Source of the DNA: TPA_inf: Saccharomyces
Lineage: Eukaryota
Direction of reading: 5' to 3'
Length of the DNA stretch: 64,000 nucleotides
NCBI GenBank assembly: GCA_000146045.2
Contig: BK006946.2
Location: 860,432 to 924,431, forward strand
Shown here: in pieces, positions 1-64,000 of the stretch
Numbering within the stretch: position 1 is the first letter of the stretch
Layout: each line of letters opens with the position of its first letter
Translations under genes and position numbers: made by a program
The notes under the pieces: model-generated
Seen by the model: the letters and a program-made list of their open reading frames with translations, nothing else
Databases searched by the model: none
What the model was told of the DNA's origin: nothing

Positions 1-460
1 TGTTCGAGGCCAAATTGAAAACATTGGTATACTTCTCCTGCAGGTTGTTTCTGGTGATAGTAATATGGTTCTGAATGGGCATTTCCATGGTGACGGGTGT
101 TTTGGCCACCCTCCACGATTGCTCATCGGTGGCAGAAGGGTCGACTAGAGGCTCGGGCTCCCAGTCCTCAATTAGCGCGTCAATCTCCTGGGGCGATAGG
201 TTGGGCTTCTGTGCTTGAAGACTCTTTTTCTGTTGTGGCTTGGACAAGTAATAGATGATCCCGTATAAAATAAGCCCTATCTCAACCGTGGTCCTGTATG
301 GATCGTCATGATGCGATTTCTTGATGTACGAAACGATGAATTGGCCTCCCGGGATTTGAGTCAACACCAGATTGAAGTAGTACCATAGGTACGATGAGGT
401 GGTAACAATAAATGCCGGAATCGGTATTGATTTGGGTAAAACCTCTGGGATGTGTGCCAT
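1..460 (-). CDS. LCB1: Serine palmitoyltransferase subunit LCB1 (YMR296C), N-terminal ~153 codons only; the 3' part lies beyond the window start
   Basis: Manual reverse-complement translation from the ATG at 458-460 gives MAHIPEVLPKSIPIPAFIVTTSSYLWYYFNLVLTQIPGGQFIVSYIKKSHHDDPYRTT... with no stop before position 1. It is absent from the ORF track because it is open at the window edge. It matches the Lcb1 N-terminus as I remember it. Confidence 0.8.
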   Translation of the reverse strand, partial: MAHIPEVLPKSIPIPAFIVTTSSYLWYYFNLVLTQIPGGQFIVSYIKKSHHDDPYRTTVEIGLILYGIIYYLSKPQQKKSLQAQKPNLSPQEIDALIEDWEPEPLVDPSATDEQSWRVAKTPVTMEMPIQNHITITRNNLQEKYTNVFNLASN

Positions 461-1490
461 TGCTTTTTTTTTTTGGGTGGGAAGGAAGAAAAAAGGATAA
501 ATAACCCTACACGAGCAAAATGTGTATATTGGAGGCCAGGCAGAAGGTTAGAGCGCTCTTATACTGTGCTACTCGATGATGTTGAAAAGAATTTTTTTTA
601 TTTTTCCTTTTCTTTTTCTTAAGTACTATATTTTCTCAATCTTACTTTCGTTCACTACAGTTAACCGCAGCAATATGCCCCTATAAAAAAGAATGAGTGA
701 AAAATTTGTTAGCAGAGAAGCAAGAAGGAAAGAAGGAAAAAAAAAAGAAACCGTGTAAGAAATCATGGCGCCTCAAAAAAAAAAAAATACGCGAAATCGA
801 TTTCCGTATATGATGATACATATGTTAGGTCTCTTATGGTAGTTTTTAGGGTCTGTCCTGTTTTTTGAAGGCATTGGTTAGGGTCTAGTAAGTAACTCGT
901 ATAAAGAGATGTACTTTTATACGGTATGTGTGGCGGTTATTTCCAGTGTTTTTTTTCCCTTATTTTGTGGGTTCATGGAAATAGTACATATTGACCTTCT
1001 GCACAAGAAGCCATATTGACAGAGCAGTATGTGAGGACCTTTCTTCTACACAATGTAACAGTCAATGGTTGTAGTCAATACCACGACCTTTACGTGCAGT
1101 TTTAGAGCGAAACTTCGGTTTTTTGAGACTTACCTCGTGTTTGTGTCTCCCTGGGAATGGAGCCGCGCCACCCTTGTCTATTATGTATAGTCTTATTTAA
1201 TCATAGCGATGTTGGTCATCCAGTACACTTCGGTAGCAACCTTCGTTTGTGATTGTCTTGGTAATTGCTTCCAACAACTTTATCCATCATTGAGACAGGG
1301 GCCATATCACCCGCGGGGTCTCAAAGAAGGGGCCCACTAATAAAAGCACGAGATAAGAATGCCAGCAAAAAAGCTCCGAAATAATTCTTTTCGTCTTCCC
1401 TCCTAGTCTTAACAAGACAAGAGAGAGAGAGAGAAAGAATACTCACTAGAGATTGTTTCTTTTCTACTCAACTTAAAGTATACATACGCT

Positions 1491-3089
1491 ATGAAAGCAT
1501 TCACCAGTTTACTATGTGGACTAGGCCTGTCCACTACACTCGCTAAGGCCATCTCATTGCAAAGACCGTTGGGTCTAGATAAGGACGTTTTGCTGCAAGC
1601 TGCGGAAAAATTTGGTTTGGACCTCGACCTGGATCATCTCTTGAAGGAGTTGGACTCCAATGTATTGGACGCTTGGGCCCAAATAGAGCATTTGTACCCA
1701 AACCAGGTTATGAGCCTTGAAACTTCCACTAAGCCAAAATTCCCTGAAGCAATCAAAACGAAGAAAGACTGGGACTTTGTGGTCAAGAATGACGCAATTG
1801 AAAACTATCAGCTTCGTGTCAACAAGATTAAGGACCCTAAAATCCTGGGCATTGACCCAAATGTCACACAGTACACGGGTTACTTGGATGTGGAAGACGA
1901 GGACAAGCATTTCTTCTTTTGGACTTTTGAAAGTAGAAACGATCCTGCAAAGGATCCGGTCATCCTTTGGTTGAACGGGGGTCCAGGTTGTTCTTCACTA
2001 ACCGGGCTGTTCTTTGAATTAGGACCCTCATCCATTGGACCTGATTTGAAACCCATCGGGAACCCTTACTCTTGGAACAGCAATGCCACCGTGATCTTCC
2101 TTGACCAGCCTGTCAACGTTGGGTTCTCGTATTCCGGGTCCTCAGGTGTTTCCAACACTGTCGCCGCTGGTAAGGATGTCTATAACTTCTTGGAGTTGTT
2201 CTTCGATCAGTTCCCTGAATACGTCAACAAGGGCCAAGATTTCCACATCGCTGGGGAATCCTACGCCGGCCATTACATCCCTGTTTTTGCCTCTGAAATT
2301 TTGTCTCACAAGGACAGAAACTTCAACTTAACCTCCGTCTTGATCGGAAATGGCCTCACTGACCCATTGACTCAGTATAACTATTACGAACCAATGGCCT
2401 GTGGTGAAGGTGGCGAACCATCTGTTTTGCCCTCGGAGGAATGCTCTGCTATGGAAGACTCTTTGGAACGTTGTTTGGGCTTGATCGAGTCGTGCTATGA
2501 CTCGCAATCCGTCTGGTCCTGTGTTCCAGCTACCATTTATTGTAATAACGCCCAATTGGCTCCTTACCAACGTACCGGCAGAAACGTTTACGATATCAGG
2601 AAGGATTGTGAAGGTGGCAATTTGTGCTACCCAACGTTACAAGATATCGACGACTACTTAAACCAGGACTACGTCAAAGAAGCTGTCGGTGCGGAGGTTG
2701 ACCACTACGAATCCTGTAACTTCGATATCAACAGAAATTTCCTGTTTGCGGGTGATTGGATGAAGCCTTACCACACCGCCGTAACAGATCTTTTGAATCA
2801 AGACCTACCCATTCTGGTATATGCAGGCGATAAAGATTTCATCTGTAACTGGTTGGGTAATAAGGCGTGGACGGATGTCTTGCCATGGAAGTACGACGAA
2901 GAATTTGCAAGCCAAAAAGTACGTAACTGGACTGCTTCTATCACCGACGAGGTCGCTGGTGAAGTCAAATCCTACAAGCACTTCACCTATTTGAGAGTCT
3001 TCAATGGTGGCCACATGGTTCCATTTGACGTCCCTGAAAACGCCTTAAGTATGGTTAACGAATGGATCCACGGTGGTTTCTCCTTATAA
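1491..3089 (+). CDS. PRC1: Vacuolar carboxypeptidase Y (serine carboxypeptidase), 532 aa
   Basis: Full-length ORF with an N-terminal signal peptide, the serine-carboxypeptidase active-site motif [10 protein letters not shown] and the C-terminal motif NGGHMVPFD. The sequence is recognisable as CPY. Confidence 0.95.
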
Positions 3090-3387
3090 AGCGTGTATGT
3101 GTAGGCATACCGTTTTTATTATCAGCTACGATCGAAATATATACGTTTTTATCTATGTTACGTTATATATTGTAGTCTTAACCATTTGTAAGTTTTGCTT
3201 CTTTTCTTTTATTCATTTCATAACATCATACTGTTTTACGTAATACCATCCTTAACTTTTTCCACCGAAGGGGAGGAAGAACTAAATTCTAGAAAAATGA
3301 AACCATTAAAAAAAAAGAAAACAATAGAGCTGCTTCTACAATTTTGCACATCAAAAAAGACCTCCAACTACCGAGTTTGTAAGTACA

Positions 3388-3840
3388 ATGTCTCAACCCA
3401 CTCCCATCATAACTACAAAATCAGCTGCTAAGCCAAAACCAAAAATTTTTAATTTATTCCGCGTTTGCTTCATTTCATTATTGCTGATCGCTGCGGTTGA
3501 ATACTTCAAGTATGGTACAAGAATTAACTATGAATGGTTCCATTGTACCCCAATCAAAGAACCCCAGTCTGGCTCAGTAATCAAGCTTTGGGCACGTGGT
3601 GGGCCAAGTTGTGACAAAAGAGGCGAATATAAAACTATAGTAAAGAGAATCACTAGAGATTATGAACCAAATGATGAACATCTCTCGTTCTGTATCATCG
3701 AGAATGATAATGTTCCACCCGTCCACTACCCAATTCACGAAGATAAAGGTGAACCTGGCTACGTAGCTTATGTCGGGTACGACACAGACTCTGAGCTGGT
3801 TCAAGAACTATGTGCTGATTCCACAATTTATCACATGTGA
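3388..3840 (+). CDS. LIP1: Ceramide synthase regulatory subunit Lip1, 150 aa, single N-terminal transmembrane segment
   Basis: 150-aa ORF with the hydrophobic stretch FNLFRVCFISLLLIAAVEYF. Its position immediately downstream of PRC1 matches YMR298W. Confidence 0.8.
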   Translation: MSQPTPIITTKSAAKPKPKIFNLFRVCFISLLLIAAVEYFKYGTRINYEWFHCTPIKEPQSGSVIKLWARGGPSCDKRGEYKTIVKRITRDYEPNDEHLSFCIIENDNVPPVHYPIHEDKGEPGYVAYVGYDTDSELVQELCADSTIYHM

Positions 3841-3980
3841 ATTCTTTCTTTTACATACATAAACATAGAAGAAATCCAACCCTGATATAGGGATTTATAA
3901 ATGCGTGTGCATATCTATATTTATACATATAAAGAGAAAAAAATTGCTCATGATAAAAGAAGTATCGCCTGCCCACTTTC

Positions 3981-4919
3981 CTAAATCCTCGAATTTTCCC
4001 TATATTTTGCGAACATTTTGCCTAATTCCTCTTGAATATTAACTTTGAAAACTTCTAAAGGATATAGTTTATCAAGGTCGATACCAGAGGTTGTTTTCCT
4101 ATCTTCTCTGATTTTATCAATTGTTGGTATAAAGTCCATATATCGGGCCAAAAAGTGTTGCTCTTTCACCTCAGTAGGCTCAAATCTTTCGTCTACTGTT
4201 TTTATCAATCCAATAGAATCGCACCCCTTCGGTATTAATATCTCACTGCGTTTGACCATTTCAATATGATCTTTCATATCTCTATCTTCACAAAAATGCT
4301 TTAGAAGCTCTTGGTATTTAAGCCTTTGTGCTTCCTCTCGTTTCTCTTCGGTATGGTCTTCGCATATATAGAATAGTGAGCTATCATTAAAATAGCAAAA
4401 CGATCTTAACGTTTGCAAAATGAAGTCAATATGTACTGACTGCCATACTGTAGTGTGTCTTTGTAAGTTTAATATTTCGCCACTGTTTAAGCACCATACA
4501 GAAAATTCATTATCGTCATTCAGTTGCTTAATTTTATTGAATGCGTAGGATAGTTCATTCAGCCACAACTTTTGGTCGTTCAGTGTCCAATCTAATAATA
4601 TGAGCCAGCGAACCTTCGAACTATGTTCTTGTAAAAACGGCTTTAGAAGATCTAGTGCATCGTCAGTGTTTCTTATTAGCGTGTAAACATCGACAGAATA
4701 ATTTTCCTTTAAGTCGTTGGTCCATCCTATGGTGGCGTAATTAATCAAAGTGGTATCCAGTATTGAATTGCTTCCCTCTGGAAAACAGATATTTATAAAT
4801 TGATGCAGTGTTTTACTTGATGGGGAATATATGATTGCTGTTATCGTAGCAGTCTCTGTGCTGTTGATTGTGGATTCATTCTGAGACAATAATTTGTCCC
4901 AGGCATTACAATTATCCAT
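3981..4919 (-). CDS. DYN3: Dynein light intermediate chain, ~312 aa
   Basis: The ORF is 316 aa. The start is placed at the second ATG (MDNCNAWDKLL...) to give the known 312-aa length. Its position between LIP1 and ADE4 matches YMR299C. Confidence 0.7.
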   Translation of the reverse strand: MDNCNAWDKLLSQNESTINSTETATITAIIYSPSSKTLHQFINICFPEGSNSILDTTLINYATIGWTNDLKENYSVDVYTLIRNTDDALDLLKPFLQEHSSKVRWLILLDWTLNDQKLWLNELSYAFNKIKQLNDDNEFSVWCLNSGEILNLQRHTTVWQSVHIDFILQTLRSFCYFNDSSLFYICEDHTEEKREEAQRLKYQELLKHFCEDRDMKDHIEMVKRSEILIPKGCDSIGLIKTVDERFEPTEVKEQHFLARYMDFIPTIDKIREDRKTTSGIDLDKLYPLEVFKVNIQEELGKMFAKYRENSRI

Positions 4920-5127
4920 TAATACATACAATTCTTTTATCTTCTTTTCTTTTTGTACAAGTTGCGGATTACTTCTCTTTGTTTACCTTTTTGCTTTTAT
5001 TTTTTTTTTTAATACGTGCATATATATATATATATTTAGTTTAGGTCAGAATACAAAGATAATTATGTATAAATGGGCGCATTTGGAAACTATTTTACAT
5101 ACAACTGAACAAGTTCGGAACAATCTA

Positions 5128-6660
5128 TCAATAATCTGCACAATTATATAATCCGATATCGACTTCAGCCTTCATATCTGATGAATTATTTGCGATCGAT
5201 TCACGTTTTTCTTCCAATTCTTGAATATAACCGTCTTCAACACCAGTGACATAATTTCCGGTAAATACACCATCTTCGAATTTGGTTATTTTATCAGTTT
5301 TACAACAATCAATCAAATCTTCCAATGATTGGTAAATGACTCTTTCACAACCGATTACTTCCGCCACTTCTTCATCGGTTCTGTTATAAGCAATCAAGTT
5401 CTTTGTGTCTGTTAAGTCAATACCATAAATATGGTTGTAACGAATGGCTGGGGCAGCTGAAGCGAAGTAAACCTTTGTTGCACCGGATTCCTTGGCCATG
5501 TTAACAATCTCTTTTGAAGTAGTACCTCTGACAATAGAATCATCCACTATCAGAACCTTCTTACCCTTAAATTCAGACTCCATAGGGTTAAGCTTCCTCC
5601 TTACTGAAGAAACCCTTTCCCTCTGGTTTGGCATGATAAATGTCCTGCCCACGTATCTGTTTTTAACAAAGCCCTCTCTATAAGGCTTCCCTAACACATT
5701 AGCACATTCTAGTGCACATGTTCTTGCAGTATCTGGGACGGGAATAACAACATCAATATCTTCTGGCTTCAGTTGCTTTAGAATATTTTCCGCTAATTTA
5801 GAACCCATAGCCAATCTTGTGTGATAAACTGATATTCCATCCAAGACACTGTCCGGTCTGGCGAAATATACGTATTCAAATAAATCAGGTCTATAAGAGT
5901 TAATAGGAACCACTTGTTTGAACTCAGGTTCACCTTTGCTACAGTTCTTAGGGATGATAACTGCCTCGCCAGGCTTTAAGTCACGATATTTAGTAAAGTT
6001 GTGAGCTTTGAAAACAACACTTTCTGAAGCTAACATATAGTCCTTAGTGCCGTCCGGATTTTCTCTTTCACCGAACAATAATGGCCTAATACCATTTGGA
6101 TCTCTGAAACCAAATAATGCAAAACCGGCAAGTAAACCAACGCAAGCATAACCGCCACGGCATAAACGGTAAACACCTTCTAACGCGTGGAAAACATCTT
6201 CATTGTTAACTCTGTACTTGTTATGTTTTTCCAGTTCAGCAGCAAAAATATTCAATAGTAACTCCGAATCACTGTCCGTGTTAATATGTCTATGAACGTC
6301 TTCATCCATATATCTCTTCAATGATGCAGTATTCACCAAGTTACCGTTATGTGCCAAGTTAATACCGTAAGGACTATTGACGTAAAATGGTTGCGCTTCT
6401 GAATTAGCCGAAGACCCGGCTGTAGGATATCTCAAGTGGGCAATACCCATGGAACCAGCAAGACCGGAAACACGTTGTTGGGTAAATACGTCACGAGCCA
6501 TACCATTACCTTTACATTGGTAGATTCTACCACGAGAACCACAGGTAGCTATACCAGCTGCATCTTGTCCACGATGTTGTAGAAAAATGCATCCATCACA
6601 TAACTCCGGAGCTACTGGAGTGGTTTGGTTTGCTAATACAATACCTAAAATACCACACAT
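5128..6660 (-). CDS. ADE4: Amidophosphoribosyltransferase (glutamine PRPP amidotransferase), 510 aa
   Basis: The ORF continues 29 codons upstream, but the true start must be the ATG giving MCGILGIVLA, because Cys2 is the N-terminal nucleophile of Ntn amidotransferases. The PRTase motif KVLIVDDSIVRGTT is present. Confidence 0.92.
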   Translation of the reverse strand: MCGILGIVLANQTTPVAPELCDGCIFLQHRGQDAAGIATCGSRGRIYQCKGNGMARDVFTQQRVSGLAGSMGIAHLRYPTAGSSANSEAQPFYVNSPYGINLAHNGNLVNTASLKRYMDEDVHRHINTDSDSELLLNIFAAELEKHNKYRVNNEDVFHALEGVYRLCRGGYACVGLLAGFALFGFRDPNGIRPLLFGERENPDGTKDYMLASESVVFKAHNFTKYRDLKPGEAVIIPKNCSKGEPEFKQVVPINSYRPDLFEYVYFARPDSVLDGISVYHTRLAMGSKLAENILKQLKPEDIDVVIPVPDTARTCALECANVLGKPYREGFVKNRYVGRTFIMPNQRERVSSVRRKLNPMESEFKGKKVLIVDDSIVRGTTSKEIVNMAKESGATKVYFASAAPAIRYNHIYGIDLTDTKNLIAYNRTDEEVAEVIGCERVIYQSLEDLIDCCKTDKITKFEDGVFTGNYVTGVEDGYIQELEEKRESIANNSSDMKAEVDIGLYNCADY

Positions 6661-7123
6661 TTTTTCTATTCTGCTGTTTGCTGTACCTCTTTCTTTGCTA
6701 AACTTATTAGAACGAAATCTACTACTTTCAAGACGATGTCTTCGCAACTATGACTTAAAAGTGAATAAAATTGTACGGTGGCTGTTGAAATTTTTCTAAA
6801 ATGAAAAAAAAAAAAACGAAGGACTTTACCTTGACTTAATAATAAGAATCTGAAAAGTACAAACCTATTATTGAAATTGTAAGTAAGCAAACTTTAAATA
6901 CACCGAAGCTCTGACATTTGCCGCATGAGCAGTCATTCGGATTCATGATCCCAGATTATATTTTATTATTCATGTTCGTTCTAACTCTGTCCTGTTATTT
7001 TCGGTCAGGAAGAGTCAATACATCGGGTCATTGAAAAACCGCGGAGAAAGATAATAACTTTTCTTTTTTCCTTAAATCTTGAAAAACTTATACATGTATA
7101 AATCAATATTTACTTACGAGCGT

Positions 7124-9196
7124 TCATAGTTCTTGCTGGTCTTTTAGTTCATTCTCTAAATGATCCAGATCTTCTTGTATGGTCCAAAGTTCGCGGTACA
7201 ATGACCCTGGCATAGCCAACAGTTCAAGATGCTTACCTTCCTCTCTTACTCTTCCGTTGTCAAGGACTATGATCTTGTCTGCATCTGCAATTGTCCTCAG
7301 TCTATGTGCGATGTATACACTCGTTCTCGAACCCGAAGTAAAGTTATCTCTAATGGTTCGTAAGAGAGCTTGTTCTGTGTGTGTGTCCAAGGCGCTTGTG
7401 GCCTCGTCAAAAAACATGATCCTTGCATTCTTCAATAGTACCCTTGCAATTGCCAGCCTTTGCTTTTCACCACCGCTGATCATCAACCCTCGCTCCCCGA
7501 CGATGGTGTCAAAACCTTGTGGTAATTTCTTGATTAAGGGTGCTAGCTGGGCTTTTTCAACTACAGTTATCACTTCCTCGTCGGTTGCGTCAATACGACC
7601 GAACTTTACATTTTCCCAGATAGTGTCATTGAAAAGTGGTGTGTCCTGTGGTACCACACCAATCACCTTCCTCAAGGCATCGATGTCATATTCTTTAATA
7701 TCTCTACCGTTTATGAGGATCCTTCCGCTTTCAGGATCATAAAATCTAAAGACTAATTTTAAAATGGTGGACTTCCCACTGCCCGAAGACCCAACTATTG
7801 CGGTTTTCCAGCCTGCTGGGATGGTAAAGCTGGCATTCTTTAAAATTTTCCTATCGGGATGATATCCAAACGTGACGTTCTCAAAAGTAATATCGTAGGG
7901 AACATTTTCTGGAAGCATTAAGGGACGTTCGGCATTTTTAATCTTGACTTCATTTTTTCTTAACTTAAATAGCGTTTCCATATCAATCAGAGACTGCTTT
8001 AAATCTCTGTAAACACTACCAAGAAAATTTAGCGGTACTGATAGTTGAAAAACCAACTGATTAATTAGAACCAAGTCACCAACTGTCAAGTTGCCACCAA
8101 TAACGCCGGTGCAACCCATATACATCATTGCAGTTAGGGCAGTAGTAAAAATTAGATTTTGGCCGGAGTTCAAAAATGCTAGAGATTGCGATACTTTAAT
8201 TTGAGAGTCACGATAGTTCATCAAGGAGCCATTATACTTATCTGCAAGATATTTTTCATTGTTGAAGTATTTTACCGCCTCAAAATTAATTAAAGAATCT
8301 AAAGCCACACTGGCAGCTTTGTTATCGGCCTTGTTAGCATCCCTTCTAAAATGTGTCCTCCATGCGGTCGTCTTTATAGTGAAAATGGAGTATAAAAGCA
8401 TTGTACTGAATGTTATTGCGGCAAATGACGCACCGAATTGATACGTCAAAATCCCACAAACGACAGATATTTCAAAACTTATAGGGATAATGTGGAATAC
8501 CATGGCCGTTAACACTTGAGATATACCCTTTGTACCTCTATCCATGGCCCTCGTCAGACCACCCGTTTGTCTACTCAAGTGCCATCCCAAATCTAACTTC
8601 ATAAGGTGCTGGAAAGTTTGTAGCGACACAGTTCTAATGGCATTCTGTGCCACTTTGGCAAATACGGCGTTCCTCAGTTCGCCGAATAAAACAGAGCCGA
8701 ACCTTGCAACACCATAGCAAAGAATGGTTAATCCAATCGCTGCCGGAAGGGCGACTGTAGGATCATCCCATGCTATATTCATTGAATCAATAGTTTGCTT
8801 GAAAAAAAAAGGTACTTGAACATTTAAAATTTTGGCGGATATCAACAGTCCAAGGGCAATCAGTACCCTTATCCTCACTTTATTGTTGCCTTTGGGCCAA
8901 ATATAGCGAAATAGATCTTTCAAGATTTTCAGTTCCGAGAGGGTTGGGGCCTTGCTGGTCTTTTTTACCTGAGTCTTCACTTTTGGAGCCGACGAGAATT
9001 GCTCGACGGATTTTTTGTGCGTAATATCCTTTTGTGCTTGATTCCATAAATTCACAGCTGAATTGAATAACAGAGGCCGCTGGGTTGATAACTTAGACAC
9101 AGTAAATATAACGGGCGAATGGTTCCGGATTAGACCAGATCTAAATTTTGATCTTACAATTCGCCCAATTACAGGACATCTTGGAAGAAGCAGCAT
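7124..9196 (-). CDS. ATM1: Mitochondrial inner-membrane ABC transporter (Fe-S cluster precursor exporter), 690 aa
   Basis: N-terminal mitochondrial presequence-like region, six transmembrane segments, Walker [13 protein letters not shown] signature LSGGEKQR and Walker [13 protein letters not shown]. Length and position match YMR301C. Confidence 0.9.
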
Positions 9197-9641
9197 TTGC
9201 AGGTTGGAGTGGAATCTATCAACAACGATATACTTACGTTGCTCTGTCGCAATTTTCGAAATTGTACTCTTTGCTGTGCTGATTGCTTTGTTTGCGATTA
9301 TTAATGTAGAAAGTCATCGGAAAGCCCTCGCGCTCTTTCCCAGTGAAATTTCACGTGATGTAATCTGATGAAGGGCACGTATAGGTCAGTGACCTTTGCT
9401 GTGCAAATTGGGTAAGGTAATTTCTTTTAAAGACTTTAAGAATGGTAAAGTGAGGTACAACAACATATTATAAGACTTACTTGGTATGTACCTTACCTTC
9501 CTTAGATATTTTTCATGCTGCGTAGAAAATTGCACCATCTCCAATCGTCACTTTTATACATTTTCAAAAGAATATAGATGAGTATAGCAATATAGGGTTT
9601 ACACATATGTACAGAAAAGCAGAATAGTAAGTTTTGTTTCA

Positions 9642-12194
9642 TCACTTAGATAGGTTTTTAATTTCTTCTTCACATTTGGTAATGACTGCATTACTGGCAT
9701 TGATTTTACCGGATAAATAGTCCAATCTGGTCTTGAAAAGTTTCTGATCAGGAACTTTCCCCAAAGGTTTTAATTCTTCTTCCCATTTCTTGATTCTACC
9801 AGTTTCAAAACCCACAACCTTTAATAAGTAACGGGTTTTTAGCACTTTTGCGAGTTCAGGATCGTTGATCAAGTATGTGAATGCTGCCCTGTATAGCGGT
9901 TTGGCAGGCCTGATTTCCTGTAAAACACCCCTATCTCTAGATACAGTTATTAAACCATTATTCTCCAATTCCATGATTCCCGTTTCTGGTGCGGCTTTGA
10001 ATAATGGCTTGTTAACGATTTCATGGAATGGAATGACTGGGTTCGCACTCAATAATTCGATTAATTCCCAGGCTTGTGCACTTTTATTGCTGTCAATCTT
10101 GTCACTTAAAAACATTTGAGTTATTTGCTCAGAAGCCTGTTCAATCATTTTGTCTACTGCTTCCGAGGGCTCTTCTCCTGACTTTACCCTTCTTACAAAT
10201 GCCTGTAAGTCTAACATCCTACCACCCAATGGCTCTAAAGAAGCGTCAATTTCCTGTAATTCCTTTTCATTTAAAATAACCTCAGCTTTTTTGACACTCG
10301 TATCGGCCTCACTATCAGAATCATTATTTTCAGCAGTTTCCTTTTCTGATTCAGGTTCTTTTACGTTTTCACCCTTGGATTTTTTATTGTAATATAAGTA
10401 ATCCTCCAATTGGGATAATACATAGTTCCTCGAATTCTCTTTTGAGGCATCTGATAGGATTAGGTTTTTGAAGACTTGATTGGGTAGTGATTCGCTCAAT
10501 CTTTGGTTGGATGCAACGGTTTCCGTTAAGAAAATCACATGAGCAATATTCATTTGAACTAGCATAGCTGCCCAATCGGATAGTTCCTTATACACAAATC
10601 CATTTATTTCCGACTTGCCCTCAAACCTATCTATGACGATAACGGGTTTAGCTTCCGGATGTTGCTGTAGGTAATCTTCTTCCTTAACATTAACTGTCCC
10701 ATCACCGGTGGAAACAAAAGCCTTGTAATTCTTGAGAGCAATACGTCTAATGGACATCAATGAGGTAGTTAACATGTTTCTAAACCGAGATTCCTTCGTC
10801 TCAGACAACCCAGTTTTTTGCCCTGTTAATCCTTGCACTGTTAAATCAAGGACACCTGTGACAGAGTCAATCCATGGGAATATTGGGAAATAACCCAATT
10901 GACTAGCGGCATTTTTTAAAAACATAGGATCTGTTCTGGACTTAATCAATTTATCACAATCCAAATACAAAACATTTGCTCTATTTTGCAAAGTGTGTTG
11001 CATGACCAAATCATGTTTCCCTGAACCTCTAGGCCCCCTTATAACCACAAAAGTATTATTATTTTCTTCAAGCCACATTTTCAGGTCATTCACTTTCTCT
11101 ATTCTTTCCTCCCATAAATGCTTTCTTTGGTGATTATCATCAGGGCCGCCCCAGTAGTACTTGATAGAAGTCATGGTAGATGAGGTTAGCGTTTTCAGTT
11201 GTTTCCAAAACTTATTGTCCCACGATAAAGAATATTTGTGAGTGATCTTCTGTTCAATCGAAAATTCTCTTATAGGATCAAACACTAAAACAGCAAAGAT
11301 TGAAAGTAGCGCAAATAAAACTGGAATAGCAATCCTTGTATGGTTGGTGAAAAAATTACTAACTAGATGGCCTCTTCTGATATTTTCGTATTGTATGTGT
11401 AAGACGGTATTATGAATTTCGATACCGGAAACACAATTCTTGGCAGAAATGGCACCACGGAATGAACGGTATCTTACCTTTGCCACATTGTTGTTAGCAG
11501 CAGTGGGAGGGAAAATATCAATAATTGTCCCATATCTTCTGAATAAAGAGTATATTTCTTCTTCTGTTAAGGCGGGCCCTTGGAACTTGATGACTATAGT
11601 GGTACTTGGTAGTCTTCTTAAATCCTCAATCCAAGGCGAACCCTTTACTGGGAAGGCAGAAGCTCGAGTGAAGTACGAGAGTAAGTTTTTAGAGGATTCT
11701 CTGGCTGTATTCTGTTGGATTAGAGAATTTACCTGAGCTTTTGTATACTTGGGTGGAACGACAAATGTGGCAAATACACCACCATCCCTTTTCACTGGAA
11801 TGGTAGACTTCAACTCCAGTCCATAAATGGGGTTATTGGGTGGACTGGCTAAATTCCTTATTTTCTCCCTCACTGCATCCCGTGACTGGTTTCTTAGCAG
11901 GAGATTGTACCACAGTGTTGGATTCCAAACCGAGGTGGTTCTAGCGTAAACATTATCGAAATATATCAGAGTTTCTTCATCTGATTTGTGAATAACACCA
12001 GTATCGGTGGCGGTGTTTGACTCTCCTGCCTGCTGATCCTTTTGCTGGATCTCGCTCGACACATGTCTCACTGAGGGTTGGGCATTCATCAGGTTCGCTA
12101 GTCTATATTTGCCCTTGAGGATGCCTATTCCTCTGGCGAGGCATGGCACTGGCATCCTTGACACATTCAGGGAAGTCGTTCGTACTAGCAACAT
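9642..12194 (-). CDS. YME2: Mitochondrial inner-membrane protein Yme2/Prp12, 850 aa
   Basis: 850-aa ORF with an N-terminal mitochondrial targeting-like sequence, an RRM-like region, a transmembrane segment (IAIPVLFALLSIFAVLVF) and an acidic C-terminal region. Length and position match YMR302C. Confidence 0.85.
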   Translation of the reverse strand: MLLVRTTSLNVSRMPVPCLARGIGILKGKYRLANLMNAQPSVRHVSSEIQQKDQQAGESNTATDTGVIHKSDEETLIYFDNVYARTTSVWNPTLWYNLLLRNQSRDAVREKIRNLASPPNNPIYGLELKSTIPVKRDGGVFATFVVPPKYTKAQVNSLIQQNTARESSKNLLSYFTRASAFPVKGSPWIEDLRRLPSTTIVIKFQGPALTEEEIYSLFRRYGTIIDIFPPTAANNNVAKVRYRSFRGAISAKNCVSGIEIHNTVLHIQYENIRRGHLVSNFFTNHTRIAIPVLFALLSIFAVLVFDPIREFSIEQKITHKYSLSWDNKFWKQLKTLTSSTMTSIKYYWGGPDDNHQRKHLWEERIEKVNDLKMWLEENNNTFVVIRGPRGSGKHDLVMQHTLQNRANVLYLDCDKLIKSRTDPMFLKNAASQLGYFPIFPWIDSVTGVLDLTVQGLTGQKTGLSETKESRFRNMLTTSLMSIRRIALKNYKAFVSTGDGTVNVKEEDYLQQHPEAKPVIVIDRFEGKSEINGFVYKELSDWAAMLVQMNIAHVIFLTETVASNQRLSESLPNQVFKNLILSDASKENSRNYVLSQLEDYLYYNKKSKGENVKEPESEKETAENNDSDSEADTSVKKAEVILNEKELQEIDASLEPLGGRMLDLQAFVRRVKSGEEPSEAVDKMIEQASEQITQMFLSDKIDSNKSAQAWELIELLSANPVIPFHEIVNKPLFKAAPETGIMELENNGLITVSRDRGVLQEIRPAKPLYRAAFTYLINDPELAKVLKTRYLLKVVGFETGRIKKWEEELKPLGKVPDQKLFKTRLDYLSGKINASNAVITKCEEEIKNLSK

Positions 12195-12859
12195 GGTTTA
12201 CTTTTACAAATACTACTTCCTGTATAGGCCCGCTATATTTTGGTTTTAGATCCTGTCAATACTGAGTTCATCTTTCATTTTCTCAATATAACATTACCGT
12301 TATCTCCCTTATACTTCTCAAATTCCCATCTACGGAACCCTGATCAAGCCCTGAGAAACTATATGAGGGTGTGTACATTGCAGTGCATCATTTGTGAGGG
12401 TTCAATAATTGAAATTATAGGGTGGACGTCAAGACGAAAAGTGAAAAATTACATCCGTATAGAATTATATAACTTGATGAGATGAGATGAGTAAATGACA
12501 GAAGAATTACCGTTTCATCATTGAACTTCGATCATTTCAATGCTGGCATGCGAAGGAAAATGAGAAATATCGAGGGAGACGATTCAGAGGAGCAGGACAA
12601 ACTATAACCGACTGTTTGTTGGAGGATGCCGTACATAACGAACACTGCTGAAGCTACCATGTCTACAGTTTAGAGGAATGGGTACAACTCACAGGCGAGG
12701 GATGGTGTTCACTCGTGCTAGCAAACGCGGTGGGAGCAAAAAGTAGAATATTATCTTTTATTCGTGAAACTTCGAACACTGTCATCTAAAGATGCTATAT
12801 ACTAATATAGGCATACTTGATAATGAAAACTATAAATCGTAAAGACATAAGAGATCCGC

Positions 12860-13906
12860 TTATTTAGAAGTGTCAACAACGTATCTACCAGCAATTTGGC
12901 CCTTCTCCATCTTTTCGTAAATTTCTGGTAAACTGGATAAGCCAACTACCTTTATTGGAGACTTGACTAGACCTCTGGCAAAGAAATCTAAGGCTTCTCT
13001 GGTATCAGCTCTGTTCCCCACGTAAGAGCCGACAATGGAGATAGACTTGACAACGTGGTTGAAGACATCAGAGGAGCACTTTGCACCGGCTGGCAAACCA
13101 ACCAAGACAACAGTACCGTTCGCCCTACAGTATCTGGTAGAAGCTTCGATAGCGGCTTCGGAAACGGAAACATTGATGATACCGTGGGCACCGCCGTTGG
13201 TAGCCTTAACGACTGCGCTAACAATGTCCTTCTCTTTGGTGAAGTCGATGAATACTTCACCACCGAGCGAGGTAAACAATTCTTCCTTTCCTGGACCACC
13301 ATCAATACCTAAGACTCTGTAACCCATCGCCTTAGCATATTGAACAGCCAAAGAACCTAGACCACCAGCAGCACCAGAAATGGCCGCCCAGTGGCCTGCT
13401 CTCAAGTTGGCAGACTTCAAAGCCTTGTATACGGTGATACCAGCACACAAGATTGGCGCGACTTCAGCCAAGTCAGTACCTTGAGGAATGTGAGCGGCTT
13501 GAACAGCGTCAGCGGTAGCGTATTCTTGGAAAGAACCGTCGTGGGTGTAACCAGACAAGTCAGCGTGAGGACAGTTGGATTCGTTACCCAATTCACAGTA
13601 TTCACAGGCCATACAAGAACCGTTCAACCATTTGATACCGGCGTAGTCACCGATCTTCCAGCCCTTAACGTTTTCACCCATGCCGACAACGACACCGGCA
13701 CCTTCGTGACCACCAACTAATGGTAACTTAGTTGGCAATGGCCAGTCACCATGCCAAGCGTGCAAATCGGTGTGGCAGACACCAGAGTACTTGACGTTGA
13801 TTAACAATTCGTTGGGCTTTGGCTTTGGAACTGGGATATCCTTATGCTCCAACTTGCCGTTGGATTCGTAGAAGATAATGGCTTTTTGAGTTTCTGGAAT
13901 AGACAT
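12860..13906 (-). CDS. ADH2: Glucose-repressible alcohol dehydrogenase II, 348 aa
   Basis: Unmistakable zinc-ADH sequence ([19 protein letters not shown]..., [16 protein letters not shown]). The upstream region carries the classical ADH2 UAS1 palindrome and dA20 tract. Confidence 0.97.
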
Positions 13907-14059
13907 TGTGTATTACGATATAGTTAATAGTTGATAGTTGATTGTATGCTTTTTGTAGCTTGATATTCTATTTACCAAGAAGAAACAAGAAGTGATAAAA
14001 ACAACAAGAGAGCAGTAGTAAGAGTATTTCGAGTGTGAAAAAAGTCGCTACTGGCACTC

Positions 14060-14067
14060 TATTTATA
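14060..14067 (-). promoter_or_regulatory. ADH2 TATA box (TATAAATA on the coding strand), ~155 bp upstream of the ATG
   Basis: The plus strand reads tatttata. Its position agrees with the mapped ADH2 TATA. Confidence 0.6.
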
Positions 14068-14128
14068 TGTGATAGGCATGCTATAGCTTTACCAAAAAGT
14101 GAACCCCATTTCTATGCTCTCCTCTGCC

Positions 14129-14148
14129 TTTTTTTTTTTTTTTTTTTT
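14129..14148 (-). promoter_or_regulatory. Poly(dA)20:(dT)20 tract of the ADH2 promoter
   Basis: Exactly 20 consecutive T on the plus strand, which is dA20 on the ADH2 sense strand, lying between UAS1 and the TATA box as described for ADH2. Confidence 0.85.
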
Positions 14149-14176
14149 CATTCTCTCAATCTGAAATTCTCTTATT

Positions 14177-14198
14177 TCTCCAACTTATAAGTTGGAGA
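14177..14198. promoter_or_regulatory. ADH2 UAS1: perfect 22-bp palindrome TCTCCAACTTATAAGTTGGAGA, binding site for two Adr1 monomers
   Basis: Perfect inverted repeat read directly from the sequence, 271-292 bp upstream of the ADH2 ATG. This matches the published UAS1 position. Confidence 0.95.
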
Positions 14199-14555
14199 TG
14201 CCCGGTGTTCCGGCAGAGGAGATCAGTCTCGTGAAGTGGATGGTTTCCCGCCTGCGGGCAAAACGTCATAACATTTTTATGAGCGAAAGCCGTTAATGAA
14301 GACAAAATCCCTTAATTAAAACATTAGAATGGTGATTAGAAAGGCAGGATTAATCAGTTACACAGGCTGTAACCGGAGAGACGGATCATAAGGCAATTTT
14401 TAGATAAGACTGGTTAGAGTTCTTGGCATCAGAAAATTTGAGAAACGATTTTTCCGTTTGTTTGCCCCTACGTTTTGCCCCTTTGATCAAACTATCAGTT
14501 AAGATATTAATTTTTTTGAGAAAACGATTCTTTGATTAGTCTCTTCAAACAAACA

Positions 14556-17500
14556 ATGAGCTCTGAAGACGAATTGGGAAGTATCGGTACTGTGTTTCCC
14601 GGAAGTCCCATAGATAAGAGCATTGGGAGTATTCTCCCACAATTTGATGAAGAAGTGGAGACTTTGCTGGAAGATAGCTTCACGTGGAACATTCCTGACT
14701 GGAACGAGTTAACAAACCCGAAATACAATTCGCCCAGGTTTAGAATTGGTGATTTCGAATGGGACATTCTATTATTCCCTCAGGGAAACCATAATAAAGG
14801 TGTTGCGGTATATCTGGAACCTCATCCGGAAGAAAAATTAGATGAGACTACGGGAGAGATGGTGCCAGTTGATCCGGACTGGTATTGTTGTGCTCAGTTT
14901 GCCATTGGTATATCTAGACCTGGTAATGGTGACACCATCAATTTAATTAACAAATCGCATCACCGATTCAACGCTCTAGATACAGACTGGGGATTTGCAA
15001 ATTTGATAGATTTGAACAACTTGAAACATCCCTCAAAAGGAAGACCGCTTTCGTTCTTAAACGAAGGGACCTTGAACATAACAGCGTATGTGCGCATATT
15101 GAAGGATCCTACTGGTGTCTTGTGGCATAATTTCCTGAATTATGACTCGAAGAAAGTCACGGGCTATGTTGGCTTCCGAAATCAGGGTGCCACATGCTAT
15201 TTGAATTCGTTATTGCAATCTTACTTCTTTACAAAATACTTCAGAAAACTGGTTTACGAAATACCCACCGAACATGAAAGTCCAAACAACAGTGTCCCAT
15301 TGGCTTTGCAAAGAGCTTTCTACCAACTACAAGTATCCGATATACCATTAGACACTTTGGAACTTACCAGGTCATTCGGTTGGGACACTGCGGAATCCTT
15401 CACTCAACACGATGTGCAGGAATTGAATAGGATATTAATGGACAGGCTGGAAAATAATATGAAGGGAACACCCGTGGAGGGGAAGTTAAATGAAATATTT
15501 GTCGGAAAAATGAAAAGTTATATTAAATGTATCAATGTTGATTATGAATCTGCTAGAGTGGAGGACTTTTGGGATCTGCAACTGAATGTCAAAAATTTCA
15601 AGAATTTACAAGAATCTTTTGACAATTACATTGAGATGGAACTAATGAATGGTGAAAATCAGTATGCTGCTCAAGACTATGGTTTGCAAGATGCTCAAAA
15701 AGGTGTTATATTCGAATCATTTCCGCCAGTTTTACATCTGCAGTTGAAAAGATTTGAATACGATTTTAATTATGATCAGATGGTAAAGGTTAACGATAAA
15801 TATGAATTTCCTGAAACAATTGACTTGTCGCCCTTCGTTGATAAAGACGTATTAAAGAAAACGTTAGACTCGGAGAACAAGGATAAGAATCCTTATGTTT
15901 ATAACTTACATGGTGTGCTAGTTCATTCTGGTGATATATCTACCGGCCACTACTATACTCTGATTAAACCTGGTGTTGAAGATCAATGGTACAGATTTGA
16001 TGATGAAAGGGTTTGGAGGGTCACAAAGAAACAAGTTTTCCAAGAAAATTTTGGATGTGATAGGTTGCCTGATGAAAAAGTTCGTACAATGACGAGAGGT
16101 GAGTATCAGAACTATATCATTCAACGCCATACAAGTGCTTATATGCTTGTTTATATACGTCAAGAACAAGAGGAGGATTTGCTGCGTCCAGTTTTGGAAT
16201 CTGATGTTCCTAAGCATGTAATCACAAGAGTAAGAGAAGAAATCAAAGAACGGGAAACAAAAGAAAAGGAAATTAGAGAAGCACACCTGTATGTCACGCT
16301 CAGATTGCACTCAATCAAAGAGTTTATTCATTATGAAGGATTTGACTATTTCGCACATGATGGGTTTAGGTTATTTGCAGAGGAGCTCAATGACTCTGGT
16401 TTGCAGCAAATCAACTTAAAAGTCTTGAGAACAACTAAGTTATCGGATATTTTTGCAAGCATTAAGGAAACTATGAATATTCCACAAGAAAGGGACGTCA
16501 AATATTGGAAAATGGATTATCGCAGAAACAGCACTTTGCGTTTAACACAACCCATAAATTTTGAATCCGTAAACATCACTTTGCAGGAGGCATTAAAAAA
16601 GGAGAAGAAAAGGACTATGCAAACGCAATATGGAGAGGAAGGTGTTGCTAGTACTGAGGAAGACGACAAGGCACTTTTAGAAACTGTATCATTCTTAGAT
16701 CTTTTCATTGAGGAGCCCTATCTAGAGTTACAATTTTTGAACAAGCTGAAGGAAGCTTCTTTAATCTCAAAGGCCCAGCTGGATGATGAGCTGATATCAA
16801 CTATAAGAACGAATCTTCCAGAACTAACAAAGGGAGGAATCGAGCCTGTTTTTGCCACCGACAATAAATCTAATTTGCTATTCGTCAAGAGCTACGACCC
16901 ACATACCCAAAAGCTATTGGGATTTGGCCATTTTGCCGTAAATCAATTGCAACAGCTATCGGATATATCTGCAATTATTGAGGACAGCATTTCTTCCAAC
17001 GAAAAGCTGACTTTCTACGAAGAAGTCCAACCTGGTACCATAAATGAAATATATATGAAGGAGACAATATATGATGCTGATATAGACACGGGTGATATAG
17101 TTTCATTTGAGGTTCCAGGTGCTGTTTTGCCAGATACTTTTCCAGTTTACGCAACAATCAAAGATTTTTACTCATATCTGAGGTATCGTGTAAAATTGAA
17201 GTTTTCTAAATTTGACGGTTCAAGTGAGGAATATGGAGTTAGTAATGAAATCCCAGAGAGCTTCGAATTCTGGATATCCGCTTATGCACCTTATGATGAC
17301 CTTGCTAGAATGGTGTCGAAATATGCGCACGTTAAGCCAGAATATCTAAAGATTATTGCCCTTTATTCTAATGGAAGATTTGTGTTAAAATCAACCTCAC
17401 TTTTGAATGATTACCTTTTGAAAGATTTCAATTGCGATCAAATACCGCCTTTTGCATTTGAAGTATTGTCTGTGCCTTTGAAAGAATTGGAGCGTTTGAG

Positions 17501-18248
17501 GCCAATTAAATTATATTGGCTAAAAAATAGTTATATTCATTATCAATGTTTCGAATTCGAAGTCGCAAACGATTATACAGAATCTCAATTTCTTGAAAAA
17601 GTGCAACACAAGATCGGCTTTACCGATGAAGAAAAGGAGAACATCTTACTCTGGACCAACACAAATTTCCAGTTTCAGGGCTTATTATCGGACCAAAACA
17701 CCTTCAAAGATGTGAGTAAACATTCTTTACTCTTTGGTAGAATTTTACCCGAGGAGTCTAAATTGTTCAAAGAATTAAATCGTCTAGAAAACGTACAAAC
17801 ATCTTCATTGGAGGATTTTATGGATGATGAAAACGCGACTGACAGACCAATGGACGATGAGCAAGATCTAGGTATGGCGATAGAACATTCTGAAGATATG
17901 AAAGGGCGTATAGTGGTTGTTCAACAATATTTCAAAGACCTTGAGAATAGACACGGAATATCCTTCTTATTTAATTTAATACCAGACGAAACATTCCCAA
18001 AGACAAAAGATCGTCTTCATGCAAAATTTGGTCTCGGACAAAAAGAATTTTCAAAGATCAAATTAAGTATTGGTTACTCCACTGAAGAAGGTACGGTGTT
18101 TAGAAGTTTGCAAGGATTTTCGGACGAAGAATTGGACAAAGTTATATTGTATGACATTATGTCCAACTTAGATTATATCTACATGGATCATCCGGATAGA
18201 TTGAGATCGCATTCTTCCTATGATAGACCAATGATCATTAAAAACTGA
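14556..18248 (+). CDS. UBP15: Ubiquitin-specific protease with N-terminal MATH/TRAF domain, 1230 aa
   Basis: USP Cys box GFRNQGATCYLNSLLQ and His box YNLHGVLVHSGDISTGHYY. The ORF begins 8 codons earlier; the start is placed at MSSEDELGS to give 1230 aa. Confidence 0.88.
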   Translation: MSSEDELGSIGTVFPGSPIDKSIGSILPQFDEEVETLLEDSFTWNIPDWNELTNPKYNSPRFRIGDFEWDILLFPQGNHNKGVAVYLEPHPEEKLDETTGEMVPVDPDWYCCAQFAIGISRPGNGDTINLINKSHHRFNALDTDWGFANLIDLNNLKHPSKGRPLSFLNEGTLNITAYVRILKDPTGVLWHNFLNYDSKKVTGYVGFRNQGATCYLNSLLQSYFFTKYFRKLVYEIPTEHESPNNSVPLALQRAFYQLQVSDIPLDTLELTRSFGWDTAESFTQHDVQELNRILMDRLENNMKGTPVEGKLNEIFVGKMKSYIKCINVDYESARVEDFWDLQLNVKNFKNLQESFDNYIEMELMNGENQYAAQDYGLQDAQKGVIFESFPPVLHLQLKRFEYDFNYDQMVKVNDKYEFPETIDLSPFVDKDVLKKTLDSENKDKNPYVYNLHGVLVHSGDISTGHYYTLIKPGVEDQWYRFDDERVWRVTKKQVFQENFGCDRLPDEKVRTMTRGEYQNYIIQRHTSAYMLVYIRQEQEEDLLRPVLESDVPKHVITRVREEIKERETKEKEIREAHLYVTLRLHSIKEFIHYEGFDYFAHDGFRLFAEELNDSGLQQINLKVLRTTKLSDIFASIKETMNIPQERDVKYWKMDYRRNSTLRLTQPINFESVNITLQEALKKEKKRTMQTQYGEEGVASTEEDDKALLETVSFLDLFIEEPYLELQFLNKLKEASLISKAQLDDELISTIRTNLPELTKGGIEPVFATDNKSNLLFVKSYDPHTQKLLGFGHFAVNQLQQLSDISAIIEDSISSNEKLTFYEEVQPGTINEIYMKETIYDADIDTGDIVSFEVPGAVLPDTFPVYATIKDFYSYLRYRVKLKFSKFDGSSEEYGVSNEIPESFEFWISAYAPYDDLARMVSKYAHVKPEYLKIIALYSNGRFVLKSTSLLNDYLLKDFNCDQIPPFAFEVLSVPLKELERLRPIKLYWLKNSYIHYQCFEFEVANDYTESQFLEKVQHKIGFTDEEKENILLWTNTNFQFQGLLSDQNTFKDVSKHSLLFGRILPEESKLFKELNRLENVQTSSLEDFMDDENATDRPMDDEQDLGMAIEHSEDMKGRIVVVQQYFKDLENRHGISFLFNLIPDETFPKTKDRLHAKFGLGQKEFSKIKLSIGYSTEEGTVFRSLQGFSDEELDKVILYDIMSNLDYIYMDHPDRLRSHSSYDRPMIIKN

Positions 18249-18631
18249 TACGTCTTACGACTATGTTTAGCTTTGATGTTTTCTCCATTTTTTTTATGTT
18301 TTTTTATGATAATCTCTCAGCCGCCATCACTTCCACACAGGCAATGCTCTACAGTTTTATTTTGCTTTTAGGTAATGCCGCATATATATATATATATAAG
18401 TTAGAACACAAACTATAGAGCAGCGAGGACCCGTAGCTAAAAGGAAGACAAATTGAAAAATCTTTCACAAATGAGTATAGAATATATACTTTACACAAAA
18501 CACATAAGTAAACAATAACGTGATAAGAATAGGAGAGCAAATATGGGAAAGGGCTTATTTCCCCCATATTTGGCTGCTTTTTAAGAAAAAGGGAAAAAGA
18601 ATGATCATAAAGTAAATGAAGTTTCAGTGGT

Positions 18632-19801
18632 TTAATCACTTGATAGAATACCCCAGTATTTTTCAACACCGTATTGCCCATCATCTTTCCATAGATCATT
18701 GAAGGCGGTAAATAAGTAAGCTGAAGAGCCGCAGGAGCTTTTGATAGAAGAAATGGCGGCTTCTTGGTTTGCTTTAGATGGGACAGCTTCGCCGTAAGTA
18801 TCACCCTTAGATGGCCAACCAGTTTCGGTAATAACGACGTCCTTTTTCCCACCACAAGCAGTGTAAACCCTTTCGATTTGTTCTAGTACCCATGGTCCTG
18901 CATCTTGGGCCGCAGTATTTTCATCGAAGTATGCATGGGCGTTGACAGCCATATAGTCAGAATAATTACACAGGTCAGGGTTATTTATAACAGCAATGAA
19001 GGTATCAACGGAAACGACTGAGCCTGTATAACCAGCAGAGGTTAAAGCTGACTTGGCCGTGGAAACGTATTCACCGACTTGCGTCGTAGTGGCAGAACCG
19101 CCATTGACCAGTTCGTTACCGACAGAAACAGTGGTAATATCATCCCAGGAGCCATAAGACTCAACTGCAGATTTAATAGTATCAACGGCGTCTTGAATTT
19201 TGTCAACGTAATATATGCCTAAGAATAATTTCTGGCTTGAAGTTTTAGCTTGCAAGACATTCTCAACCTGACTACAGTCAACGCCATATAATCTGATGTT
19301 GTCAAAACCAGTCAACTGTTCTAAATCTGAGGCGACTTGAGCAGTAGATTTACAGGACCCATCATCATTGTAAGGACTGTAAGTAATACCCTTAGCACCG
19401 GAGGCTGAGATACTAGATGAAGCGGAGGATGAAGCTGAAGATGAAGTTGAGGATGAGGATGAGGGTGAGGATGAAGTCGAAGAACCAACCGTAGATGCTG
19501 CCTCGGAAGATTGAAGAGTGCTGGTTTGTTGTTGAGAAGTGACGACATTAGCGGAAGTTGTTGGTTCTAAAGTGGATGTAGTTGCTTGAGAAGCAACTGC
19601 AGTACTGCTGGTAGTAGCTACAACAGCATTCTCGTTCACTGGAACAATAGTTTCGCCGCTGTTACCGGAAACGACAACAGTAACCTGCGCATGGACTGTG
19701 GCAGTAACAACGTCACGCTTTTCATGTTTATGGCGAACAGCAGGAGCTCCTAGAGCTCCGGTTAATAATGCAGATACAGTTAGGAAATTTGAAAAACGCA
19801 T
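18632..19801 (-). CDS. SCW10: Cell-wall glucanase-like protein (GH17 family), 389 aa, secreted
   Basis: Signal peptide MRFSNFLTVSALLTGALGAPA, Ser/Thr-rich linker and a GH17-like C-terminal domain. Length and position match YMR305C. Confidence 0.85.
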   Translation of the reverse strand: MRFSNFLTVSALLTGALGAPAVRHKHEKRDVVTATVHAQVTVVVSGNSGETIVPVNENAVVATTSSTAVASQATTSTLEPTTSANVVTSQQQTSTLQSSEAASTVGSSTSSSPSSSSSTSSSASSSASSSISASGAKGITYSPYNDDGSCKSTAQVASDLEQLTGFDNIRLYGVDCSQVENVLQAKTSSQKLFLGIYYVDKIQDAVDTIKSAVESYGSWDDITTVSVGNELVNGGSATTTQVGEYVSTAKSALTSAGYTGSVVSVDTFIAVINNPDLCNYSDYMAVNAHAYFDENTAAQDAGPWVLEQIERVYTACGGKKDVVITETGWPSKGDTYGEAVPSKANQEAAISSIKSSCGSSAYLFTAFNDLWKDDGQYGVEKYWGILSSD

Positions 19802-20727
19802 AATGGAATGAAGACTTTTTTTGCGTTAATACTATCTTTTGACAATTTGAAAAAAAGAACAGTAATAGTAAAGGAGAGACGTGACAGTTGGATGTTCAGC
19901 TCAATATTGCAAAAGTATAGTATTTAACTCTTTTATTTGGGCCTATATAATAGATGAATTTAAAATGGGAAAAATATGATGCACGCTTCAAAGATACACT
20001 GTAAGACAAACTTCACGCAGACATCTTTCCCTCCATTATAAATACTACAGTTTTGAAACAAACGTGGAAAAGAAGGCTTATGGATACGGCTCTCGATGGA
20101 GAAGTTACTGTACACATGAAAACACGAATAACTTTCAAACGCGTGCGACGTTTGTTACCATATTCAAACGTTTCAACGCGAATTTTTTGTCCGCTGTTTC
20201 GCGCAATTAAAAGTCTTGGCATTTTTCTCTTCAGGTTTTACTTCGTCCGAAATCTTCGAGGACTTTTCCGAAAAAGGTAAATTACTGCAAACGGTCTTTC
20301 GCGAAATCTAGACCGAAGATCTCTGGGGATATGTAAGGAACAAATATTTTTGTCATTGAGGGCTTAGATAAAAAGAAAATCTAGATGTCTTGCCTGAGAA
20401 AAAGAAAGAGGGAGGCATTCTTTCTTAATTATTACCGTGCCTGGTATCAGCATAAGTGAAGGCCGAGACAGCTTTCGTATATGGCTGTTGCACGTCTCTG
20501 AACTAATCATTCTCGCCCATCAAGATCGGACCATCTTGCCTAGTGCGGCAATGATGGTTAAATTATGCGGGTAAGAGTTTTACATGGTCAGCGGCTATTT
20601 GGCGAGAACCTTCAAAAGTAATTATGCCTTCTAGGATTTGCCACTATACAACTTAATCATTAAGGGCTGTGGAACTGCATATTGGGAAAAGAAAAACATA
20701 CTGAGAAGGAAAGTTAAGGAGTTGAAT

Positions 20728-23700
20728 ATGGATTTTATGAGTCCCAAGTTTTCGCTAACTGACGTTGAGTATCCTGCTTGGTGCCAAGACGATGAAGTCC
20801 CAATAACAATGCAGGAAATTAGAGAAATTTTTGTGGAGCTCATGGATAAGTTTGGCTTCCAGAAATCTTCTATGGAAAATATGTATCAACATTTAATGGG
20901 ACAGCTGGACTCCAGGGCAAGTCGTACAGGTGCTCAAAATGCTTTAGTATCGCTACATGTTTCATATATTGGAGGCGAACACGCAAATTATAGAAAATGG
21001 TATTTTGCCGCTCAGCTCGATTTAGATGAAGAGATCGGGTTTCAAAACATGCGACTACATGGAAAGGCACGCCAAAGAAACGTAAAAATGGCGAAGAAAA
21101 GAGGCGTATCGATAAAGGAACAAATTAAGCAATGGAATGAGAAGGAGCAAGAGTTCATCAATAACCATCCAAAGATCACACTGACTCAAGAACAATTGGA
21201 AGATCAGACAAACTTGAAAAGTGCAGACTACAAATGGAAATTGAAAATGAAAAAATTGACGCCCGAAAATATGATAAGACAGCTGGCCCTTTATTTGCTT
21301 TGCTGGGGTGAAGCCAATCAAGTCAGATTCGCCCCAGAATGCCTTTGCTTTATTTTCAAATGTGCACTTGATTATGATATTAGTACGTCAAGTAGCGAAA
21401 AAACGGTGAAATCACCTGAGTATTCATACTTAAATGACGTTATTACTCCCTTATACGAATTCCTAAGGGGCCAAGTATACAAAAAAGACGCAAAGGGGAA
21501 CTGGAAACGAAGAGAAAAAGACCACAAGAATATTATTGGTTACGACGACATCAATCAATTATTTTGGTACCCGGAAGGATTTGAACGTATTATTTTAAAC
21601 AATGGAGAACGATTAGTTGACAAGCCATTGGAGGAGAGATATCTTTACTTTAAAGACGTTGCATGGTCTAAAGTATTTTATAAGACATATAGAGAAACCA
21701 GAAGTTGGAAGCATTGTTTTACCAATTTCAATAGATTCTGGATTATCCATTTTGCACCGTTTTGGTTCTTCACCACATTTAATTCCCCCACTTTGTACAC
21801 CAAGAATTATATACAGTTATTGAATAACCAGCCTACACCCCAAGTTAGACTATCAGTGATTGCCTTTGGAGGCACAATTGCATGTTTAGTTCAAATTTTA
21901 GCCACCGTGTTCGAGTGGGGATTTGTACCTCGAGAATGGCCAGGCGCTCAGCATTTATCGAGTAGAATGATTGGCTTACTTTTTTGTCTTGCAATCAATT
22001 TGGGACCTTCCGTGTATGTTCTGGGGTTTTTCGAATGGGATGTTCATTCAAAATCTGCGTATATCGTGTCCATCGTCCAACTAATCATTGCATTTTTAAC
22101 CACTTTTTTTTTTGCTGTCAGACCTTTGGGCGGCTTATTTCGTCCATATTTGAATAAAGACAAAAAACATCGGAGGTACATCTCATCGCAAACCTTTACC
22201 GCTTCATTTCCTAAGCTGACAGGACGCAGCAAATGGTTTTCTTATGGGTTATGGGTATTTGTGTATTTGGCGAAATATATTGAGTCCTATTTTTTTTTGA
22301 CCTTGTCCCTCAGGGACCCCATCAGGGTCCTCTCTATTATGGATTTGTCCAGATGTCAAGGTGAATATTTGTTGGGTCCTATTCTATGTAAATGGCAAGC
22401 CAAAATTACATTAGTTCTCATGCTGCTTTCTGACTTGGGCCTGTTTTTTCTCGACACTTACCTTTGGTACATTATTTGCAACTGTATTTTTTCCATTGTA
22501 CTGTCATTTTCTCTTGGTACTTCAATTCTCACGCCATGGAAGAATGTATACTCTCGATTGCCAAAAAGGATATATTCCAAAATCCTTGCTACTTCAGAGA
22601 TGGATGTAAAATTTAAAGCAAAAATACTGATATCGCAGGTTTGGAATGCCATTGTTATATCAATGTATAGGGAACATCTTCTCTCCATTGAACATTTACA
22701 AAGACTCTTGTTTCAGCAAGTTGACTCCTTAATGGGAGACACAAGAACCCTGAAATCGCCTACATTTTTCGTTGCACAAGATGATTCAACGTTCAAGTCA
22801 ATGGAATTTTTTCCATCAAATTCAGAGGCAAAAAGAAGGATATCCTTTTTTGCCCAATCCCTGGCGACCCCCATTTCAGAACCTGTTCCAGTGGATTGTA
22901 TGCCAACTTTTACCGTTTTGGTACCCCATTATTCAGAAAAGATTCTGTTGGGCTTGAAGGAAATTATCAGGGAAGAATCTCCTAAAAGTAAAATCACGGT
23001 GCTTGAGTATTTGAAGCATCTACACCCTACAGAATGGGAATGTTTTGTTAAGGATACCAAACTACTAAGCATGGAAAAGAGCTTTTTGAAAGAGGCAGAG
23101 AGCAGTCATGATGAAGATAGATTGGAAATTCCGGATGCTCTGTACGATCCAAGGTCTAGCCCGCTTTCTGACCATACTGAGTCCCGGAAGTTGCCCACAG
23201 AAGACGATCTTATTAAGGAGAAAATTAATGATTTGCCATTTTCTTACTTTGGCTTCAACTCATCAGAACCATCGTACACCCTGAGAACAAGAATCTGGGC
23301 ATCATTGCGGACGCAGACTTTGTACCGAACCCTTTCAGGGTTTATGAACTATTCCAAAGCTATTAAGCTACTGTATCGAATTGAAAACCCCTCTTTAGTT
23401 AGCTTGTATCGTGGCAATAATGAAGCATTGGAGAATGACTTAGAAAATATGGCTAGCAGGAAATTTAGGATGGTTGTTGCTATGCAGAGATATGCAAAAT
23501 TTAATAAGGATGAAGTGGAGGCAACAGAACTACTTTTAAGAGCCTATCCAAATATGTTTATATCTTACCTTTTGGAAGAATTAGAGCAAAATGAATCTGA
23601 GAAAACGTACTATTCGTGCCTGACTAATGGCTATGCTGAGTTTGACGAAGAAAGTGGATTAAGGAAGCCAATATTCAAAATTCGCCTGTCGGGCAATCCA

Positions 23701-26085
23701 ATACTTGGCGATGGAAAATCGGATAATCAGAACCATTCTATTATATTTTATCGTGGTGAGTATATTCAGGTGATTGATGCAAACCAAGATAATTATTTGG
23801 AGGAATGCCTAAAGATACGGTCTGTTTTAAGTGAGTTCGAAGAGCTTGAGCTTAATCCCACAATCCCATACATTCCTGGCATTGAATATGAAGAAGAACC
23901 ACCGCCCATCGCTATTGTTGGTTCAAGAGAGTATATTTTTTCAGAAAATATTGGAGTGTTAGGTGATATTGCTGCAGGTAAAGAACAGACTTTTGGAACC
24001 TTATTTGCTAGAACGTTGGCTGAAATTGGTGGTAAATTGCACTATGGGCATCCCGATTTTCTCAATGGCATTTTTATGACCACTCGTGGTGGCCTGTCTA
24101 AGGCACAAAGAGGATTGCATTTAAACGAGGATATATATGCTGGAATGAACGCAATCTGCCGTGGTGGAAAGATAAAACATAGTGATTACTACCAATGTGG
24201 TAAGGGTAGAGATTTGGGATTTGGGTCCATCCTGAATTTCACTACTAAAATAGGTGCAGGTATGGGGGAACAGCTACTATCAAGGGAGTACTATTATTTG
24301 GGGACACAACTTCCCATGGATAGATTTTTATCGTTTTTTTATGCACATCCTGGTTTCCATCTGAATAATCTTTTTATTTCCTTTTCGGTTCAACTGTTCT
24401 TCGTTCTGCTTTTAAACTTGGGTGCGTTGAACCATGAAATTATAGCCTGCTTTTACGACAAGGATGCACCAATTACAAATCTTGAGACACCCGTTGGTTG
24501 TTATAATATTCAGCCTGCATTGCATTGGGTATCGATATTCGTACTATCAATCTTCATTGTTTTCTTTATTGCCTTTGCCCCTTTGCTGATTCAAGAAGTT
24601 TTGGAAAAGGGTATTTGGAGAGCAGCTTCAAGGTTCCTACATCATCTTCTTTCAATGGCCCCATTATTTGAAGTATTCGTCTGCCAAGTTTATTCGAATT
24701 CTCTATTGATGGACTTGACCTTTGGGGGAGCAAAGTACATATCTACAGGTCGTGGGTTTGCAATAACACGCCTCGATTTTTTTACGCTCTATTCCAGATT
24801 TGTTAATATATCGATATATTCTGGTTTCCAAGTGTTCTTCATGTTATTATTCGCGATTATTTCCATGTGGCAACCCGCCTTATTATGGTTTTGGATTACA
24901 GTCATTTCGATGTGCTTCGCACCTTTTATTTTCAATCCACATCAGTTCGCATTCATGGATTTCTTCATTGATTATAAAACCTTTATCCACTGGTTATTCT
25001 CAGGTAACACGAAATATCAAAAAGAATCGTGGGCAAACTTTGTCAAGAGTTCTCGATCAAGATTTACGGGCTATAAAAGTAAAACTGTAGATGATATTTC
25101 CGAAGATTCAGGCCATGATTCAAAGAAAGCGAGGTTTTGGAACGTCTTCTTTGCAGAACTATTTCTACCTTTCTGTGTGTTCCTCTTCAACTTCACCGCT
25201 TTTTCTTTCATTAATGCACAAACAGGGGTCTCTGACTCAACACCAACTAGCGCTGTTTTCCGTTTGTTGCTCGTAACTTTTTTGCCAATCTTTCTTAACT
25301 CAATAGTGCTTTTTCTATTATTTTGGGTTTCACTTTTTGTGGTTCCTGGATTGTCATATTGTTGTAAAGACGCAGGTGCCGTGATTGCGTTTATTGCACA
25401 CACTTTCTCGGTTTTGGTCTATCTTTTAGATTTCGAACTGATGTGGTTCTTACAAGGTTGGAACTTTACCCGTACATTGATACTGCTTATTACGTGCATC
25501 AATATGCATCTGATTCTTTTCAAGGTCTTTACGACGATATTCTTGACAAGGGAGTATAAAAACAATAAGGCACATTTGGCATGGTGGAATGGTAAATGGT
25601 ACAATACGGGCATGGGCTGGTCTATCATTTTACAGCCCATACGAGAATACTTCGTGAAGATTATGGAATCTAGTTATTTTGCAGCAGATTTCTTTCTTGG
25701 TCACTTCCTCTTATTTATACAAACGCCCATAATATTGTTACCATTTATCGATTACTGGCATACAATGGTGCTATTTTGGATGAATCCAAGAAGTATTATC
25801 GCGCATAAAAGAATTTTGACTCGAAAGCAGAGAGCATTAAGAAGTAGGATAGTTTCAAAATATTTCTCTCTATATTTTGTGATGCTAGGTGTGCTCCTTT
25901 TTATGCTCATCGCGCCATTCTTTGCTGGTGATTTCGTATCTAGTCCGCAAGAATTGCTGGAAGGCACCCTTTTCGAAGGAATCTTCCAACCTAACAACCA
26001 AAACAACAACGATACTGGTCCAAATGCTCCATCGACAATCCTGACTACAACACCAACTTTACCTACCTTTAGGACTGTCGCATAG
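20728..26085 (+). CDS. FKS3: 1,3-beta-glucan synthase catalytic-subunit homolog (FKS family), 1785 aa
   Basis: Very large multi-transmembrane ORF with FKS/GSC signature regions. The ORF extends 30 codons upstream; the start is placed at MDFMSPKF to give 1785 aa. Confidence 0.85.
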   Translation: MDFMSPKFSLTDVEYPAWCQDDEVPITMQEIREIFVELMDKFGFQKSSMENMYQHLMGQLDSRASRTGAQNALVSLHVSYIGGEHANYRKWYFAAQLDLDEEIGFQNMRLHGKARQRNVKMAKKRGVSIKEQIKQWNEKEQEFINNHPKITLTQEQLEDQTNLKSADYKWKLKMKKLTPENMIRQLALYLLCWGEANQVRFAPECLCFIFKCALDYDISTSSSEKTVKSPEYSYLNDVITPLYEFLRGQVYKKDAKGNWKRREKDHKNIIGYDDINQLFWYPEGFERIILNNGERLVDKPLEERYLYFKDVAWSKVFYKTYRETRSWKHCFTNFNRFWIIHFAPFWFFTTFNSPTLYTKNYIQLLNNQPTPQVRLSVIAFGGTIACLVQILATVFEWGFVPREWPGAQHLSSRMIGLLFCLAINLGPSVYVLGFFEWDVHSKSAYIVSIVQLIIAFLTTFFFAVRPLGGLFRPYLNKDKKHRRYISSQTFTASFPKLTGRSKWFSYGLWVFVYLAKYIESYFFLTLSLRDPIRVLSIMDLSRCQGEYLLGPILCKWQAKITLVLMLLSDLGLFFLDTYLWYIICNCIFSIVLSFSLGTSILTPWKNVYSRLPKRIYSKILATSEMDVKFKAKILISQVWNAIVISMYREHLLSIEHLQRLLFQQVDSLMGDTRTLKSPTFFVAQDDSTFKSMEFFPSNSEAKRRISFFAQSLATPISEPVPVDCMPTFTVLVPHYSEKILLGLKEIIREESPKSKITVLEYLKHLHPTEWECFVKDTKLLSMEKSFLKEAESSHDEDRLEIPDALYDPRSSPLSDHTESRKLPTEDDLIKEKINDLPFSYFGFNSSEPSYTLRTRIWASLRTQTLYRTLSGFMNYSKAIKLLYRIENPSLVSLYRGNNEALENDLENMASRKFRMVVAMQRYAKFNKDEVEATELLLRAYPNMFISYLLEELEQNESEKTYYSCLTNGYAEFDEESGLRKPIFKIRLSGNPILGDGKSDNQNHSIIFYRGEYIQVIDANQDNYLEECLKIRSVLSEFEELELNPTIPYIPGIEYEEEPPPIAIVGSREYIFSENIGVLGDIAAGKEQTFGTLFARTLAEIGGKLHYGHPDFLNGIFMTTRGGLSKAQRGLHLNEDIYAGMNAICRGGKIKHSDYYQCGKGRDLGFGSILNFTTKIGAGMGEQLLSREYYYLGTQLPMDRFLSFFYAHPGFHLNNLFISFSVQLFFVLLLNLGALNHEIIACFYDKDAPITNLETPVGCYNIQPALHWVSIFVLSIFIVFFIAFAPLLIQEVLEKGIWRAASRFLHHLLSMAPLFEVFVCQVYSNSLLMDLTFGGAKYISTGRGFAITRLDFFTLYSRFVNISIYSGFQVFFMLLFAIISMWQPALLWFWITVISMCFAPFIFNPHQFAFMDFFIDYKTFIHWLFSGNTKYQKESWANFVKSSRSRFTGYKSKTVDDISEDSGHDSKKARFWNVFFAELFLPFCVFLFNFTAFSFINAQTGVSDSTPTSAVFRLLLVTFLPIFLNSIVLFLLFWVSLFVVPGLSYCCKDAGAVIAFIAHTFSVLVYLLDFELMWFLQGWNFTRTLILLITCINMHLILFKVFTTIFLTREYKNNKAHLAWWNGKWYNTGMGWSIILQPIREYFVKIMESSYFAADFFLGHFLLFIQTPIILLPFIDYWHTMVLFWMNPRSIIAHKRILTRKQRALRSRIVSKYFSLYFVMLGVLLFMLIAPFFAGDFVSSPQELLEGTLFEGIFQPNNQNNNDTGPNAPSTILTTTPTLPTFRTVA

Positions 26086-26571
26086 GGATAAAAAAAAAAA
26101 GTTATTTTGAGTAGCTGATAAAGCGAGCTGGTGCCTATCATAGCCGGCTCAGACTTTTTATGAATTCACAGGCCAGCCCTGGCTATTCTTTTGCGTACTT
26201 TTAGTTCGATATATTTTCGCGGCTCGCGTTTTGTTTGCTTCTTATTTTACACTGAGTTTTCGTGCCGCAAACGTGGAGATGGGAAAAAGAAAAGTCGGGA
26301 AAATAATGAGAAATTTCTACTTTTGGTATTCCTCATACAGCCTGCGCGGTTTATTAGTAAAATACCCGATAATCCTCGAGGTTTGAAAAACTTTTCCCTC
26401 TACTACTGTTGACACGGATTTTTTTATTTAAGAGGAAAAGTCGTGGTTGTTTTCCTCGAACAAATTAGATATCCATAAATAGTTGTGTCGTTTTATTAAG
26501 CTATTTCAAAATCAGTTTTTATTTTTAAAGTCTGATAAAACAAAAACAACAAACACAGCTAAATCTCAACA

Positions 26572-28251
26572 ATGTTGTTTAAATCCCTTTCAAAGTTAGC
26601 AACCGCTGCTGCTTTTTTTGCTGGCGTCGCAACTGCGGACGATGTTCCAGCGATTGAAGTTGTTGGTAATAAGTTTTTCTACTCCAACAACGGTAGTCAG
26701 TTCTACATAAGAGGTGTTGCTTATCAGGCTGATACCGCTAATGAAACTAGCGGATCTACTGTCAACGATCCTTTGGCCAATTATGAGAGTTGTTCCAGAG
26801 ATATTCCATACCTCAAAAAATTGAACACAAATGTTATCCGTGTCTACGCTATCAATACCACTCTAGATCACTCCGAATGTATGAAGGCTTTGAATGATGC
26901 TGACATCTATGTCATCGCTGATTTAGCAGCTCCAGCCACCTCTATCAATAGAGACGATCCAACTTGGACTGTTGACTTGTTCAACAGCTACAAAACCGTT
27001 GTTGACACTTTTGCTAATTACACCAACGTTTTGGGTTTCTTCGCCGGTAATGAAGTTACTAACAATTACACCAACACAGATGCATCTGCTTTCGTGAAGG
27101 CAGCTATTAGAGACGTCAGACAATACATCAGCGACAAGAACTACAGAAAAATTCCAGTTGGCTACTCTTCCAATGATGACGAAGATACCAGAGTTAAGAT
27201 GACTGATTATTTCGCTTGTGGTGATGATGATGTTAAGGCTGATTTTTACGGTATTAATATGTATGAATGGTGTGGTAAATCTGACTTCAAAACTTCTGGT
27301 TATGCTGATAGAACTGCAGAATTCAAAAACTTATCTATTCCTGTTTTCTTCTCTGAATACGGTTGTAACGAAGTAACACCAAGACTATTTACTGAGGTTG
27401 AAGCCTTGTACGGTTCTAATATGACAGATGTCTGGTCTGGTGGTATCGTATACATGTACTTCGAAGAGACTAACAAATACGGTTTAGTTAGCATCGATGG
27501 TAATGATGTTAAAACTTTGGATGACTTCAACAACTATTCTTCTGAAATCAACAAAATATCACCAACTTCCGCCAACACAAAGTCTTACAGTGCAACAACA
27601 AGTGATGTTGCTTGTCCAGCTACTGGTAAGTACTGGTCCGCTGCAACAGAATTACCACCAACTCCAAACGGAGGCTTGTGTTCATGTATGAATGCAGCCA
27701 ATAGTTGTGTTGTTTCCGATGACGTTGATTCTGATGATTACGAAACCTTATTTAACTGGATCTGTAATGAAGTCGACTGTAGCGGTATTTCAGCAAACGG
27801 TACCGCCGGTAAGTATGGTGCTTACTCTTTCTGTACACCAAAGGAACAGCTATCTTTCGTTATGAATTTGTACTACGAGAAGAGTGGTGGTAGCAAATCT
27901 GACTGTAGCTTCAGCGGTTCTGCCACTCTACAAACTGCCACCACGCAAGCTAGTTGCTCCTCCGCTTTGAAAGAGATTGGTAGTATGGGTACCAACTCTG
28001 CATCAGGTAGTGTTGATTTGGGTTCCGGAACTGAATCCAGTACTGCCTCTTCTAACGCTTCGGGGTCTTCTTCCAAGTCTAACTCCGGCTCTTCTGGTTC
28101 TTCCAGTTCTTCTTCTTCTTCTTCAGCTTCATCTTCATCTTCTAGCAAGAAGAATGCTGCCACCAACGTTAAAGCTAACTTAGCACAAGTGGTCTTTACC
28201 TCCATCATTTCCTTATCCATTGCCGCTGGTGTCGGTTTTGCTTTGGTTTAA
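26572..28251 (+). CDS. GAS1: GPI-anchored beta-1,3-glucanosyltransferase (GH72), 559 aa
   Basis: Signal peptide, GH72 catalytic domain, Cys-rich domain, Ser-rich stretch and a C-terminal hydrophobic GPI-attachment signal. Recognisable as Gas1. Confidence 0.95.
28066..28146 (+). repeat. Coding serine homopolymer tract (TCT/TCC/TCA/AGT codons) in the Gas1 C-terminal region
   Basis: A run of about 25 Ser codons is visible in the DNA (ggttcttccagttcttcttcttcttcttcagcttcatcttcatcttct). Confidence 0.8.
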
Positions 28252-28520
28252 AAAGCTTCGACACATACATAATAACTCGATAAGGTATGGTATCTTATTT
28301 CATTGTGGGGTAGTTTTTACGAAAAAAATGAAAAGTTGTAAGTATAGTATATATTTTTTTTCTATGTAAGTTTTATAAGATTCTATTCGCTATTACCACC
28401 GGTAAATTAAAAAGAACACTATTGTTACATTATATGTTTTTAAATCATCAAAAAAGACAATATTCATTTAATATTCCTTATAGAACTACTTAACATTGTT
28501 CTTCTTTCTATTAAACGTCT

Positions 28521-31500
28521 TTATGCAAACCATTTATGTACTTTCTCCATAATATCAGCTGGATATCTATTGAAAATTGCCATAGCATCACTAGAAGGCA
28601 AAAATCCCAACAACTTTTTAACTGAACTTATCACCGTTTGGCCTTCCCTTTCGGTCAAACTTCTCTCATTCAAGGCTTGTATGACTGAATCAACTACAGC
28701 GGAGATATTAGATTGAGCACACACAATTGGCGAATTATTTTCAATCAATTGACTCAAAAATTGATAGTTGAATGAGGCAGCTTCTTTGTCAGTTATTGTT
28801 GGTAACGTTTTGAACCAATTAGCCGTGTACGTGTCTACGTTAGGAATGTTGGAATTGTATGCATAAAGAATTTTGGCGATGGCTGCACTGGCATTCTCTG
28901 TTGAAGAACGATTTTCTTCCAGTTTGGAGCCTGGAAAATCGACAATCTGAACAAGTGTATCTAAAGTCGGTATGCAAACGTCAGCATATGTAGATGGAGC
29001 GTATTGGGCACAAACACCGATTATATAAGAAGCAGCTTGGCGAATACGAGCGTCAGGAGAAATCAAGCACTCGGTAACCTTTGGAATAAATGCGTTCTTC
29101 ATGCTAGCAGTTTGTTCGCCACCATATTGAATCAAGTCACCAATCACTACTAATGCAAAAATGACTAAAATTGGTTCATTATCTAAAAGGAATGTGTTTA
29201 TCATAGGCCATATATTCTCCAAATTCTTTAGATAATGACCATTTGTGGTTTTCAAAACGGCCGCGATAGACTTGTTGATTTCATCGAGAAGATCTTCGTC
29301 AGTAAAGTCTTCCTCTTCATCAATATTTTCATTATATTCATCACCATCACCATGGCGATCCTGCATCCTTTCGTAAGTGTCAGTTAAGTTGGCGGAGACA
29401 CCCTTAGTAAATGCCGCTAATTGGTCTTCGCTTAAGCAATTGTCACCCATGACTTTAATACCATTCACTAACGAGTTGTGATAAACTTGCGTGATTTCTG
29501 GCATTGGTTCTGACATTAAGCCTCCGATTAGTTTAGACGAAGCTTTATGCCACAACAATACCAATTCCTCGTTTTGAGTACCGGTGGCTGCAAGTAAACA
29601 AGATAATAGAATAGGAATTAAAGTTGCTCCTGCAGCACGAACACCGTCATGTAGGTAAAAGTCAAGCGATGGTAGAGCTATTTCTTCCATTACTTCTTTA
29701 ACATATACAGCAAATTGGCCTCTTAAAAGTGTCGCATAGCTTTGTAATAGCTCCATTGCTGATACTTTATCGTCAAGGACGGATGTGTGAATAGCAATGT
29801 GTTTTCCCTGAACTTGAACAACATCCCAATCTGGATATTGTTGGAAATTTGCTGCTTCTTCTTCTTCAATTAAACCGACGTCTTGCGTTGCTTTGGCAGT
29901 AATTAGCAGGGGTGGTATAACAATCGGTAACAACGGAACAAAATCATCACCCAGAATTCGGCAAATCCTGCTCCAACTTTGTTCTAAGTATGATCTGAGC
30001 GCATCATCTTCATCGATATCTGAGTTTTGTAAAGCGACCAATATAGAAATCAGCTCTTGAGAGTGCTCATGAAATTTTTCCTTACCAACGGCAAAACCAA
30101 TCAGAGTTGCACATTCCATACATTTACCTTTCAAAACACTATTATCTTTATTGTTAACCTTCAAAACATTTAATAATAATGGCATTAGAGTATCGTAATA
30201 CTTGATAAATTTATTCTTTGCAGCTTCAGCAATAAATGCAATGGTTGTTAGGGCCTGTTCCTGTACGTAAAGTTTGTTGCTTTGTAATAAAACTAATAAA
30301 TTTGTCAATAGACTATCCAAGTAAGGCTCAAGAATATCCTTCGAAGCGAATTCAGAAAAGTTAACCAGAGCCGCTGCGGCGTGCGTTTGAACTCTTGAGG
30401 TGCATTCTGACGTTAGTTTAGATATTAAAGCCGGCAAAATTCTATCGTGTGCAGTTCTTTGAATGAATGGTGAAAAATCAGTAGATATTTGACCCAAAAC
30501 ATTACAACATCCATACTGTACTCTTGGATGAGGATCGTTGATGAGGGGAATTACCATATCCAGGATTTTTGGGATCTCGCCGATCAGAACATCAGCACAA
30601 CCCTCAGCTGCAGAGGAAAGTGCCATCATGGCCGCGAATCTTTCTCTCCATTCGGTTGATGTGATCATTTGCTGTAAATATTGGAACAATGGTGCAGCCA
30701 AATATTCACCACCCAGCTTTAAAGCAACACGATCAAGAGCTTGACGAGCGTGGTCATATGTAACTTCCTCTTCATCATCGGTATCGTCAGATTCTATCCA
30801 TTCTGCTGCATCATCATCATCTATGGATACCTCCGTCATCATGATTAAAGTAACCATCACTAAAGTTTGCCCGTAATTCTGGTTCGATTTACACATTTGG
30901 GGAGCGTTCTCGCTGAAAACGGTTAGCAGTTCGAGTGCTGTGGTTCTTGCTGGAGGTTCTAAATCCTTATTTTTTATAACCATATCAGTGAATTGTATTA
31001 TTTGGTCAAACATATCCTTGAATAGTTTTGGTGCCAATTCCACCAACTCAATTAACGATTCAAAAACTGATGCAAGGGCATCGTCCTTACCATCATCTAA
31101 AAATCTTGGTAAACTATTCAAAAGACTTGGTAATAAAATACCTAACTTGGACCACTCAGATTTTGGTAGTTGCTTAAAATAACCCACGAAAGCCGTAACT
31201 GCAGCAATTTTGACATTATCACTTGCATCAGTAAAGCCTGATTGAAAAATTGGTAAGATACTGTTGATGTCAACAGCGGTAATTAAATAAGGTACAGTCG
31301 TCAAAATTCTAAAACTGGATTCTCTAAAATTTGGGTTACCGCTTTTTAAAGACTCTATTAAAGCTTGTAGTAATTCTGGCCATGCTGGTAAGTCGTCTTG
31401 AACACACTCAGCAATAGCATCAGATAGTTTGTGCCTAATTGAATCAGCTCTTTCCGACAAAAACCCTTTTAACAATGAAGAACGAATTTGTGCAAGAACT

Positions 31501-31790
31501 TCTTTCCTAATATGTGTGATATTTTTGGACATAATCATAAGCTTCGAAGAAGGGGGAGCTTTTAATGCTAATTTTCTAAACAGAACAGCAGATAATGCTG
31601 CAACTGTTGTATCTTGGGAGAAAGCGGCTTGTTCAGCCAAAAAAGTTAAAAGATACTCAATATTGTTTTCGGTAATCCATTCTTCACTAAGAGCCTTCTC
31701 AGCTACAGAACGTATTTGATTGTCAGGGGAAGCAAACGCCTGGACAATCTGAAGTAATGTTCTATTAACTTCTTCCGGTAAAGCAGACAT
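28521..31790 (-). CDS. PSE1: Importin-beta family karyopherin Kap121, 1089 aa
   Basis: HEAT-repeat protein. The ORF has 10 extra upstream codons; the start is placed at MSALPEEVNRTLL to give 1089 aa. Position matches YMR308C. Confidence 0.85.
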   Translation of the reverse strand: MSALPEEVNRTLLQIVQAFASPDNQIRSVAEKALSEEWITENNIEYLLTFLAEQAAFSQDTTVAALSAVLFRKLALKAPPSSKLMIMSKNITHIRKEVLAQIRSSLLKGFLSERADSIRHKLSDAIAECVQDDLPAWPELLQALIESLKSGNPNFRESSFRILTTVPYLITAVDINSILPIFQSGFTDASDNVKIAAVTAFVGYFKQLPKSEWSKLGILLPSLLNSLPRFLDDGKDDALASVFESLIELVELAPKLFKDMFDQIIQFTDMVIKNKDLEPPARTTALELLTVFSENAPQMCKSNQNYGQTLVMVTLIMMTEVSIDDDDAAEWIESDDTDDEEEVTYDHARQALDRVALKLGGEYLAAPLFQYLQQMITSTEWRERFAAMMALSSAAEGCADVLIGEIPKILDMVIPLINDPHPRVQYGCCNVLGQISTDFSPFIQRTAHDRILPALISKLTSECTSRVQTHAAAALVNFSEFASKDILEPYLDSLLTNLLVLLQSNKLYVQEQALTTIAFIAEAAKNKFIKYYDTLMPLLLNVLKVNNKDNSVLKGKCMECATLIGFAVGKEKFHEHSQELISILVALQNSDIDEDDALRSYLEQSWSRICRILGDDFVPLLPIVIPPLLITAKATQDVGLIEEEEAANFQQYPDWDVVQVQGKHIAIHTSVLDDKVSAMELLQSYATLLRGQFAVYVKEVMEEIALPSLDFYLHDGVRAAGATLIPILLSCLLAATGTQNEELVLLWHKASSKLIGGLMSEPMPEITQVYHNSLVNGIKVMGDNCLSEDQLAAFTKGVSANLTDTYERMQDRHGDGDEYNENIDEEEDFTDEDLLDEINKSIAAVLKTTNGHYLKNLENIWPMINTFLLDNEPILVIFALVVIGDLIQYGGEQTASMKNAFIPKVTECLISPDARIRQAASYIIGVCAQYAPSTYADVCIPTLDTLVQIVDFPGSKLEENRSSTENASAAIAKILYAYNSNIPNVDTYTANWFKTLPTITDKEAASFNYQFLSQLIENNSPIVCAQSNISAVVDSVIQALNERSLTEREGQTVISSVKKLLGFLPSSDAMAIFNRYPADIMEKVHKWFA

Positions 31791-32556
31791 AGCGATGGCT
31801 CTAGTTACGGTTGAAATCACGTGTCGTTAGGATAAAGTGGCTTGCAAGCTAATTACTTTTGTTTGGGCTATCTGCCACTTTGATCTACTCAGTCTATTAG
31901 CCACTCGGTATCTGAAGAGCGCCGAACTTCGATCACTGTTATAGCTGTCTATAATACTATAGTGATTATTGGACCGTCTGGTATTAGTATTCCCATTTTT
32001 TTAGTGAATTTCATTTTTCTTTTTTTCCTGGGTAGAAAATGAAAAATTTTTCAGTTTCTGCAAAGAATTGATATCGTGCGTCATGATGATAATACCGATT
32101 TACTGCAGTTCGTACAATTTATTTTTTTTTTTAGAATGTCAAACAGATAGTCCATGATAGGCTATTGGATTATTTATCAACACTCATGATCCATATATTT
32201 TGAGATTATATTTGATGAAGAAATAAAGCGGCATATCATACTTTTCTTAAAGTTTAATAGTTTGTATTATATTATAAAGAGTGTTTACGTAACAAAAAAA
32301 ACTATATATATATTTGCTTATGTGTAATGTACAGTGAAGACGATTAGATTCAAACCCTAAAACTAAAAATAAAGAGATCGCTAAAAGAATCGAAAAAAAA
32401 AAAGATGAGCAATATCAAGAATAAAAAGCAAAAGTGAATATGGTTTATACTCTCCTGCTTAGTTTCCTTCTATATTTTTTGGTTGCTGATGTTATTCTTC
32501 TATCTACAATGATTTTTTGTTAAGAATGCTTTCGAAGTAGTTTTTGATTTTATTGA

Positions 32557-34995
32557 TCAACGACGATTTGATGGTGGGTTAAGACGTTCTTTAGCGATTT
32601 TATATTCTTTGTTCAATTTTACCATTGCTTCTTCCAATTTAGTAATTTCATCACCCTTTTCGACAACAAAGATGGTCTTCTCGTCGTTTAATTTGGCTGG
32701 GATTTCCAATTCTGCGATAACAGATTGCAAAACTTCAACCACCTTATTTTCTGGAAGATCAAATAATTCGGCTAGTTTAGCAACAGAAAAACTTGAATAG
32801 AACCTCTTGAAAGAAAAGAAATAAGTCTTCAAAGATTCAACTTGTACTCTTTCCGTTAAACTATTCAACACCGTTTCCATGTTTGGTAATAAAGCCCAAG
32901 ATTTTATTTCTCTTAAGTATTTAACAGAGTCTCTCCAGTTACCTTTTTGCATTGATTTGGCAGCAAACAAGACATAATCTCTTAAAGTTTCTGGTGGACC
33001 TTGGAAACTTAACTTGTCGTAATGTTCTAAGGAACGACGAATGGATTTTGGAGAGTAAGGAATTCTCTTGACCTTAATACCGGAATAGAAGGCAGTCATT
33101 CTTGGAATTTCGATCAATAAGGAACATGTTAAGAAGACGACATCGATTAAATCGAGATTGATGTGTTGGTGATATGGCAAACATTGTCTAGCACGCTCAT
33201 CAGCTGAAGCATTGTTACTAGAATTGAGAGATATTCTGTGTAGGGATTGTTGGCCCAAAATTTCTCTTAAGTGAGAACTTGACAGAAGATCATTCAAAAT
33301 TTGATGACATTCTTCAATCAAACATAATTTAAAGGCGGATAGACCCAATTGAACAACAACCCTGTTGAATAAAATTTGTAGGGATGAATCGAATTGGTTG
33401 ATATTTGTTTGAACTTGGGAAGTTAGTAACATATCTTTAGCAGTTTGGAAATCTTTGTTTAATGCAGTGTAGTAAATGTTGTATAAAATAGCACGTTTTT
33501 GAACAGCAATGTTGTTTTGCTTGGATAAGATTGTCGATAATCCGTCTATTAAATTGTCGACATAATCAGCAGAATCGAGCTGGTCTTTTGAAGTAAATTT
33601 AGATTTGAATTGAGCAGGTATGATATTCCAAGCAGCAGTTTCCATAATTTTTATCAAATTTTCGGATTTATAGTAGATATGATCCAATCTCTTGACGAAT
33701 GGACGTGTCAATGCTCTTTCTAGGTCGTGTTCATCTTTCAAAGTCGCTTCAAAGTACAATTGAGTTCTTAGGATCAAATTATAGATTGATTGTTCATCCC
33801 TTAAACGGATCAAATAATCACTGGAATGAGGATCGATGTTTAACAGGGATTTCATGAATTCGTCATCTAATCTTTCAACAAATGAGAAAATGGAACCCAG
33901 AATCCTCTTGACACCATCAGAATCTTCTTTAGGTTCATCTTCAATGAAATCGATTGGATCAGCAAATTCATTAACTTGGTAGGTGTCAATTGTCTGGTCT
34001 AAAATAGACAATAATTTACTAATATCGTTGAATGAAGATTTCCATTGATCAATTGGTTGGTAAGATAGGTTAGCTGAGGCATCGAATCTTGATGGAATCA
34101 AAGTCAAATAAGCCATTATGAATTCATATGGTTTTTCAGCTACAGTTAATAACTCCTCCAAAGTAGAAATCAAGGATTGTTGATTGACAGTCTTCTTACC
34201 TCTTGAGTCAATTATTGTTTGTAATCTAGTGAAGAAATCTTCTTGTACCGCTTGGTCATTGCCTTGAGACGAAGAAATTGTGAATCCATTAGCAGAAATA
34301 TCCAAATCTGCGGTTGGTTCCTTATCAAATGATTCAGGATCATTTCTGAATTTAGCCATTGAGTCTTCATTTTCTCTAGAAACTTTCTTGACTCTTTGCT
34401 TTGTAGTGTTATAAGCTCTTGCAACAGCTTTATTCTTCAAATCAGCTTGTTGTGTATTATTCACAGCGTCCTCCACTTGGGCAACAACCTTGATGAAAAT
34501 ATTTGGAGTCCCCCAGTTTTGTTGTTGAGCCCTAACTAAGAGACGCGAGATCAAATCAAACTCATTAGAAATAGTCAACCAGTCATCAGAGTTCTCAGCT
34601 TGAGAGATCTTATTATAAACGTCTTGCATTTCATCCAATAGTTTTTCTTTGGCAGACTTGACTACCTTCTTGCCATCTTCTTCATCGGATTCTTCATCAC
34701 TGGAATCATAGTTAGAGCTTTTCAAAAATTTATTTGAACCTCCACCTTGTTTTCTGAACTCAGATTTCTTGAACCAGTCAGGACCATAAGGCTTTGCATC
34801 AGAATCATCAGAGTCTACATCAGCTTCACTTTCACTTTCACTTTCATTGAAAAAGGAGTCGTCAGATTCTTGGTCCAATTCAGACTCAGAGGAGGAAGAG
34901 CTTAACAAATCTTCTTCAGACGAAGATAAAAGATCTTCTTCGGATGAAGAACTGGCTACATCGTATTCGTAATTAGACGAAAAGAAACGGGACAT
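32557..34995 (-). CDS. NIP1: Translation initiation factor eIF3 subunit c, 812 aa
   Basis: Acidic Ser/Asp/Glu-rich N-terminus and a PCI domain. The ORF has 15 extra upstream codons; the start is placed at [12 protein letters not shown] to give 812 aa. Confidence 0.88.
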
Positions 34996-35284
34996 TTTCG
35001 TAGATCTCGGGCTTGGCAGGCTATTGTGTGAAGATTGCAAATATGTGCCTTGTTCTCCTTTTTTTCCTTCTATGCTACTCTACTAACAAGTGCAACTGCG
35101 AACCTGTAGCTAATTTTTCATTCCTTTCAAAGCTCTTTTTCTCATTGAAAAATTTTTCAACGGCGAAAAAAATGCGAAAAAAAAAGCTTGGTCGTTTCCA
35201 ACGAGTAGAGGAAAGTGACAGTAATAATAATGATTGCGTCTCTAATATATACGTACTTATCCATTGCATGAAGGTAATTTGGGA

Positions 35285-46932: not shown

Positions 46933-49900
46933 ATGGGTTCATCTGGTTCAAAATCGACCACAGCCACTACCACATCGCATAGTAGCACGACTACTACTAG
47001 TAGCACAACCAGTACAACTACGCCTACTACCACTAGCACGACAAGCACGACAAGCACTAAAGTTACAACTAGCCCAGAAATTATTGTCAGTAGTTCTAGC
47101 ACATTAGTTTCTTCTGTTGTACCCGAGTTTACTTCTAGCTCGTCGCTCTCCTCTGATACAATTGCCTCAATTCTATCATCGGAGTCATTGGTTTCCATTT
47201 TTTCTTCTCTTTCTTACACATCATCCGATATTTCTAGTACATCAGTCAACGATGTCGAATCATCAACCTCTGGCCCCTCAAACTCATACAGTGCGCTTTC
47301 CTCCACAAATGCACAACTGTCCAGCTCCACTACAGAGACTGACTCCATAAGTAGTAGTGCTATTCAAACATCTTCCCCGCAAACCAGTTCATCAAATGGA
47401 GGTGGTTCCTCTTCGGAGCCATTGGGAAAGTCCTCTGTCCTTGAAACTACTGCTTCATCTTCTGATACAACTGCAGTCACATCCTCCACATTTACCACGC
47501 TTACTGACGTTTCATCTTCTCCAAAGATAAGTTCCTCAGGATCGGCTGTCACTTCAGTTGGTACTACTTCCGATGCCTCAAAGGAAGTTTTTAGTTCAAG
47601 CACGTCCGATGTTTCTTCCCTACTATCAAGTACTTCCAGCCCCGCAAGCTCTACTATTTCTGAAACCCTACCATTTTCCTCTACAATTTTATCCATCACT
47701 TCCAGCCCAGTAAGTTCAGAAGCTCCATCGGCAACGTCTAGCGTAATTAGTTCAGAAGCTTCATGGGCAACGTCTAGCTCAGTGAGCTCGGAAGCTCCAT
47801 TGGCAACGTCTAGCGTAGTGAGTTCAGAAGCTCCATCGTCAACGTCTAGCGTAGTGAGTTCAGAAGCTCCATCGTCAACATCTAGCTCAGTGAGTTCCGA
47901 AATTTCGTCAACAACATCTAGCTCAGTAAGTTCAGAAGCTCCATTGGCAACGTCTAGCGTAGTGAGTTCAGAAGCTCCATCGTCAACATCTAGCTCAGTG
48001 AGTTCCGAAATTTCGTCAACAACATCTAGCTCAGTAAGTTCGGAAGCTCCATTGGCAACGTCTAGCGTAGTGAGTTCAGAAGCTCCATCGTCAACATCTA
48101 GCTCAGTGAGTTCAGAAGCTCCATCGTCAACATCTAGCTCAGTGAGTTCAGAAGCTCCATCGTCAACGTCTAGCTCAGTGAGTTCGGAAATTTCGTCAAC
48201 AAAATCTAGCGTAATGAGTTCAGAAGTTTCATCGGCAACGTCTAGCCTAGTGAGTTCGGAAGCTCCATCGGCAATTTCCAGCTTAGCAAGTTCTAGACTG
48301 TTTAGCTCTAAAAATACATCAGTTACTTCTACTTTGGTTGCTACAGAAGCTTCGTCAGTAACTTCTAGCCTAAGACCTTCTAGTGAGACATTAGCAAGCA
48401 ATTCAATCATTGAAAGCTCTTTGTCGACGGGTTACAATTCGACCGTTTCTACCACAACATCCGCCGCATCTAGTACACTTGGATCTAAGGTTTCGTCAAG
48501 TAATTCCAGAATGGCCACTTCCAAAACCTCATCTACTTCCTCCGACTTGAGTAAGTCTAGTGTAATATTCGGCAATAGTTCTACCGTTACAACCTCTCCA
48601 TCAGCGTCTATCAGTTTAACCGCATCTCCACTTCCATCGGTCTGGTCTGATATCACCTCTTCGGAAGCTTCATCAATTTCCTCTAACCTGGCTAGCTCCA
48701 GTGCGCCATCTGACAATAATTCCACCATTGCAAGTGCCTCGCTGATTGTCACCAAAACAAAAAACTCAGTCGTTTCATCAATTGTCTCTAGTATAACTTC
48801 TTCTGAAACTACAAACGAATCCAATTTGGCCACATCTAGTACATCGCTTTTGAGTAATAAAGCTACTGCCCGTTCTTTATCAACATCCAACGCTACAAGT
48901 GCTTCTAACGTTCCAACAGGCACATTTAGCTCCATGAGCTCTCATACTTCGGTGATAACTCCCGGCTTTTCCACCAGTAGTGCGTCACTCGCAATTAATT
49001 CAACTGTCGTTAGCTCATCATTGGCAGGTTATAGTTTCTCGACACCTGAAAGCTCTCCAACTACTTCCACTTTGGTTACTTCAGAGGCTCCTTCAACCGT
49101 TTCCAGTATGACCACAAGTGCCCCATTTATAAATAATTCTACCTCTGCTAGACCTTCGCCAAGTACAGCTAGTTTCATTACTGAATCCACTTCAAGCATT
49201 TCCAGCGTGCCATTAGCGAGTGGCGACGTCACTTCCTCATTAGCGGCCCACAATTTAACTACTTTCAGTGCTCCTTCAACATCCAGTGCACAACTTGTAA
49301 GCAAATCAACTACCTCTAGCTCCATCCTGGTCACACCCAGAATCGACAGGTCTGGAAATTCCTCAACTGCCTCTAGAATTGCAACATCACTCCCTAACAA
49401 AACTACATTTGTTTCTTCCCTAAGTTCAACATCCGCTCATGCCAGAAATATCTTTAATTCAACTGTTCTAGCTACTGCTAAACAAATTGAAACTTTAACT
49501 TCAACAGTCAATTGCAGCAACCCTACTCCTAATTACAACATAACCAAAACAGTAATCGTAAGTAGGGAGACTACTGCCATAGGAACTGTTACAAGTTGTT
49601 CGGGTGGTTGCACCAAGAATAGAAAGTCAACCACACTTATTACTATAACAGATATTGATGCTTCTACTGTTACTACTTGCCCAGAAAAAGAAGTAACATC
49701 GACCACAAGTGGAGATGAGGCAGAACATACCACTAGCACTAAAATAAGTAATTTCGAAACGTCCACGTTTTCGGAAAGTTTTAAGGATATGAAGACTTCT
49801 CAGGAAACTAAAAAAGCTAAACCAGGATCAGAAACGGTGAGGAGCTCGTCATCTTTTGTCGAAAAAACCTCACCAACAACAAAGGCTTCTCCATCAACTT

Positions 49901-50355
49901 CCCCATCAGAAAGTAAAGCTGCAGGAAATACATCCGTTGCAACGAATGCTTCACCATCAACTTCCCCATCAGAAAGTCAAGGTACAGGAAGCACATCTGT
50001 AGAGGGAGCAAAAAGCAAGTCAACTAAAAATTCAGAAGGAGTATCAACCACTAAAGCGAAAAACACATCAACTGTTGCGAAATCTTCAACTGAAAGTCCG
50101 ATCGGGAGGGGTGAAACTACCCTTGAAACGATAATTGTCTCGAGCCAAAAGTCGCTATTAACATCACAACTAAGTTCATCCACTGAAAAGGTAAACAGAT
50201 CTACCACCAAACCTACGGCAGCGATTCATGGAACATCCTCATCCGCTAAACAAAGCACAACATATACTGTCAGCACGGCAAAAGAAAATACCGGTGCATC
50301 CCTGAACATTAACATGAAAGCTTTTGTTATTGGCGCTATTGCTTTGGTAGCTTAG
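46933..50355 (+). CDS. Ser/Thr-rich, probably heavily O-glycosylated secreted or cell-wall protein containing a 16-copy 12-aa tandem repeat (YMR317W), 1140 aa
   Basis: 1140-aa ORF composed of more than 50% Ser/Thr. It contains the internal repeat SSEAPSSTSSSV in 16 copies and a hydrophobic C-terminus (AFVIGAIALVA). Position matches YMR317W. Confidence 0.85.
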   Translation: MGSSGSKSTTATTTSHSSTTTTSSTTSTTTPTTTSTTSTTSTKVTTSPEIIVSSSSTLVSSVVPEFTSSSSLSSDTIASILSSESLVSIFSSLSYTSSDISSTSVNDVESSTSGPSNSYSALSSTNAQLSSSTTETDSISSSAIQTSSPQTSSSNGGGSSSEPLGKSSVLETTASSSDTTAVTSSTFTTLTDVSSSPKISSSGSAVTSVGTTSDASKEVFSSSTSDVSSLLSSTSSPASSTISETLPFSSTILSITSSPVSSEAPSATSSVISSEASWATSSSVSSEAPLATSSVVSSEAPSSTSSVVSSEAPSSTSSSVSSEISSTTSSSVSSEAPLATSSVVSSEAPSSTSSSVSSEISSTTSSSVSSEAPLATSSVVSSEAPSSTSSSVSSEAPSSTSSSVSSEAPSSTSSSVSSEISSTKSSVMSSEVSSATSSLVSSEAPSAISSLASSRLFSSKNTSVTSTLVATEASSVTSSLRPSSETLASNSIIESSLSTGYNSTVSTTTSAASSTLGSKVSSSNSRMATSKTSSTSSDLSKSSVIFGNSSTVTTSPSASISLTASPLPSVWSDITSSEASSISSNLASSSAPSDNNSTIASASLIVTKTKNSVVSSIVSSITSSETTNESNLATSSTSLLSNKATARSLSTSNATSASNVPTGTFSSMSSHTSVITPGFSTSSASLAINSTVVSSSLAGYSFSTPESSPTTSTLVTSEAPSTVSSMTTSAPFINNSTSARPSPSTASFITESTSSISSVPLASGDVTSSLAAHNLTTFSAPSTSSAQLVSKSTTSSSILVTPRIDRSGNSSTASRIATSLPNKTTFVSSLSSTSAHARNIFNSTVLATAKQIETLTSTVNCSNPTPNYNITKTVIVSRETTAIGTVTSCSGGCTKNRKSTTLITITDIDASTVTTCPEKEVTSTTSGDEAEHTTSTKISNFETSTFSESFKDMKTSQETKKAKPGSETVRSSSSFVEKTSPTTKASPSTSPSESKAAGNTSVATNASPSTSPSESQGTGSTSVEGAKSKSTKNSEGVSTTKAKNTSTVAKSSTESPIGRGETTLETIIVSSQKSLLTSQLSSSTEKVNRSTTKPTAAIHGTSSSAKQSTTYTVSTAKENTGASLNINMKAFVIGAIALVA
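47713..48288 (+). repeat. In-frame 36-bp minisatellite, 16 tandem copies (576 bp), with a 108-bp (3-unit) higher-order periodicity
   Basis: Consensus unit agttcagaagctccatcgtcaacatctagctcagtg, read directly from the sequence. Blocks 47929-48036 and 48037-48144 are near-identical 108-bp super-units. Confidence 0.9.
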
Positions 50356-50629
50356 TAATATAGTTATTGTCCGATACCCTATGAACGTGCACCTTTTTTG
50401 TTAGTGTATTGATATGTGTTTCTTTTCACCTTAAAGGTGCTTAGCAAGGAGAAAAAGAGAAAAAACAAAAGAGAACTGTACGAGTTGTAAATATTTAAAT
50501 AGTACCTTATAATCATAAAAAAAAGTTTCAAATGTAACCTATATCGATTAAAACAGCACTCCTATATACAGACCCAAAACATGGAGCAGTTAAAAAGAAA
50601 GGAGCTACATTTATCAAGAGCTTGACAAC

Positions 50630-51712
50630 CTAGTCTGAAAATTCTTTGTCGTAGCCGACTAAGGTAAATCTATATCTAACGTCACCCTTTTCCATCCTTT
50701 CGAAGGCTTCATGGACGCCGGCTTCACCAACAGGTAATGTTTCCACCCAAATTTTGATATCTTTTTCAGAGACTAATTTCAAGAGTTGGTTCAATTCTTT
50801 GATGGAACCTAAAGCACTGTAAGAAATGGAGACAGCCTTTAAGCCATATGGCTTTAGCGATAACATTTCGTGTTGTTCTGGTATAGAGATTGAGACAATT
50901 CTACCACCAACCTTCATAGCCTTTGGCATAATGTTGAAGTCAATGTCGGTAAGGGAGGAAGCACAGACTACAATCAGGTCGAAGGTGTCAAAGTACTTTT
51001 CACCCCAATCACCTTCTTCTAATGTAGCAATGTAGTGATCGGCGCCCATCTTCATTGCATCTTCTCTTTTTCTCGAAGAACGAGAAATAACATACGTCTC
51101 TGCCCCCATGGCTTTGGAAATCAATGTACCCATACTGCCGATACCACCAAGACCAACTATACCAACTTTTTTACCTGGACCGCAACCGTTACGAACCAAT
51201 GGAGAGTACACAGTCAAACCACCACATAATAGTGGAGCAGCCAAATGTGATGGAATATTCTCTGGGATAGGCACCACAAAATGTTCATGAACTCTGACGT
51301 AGTTTGCATAGCCACCCTGCGACACATAGCCGTCTTCATAAGGCTGACTGTATGTGGTAACAAACTTGGTGCAGTATGGTTCATTATCATTCTTACAACG
51401 GTCACATTCCAAGCATGAAAAGACTTGAGCACCTACACCAACACGTTGACCGACTTTCAACCCACTGTTTGACTTGGGCCCTAGCTTGACAACTTTACCA
51501 ACGATTTCATGACCAACGACTAGCGGCATCTTCATATTGCCCCAATGACCAGCTGCACAATGAATATCACTACCGCAGACACCACATGCTTCGATCTTAA
51601 TGTCAATGTCATGATCGTAAAATGGTTTTGGGTCATACTTTGTCTTCTTTGGGTTTTTCCAATCTTCGTGTGATTGAATAGCGATACCTTCAAATTTCTC
51701 AGGATAAGACAT
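50630..51712 (-). CDS. ADH6: NADPH-dependent medium-chain (cinnamyl-type) alcohol dehydrogenase, 360 aa
   Basis: Zinc-MDR motifs GHEIVGKVV and CGVCGSDIH, and Rossmann motif GLGGIGSMG. Recognisable as Adh6. Confidence 0.92.
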   Translation of the reverse strand: MSYPEKFEGIAIQSHEDWKNPKKTKYDPKPFYDHDIDIKIEACGVCGSDIHCAAGHWGNMKMPLVVGHEIVGKVVKLGPKSNSGLKVGQRVGVGAQVFSCLECDRCKNDNEPYCTKFVTTYSQPYEDGYVSQGGYANYVRVHEHFVVPIPENIPSHLAAPLLCGGLTVYSPLVRNGCGPGKKVGIVGLGGIGSMGTLISKAMGAETYVISRSSRKREDAMKMGADHYIATLEEGDWGEKYFDTFDLIVVCASSLTDIDFNIMPKAMKVGGRIVSISIPEQHEMLSLKPYGLKAVSISYSALGSIKELNQLLKLVSEKDIKIWVETLPVGEAGVHEAFERMEKGDVRYRFTLVGYDKEFSD

Positions 51713-52448
51713 GATTTTGGCTTTTCTTGTTGTTGTGTTGAATTTCTTCCTCGAATGTGGATGTGAAAGTCTGTCGCAAATCTATTAAATTAGATTGAAT
51801 TGGCCGAATTTATACAGAAGATTGACGGCACTTCACCTCGAGAACTGTTGGTGCTTTTTTGCCTTTCACTTTTCTTTTTCTCCTATATTGTCGTATCGCT
51901 TCCAGATGTGAAAAATTGGCAATGTGATCTTCGGTCAAGGACGGACCGGACATATAAGCGGAGCGGGGAATCTTTAGTCAGCAATGGAAGTTCACACAGT
52001 AGAGACACAAATTGTGTCACAGTATATCACCCATTTACTGTAAAAAGATAAAAAGACCAGTAAATGTAACGGAAAACCATTCATTTTAACGGAGCCGTGA
52101 CGAGAGTGGCTGTGATCGGAATTCCACGTCAAGGTCCTGGAAGACGGGGATCGGGGACTAAAAAAGAGCGTCGAAAGTATCCAGTACGTCATTACCAAGT
52201 TGAAAATGAAAAAAGATCAATTAGCCACATTTTATCCTGGATTTATTATCTATTATATATCATTTTAAATGGTTTAGGCTCCCAGAGAAAAAAGCAAAAC
52301 TCAGGTGAGGTATATGTACAAACTAAATAAAAGTTCTAAGGTCGATCGCTACCTCCGTATAGAAATTCCTAAAATCCCTAAGGAAAATTAACTCCCTCAT
52401 AAGTAACATGAGGAATTCTTCCCACTAATGCTAAAATGTTCAATGAAG

Positions 52449-54107
52449 CTATTTTTCCAACATCATAACCTCTGGGAAACGCTTTTCTACGTATGATAGA
52501 AGTATGCGCCTACGTGCGTACAAAGCGGTAACCTCCACTCTTCTTTGACGATCGGCCCAATTATGTGCTTGCAACAAAACTAGCAAGAAAAATTCTTCGA
52601 TAATCATAGTTGGCGTGTTAGCAATCAATTGACCTGTTGTACTCCAACGCAAACCGGAAGCAATACAAATTAAACCAATGATGATGATGACGGATACAAG
52701 AACACTCCATGGAGTTGAGCAGATCCTATTAATATATTGGGATGTTCTGTAACCAATAGTGTTAATTTCAGGAGCTTTACCACTAAATTCTTCGGGACAT
52801 TCAATACCTAATTCTTGGAATAATTCAAGGTCTTCTTTAGCCACATCAGAATAATTTTTCTCTTCATGTTGAACGATTCGGAAGTACACTTCTCTCAAAA
52901 CGAAACCGTCCAAAAACCCAATTAAACCTGTGTATGTACCGATAATCAACCACCAATTATCATCCCACTTCATTGGCGAACCAATACCAATCCATGTGGC
53001 GAACACTGCCACACCAATCAGGACACCAATACCAGTACCAATAATATCAGCATACCAATCAATCATCTTTCTCCCTGTCGACCTTTTTTTAGATTCAATA
53101 GTAACAACTGGGTGAGGTGTTTCAAAATCGTTAAAATGCTTTCTTATACGATAGTCGATTTTCTCGTCCATATCAAAGATATCAACTAAAAACCTCCCCG
53201 TGAAATAATCATGTCTAGCCCTTATATTTTGTAAGAAAGTAGTGCAAATTAGAAGGGAAACTGCAACTGCAGTGTTAATATACATCTGCCAAGCGTCACT
53301 GAACTTTTTCAATCTTGGATTACTACCTGTAGTTTCTCCGGTGTAAGGTGGAGTGTTGCCCGCATCTTTTGGGATAGCACCGCAACCAATCCAAACGAAA
53401 ATACCTATCCAAAATATCACCATTGCTGCAATTGAACCCATATACCTACTTGCTACGTTAGATAAACGGTCGTACCAATTTTCCACAGGCAGTTCTCCGT
53501 TAATGGCAGATGGGTCTATATGATTTTCAACAGAGCTGACTTCATTAGCTTCAACTGTGCAGTCTGCTTTTTCTTCCTCTGGGGTGCTTCTTGTTAGATA
53601 GTTTTTGAAGGAAGCCAATCTCGACTTCAATCTACCGCAGATCAAAATTTGTTCATGCGTACTCATCAACTGTTGTCTCATCAACAGTGTGTCCCAAACA
53701 TAACTTTGAATAGACTGTCCGTCCTGCATAACAACTTGCCAATTGAAAGGTGCGTTATAAACAATACCAATAACCACCCAAATTATGAGGATGATCCAAA
53801 CAATAAAAAAAACCGCCTGCGAACCGGCCACTCGTACCAGGAAATCCAGGGTCTTATCTGTGAAACCTTTGCTTAACCCGGTAAAACCTTTACTCGTGAA
53901 GATTGCCCCTGTTTCTGTTAAATTCACATTACAAAGTTCGTCATCAGTACTCTCATCGCTATGGCTGACTACTCTGACCACATCATCATTTTTGTAATCG
54001 TTAGAATCACCGAATTCTTCGTACTGTTTGCAGTCAACAGTAGGTGCTCTATGATGAACGTCAGGCCTAGCACCTGGATTCCCGAGAAACTCTGCAATTT
54101 TACCCAT
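52449..54107 (-). CDS. FET4: Low-affinity Fe(II)/metal plasma-membrane transporter, 552 aa
   Basis: Polytopic membrane protein of 552 aa with the N-terminus MGKIAEFLGNPGARPDVHHRAP. Position matches YMR319C. Confidence 0.88.
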   Translation of the reverse strand: MGKIAEFLGNPGARPDVHHRAPTVDCKQYEEFGDSNDYKNDDVVRVVSHSDESTDDELCNVNLTETGAIFTSKGFTGLSKGFTDKTLDFLVRVAGSQAVFFIVWIILIIWVVIGIVYNAPFNWQVVMQDGQSIQSYVWDTLLMRQQLMSTHEQILICGRLKSRLASFKNYLTRSTPEEEKADCTVEANEVSSVENHIDPSAINGELPVENWYDRLSNVASRYMGSIAAMVIFWIGIFVWIGCGAIPKDAGNTPPYTGETTGSNPRLKKFSDAWQMYINTAVAVSLLICTTFLQNIRARHDYFTGRFLVDIFDMDEKIDYRIRKHFNDFETPHPVVTIESKKRSTGRKMIDWYADIIGTGIGVLIGVAVFATWIGIGSPMKWDDNWWLIIGTYTGLIGFLDGFVLREVYFRIVQHEEKNYSDVAKEDLELFQELGIECPEEFSGKAPEINTIGYRTSQYINRICSTPWSVLVSVIIIIGLICIASGLRWSTTGQLIANTPTMIIEEFFLLVLLQAHNWADRQRRVEVTALYARRRILLSYVEKRFPEVMMLEK

Positions 54108-54883
54108 AATTTGATTAACGAATGTTTAATAATAAGGGTCTTATTAGGTTTCTATATCTACCTTTTCCCTTCTTATATCTGATACTGTTTGACTTATGAT
54201 AAAAGAAACTTACTTACCTATCAATTAATTCATGCCGTGTGAAGTATATTTATATAAACAAGTATTTCTAAATGAAGAGCATCGAATCAAGATGTGGTAG
54301 ATGCTAAACTAATGGGTGCAATTAAGAAGGCTTCTACCAAGCAAGTTCAAGGCCAGTAGCATTATATAGTTTTTTTGTCTTTATTTTTTTTTTTGGTTTT
54401 TTTTTTTTTCGTTTGAGAAAAATGCTGCTTCCTAAAAAGACTCAGCAAAAATGCTCATGACCTAATCAGTTTCGAGAGCAACCCCACGGGTAGGAAAGAA
54501 AGAGGCGCCAACGTTAAAGGAAACTGCCCATATCTAATACATAACCGCACAAGCTCCAAGCTCATTCAACACCTGTGTGATTTACGCCCCAATAAGGCTC
54601 AAGATTCCTCAATATTTTGTCGTTGTTCGAGCCATGAAAACCTCAAATTACTGCTACAGGACCCTAGGGTCTCGCTAAAAAAATGACTACGCGCGCTTAT
54701 ATAATTACTCGAATAAGACAAAAGAAAAAAACCCTTGCGATATGTCGTAGACACGTAAAAATGGCCCATTTAGTGGTAGTCGCAAACTAGAGGGGTAAAA
54801 ATAACCTGTCCAGTACTGAAAGTAATGCTAGGGAAATGCGAATGACCGTACGTACACCTTCGTACATGCAGGTATTTAGGGGG

Positions 54884-54903
54884 CTTATTGTTTATGAACA
54901 ATA
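54884..54903. promoter_or_regulatory. Inverted pair of Rox1/HMG-box-like cores (ATTGTT ... AACAAT) in the FET4 upstream region
   Basis: The plus strand reads cttATTGTTtatgAACAATag. The Rox1 consensus is YYYATTGTTCTC, and FET4 is known to be Rox1-repressed. Confidence 0.4.
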
Positions 54904-54972
54904 GCACTATGCCAGGTCAAACATATCATGTTCGCGCAGTCTCCTCGTGGGATATATAAAGTGAACAAAAAG

Positions 54973-54979
54973 TGCACCC
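54973..54979 (+). promoter_or_regulatory. Aft1/Aft2 iron-responsive element TGCACCC (context gTGCACCCg) ~870 bp upstream of the FET4 ATG
   Basis: Exact match to the FeRE core PyPuCACCCPu. FET4 is an Aft1 target. Confidence 0.5.
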
Positions 54980-56314
54980 GGTTTTCGGAACAACGCTCTT
55001 CGCAACAAGGCAAAAAAGAAAAATGGGACAACGTAATCGGAGAATACCCAAAGGACATTATAATCCAATCAACGTAGTAGTACGTATGGTTAGAACAGCA
55101 AGCACAGATATTTGCTCATATGCAAGGAAACTGGTGTGATTAGAATGCCTTAAACATGAGTCCAATGTATGCGAATAAGATGCTACGTTGAATAAGCAGA
55201 TCAAAGAACTTTTGGTAGGAAAAGCTTCTTTTTTTAAAAGCGCACGTTTCTTTTTCTTTGTTGGACCTTCCATCAAAATCCTTAATACGTGCAGCGAAGC
55301 AGCAACGCATTGACAGTTCATACAGGAAAGAGGAACAAATATTTTGAGCTGCTTGTCCCAGGAATCTAGGTGCTTACGTATCTTTTATTTTATTTAAATG
55401 TATGATCTTACCCACGATAATGGTCTTAGTACTTTAGTTTGGCAATGATGGAACCGGAGGACAACGGACAAAAGTTAGGGTATCTTTACTCTGTCACTGC
55501 GTATTTTTTGAAATACACTATTTTTACAAGGAGTTAAGCATAACAAGCACGTGCTGCAGATGTTTTCATTTAGTGAGTGAAGATCTTTATTCAAGTAATT
55601 CATCTTCATCCGTATAACTTCTTAGTAAAGCGACAAGGTCTGATGGCCGAATTTTTTTAATTTTGGCCATCGTATTAAAATGAACACTCTAAAGCCGAAA
55701 TGAGAAAGATCTCGCTAATAGTAGGTTAGGACTCAATGGCTAGGTTATATTTTTGCCTTCGTGAGAGTAATTTACGTCGAGTAATGTCGCCTGACATCCA
55801 TATCCCTTTGTTATTCTTCATTAAATGTCACTACAAATTCTGTCCTTACTGAAGTAAAGAATATTTGAAAATACTACACTGATCTTTAATTACTGATCTA
55901 CAATAACACACAGTGTTGAAGGATAATTCCAAGACTCTCACCTGCGACTGGTCGTGTTAGGAAACCAAACTGAAATATGCTAAATTTCGAGTGAAACCTA
56001 CCGGAATCGGTACATCTCCAGAGGATTTTAAGTGAAGATTTAACATCGTATAACAAGCATGCATAACTTGTCACTGGGATAAAGAGAAGGTACTAAATTT
56101 TCGTAGGCGACAATTTTCCATCTCATAGAGTACTCGAAGAAAAACATAAACACTATTAAAAATAGCTCCTAGTAAAGGCTTTTTGGATTCTAATTCAAGT
56201 TTACAAATACCTACCAACAACATTCTTGATATTGTAATCTGCTCTGAAGTAGATACCCTAACGGGATTGTTAAGTCAGGGAGCAGCGTAACGACATTCAC
56301 GAAAAGCTCTAAAA

Positions 56315-56620
56315 ATGCGTAGATTTGGAAAGCCATGTATTGTTTCACATGAAATTTCGGCCAGGCCTCACATATTACAGCCTTGTAATTATAAGATGGT
56401 GCTGAGTTGTAAGGTAAAAAAACCCATTGAGTTATTGCACCTTCAAGAGTTAATACTTTACACTTTTATGAAAATTTGCCTTCACGTAAACTTGATCCAG
56501 CAAAACATCAATAAGTTGTCATATATTTCTCGAAAATATCCAAGGGCACCTGCTTTTATCAGCTGCGACAATAGAGCCACGGAGCCAACAAAAAAAGGCT
56601 TTTTAGTTTGCCGCATGTAA
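56315..56620 (+). CDS. Dubious small ORF (position of YMR320W), 101 aa; probably non-coding
   Basis: Only ORF-track support. No recognisable protein features. Lies in a 3-kb gene-poor subtelomeric gap. Confidence 0.2.
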   Translation: MRRFGKPCIVSHEISARPHILQPCNYKMVLSCKVKKPIELLHLQELILYTFMKICLHVNLIQQNINKLSYISRKYPRAPAFISCDNRATEPTKKGFLVCRM

Positions 56621-57147
56621 TGATTGGCGAATAATTTTTCAAGGTTATGATTGTTCTTGGGAACACAGATCACGGAATCCTTTTGCCAATAATACATTAG
56701 ATGGAATATTTGGATACAACTTTCGAATATAACGCCTTTTGAGCTAGCAATATCGACTGTATGGGAATATAAAAGTTAATTTTAGGCAATTTAATTAATC
56801 GTGACTGGTCGGAGAAGGCGAGATTGTAGCTCCACCATGTGAGGATTATTGGCAAAGGTTTAGATCCGGTGGAGATTTATCTTCTTTTACCCCATCTTAC
56901 TTGTGCACTCTCCCAAATTCCCATCTGATGAACTGTTAGTTGATTCCTTTAGATTATAAAACATATGATGTTTACTCTGTTTTTTGTCGGCGAAGTACGG
57001 AAAAGCATTTGTGACTCTAAAAAAACATGGCAAGGATAATTAATTAACAATACTTCTTGTGCTGTTTATAAAATGTATTTAGTGTAACATGCTGCTTCCT
57101 AGCATATGTATAATGTTAAGAATTTTCCAGTTTCTTTAAAAAGGCAT

Positions 57148-57465
57148 TTACGTGTATTTCTTGACGGCTGCAGAAATCTCTTGGATGTCTTTTGGACTTG
57201 TTCTGCAACAACCACCAATGATACGGGCACCGCTGCTAATGTACTGTTTAACAACCGTATCCCAACTGTTCAGCTTATCGCTATTTGGCAACCATATCTT
57301 CTTTTCAGTATCATAAACTTCACCACTGTTTGGATAAGCAAGCAAGGCCATATTTGGCAGTGCTTGATGTAGAGACTCAAGAATGTCGGGTGATTGGTTG
57401 AAGCTGACGCAGTTGATTCCTAAGAACGAGAGGTTAGGATTTATTTTGTCGCCCAAGTCCATCAT
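57148..57465 (-). CDS. Truncated homocysteine S-methyltransferase paralog (C-terminal ~105 aa of Sam4/Mht1-like protein; YMR321C); probably a gene fragment
   Basis: Translation ...GARIIGGCCRTSPKDIQEISAAVKKYT is the conserved C-terminal zinc-binding (GGCC) end of homocysteine methyltransferases. The ORF is only about one third of the normal length. Confidence 0.75.
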   Translation of the reverse strand: MMDLGDKINPNLSFLGINCVSFNQSPDILESLHQALPNMALLAYPNSGEVYDTEKKIWLPNSDKLNSWDTVVKQYISSGARIIGGCCRTSPKDIQEISAAVKKYT

Positions 57466-57934
57466 CTATTTACTACGAAACGATAAATTTCCCCGTTTTC
57501 TTTTACTTTTACTTCATTTAATATAATTCATATTTATTTCCCATGTACCAATTAATTACTCCTAAAAGAACAGAAATAGAAAAAAGTTGTATATAACAAG
57601 CCAAAAAAAAAAAAGAAAAAAGGAAACACAGCTTATTTCAAATTGCAATCTGCGTATTTCGTAAGTAACGAATGATCTCACAGCATTGCTTTTTTTTTTT
57701 TTTTTTTTATATATATGTACATTACCTATGTCACATATGACCATGATGAGTACAACACTAAAAACCAAGGCCTACTATTCAATTGTTCTCTATATGATTT
57801 CCATTCTAGCAAAATCGAGTGCTACCGATCTGCCGTTTTCTTTACCTTTCGAACCATTGAGCTGTTAGCCTTCTCTTCACAGAAACTGAAGGCCATTAGA
57901 AGCCTCCCCTTCAACAATTCCCTTGTCTTTTGTT

Positions 57935-58648
57935 TCAGCTATATAATGCGTTTATAGCTCTAATTGTGGTCGAATAGGAAGAATTTGCGTTAACACCCGT
58001 AACTAGCTTTCCATCGGTAATAGAGTAGTCATCCCAGGGATGAATTGGCGCCAAGTACTTGGCTCTATTCTTGTTTGCAACGCGTTCAACCGTTGTCAAT
58101 TTTCTGCTCCTCAAGATGTCGTCAACTCCCAGGGCGATTTCACCCTCGAGTGGGAAACCTGTTATAGCTTTGCCTTCGATTAATGGTCTTGTTGTTTTGA
58201 TATCTATTAATCCATCGAAAAGGAGCGGTCCATGACAGATGGCGGCGATCACACCCCCATTGGCATATATCTTGGATGCAATATCTTGCAGATTTTTAGC
58301 TTTGGGATAGTCAAATAGAGCACCATGTCCAGCAGATGCAAAGAATATTTTATAGTCGCTGGCGTTGACTTCATTTGCGGTCTTGATCCTCGCTAACGCC
58401 TTATTGAAGGCGGAATTTTTCGTTTCAAAGTTCATCTTATCTTCGCCACCAATAAAGCTCTTTGGCAAGTAATGTTCATCCCAGCCAAATCCACCAGTCT
58501 CAGAAACGAAGTCCACTTCGAAACCATGCTTTTCGAAAGTATCGAACGACCGCAAAATCTCAACTACAAAAACGCCTGTTTTCGCACCATCTTTATAGAA
58601 GGGACCGTGGTATGAAGTAAGAGATATTAGCGCTCTTTTTGGAGTCAT
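57935..58648 (-). CDS. SNO4: Hsp31/DJ-1/PfpI-family protein (possible methylglyoxalase/chaperone), 237 aa
   Basis: DJ-1/PfpI nucleophile elbow AAICHGP. Member of the subtelomeric HSP31 family; position matches YMR322C. Confidence 0.88.
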
Positions 58649-59656
58649 TGCAAGGCCAGTTTTCTTTTTGAATGAAGGAGAAAAGTGTTCTAGAAATATG
58701 TTTTAGTTCTAAGTATCGTTGTCTGGAGCAAGCAAAGAAAAGCAGACCTGTATGTGCAACTTTCTTGTTTTCCATTAAAATCTCAAGAACCGGCCCCTTG
58801 ACTGTGCTCATATATCAAGTATCGGTTTTAAAGTCCCCTAATTGTGATAATTGCAAGAATGACAGTCAAAAAGATATTTTTCTTTTCTTTCTTTTTACCT
58901 ATCCTTCATGAAAATACCTATGCTGATACTGAATATCTTCATTTGCAGCTATGCAATATTTCAGATACTGCATTTTACCCAAGAGTTTCTTTACTGGTGG
59001 TTGGATTTTTTTTAAGACGAGAAGATTACCAGTCCTGGATGTTCATGAATGTGCCTATTGCGTCATCAGCGACTCCGCGCCAAGAAAAGAAATACTCGCA
59101 TGCTCGGATTTATAGAATCGCATAATGGAAATAGCTTCCTTAAAGGATGGAGATAAGGAAAAAATGACAAGAACAAGGAAGTACTTGGGAGCTTTCTCCG
59201 ACATGTTAAATATTTGAAACTCACGCAGCTCTCCTGGAAAGTTGCATCTGGAAAGGTAAGGTTGTTTTTTGTTCAGACATCAAAATCGGCTCTTGTAGAC
59301 AATGTCACAGATCCACAAGTTGAAAAAAAAGTTTCGATGAACTGGATAAGGGGAGAGGTCACAAACAAAGTGTAGGGGGTGAGTAGTATAGTGGTAACTT
59401 GTTCATTTACCTAAATAACATTCTCACTAGAAAAGAGATATTGAAAGACTCCTCGTTTACCTAACTTGGCTGGTTCTTAGGTATATAATAGAAACATGGA
59501 TCTGGCAGGTTATTACTTACAGTTTGCATTCCCACCAGGTAACAATTTTCATTATATATAGTTATTTTTTACCACCACTTCTTCTTCTTTCACTTTGTCT
59601 TGCAATAGAAATACCAAAACAAGGTGAGGAAAAAATCGAATCTCAACGATAAAAAT

Positions 59657-60970
59657 ATGTCCATCACGAAGGTACATGCTAGAACGGTGTATGATTCTCG
59701 CGGTAATCCGACTGTTGAGGTTGAAATTACAACAGAGAATGGTCTCTTCAGAGCGATCGTCCCATCTGGTGCCTCCACCGGCATTCACGAAGCTGTTGAA
59801 CTTAGAGACGGGAACAAGTCCGAATGGATGGGAAAAGGGGTGACCAAGGCAGTCAGTAACGTCAATAGTATCATAGGGCCTGCTTTAATCAAGTCCGACT
59901 TATGTGTAACCAATCAGAAGGGCATAGACGAGCTCATGATATCGTTAGACGGAACTTCTAACAAGTCAAGGTTGGGCGCCAATGCTATCCTTGGTGTTTC
60001 CTTGTGCGTTGCTCGAGCTGCTGCCGCACAAAAGGGAATTACTCTCTACAAGTATATAGCCGAGTTAGCGGATGCTAGACAGGACCCCTTTGTTATTCCT
60101 GTTCCTTTTTTCAATGTTTTGAATGGTGGAGCCCACGCCGGTGGCTCTTTAGCTATGCAAGAATTCAAGATCGCGCCAGTCGGGGCTCAGAGCTTTGCAG
60201 AAGCCATGAGGATGGGTTCGGAGGTTTACCATCATTTGAAGATATTGGCGAAGGAGCAATATGGACCTTCCGCTGGAAATGTTGGTGACGAGGGTGGAGT
60301 CGCCCCCGATATCGACACTGCCGAGGACGCCTTGGACATGATTGTGAAAGCCATTAACATATGCGGTTACGAGGGTAGAGTGAAAGTAGGAATCGATAGT
60401 GCTCCTTCTGTTTTTTATAAGGACGGGAAATACGACCTAAATTTCAAGGAACCGAACTCTGACCCATCTCACTGGCTCAGTCCAGCTCAGTTAGCAGAAT
60501 ATTATCATTCATTGCTAAAGAAATACCCAATCATTTCCCTGGAAGACCCCTACGCCGAAGATGATTGGTCCTCGTGGTCTGCCTTCCTAAAGACTGTCAA
60601 TGTTCAGATAATTGCAGATGACCTGACATGCACCAACAAGACCAGGATCGCCCGTGCTATAGAGGAGAAATGTGCGAATACTCTGTTGCTGAAACTCAAC
60701 CAGATCGGTACTCTGACTGAGTCTATTGAAGCCGCCAATCAGGCTTTCGATGCTGGATGGGGTGTAATGATATCACATAGATCAGGTGAAACCGAAGATC
60801 CGTTTATCGCTGATTTGGTCGTTGGTTTAAGATGTGGTCAAATTAAATCGGGCGCTTTGTCGAGATCAGAAAGACTGGCCAAGTATAATGAACTTTTGCG
60901 TATCGAAGAGGAACTGGGGGACGATTGTATATATGCTGGTCATAGGTTTCATGATGGAAACAAACTATAA
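59657..60970 (+). CDS. ERR3: Enolase-related protein (phosphopyruvate hydratase paralog), 437 aa
   Basis: Enolase signature SHRSGETED and metal/substrate-binding residues. The ORF has 11 extra upstream codons; the start is placed at MSITKVHAR to give 437 aa. Subtelomeric position matches YMR323W. Confidence 0.9.
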
Positions 60971-61770
60971 AGGATTGTCTTGTTTCCTTTTTTTTTTTTT
61001 TGTTTTTTTATGACTAAATAAAGTAAATCATATGAGGTTTTATTTTTTATTTCGTTGATTTGGGTTACAGTATGGAAATGGGGCATTTGACACAAGTTAT
61101 TTTATTCATATGTTTTATCTTGTAGGAAATCAAACCGTTTTTAAAGTTTTCCATTGCCTACACACAAAATCATTACGAATCTGTCTGAACAAGGGTGGAC
61201 GTGTGGGGGAAGGCTGTTCCAATCAAGAAATGCTTACAACTCTACTAACACTGCAGTTTTTCAGCTTTCTGATTAATCTCTTCGGTTTAAATTTTTTAGC
61301 AGCTATTACTTTCTAGTAACCCTTATAACGCGGTTGGTATCAAATCTTCCTGATAGTACAAGCAGACCTTTGACCCCATTCTTGTTGTGTCTTGAAATCT
61401 TTTTTTCTGACAAAAGTAAGAAGTTACACCATAATAGAGAAGTTAAATAATGAAAGTGTATCGATCATAGAAATGATTTCATTTTTTTCAACTACTGTTA
61501 CGGTCAAGAAACTAATAATGAGGATAAGTTTTCGCAACAATGATTTTGGTGCAAGTGATTTAAAGTCTTGAATTACTTCAACACAATTTGCTTTGCGACG
61601 GTTTAGAATAACGTAATCGTATCAGCGAATCCACTAGGCGCGCGTAAAAATTACAGACTCTAACAATATACGACTCCCAGCACATATCTACTATTCTGTA
61701 CAATTCCGGGAAATAGAGGGTACAGTATTATTTTTTCTCGGCGATCGTTTAGGGTATACTGGAGATAGGC

Positions 61771-62013
61771 TTAGCAATACGCTTCTGAACGAGGATCTAT
61801 AGCAACTAAATTCAGACATTCTGCTACACCAAAAATGGAAGTATCACAGGAACGGAAAAGGGTTTTATAAGGCACCTCGGCACCCCTATAACTGGCATTC
61901 TCACATTCGGCGCATACGAATAGACAAAGGCCCCAGAAAACAATACCTTCGCATACAGAATCTATAAAGATGCATGCCTCGTTTAAAAACAAGAACATCT
62001 TCATAGTGATCAT
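61771..62013 (-). CDS. Dubious small ORF (position of YMR324C), 80 aa
   Basis: ORF-track only. No recognisable features. It overlaps the PAU19 upstream region. Confidence 0.15.
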   Translation of the reverse strand: MITMKMFLFLNEACIFIDSVCEGIVFWGLCLFVCAECENASYRGAEVPYKTLFRSCDTSIFGVAECLNLVAIDPRSEAYC

Positions 62014-62209
62014 GAAATTGTGTGAAAGATGAGATATGTAATGCGTGAGGTACTAAATGAGGATATGTTAACGAATCGTTTAAGTGGTGATGACCAATGA
62101 AGGAATAGGTATAAATAGAGATACTTCAACTATATGCCTTTGAGAATATGTCTTTATTCCTTCCCTTCCTGTTAAGCTTATATCAGCACTAACAAACAAA
62201 ACAAATACA

Positions 62210-62584
62210 ATGGTCAAATTAACTTCAATCGCTGCCGGTGTTGCCGCCATCGCTGCCGGTGTTGCCGCTGCTCCAGCCACTACCACTCTATCTCCATCTG
62301 ACGAAAGAGTCAACTTGGTCGAATTGGGTGTTTACGTCTCCGATATCAGAGCTCATTTGGCTCAATACTACTTGTTTCAAGCAGCTCATCCAACTGAGAC
62401 CTACCCAGTTGAGATTGCTGAAGCTGTTTTCAACTATGGTGACTTCACCACCATGTTGACTGGTATTCCAGCTGAACAAGTCACCAGAGTCATCACTGGT
62501 GTCCCATGGTACTCCACTAGATTGAGACCAGCTATTTCCAGTGCTCTATCTAAGGACGGTATCTACACTGCTATTCCAAAATAG
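62210..62584 (+). CDS. PAU19: Seripauperin (PAU/TIR family cell-wall mannoprotein), 124 aa
   Basis: Canonical PAU sequence [26 protein letters not shown]...[20 protein letters not shown]. Position adjacent to the telomere matches YMR325W. A TATA box (tataaata) lies at about 62113-62120. Confidence 0.85.
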
Positions 62585-63062
62585 AGAGAAGCTTTTACGA
62601 ACGAAATTCCATAGACAATAAAAAAGTAAAGAGAATGAAATAAAATATGTTATTCTATTGATATAAATACAATTCCTCATATGTAAATGTATATTAATAT
62701 GACAACTCATTTTTGATCAATAACAGTGTTTGTGGAGCATTTTCTGAATACAATAAACCCAAAACAGAAACTTCCCTTTTGTATCACTGTTCTGGAAAAG
62801 GGGTGGGCGGTAATAAAGCTAATAGGGTGTGTCCATAAGTAATACTGAACTTGGAAATGTGCGGCTTTGCAGCATTTTGTCTTTCTATAAAAATGTGTCG
62901 TTCCTTTTTTTCATTTTTTGGCGCGTCGCCTCGGGGTCGTATAGAATATGCGTCACTTTTAAAAATAAGATTGCAGATCAGGGCAAAACAAGTAGCAAAT
63001 CATAGCAAGAGACCCTGATTTTTGTGACATAAATATTTTTACTTCTGTGTTAGGTTAACTTT

Positions 63063-63371
63063 TTATGTAACTGTAAATGGAATAGAGTTGAGGGGATAGT
63101 GCCCACAAGTCAATATGTTTATTTTGTAAAGTTGAAAGATAATTATTTTTATGTTTAGGTGATTTTGGTGTTGAATTTTCTGTAATATTAACATAAGAGT
63201 AATACATTGAGTGGTTAGTATATGGTGTAAAAGTGGTATAACGCATGTATTAAGAGCAGTTATACAATATTTGGGGCCGCTGAATGAGATATAGATATTA
63301 AAATGTGGATAATCATGGGCTTTATGGGTAAATGGAACAGGGTATAGACCACTGAGGCAAGTGCCGTGCAT
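63063..63371 (-). CDS. Dubious ORF overlapping the X element (position of YMR326C), 102 aa; probably non-coding
   Basis: ORF-track only. Lies in subtelomeric X-element DNA. Confidence 0.15.
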   Translation of the reverse strand: MHGTCLSGLYPVPFTHKAHDYPHFNIYISFSGPKYCITALNTCVIPLLHHILTTQCITLMLILQKIQHQNHLNIKIIIFQLYKINILTCGHYPLNSIPFTVT

Positions 63372-63580
63372 AATGATATGAGTGCATCTAGTACTGATTT
63401 AGTGAGAGATGGGCCGTGGAGTGGAATGTGAGAGTAGGGTAAGTTGAGAGTGGTATATACTTGTAGCATCCGTGTGCGTATGCCATATCAGTATACAAGT
63501 GAAGGTGAGTATGGCAAGTGGTGGTGGGATTGGTATAAAGTGGTAGGGTAAGTATGTGTGTATTATTTACGATCATTTGT
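63100..63580. repeat. Subtelomeric core X element (approximate bounds) containing an ARS consensus
   Basis: The position is immediately proximal to the GT-rich subtelomeric repeats and telomere. An 11/11 ACS match lies at 63147-63157. The boundaries are estimated, not aligned. Confidence 0.5.
63147..63157 (+). promoter_or_regulatory. ARS consensus sequence TTTTATGTTTA (matches WTTTAYRTTTW) within the X element
   Basis: Exact 11/11 match read from the sequence. Confidence 0.6.
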
Positions 63581-63847
63581 TAACGTTTCAATATGGTAGG
63601 TAGAAGAACAGTATGGTGAGTAGCAGATGGTGGATGGTAGAGGAATAGCAGGGTAAGTGGTAGTGGAGTTGGATATGGGTAATTGGAGGGTAACGGTTAT
63701 GGTGCACGATGGGTTGGTGGTAGCAAGTAGAGAGATGGATGGTGGTTGGAGCGGTATGGTTGAAGGGGACAGGGTAACGAGTGGGGAGGTAGCGTAATGG
63801 AGGGTAAGTTAAGAGACATGCTAAATCAGGGTAAGAATAGGGTAGGG
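63580..63847. repeat. GT-rich, C-poor subtelomeric repeat region (X-element combinatorial-repeat-like)
   Basis: Strong strand asymmetry (GGTA/GGTG/GTGG-type words, very few C on the plus strand) running into the TTAGGG copies. Confidence 0.5.
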
Positions 63848-63875
63848 TTAGGGTAGGGTTAGGGTAGTGTTAGGG
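63848..63875 (+). repeat. Three TTAGGG copies (Tbf1-type sites) at the junction with the terminal repeats
   Basis: TTAGGG occurs at 63848-63853, 63859-63864 and 63870-63875. Confidence 0.8.
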
Positions 63876-64000
63876 TGTGGGTGTGGTGTGTGTGTGTGGG
63901 TGTGGTGTGGGTGTGGGTGTGGTGTGTGGGTGTGGTGTGTGGGTGTGTGTGGGTGTGGTGTGGTGTGTGGGTGTGGTGTGGGTGTGGTGTGTGTGTGGGG
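63876..64000 (+). repeat. Terminal telomeric TG(1-3) repeats (C(1-3)A on the other strand), running to the end of the window
   Basis: The final 125 nt consist only of G and T in irregular GTG/GGTG/GGGTG units, typical of yeast telomerase-added repeats. Confidence 0.92.

Follow-up and report, generated by a model that had tools for sequence, protein, structure and literature searches.

The window, by which we mean the whole 64-kb stretch of DNA analysed, ends in TG1-3 telomere repeats and carries a Ser/Thr-rich gene that the sequence-only reading had taken to be YMR317W. This assignment holds. The ORF 3' of the gene (50630..51712, minus strand) is ADH6-like and recovers records of Saccharomyces cerevisiae chromosome XIII, and the 336 amino acid ORF on the 5' side is Dia1p in NCBI and UniRef naming; together with the terminal telomere these neighbours identify the gene as YMR317W, at the right end of the chromosome. 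The arrangement DIA1-YMR317W-ADH6 is kept in four Saccharomyces species. In addition, the R64 coordinates of a published YMR317W structural variant (chr13:908134-908705, scored as a DUP in BY4742 and SY14 PacBio data against R64; PMC7075250) fall, with a single offset, on the tandem array located here by Tandem Repeats Finder (TRF). The gene and its repeats are as follows:

46933..50355, plus strand: YMR317W ORF, 1140 amino acids, 33% Ser and 17% Thr (ORF list, composition, Pfam scan)
47704..48288, plus strand: in-frame 36-bp coding minisatellite (TRF, unit table, pairwise differences, unit typing)
47857..48072, plus strand: two 108-bp higher-order copies, E-F-G (47857-47964) and E-F-H (47965-48072), with 1 mismatch in 108 positions
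49877..49997, plus strand: a further in-frame repeat of YMR317W, short (63 bp x 1.9) and C-terminal (TRF)

A Pfam scan of the sense and antisense products returned 0 families. Exact look-up of the 1140 amino acid product gave no match in the protein collection or the gene index, and seven allelic products were likewise without a match in the protein collection. Homology searches with the whole protein and with its less repetitive C-terminal 305 amino acids, each over 8000 word-sharing candidates, produced none that passed the E-value cut-off. Alleles and orthologs were reached via the neighbouring genes ADH6, DIA1, YMR315W and FET4.

TRF reported the interval 47704..48274 twice, once with a period of 36 (15.9 copies, 81% matches, score 673) and once with a period of 108 (5.3 copies, 87% matches, score 771), thus returning both periods expected from the earlier reading, with the higher-order period ahead of the monomer in percentage of matches. 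Base identity within the array was 0.81 at lag 36 and 0.87 at lag 108, and between 0.16 and 0.38 at lags that are not multiples of 36. The 16 in-frame copies of 36 nt placed previously at 47713-48288 are indeed present; when the array is cut at 47713 each unit starts with SSE, and the units, which encode SSE[AVI][PS]S[AST]TSS[SVL]V (12 residues), follow the order A B C D E F G E F H E E I J K L (16 DNA units). The 17th 36-nt window, SSRLFSSKNTSV, is already degenerate. The array is in frame with the gene ((47713-46933) mod 3 = 0) and the sense frame is without stops; across the array only this frame and one antisense frame are stop-free.

The sequence-only reading had also described near-identical 108-bp super-repeats. 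The 108-bp period is real, but the pair that had been named, 47929-48036 and 48037-48144, differs at 9 of 108 positions, eight of which sit in the third unit (ISSTT versus APSST). The first of these blocks is also close to the block that precedes it (47821-47928; 2 mismatches), and the near-perfect lag-108 tract consists of the 166 nt of 47840-48005, which differ at no more than 1 position from the sequence lying 108 nt further 3'; its core, in units, is E-F-G versus E-F-H. The block D-E-F-G-E-F-H-E was found in independent long assemblies, which shows that the 108-bp higher-order repeat is not peculiar to this sequence and is real.

Doniger (2008) reported an in-frame tandem-repeat indel in YMR317W among S288c, M22 and YPS163 and, in the part of that paper which cites Verstrepen et al. 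2005, YMR317W is placed among the repeat genes of the latter (PMC2515631). The repeat polymorphism is already published, and the finding is an ordinary one, adding one more member to a well-described class.

The array was compared among 18 chromosome-level assemblies, the reference assembly not being among the sampled records. The hypervariability between strains that had been predicted is evident: copy number, far from being identical across strains, ranges from 11 to 25 units (11 in four assemblies, 16 and 17 in one each, 18 in three, 22 in one and 25 in eight), in 9 unit orders. Outside the array, 17 of the 18 show no change of length in the rest of the ORF (760 nt on the N-terminal side, 2041 nt on the C-terminal side), and the reading frame is open in all 18 alleles in addition to the window's. 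The 63-bp repeat has the same length in all S. cerevisiae assemblies compared. Arrays of 9 units (L015) and 6 units (L027) were left out of the allele counts; they are from low-coverage short-read metagenome contigs and look collapsed.

Unequal crossing-over or slippage, the source of variation suggested earlier, is supported by chimeric units and by the loss of whole higher-order blocks. Unit e of L004 consists of positions 1-24 of unit Z and positions 25-36 of unit a of L001, that is, a one-unit deletion with its breakpoint inside the unit. The 11-unit arrays of L036 (..WRbcL) and L040 (..WRScL) equal an 18-unit allele (..WRS XYZa WRb cL) minus a 7-unit block, deleted in two different registers. 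The array of L003 carries (E j)x3, that of L006 has about three copies of a 4-5-unit block (u v s [w] x), and the higher-order period, 3 units (108 bp) in the window, is 2, 5, 7 or about 13 units in other alleles. One identical 25-unit array is common to strains whose flanks are about 20 SNPs apart; since it has been kept despite these differences, the array is not unstable on every lineage.

We are confident that the best explanation of this feature is a hypervariable in-frame coding minisatellite, taken together with the spacer role and the shortened mosaic discussed below. The 36-bp units, each specifying a Ser/Thr-rich peptide of 12 residues, are gained, lost and reshuffled through homology-driven misalignment. 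Candidate routes are unequal exchange (between sister chromatids or alleles), replication slippage, and gene conversion or SDSA with template switching. Misalignment in multi-unit registers gives rise to the allele-specific higher-order repeats. As 36 is divisible by three, the reading frame survives every rearrangement.

The array would determine how long an extended Ser/Thr-rich spacer, probably O-mannosylated, is in a mannoprotein-like product under hypoxic and sterol regulation (Upc2, Mss11), and a change in copy number would then tune reach or glycan load, as in FLO1, FLO11 and HPF1. A rival reading, to which we give somewhat less than an even chance, sees in the array a neutral mutational hotspot: the region would be disordered and of low complexity, its length irrelevant and its variation mutational noise. 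Among the 49 distinct 36-nt units pN/pS is about 0.55, many substitutions being tolerated; this indicates weak constraint only, and a largely neutral spacer would also be compatible with it. Against neutrality, Ser is invariant at unit positions 1, 2, 9 and 10 in all 49 units and Glu occupies position 3 in 44 of them. The syntenic orthologs of S. kudriavzevii, S. uvarum and S. eubayanus speak for both sides. They range from 848 to 1537 amino acids and carry different arrays, with units of 48, 36, 63 and 105 bp, as a hotspot would predict; but the arrays share the core SE[AVI][PS]S[AS]TSS, and SE[AV][PS]SATSS is conserved across four species. The shared core in differing arrays suggests an old repeat family with species-specific turnover. 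Arrays of 90 bp x 3.3 and 36 bp x 4.5 also lie towards the C-terminus in the S. uvarum and S. eubayanus orthologs. That all alleles stay open counts against noise as well, though partly automatically given a unit length divisible by 3. In favour of neutrality, YMR317W is non-essential, its deletion was reported to be stress-tolerant (PMC13237927), and the 25 papers mentioning the gene report no copy-number phenotype.

The minisatellite of the window matches that of the S288C reference R64 in coordinates and structure. The four assemblies whose flanks match the window with 0 mismatches (for at least 6.7 kb, or 3.7 kb, to either side) all carry 25 units. The 25-unit array is 912 bp long and has a CAA insertion in one unit. 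The relationship between the two was studied by an exact greedy parse of the window array and its flanks against the 25-unit array of L011, which marked two intervals:

47743..47843, plus strand: conversion patch or assembly mosaic of 101 nt (end of A, B, C, start of D), from the L011 parse
47965..48133, plus strand: interval holding the 327-nt absence (shared E-F-H-E and about 24 nt), from the parse and unit maps

Taken from the 25-unit allele, 4 exact segments suffice to spell the window array with its flanks, and no base is private to the window. The first interval corresponds to sequence in the second half of the 25-unit allele, at position 611 of allele plus flank, and not to the collinear M-N-H. 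Within the second interval 327 nt of that allele are missing, comprising the units O P A B C E F H E. Derivation in the opposite direction, of the 25-unit allele from that of the window, was rejected: the reverse parse takes 8 segments, some of just 7-15 nt, and units N and P, missing from the window, are present in other natural alleles. Most likely, then, the 25-unit array carried by every other sampled assembly of the same haplotype was secondarily shortened to the mosaic seen in the window; either a clone- or lineage-specific rearrangement or assembly collapse could have produced it. In general terms, it is likely that the R64-like array of 16 units is not the array of the S288C background, which has 25, and that it is an exact mosaic of the two halves of the latter, which lacks 327 bp and has about 100 nt patched in from the paralogous half, produced by collapse or by rearrangement in a clone or lineage.

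That the reference lineage which was sequenced truly had the 16-unit arrangement as an allele, formed by recent mitotic rearrangement and not by a cloning or assembly artefact, is unlikely. Such an allele would be in frame and without private bases, as the window array is, and yeast minisatellites are known to undergo complex events in which a deletion is combined with conversion. Moreover, if M-N-H had been in the sequenced clone, it should have turned up in a read anchored in the unique left flank. Since the reference assembly was not among the sampled records and the product was unmatched in the gene index, some room must be left for a genuine allele of the AB972 lineage. On the other hand, the flank-A-B-C junction and the 16-unit order occur in no other sampled sequence, including the four chromosome-level assemblies with identical flanks and the short-read contigs, and all other sequences with identical flanks, contigs and assemblies alike, read flank-M-N-H. 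Data from BY4742 (PacBio) and W303 (Illumina) conflict with the reference exactly at the array. Finally, the mosaic uses the second-half variant where the two halves differ, and first-half units only where the second half is without them, which is the pattern expected from the collapse of two paralogous half-arrays.

If the shortened-mosaic reading is correct, reads from the missing units would stack on the reference at roughly two-fold depth and low mapping quality, and recurrent YMR317W "frameshifts", "insertions" and "independent mutations" would follow from the reference array. When the 25-unit allele is aligned to the window, the predicted change is exactly c.1195_1196insCAA, which has been reported in a BY4742-derived strain (PMC13237927). 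Depth and mapping quality of this kind, and recurrent calls in this gene, have been reported in evolution and mutant-sequencing studies (bioRxiv 10.1101/2025.02.12.637395, PMC12637671, PMC13237927 and possibly PMC6992709), some of which took them as biological. A short reference array probably explains the recurrent "YMR317W mutations" of evolution experiments; with a reference apparently 9 units shorter than the array of laboratory strains, the gene would repeatedly be scored as "recurrently mutated". Short-read contigs either end after the first 111 nt of the array or compress it to 6-9 units, and the locus is a pitfall for both assembly and variant calling from short reads. Masking or correcting it would take away a repeated false positive.

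The YMR317W product is 50% Ser+Thr, and its Ser/Thr-rich region suits O-mannosylation. Two features at its ends bear on its topology:

46933..46953, plus strand: N-terminus MGSSGSK (hydropathy, ortholog comparison)
50299..50352, plus strand: C-terminal SLNINMKAFVIGAIALVA, putative GPI attachment signal (hydropathy; conserved in four species)

The conserved N-terminus (MGSSGSKSTT) is without a hydrophobic signal peptide, Kyte-Doolittle values over 15 residues reaching no more than 0.17 in the first 40 amino acids, so that a role as O-mannosylated cell-wall spacer is not secured. An upstream exon supplying the signal was considered and rejected, there being an in-frame stop 5 codons upstream; no TACTAAC branch site was found near enough 5' of the start codon for an intron. 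A TATA-like element lies about 100 nt upstream of the start. MGSSGSK is conserved in S. kudriavzevii, S. uvarum, S. eubayanus and the record L016, and fits MGxxxS(K), which we take to be the N-myristoylation consensus. At the other end, SLNINMKAFVIGAIALVA is the only strongly hydrophobic segment of the protein and is preceded by the small residues NTGAS; by eye, NTGAS-LNINMK-AFVIGAIALVA fits an omega region, polar spacer and hydrophobic tail, and is conserved in four species. The 1.5-kb promoter contains three TCGTATA cores. YMR317W has been described as a target of Upc2 alongside TIR1, TIR3, DAN1 and DAN4 (PMC12804360) and is up-regulated by Mss11 with FLO/TIR genes (PMC3276193).

YMR317W, taken in the sequence-only reading for a cell-surface gene, is a putative one: its product has a conserved GPI-like C-terminus and it is co-regulated with DAN/TIR/FLO genes, but there is no signal peptide. 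Perhaps it is instead a lipid-anchored cytosolic protein, N-myristoylated at Gly2, its Ser/Thr repeats forming a disordered or phosphorylated cytosolic linker and not part of the wall. The missing hydrophobic N-terminal signal would suit such a protein, as would the preservation of MGSSGSK in all orthologs examined while the remainder diverges. It is, however, quite improbable in view of the conserved GPI-signal-like C-terminus, the four conserved cysteines in the VTSCSGGC...TTCPEKE block, the 18 N-x-S/T sequons and the regulation shared with wall genes. A myristoylation-like N-terminus and a GPI-like C-terminus without a signal peptide make the topology of this cell-surface candidate a small, testable question.

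Other coding minisatellites provide a comparison. In FLO1 the number of repeats has been tied experimentally to adhesion, whereas YMR317W is without a known phenotype. As far as they are described where PMC2515631 and PMC7263189 cite Verstrepen et al. 2005, FLO1 and FLO11/MUC1 resemble YMR317W in having an in-frame, Ser/Thr-rich, strain-polymorphic minisatellite that changes by recombination or slippage; YMR317W differs from them in lacking a signal peptide and any recognisable adhesin or ligand-binding domain. HPF1 (Barre et al. 2020, PMC7263189) is likewise a mannoprotein-type gene with a Ser/Thr-rich array whose natural alleles differ strongly in length, and in both genes these differences are visible only in complete assemblies. 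The units of HPF1 are of 21-71 amino acids compared with 12 in YMR317W, and its expansion, unlike that of YMR317W, has a demonstrated effect on buoyancy and life span (PMC7263189). The DAN/TIR anaerobic mannoprotein genes share with YMR317W the Upc2 regulon, a Ser/Thr-rich product and a hydrophobic C-terminus, but YMR317W has neither an SRP1/TIP1 domain (empty Pfam scan) nor a signal peptide. Human MUC1-type coding VNTRs also consist of in-frame Ser/Thr/Pro-rich units forming a length-polymorphic, glycosylated stalk; they are unrelated in sequence and organism, and glycosylation of the YMR317W repeats is presumed.

One further ORF overlaps the array:

47364..48410, minus strand: antisense ORF, 348 amino acids, a by-product of composition (ORF list, codon permutation, Pfam)

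It was earlier dismissed as spurious and attributed to the stop-free repeat. The ORF exists and is spurious, but its cause is the codon composition of the whole gene and not the repeat alone: in codon-permuted YMR317W the longest antisense open run was 347 +/- 112 amino acids, reaching at least 348 in 41% of trials, and its frame has only 10 stops over all 1139 codons of the gene. That it is a real protein-coding gene is very improbable, for although it has an ATG start and a length of 348 amino acids, and automatic gene callers choose antisense ORFs in some records (L015, L026, L027), the frequency of equally long ORFs after permutation, the 10 stops gene-wide and the lack of a Pfam match all speak against it, and the length of the ORF merely tracks that of the array.

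Neither whole-protein and C-terminal homology searches nor exact product look-ups gave a match for the low-complexity Ymr317w protein (Ser 33%, Thr 17%), and a Pfam scan found no domain in it. The landmarks of the locus are:

46933..50355, + strand: YMR317W ORF, 1140 aa, with the array in frame
49877-49997: second in-frame repeat (63 bp x 1.9), encoding ASPSTSPSES..., of constant length in S. cerevisiae
50630..51712, - strand: ADH6-type alcohol dehydrogenase ORF, downstream of YMR317W
63830-64000: TG1-3 telomere repeats at the window end, preceded by degenerate TTAGGG-like repeats

Since the window ends in TG1-3 repeats, it reaches the right end of chromosome XIII. The exact product of 50630..51712 is encoded on many S. 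cerevisiae chromosome XIII records, and the 336-aa product of the ORF upstream is named Dia1p in NCBI and UniRef. A structural variant of YMR317W was published at R64 chr13:908134-908705 (PMC7075250), and subtracting 860,430 from both ends places it on the array located by Tandem Repeats Finder (TRF). The neighbours, the telomere and the variant coordinates therefore identify the ORF as YMR317W, the name assigned to it in the sequence-only reading, and the region has the S288C reference structure. The Thr-rich N-terminus contains a 9-bp repeat (AGCACGACA x 2.6) at 47035-47057.

TRF returned a single array at 47704..48274, with period 36 (15.9 copies, 81% matches, no indels, score 673) and period 108 (5.3 copies, 87% matches, score 771), both of which the sequence-only reading had expected. 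Within the array, base identity reaches 0.81 at lag 36 and 0.87 at lag 108 but stays at 0.16-0.38 for lags other than multiples of 36. Cut at 47713, the array gives the 16 in-frame copies originally counted, each of exactly 36 nt and starting with SSE; they end at 48288, and the 36-nt stretch that follows is degenerate. The proposed 108-bp super-repeats exist as a period, but the pair chosen to represent them (47929-48036 and 48037-48144) differs at 9 of 108 positions, eight of these in the third unit. Periodicity is near-perfect over 166 nt, with at most one mismatch, when 47840-48005 is compared with the stretch lying 108 nt downstream. With letters denoting unit types defined at the DNA level (window order ABCDEFGEFHEEIJKL), the corresponding copies are:

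47857-47964: higher-order copy E-F-G
47965-48072: higher-order copy E-F-H

Alleles were collected through the neighbouring genes from 18 distinct chromosome-level S. cerevisiae assemblies spanning the array, and array lengths were measured between conserved flanks.

Table. Array length in 18 S. cerevisiae assemblies
405 nt, 11 units: 4 assemblies
585 nt, 16 units: 1 assembly, with unit types unlike those of the window
621 nt, 17 units: 1 assembly
657 nt, 18 units: 3 assemblies
801 nt, 22 units: 1 assembly
912 nt, 25 units: 8 assemblies

The predicted hypervariability between strains is thus evident, with 11 to 25 units, and a uniform copy number in divergent strains is clearly contradicted by the six array sizes. 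The reading frame is kept in all of these alleles. The ORF measures 760 nt before and 2041 nt after the array in every assembly except that of locus L006, which has 9 nt more, placed somewhere in the 760-nt part; length variation in this 3.4-kb low-complexity gene is therefore restricted to the array. This polymorphism was already published: comparing S288c, M22 and YPS163, Doniger et al. (PMC2515631) listed 12 genes with in-frame indels of tandem repeats, YMR317W among them, and referred to Verstrepen et al. 2005 for earlier accounts. Repeats of this kind form a well-known class. The observation holds up, and its original interpretation is essentially right.

Typing at the DNA level distinguished 50 units over the first 15 arrays. 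The 18-unit allele QRSTUVWRS-XYZaWRb-cL holds a 7-unit higher-order repeat, and two 11-unit alleles, L040 (..WRScL) and L036 (..WRbcL), equal this allele minus one 7-unit block in two different registers. Relative to L001, L004 has lost one unit by deletion, and unit e at the junction is chimeric, Z(1-24)+a(25-36). L003 contains a 2-unit higher-order repeat, (E j)x3, and in L006 a 4-5-unit block (u v s [w] x) occurs about three times; the window array and the 25-unit allele have the 3-unit repeat (E F G/H) in common. Such allele-specific multi-unit periods and chimeric junction units are the footprints expected if misaligned homologous exchange, conversion or slippage were to add, remove and shuffle 36-nt units. 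The unequal crossing-over or replication slippage suggested earlier is supported by these chimeras and multi-unit deletions, which do not single out a pathway. Across 49 distinct units pN/pS is approximately 0.55, Ser is invariant at positions 1, 2, 9 and 10, Glu occupies position 3 in 44 and Thr position 8 in 45, a pattern that points to a Ser-rich acidic motif under weak purifying selection.

Of the new points, the most useful is a mismatch in size: the reference-like array has 16 units, whereas all other assemblies sampled for its haplotype have 25. Four assemblies (GCA_010356925.1, GCA_016858175.1, GCA_030292175.1 and GCA_002571405.2) show no mismatches or gaps to the window over the compared flanks, and all four carry the array MNHDEFGEFHEOPABCEFHEEIJKL, which is also present in four more whose flanks differ by about 20 SNPs. 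Derivation of this allele from the window array would need eight segments, some of only 7-15 nt, and the invention of units N and P, both known from other natural alleles. In the opposite direction, all window units occur in the 25-unit allele, and four segments copied exactly from this allele suffice to compose the window array with 100-nt flanks, leaving no base that is private to the window. The composition starts collinearly, takes 101 nt from the paralogous second half, runs collinearly for 289 nt and continues after skipping 327 nt. MNH-DEFG-EFHE-OP and ABC-----EFHE-EI may be regarded as two diverged halves of the 25-unit array; where they differ the window has the second-half variant, and its first-half units are confined to places for which the second half has no counterpart.

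Wherever short-read contigs share the window's flanks exactly, M-N-H follows the flank and A-B-C never does (L014 and 10 similar places, and L015). PacBio reads of BY4742 and SY14 gave a duplication relative to R64 over exactly the array (PMC7075250), and W303 Illumina reads show approximately two-fold depth and low mapping quality at YMR317W. A BY4742-derived mutant was reported with c.1195_1196insCAA and a cluster of changes at c.1257-1271 (PMC13237927); when H-E-O-P-A-B from the 25-unit allele is aligned onto the window's H-E-E-I-J-K, exactly this insertion is predicted, together with a difference block at c.1254-1272. We therefore consider it probable that laboratory strains of S288C background carry 25 units and that the 16-unit form is derived, either collapsed or specific to a clone. 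It may have arisen by assembly collapse, by deletion during cloning or by a genuine rearrangement in the sequenced lineage. Short-read assemblies stop 111 nt into the array (L014/L028) or collapse it (nine units in L015, six in L027), so a shortened array is easily produced by assembly; the L015 array, MNH[...]EEIJKL, is the 25-unit allele minus 16 units.

"Sequential frameshifts" in YMR317W in six lines (PMC12637671) and four recurrent sites that their authors removed (bioRxiv 10.1101/2025.02.12.637395) would be best explained as mapping artefacts of the array, as possibly would the "recurrent mutations" taken as adaptation (PMC6992709), a reading drawn from sequence.

Syntenic orthologs lie between DIA1 and ADH6 in three further species:

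L018: S. kudriavzevii, 1537 aa
L020: S. uvarum, 1200 aa
L024: S. eubayanus, 848 aa

All three have tandem arrays in the matching part of the ORF, with architectures other than that of S. cerevisiae: 48-bp units with higher-order periods of 207, 255 and 462 bp in S. kudriavzevii, periods of 36, 63, 105 and 141 bp in S. uvarum, and 36-bp arrays in S. eubayanus, whose unit TSEVSSATSSLA resembles the S. cerevisiae unit SSEVSSATSSLV. The core SE[AVI][PS]S[AS]TSS is common to all four species, which argues that the repeat family predates the genus and that arrays turn over within species. The S. kudriavzevii array (L018 13213-15795, approximately 2.4 kb of 48-bp units) is far larger and more complex than that of S. 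cerevisiae. C-terminal arrays occur in S. uvarum (90 bp x 3.3, L020 15520-15815) and S. eubayanus (36 bp x 4.5, L024 14482-14643).

Conserved in these orthologs are a C-terminus resembling a GPI-attachment signal (NTGAS-LNINMK-AFVIGAIALVA, hydrophobic part at 50299-50352) and the N-terminus MGSSGSK (46933-46953); four cysteines in a VTSCSGGC...TTCPEKE block (residues 861-916) are also conserved across species. The C-terminus, the cysteines and 18 N-x-S/T sequons fit a secreted, GPI-processed mannoprotein, in which the Ser/Thr repeats may form an O-mannosylated spacer of variable length. Hydropathy of the N-terminus revealed no hydrophobic signal, so the assignment to the cell surface stays presumptive. 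MGSSGSK matches the N-myristoylation consensus; together with the GPI-like C-terminus and the cysteine block, this gives a contradictory topology for a presumed wall protein. As a mannoprotein gene of this kind, YMR317W would be analogous to FLO1, FLO11 and HPF1 (PMC7263189). Its deletion was reported to be multi-stress tolerant (PMC13237927). Reported Upc2 targets include YMR317W, TIR1, TIR3, DAN1 and DAN4 (PMC12804360), and Mss11 up-regulates YMR317W along with FLO and TIR genes (PMC3276193). The 1.5-kb promoter contains TCGTATA cores of the sterol-response element type at:

45585-45591
45949-45955
46024-46030

These are three of 13 in the 64-kb window, where 5.2 are expected by chance, and fit the published regulation by Upc2 and hypoxia.

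The sense frame and one antisense frame are the only stop-free frames across the array. The antisense ORFs are:

47364..48410, - strand: 348 aa
46890-47198, 48432-48935 and 49029-49400, - strand: 102-167 aa, in the frame of the 348-aa ORF

Stops occupy 10 of 1139 codons in this frame, compared with 114 and 124 in the remaining antisense frames, and permutation of the sense codons gave longest antisense open runs of 347 +/- 112 aa, at least 348 aa in 41% of trials. The 348-aa ORF is therefore spurious, as had been supposed; its cause, along with that of the 102-167-aa ORFs, is the codon composition of the whole gene and not the repeat alone. In some records (L026/L033, from GCA_030292175.1, L015 and L027) the automatic gene calls over YMR317W are antisense ORFs, e.g. 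of 457 and 167 aa, instead of the sense gene, and in L002 and L011 the sense gene was called as 1148 aa on a 3750-nt span that really encodes 1249 aa.
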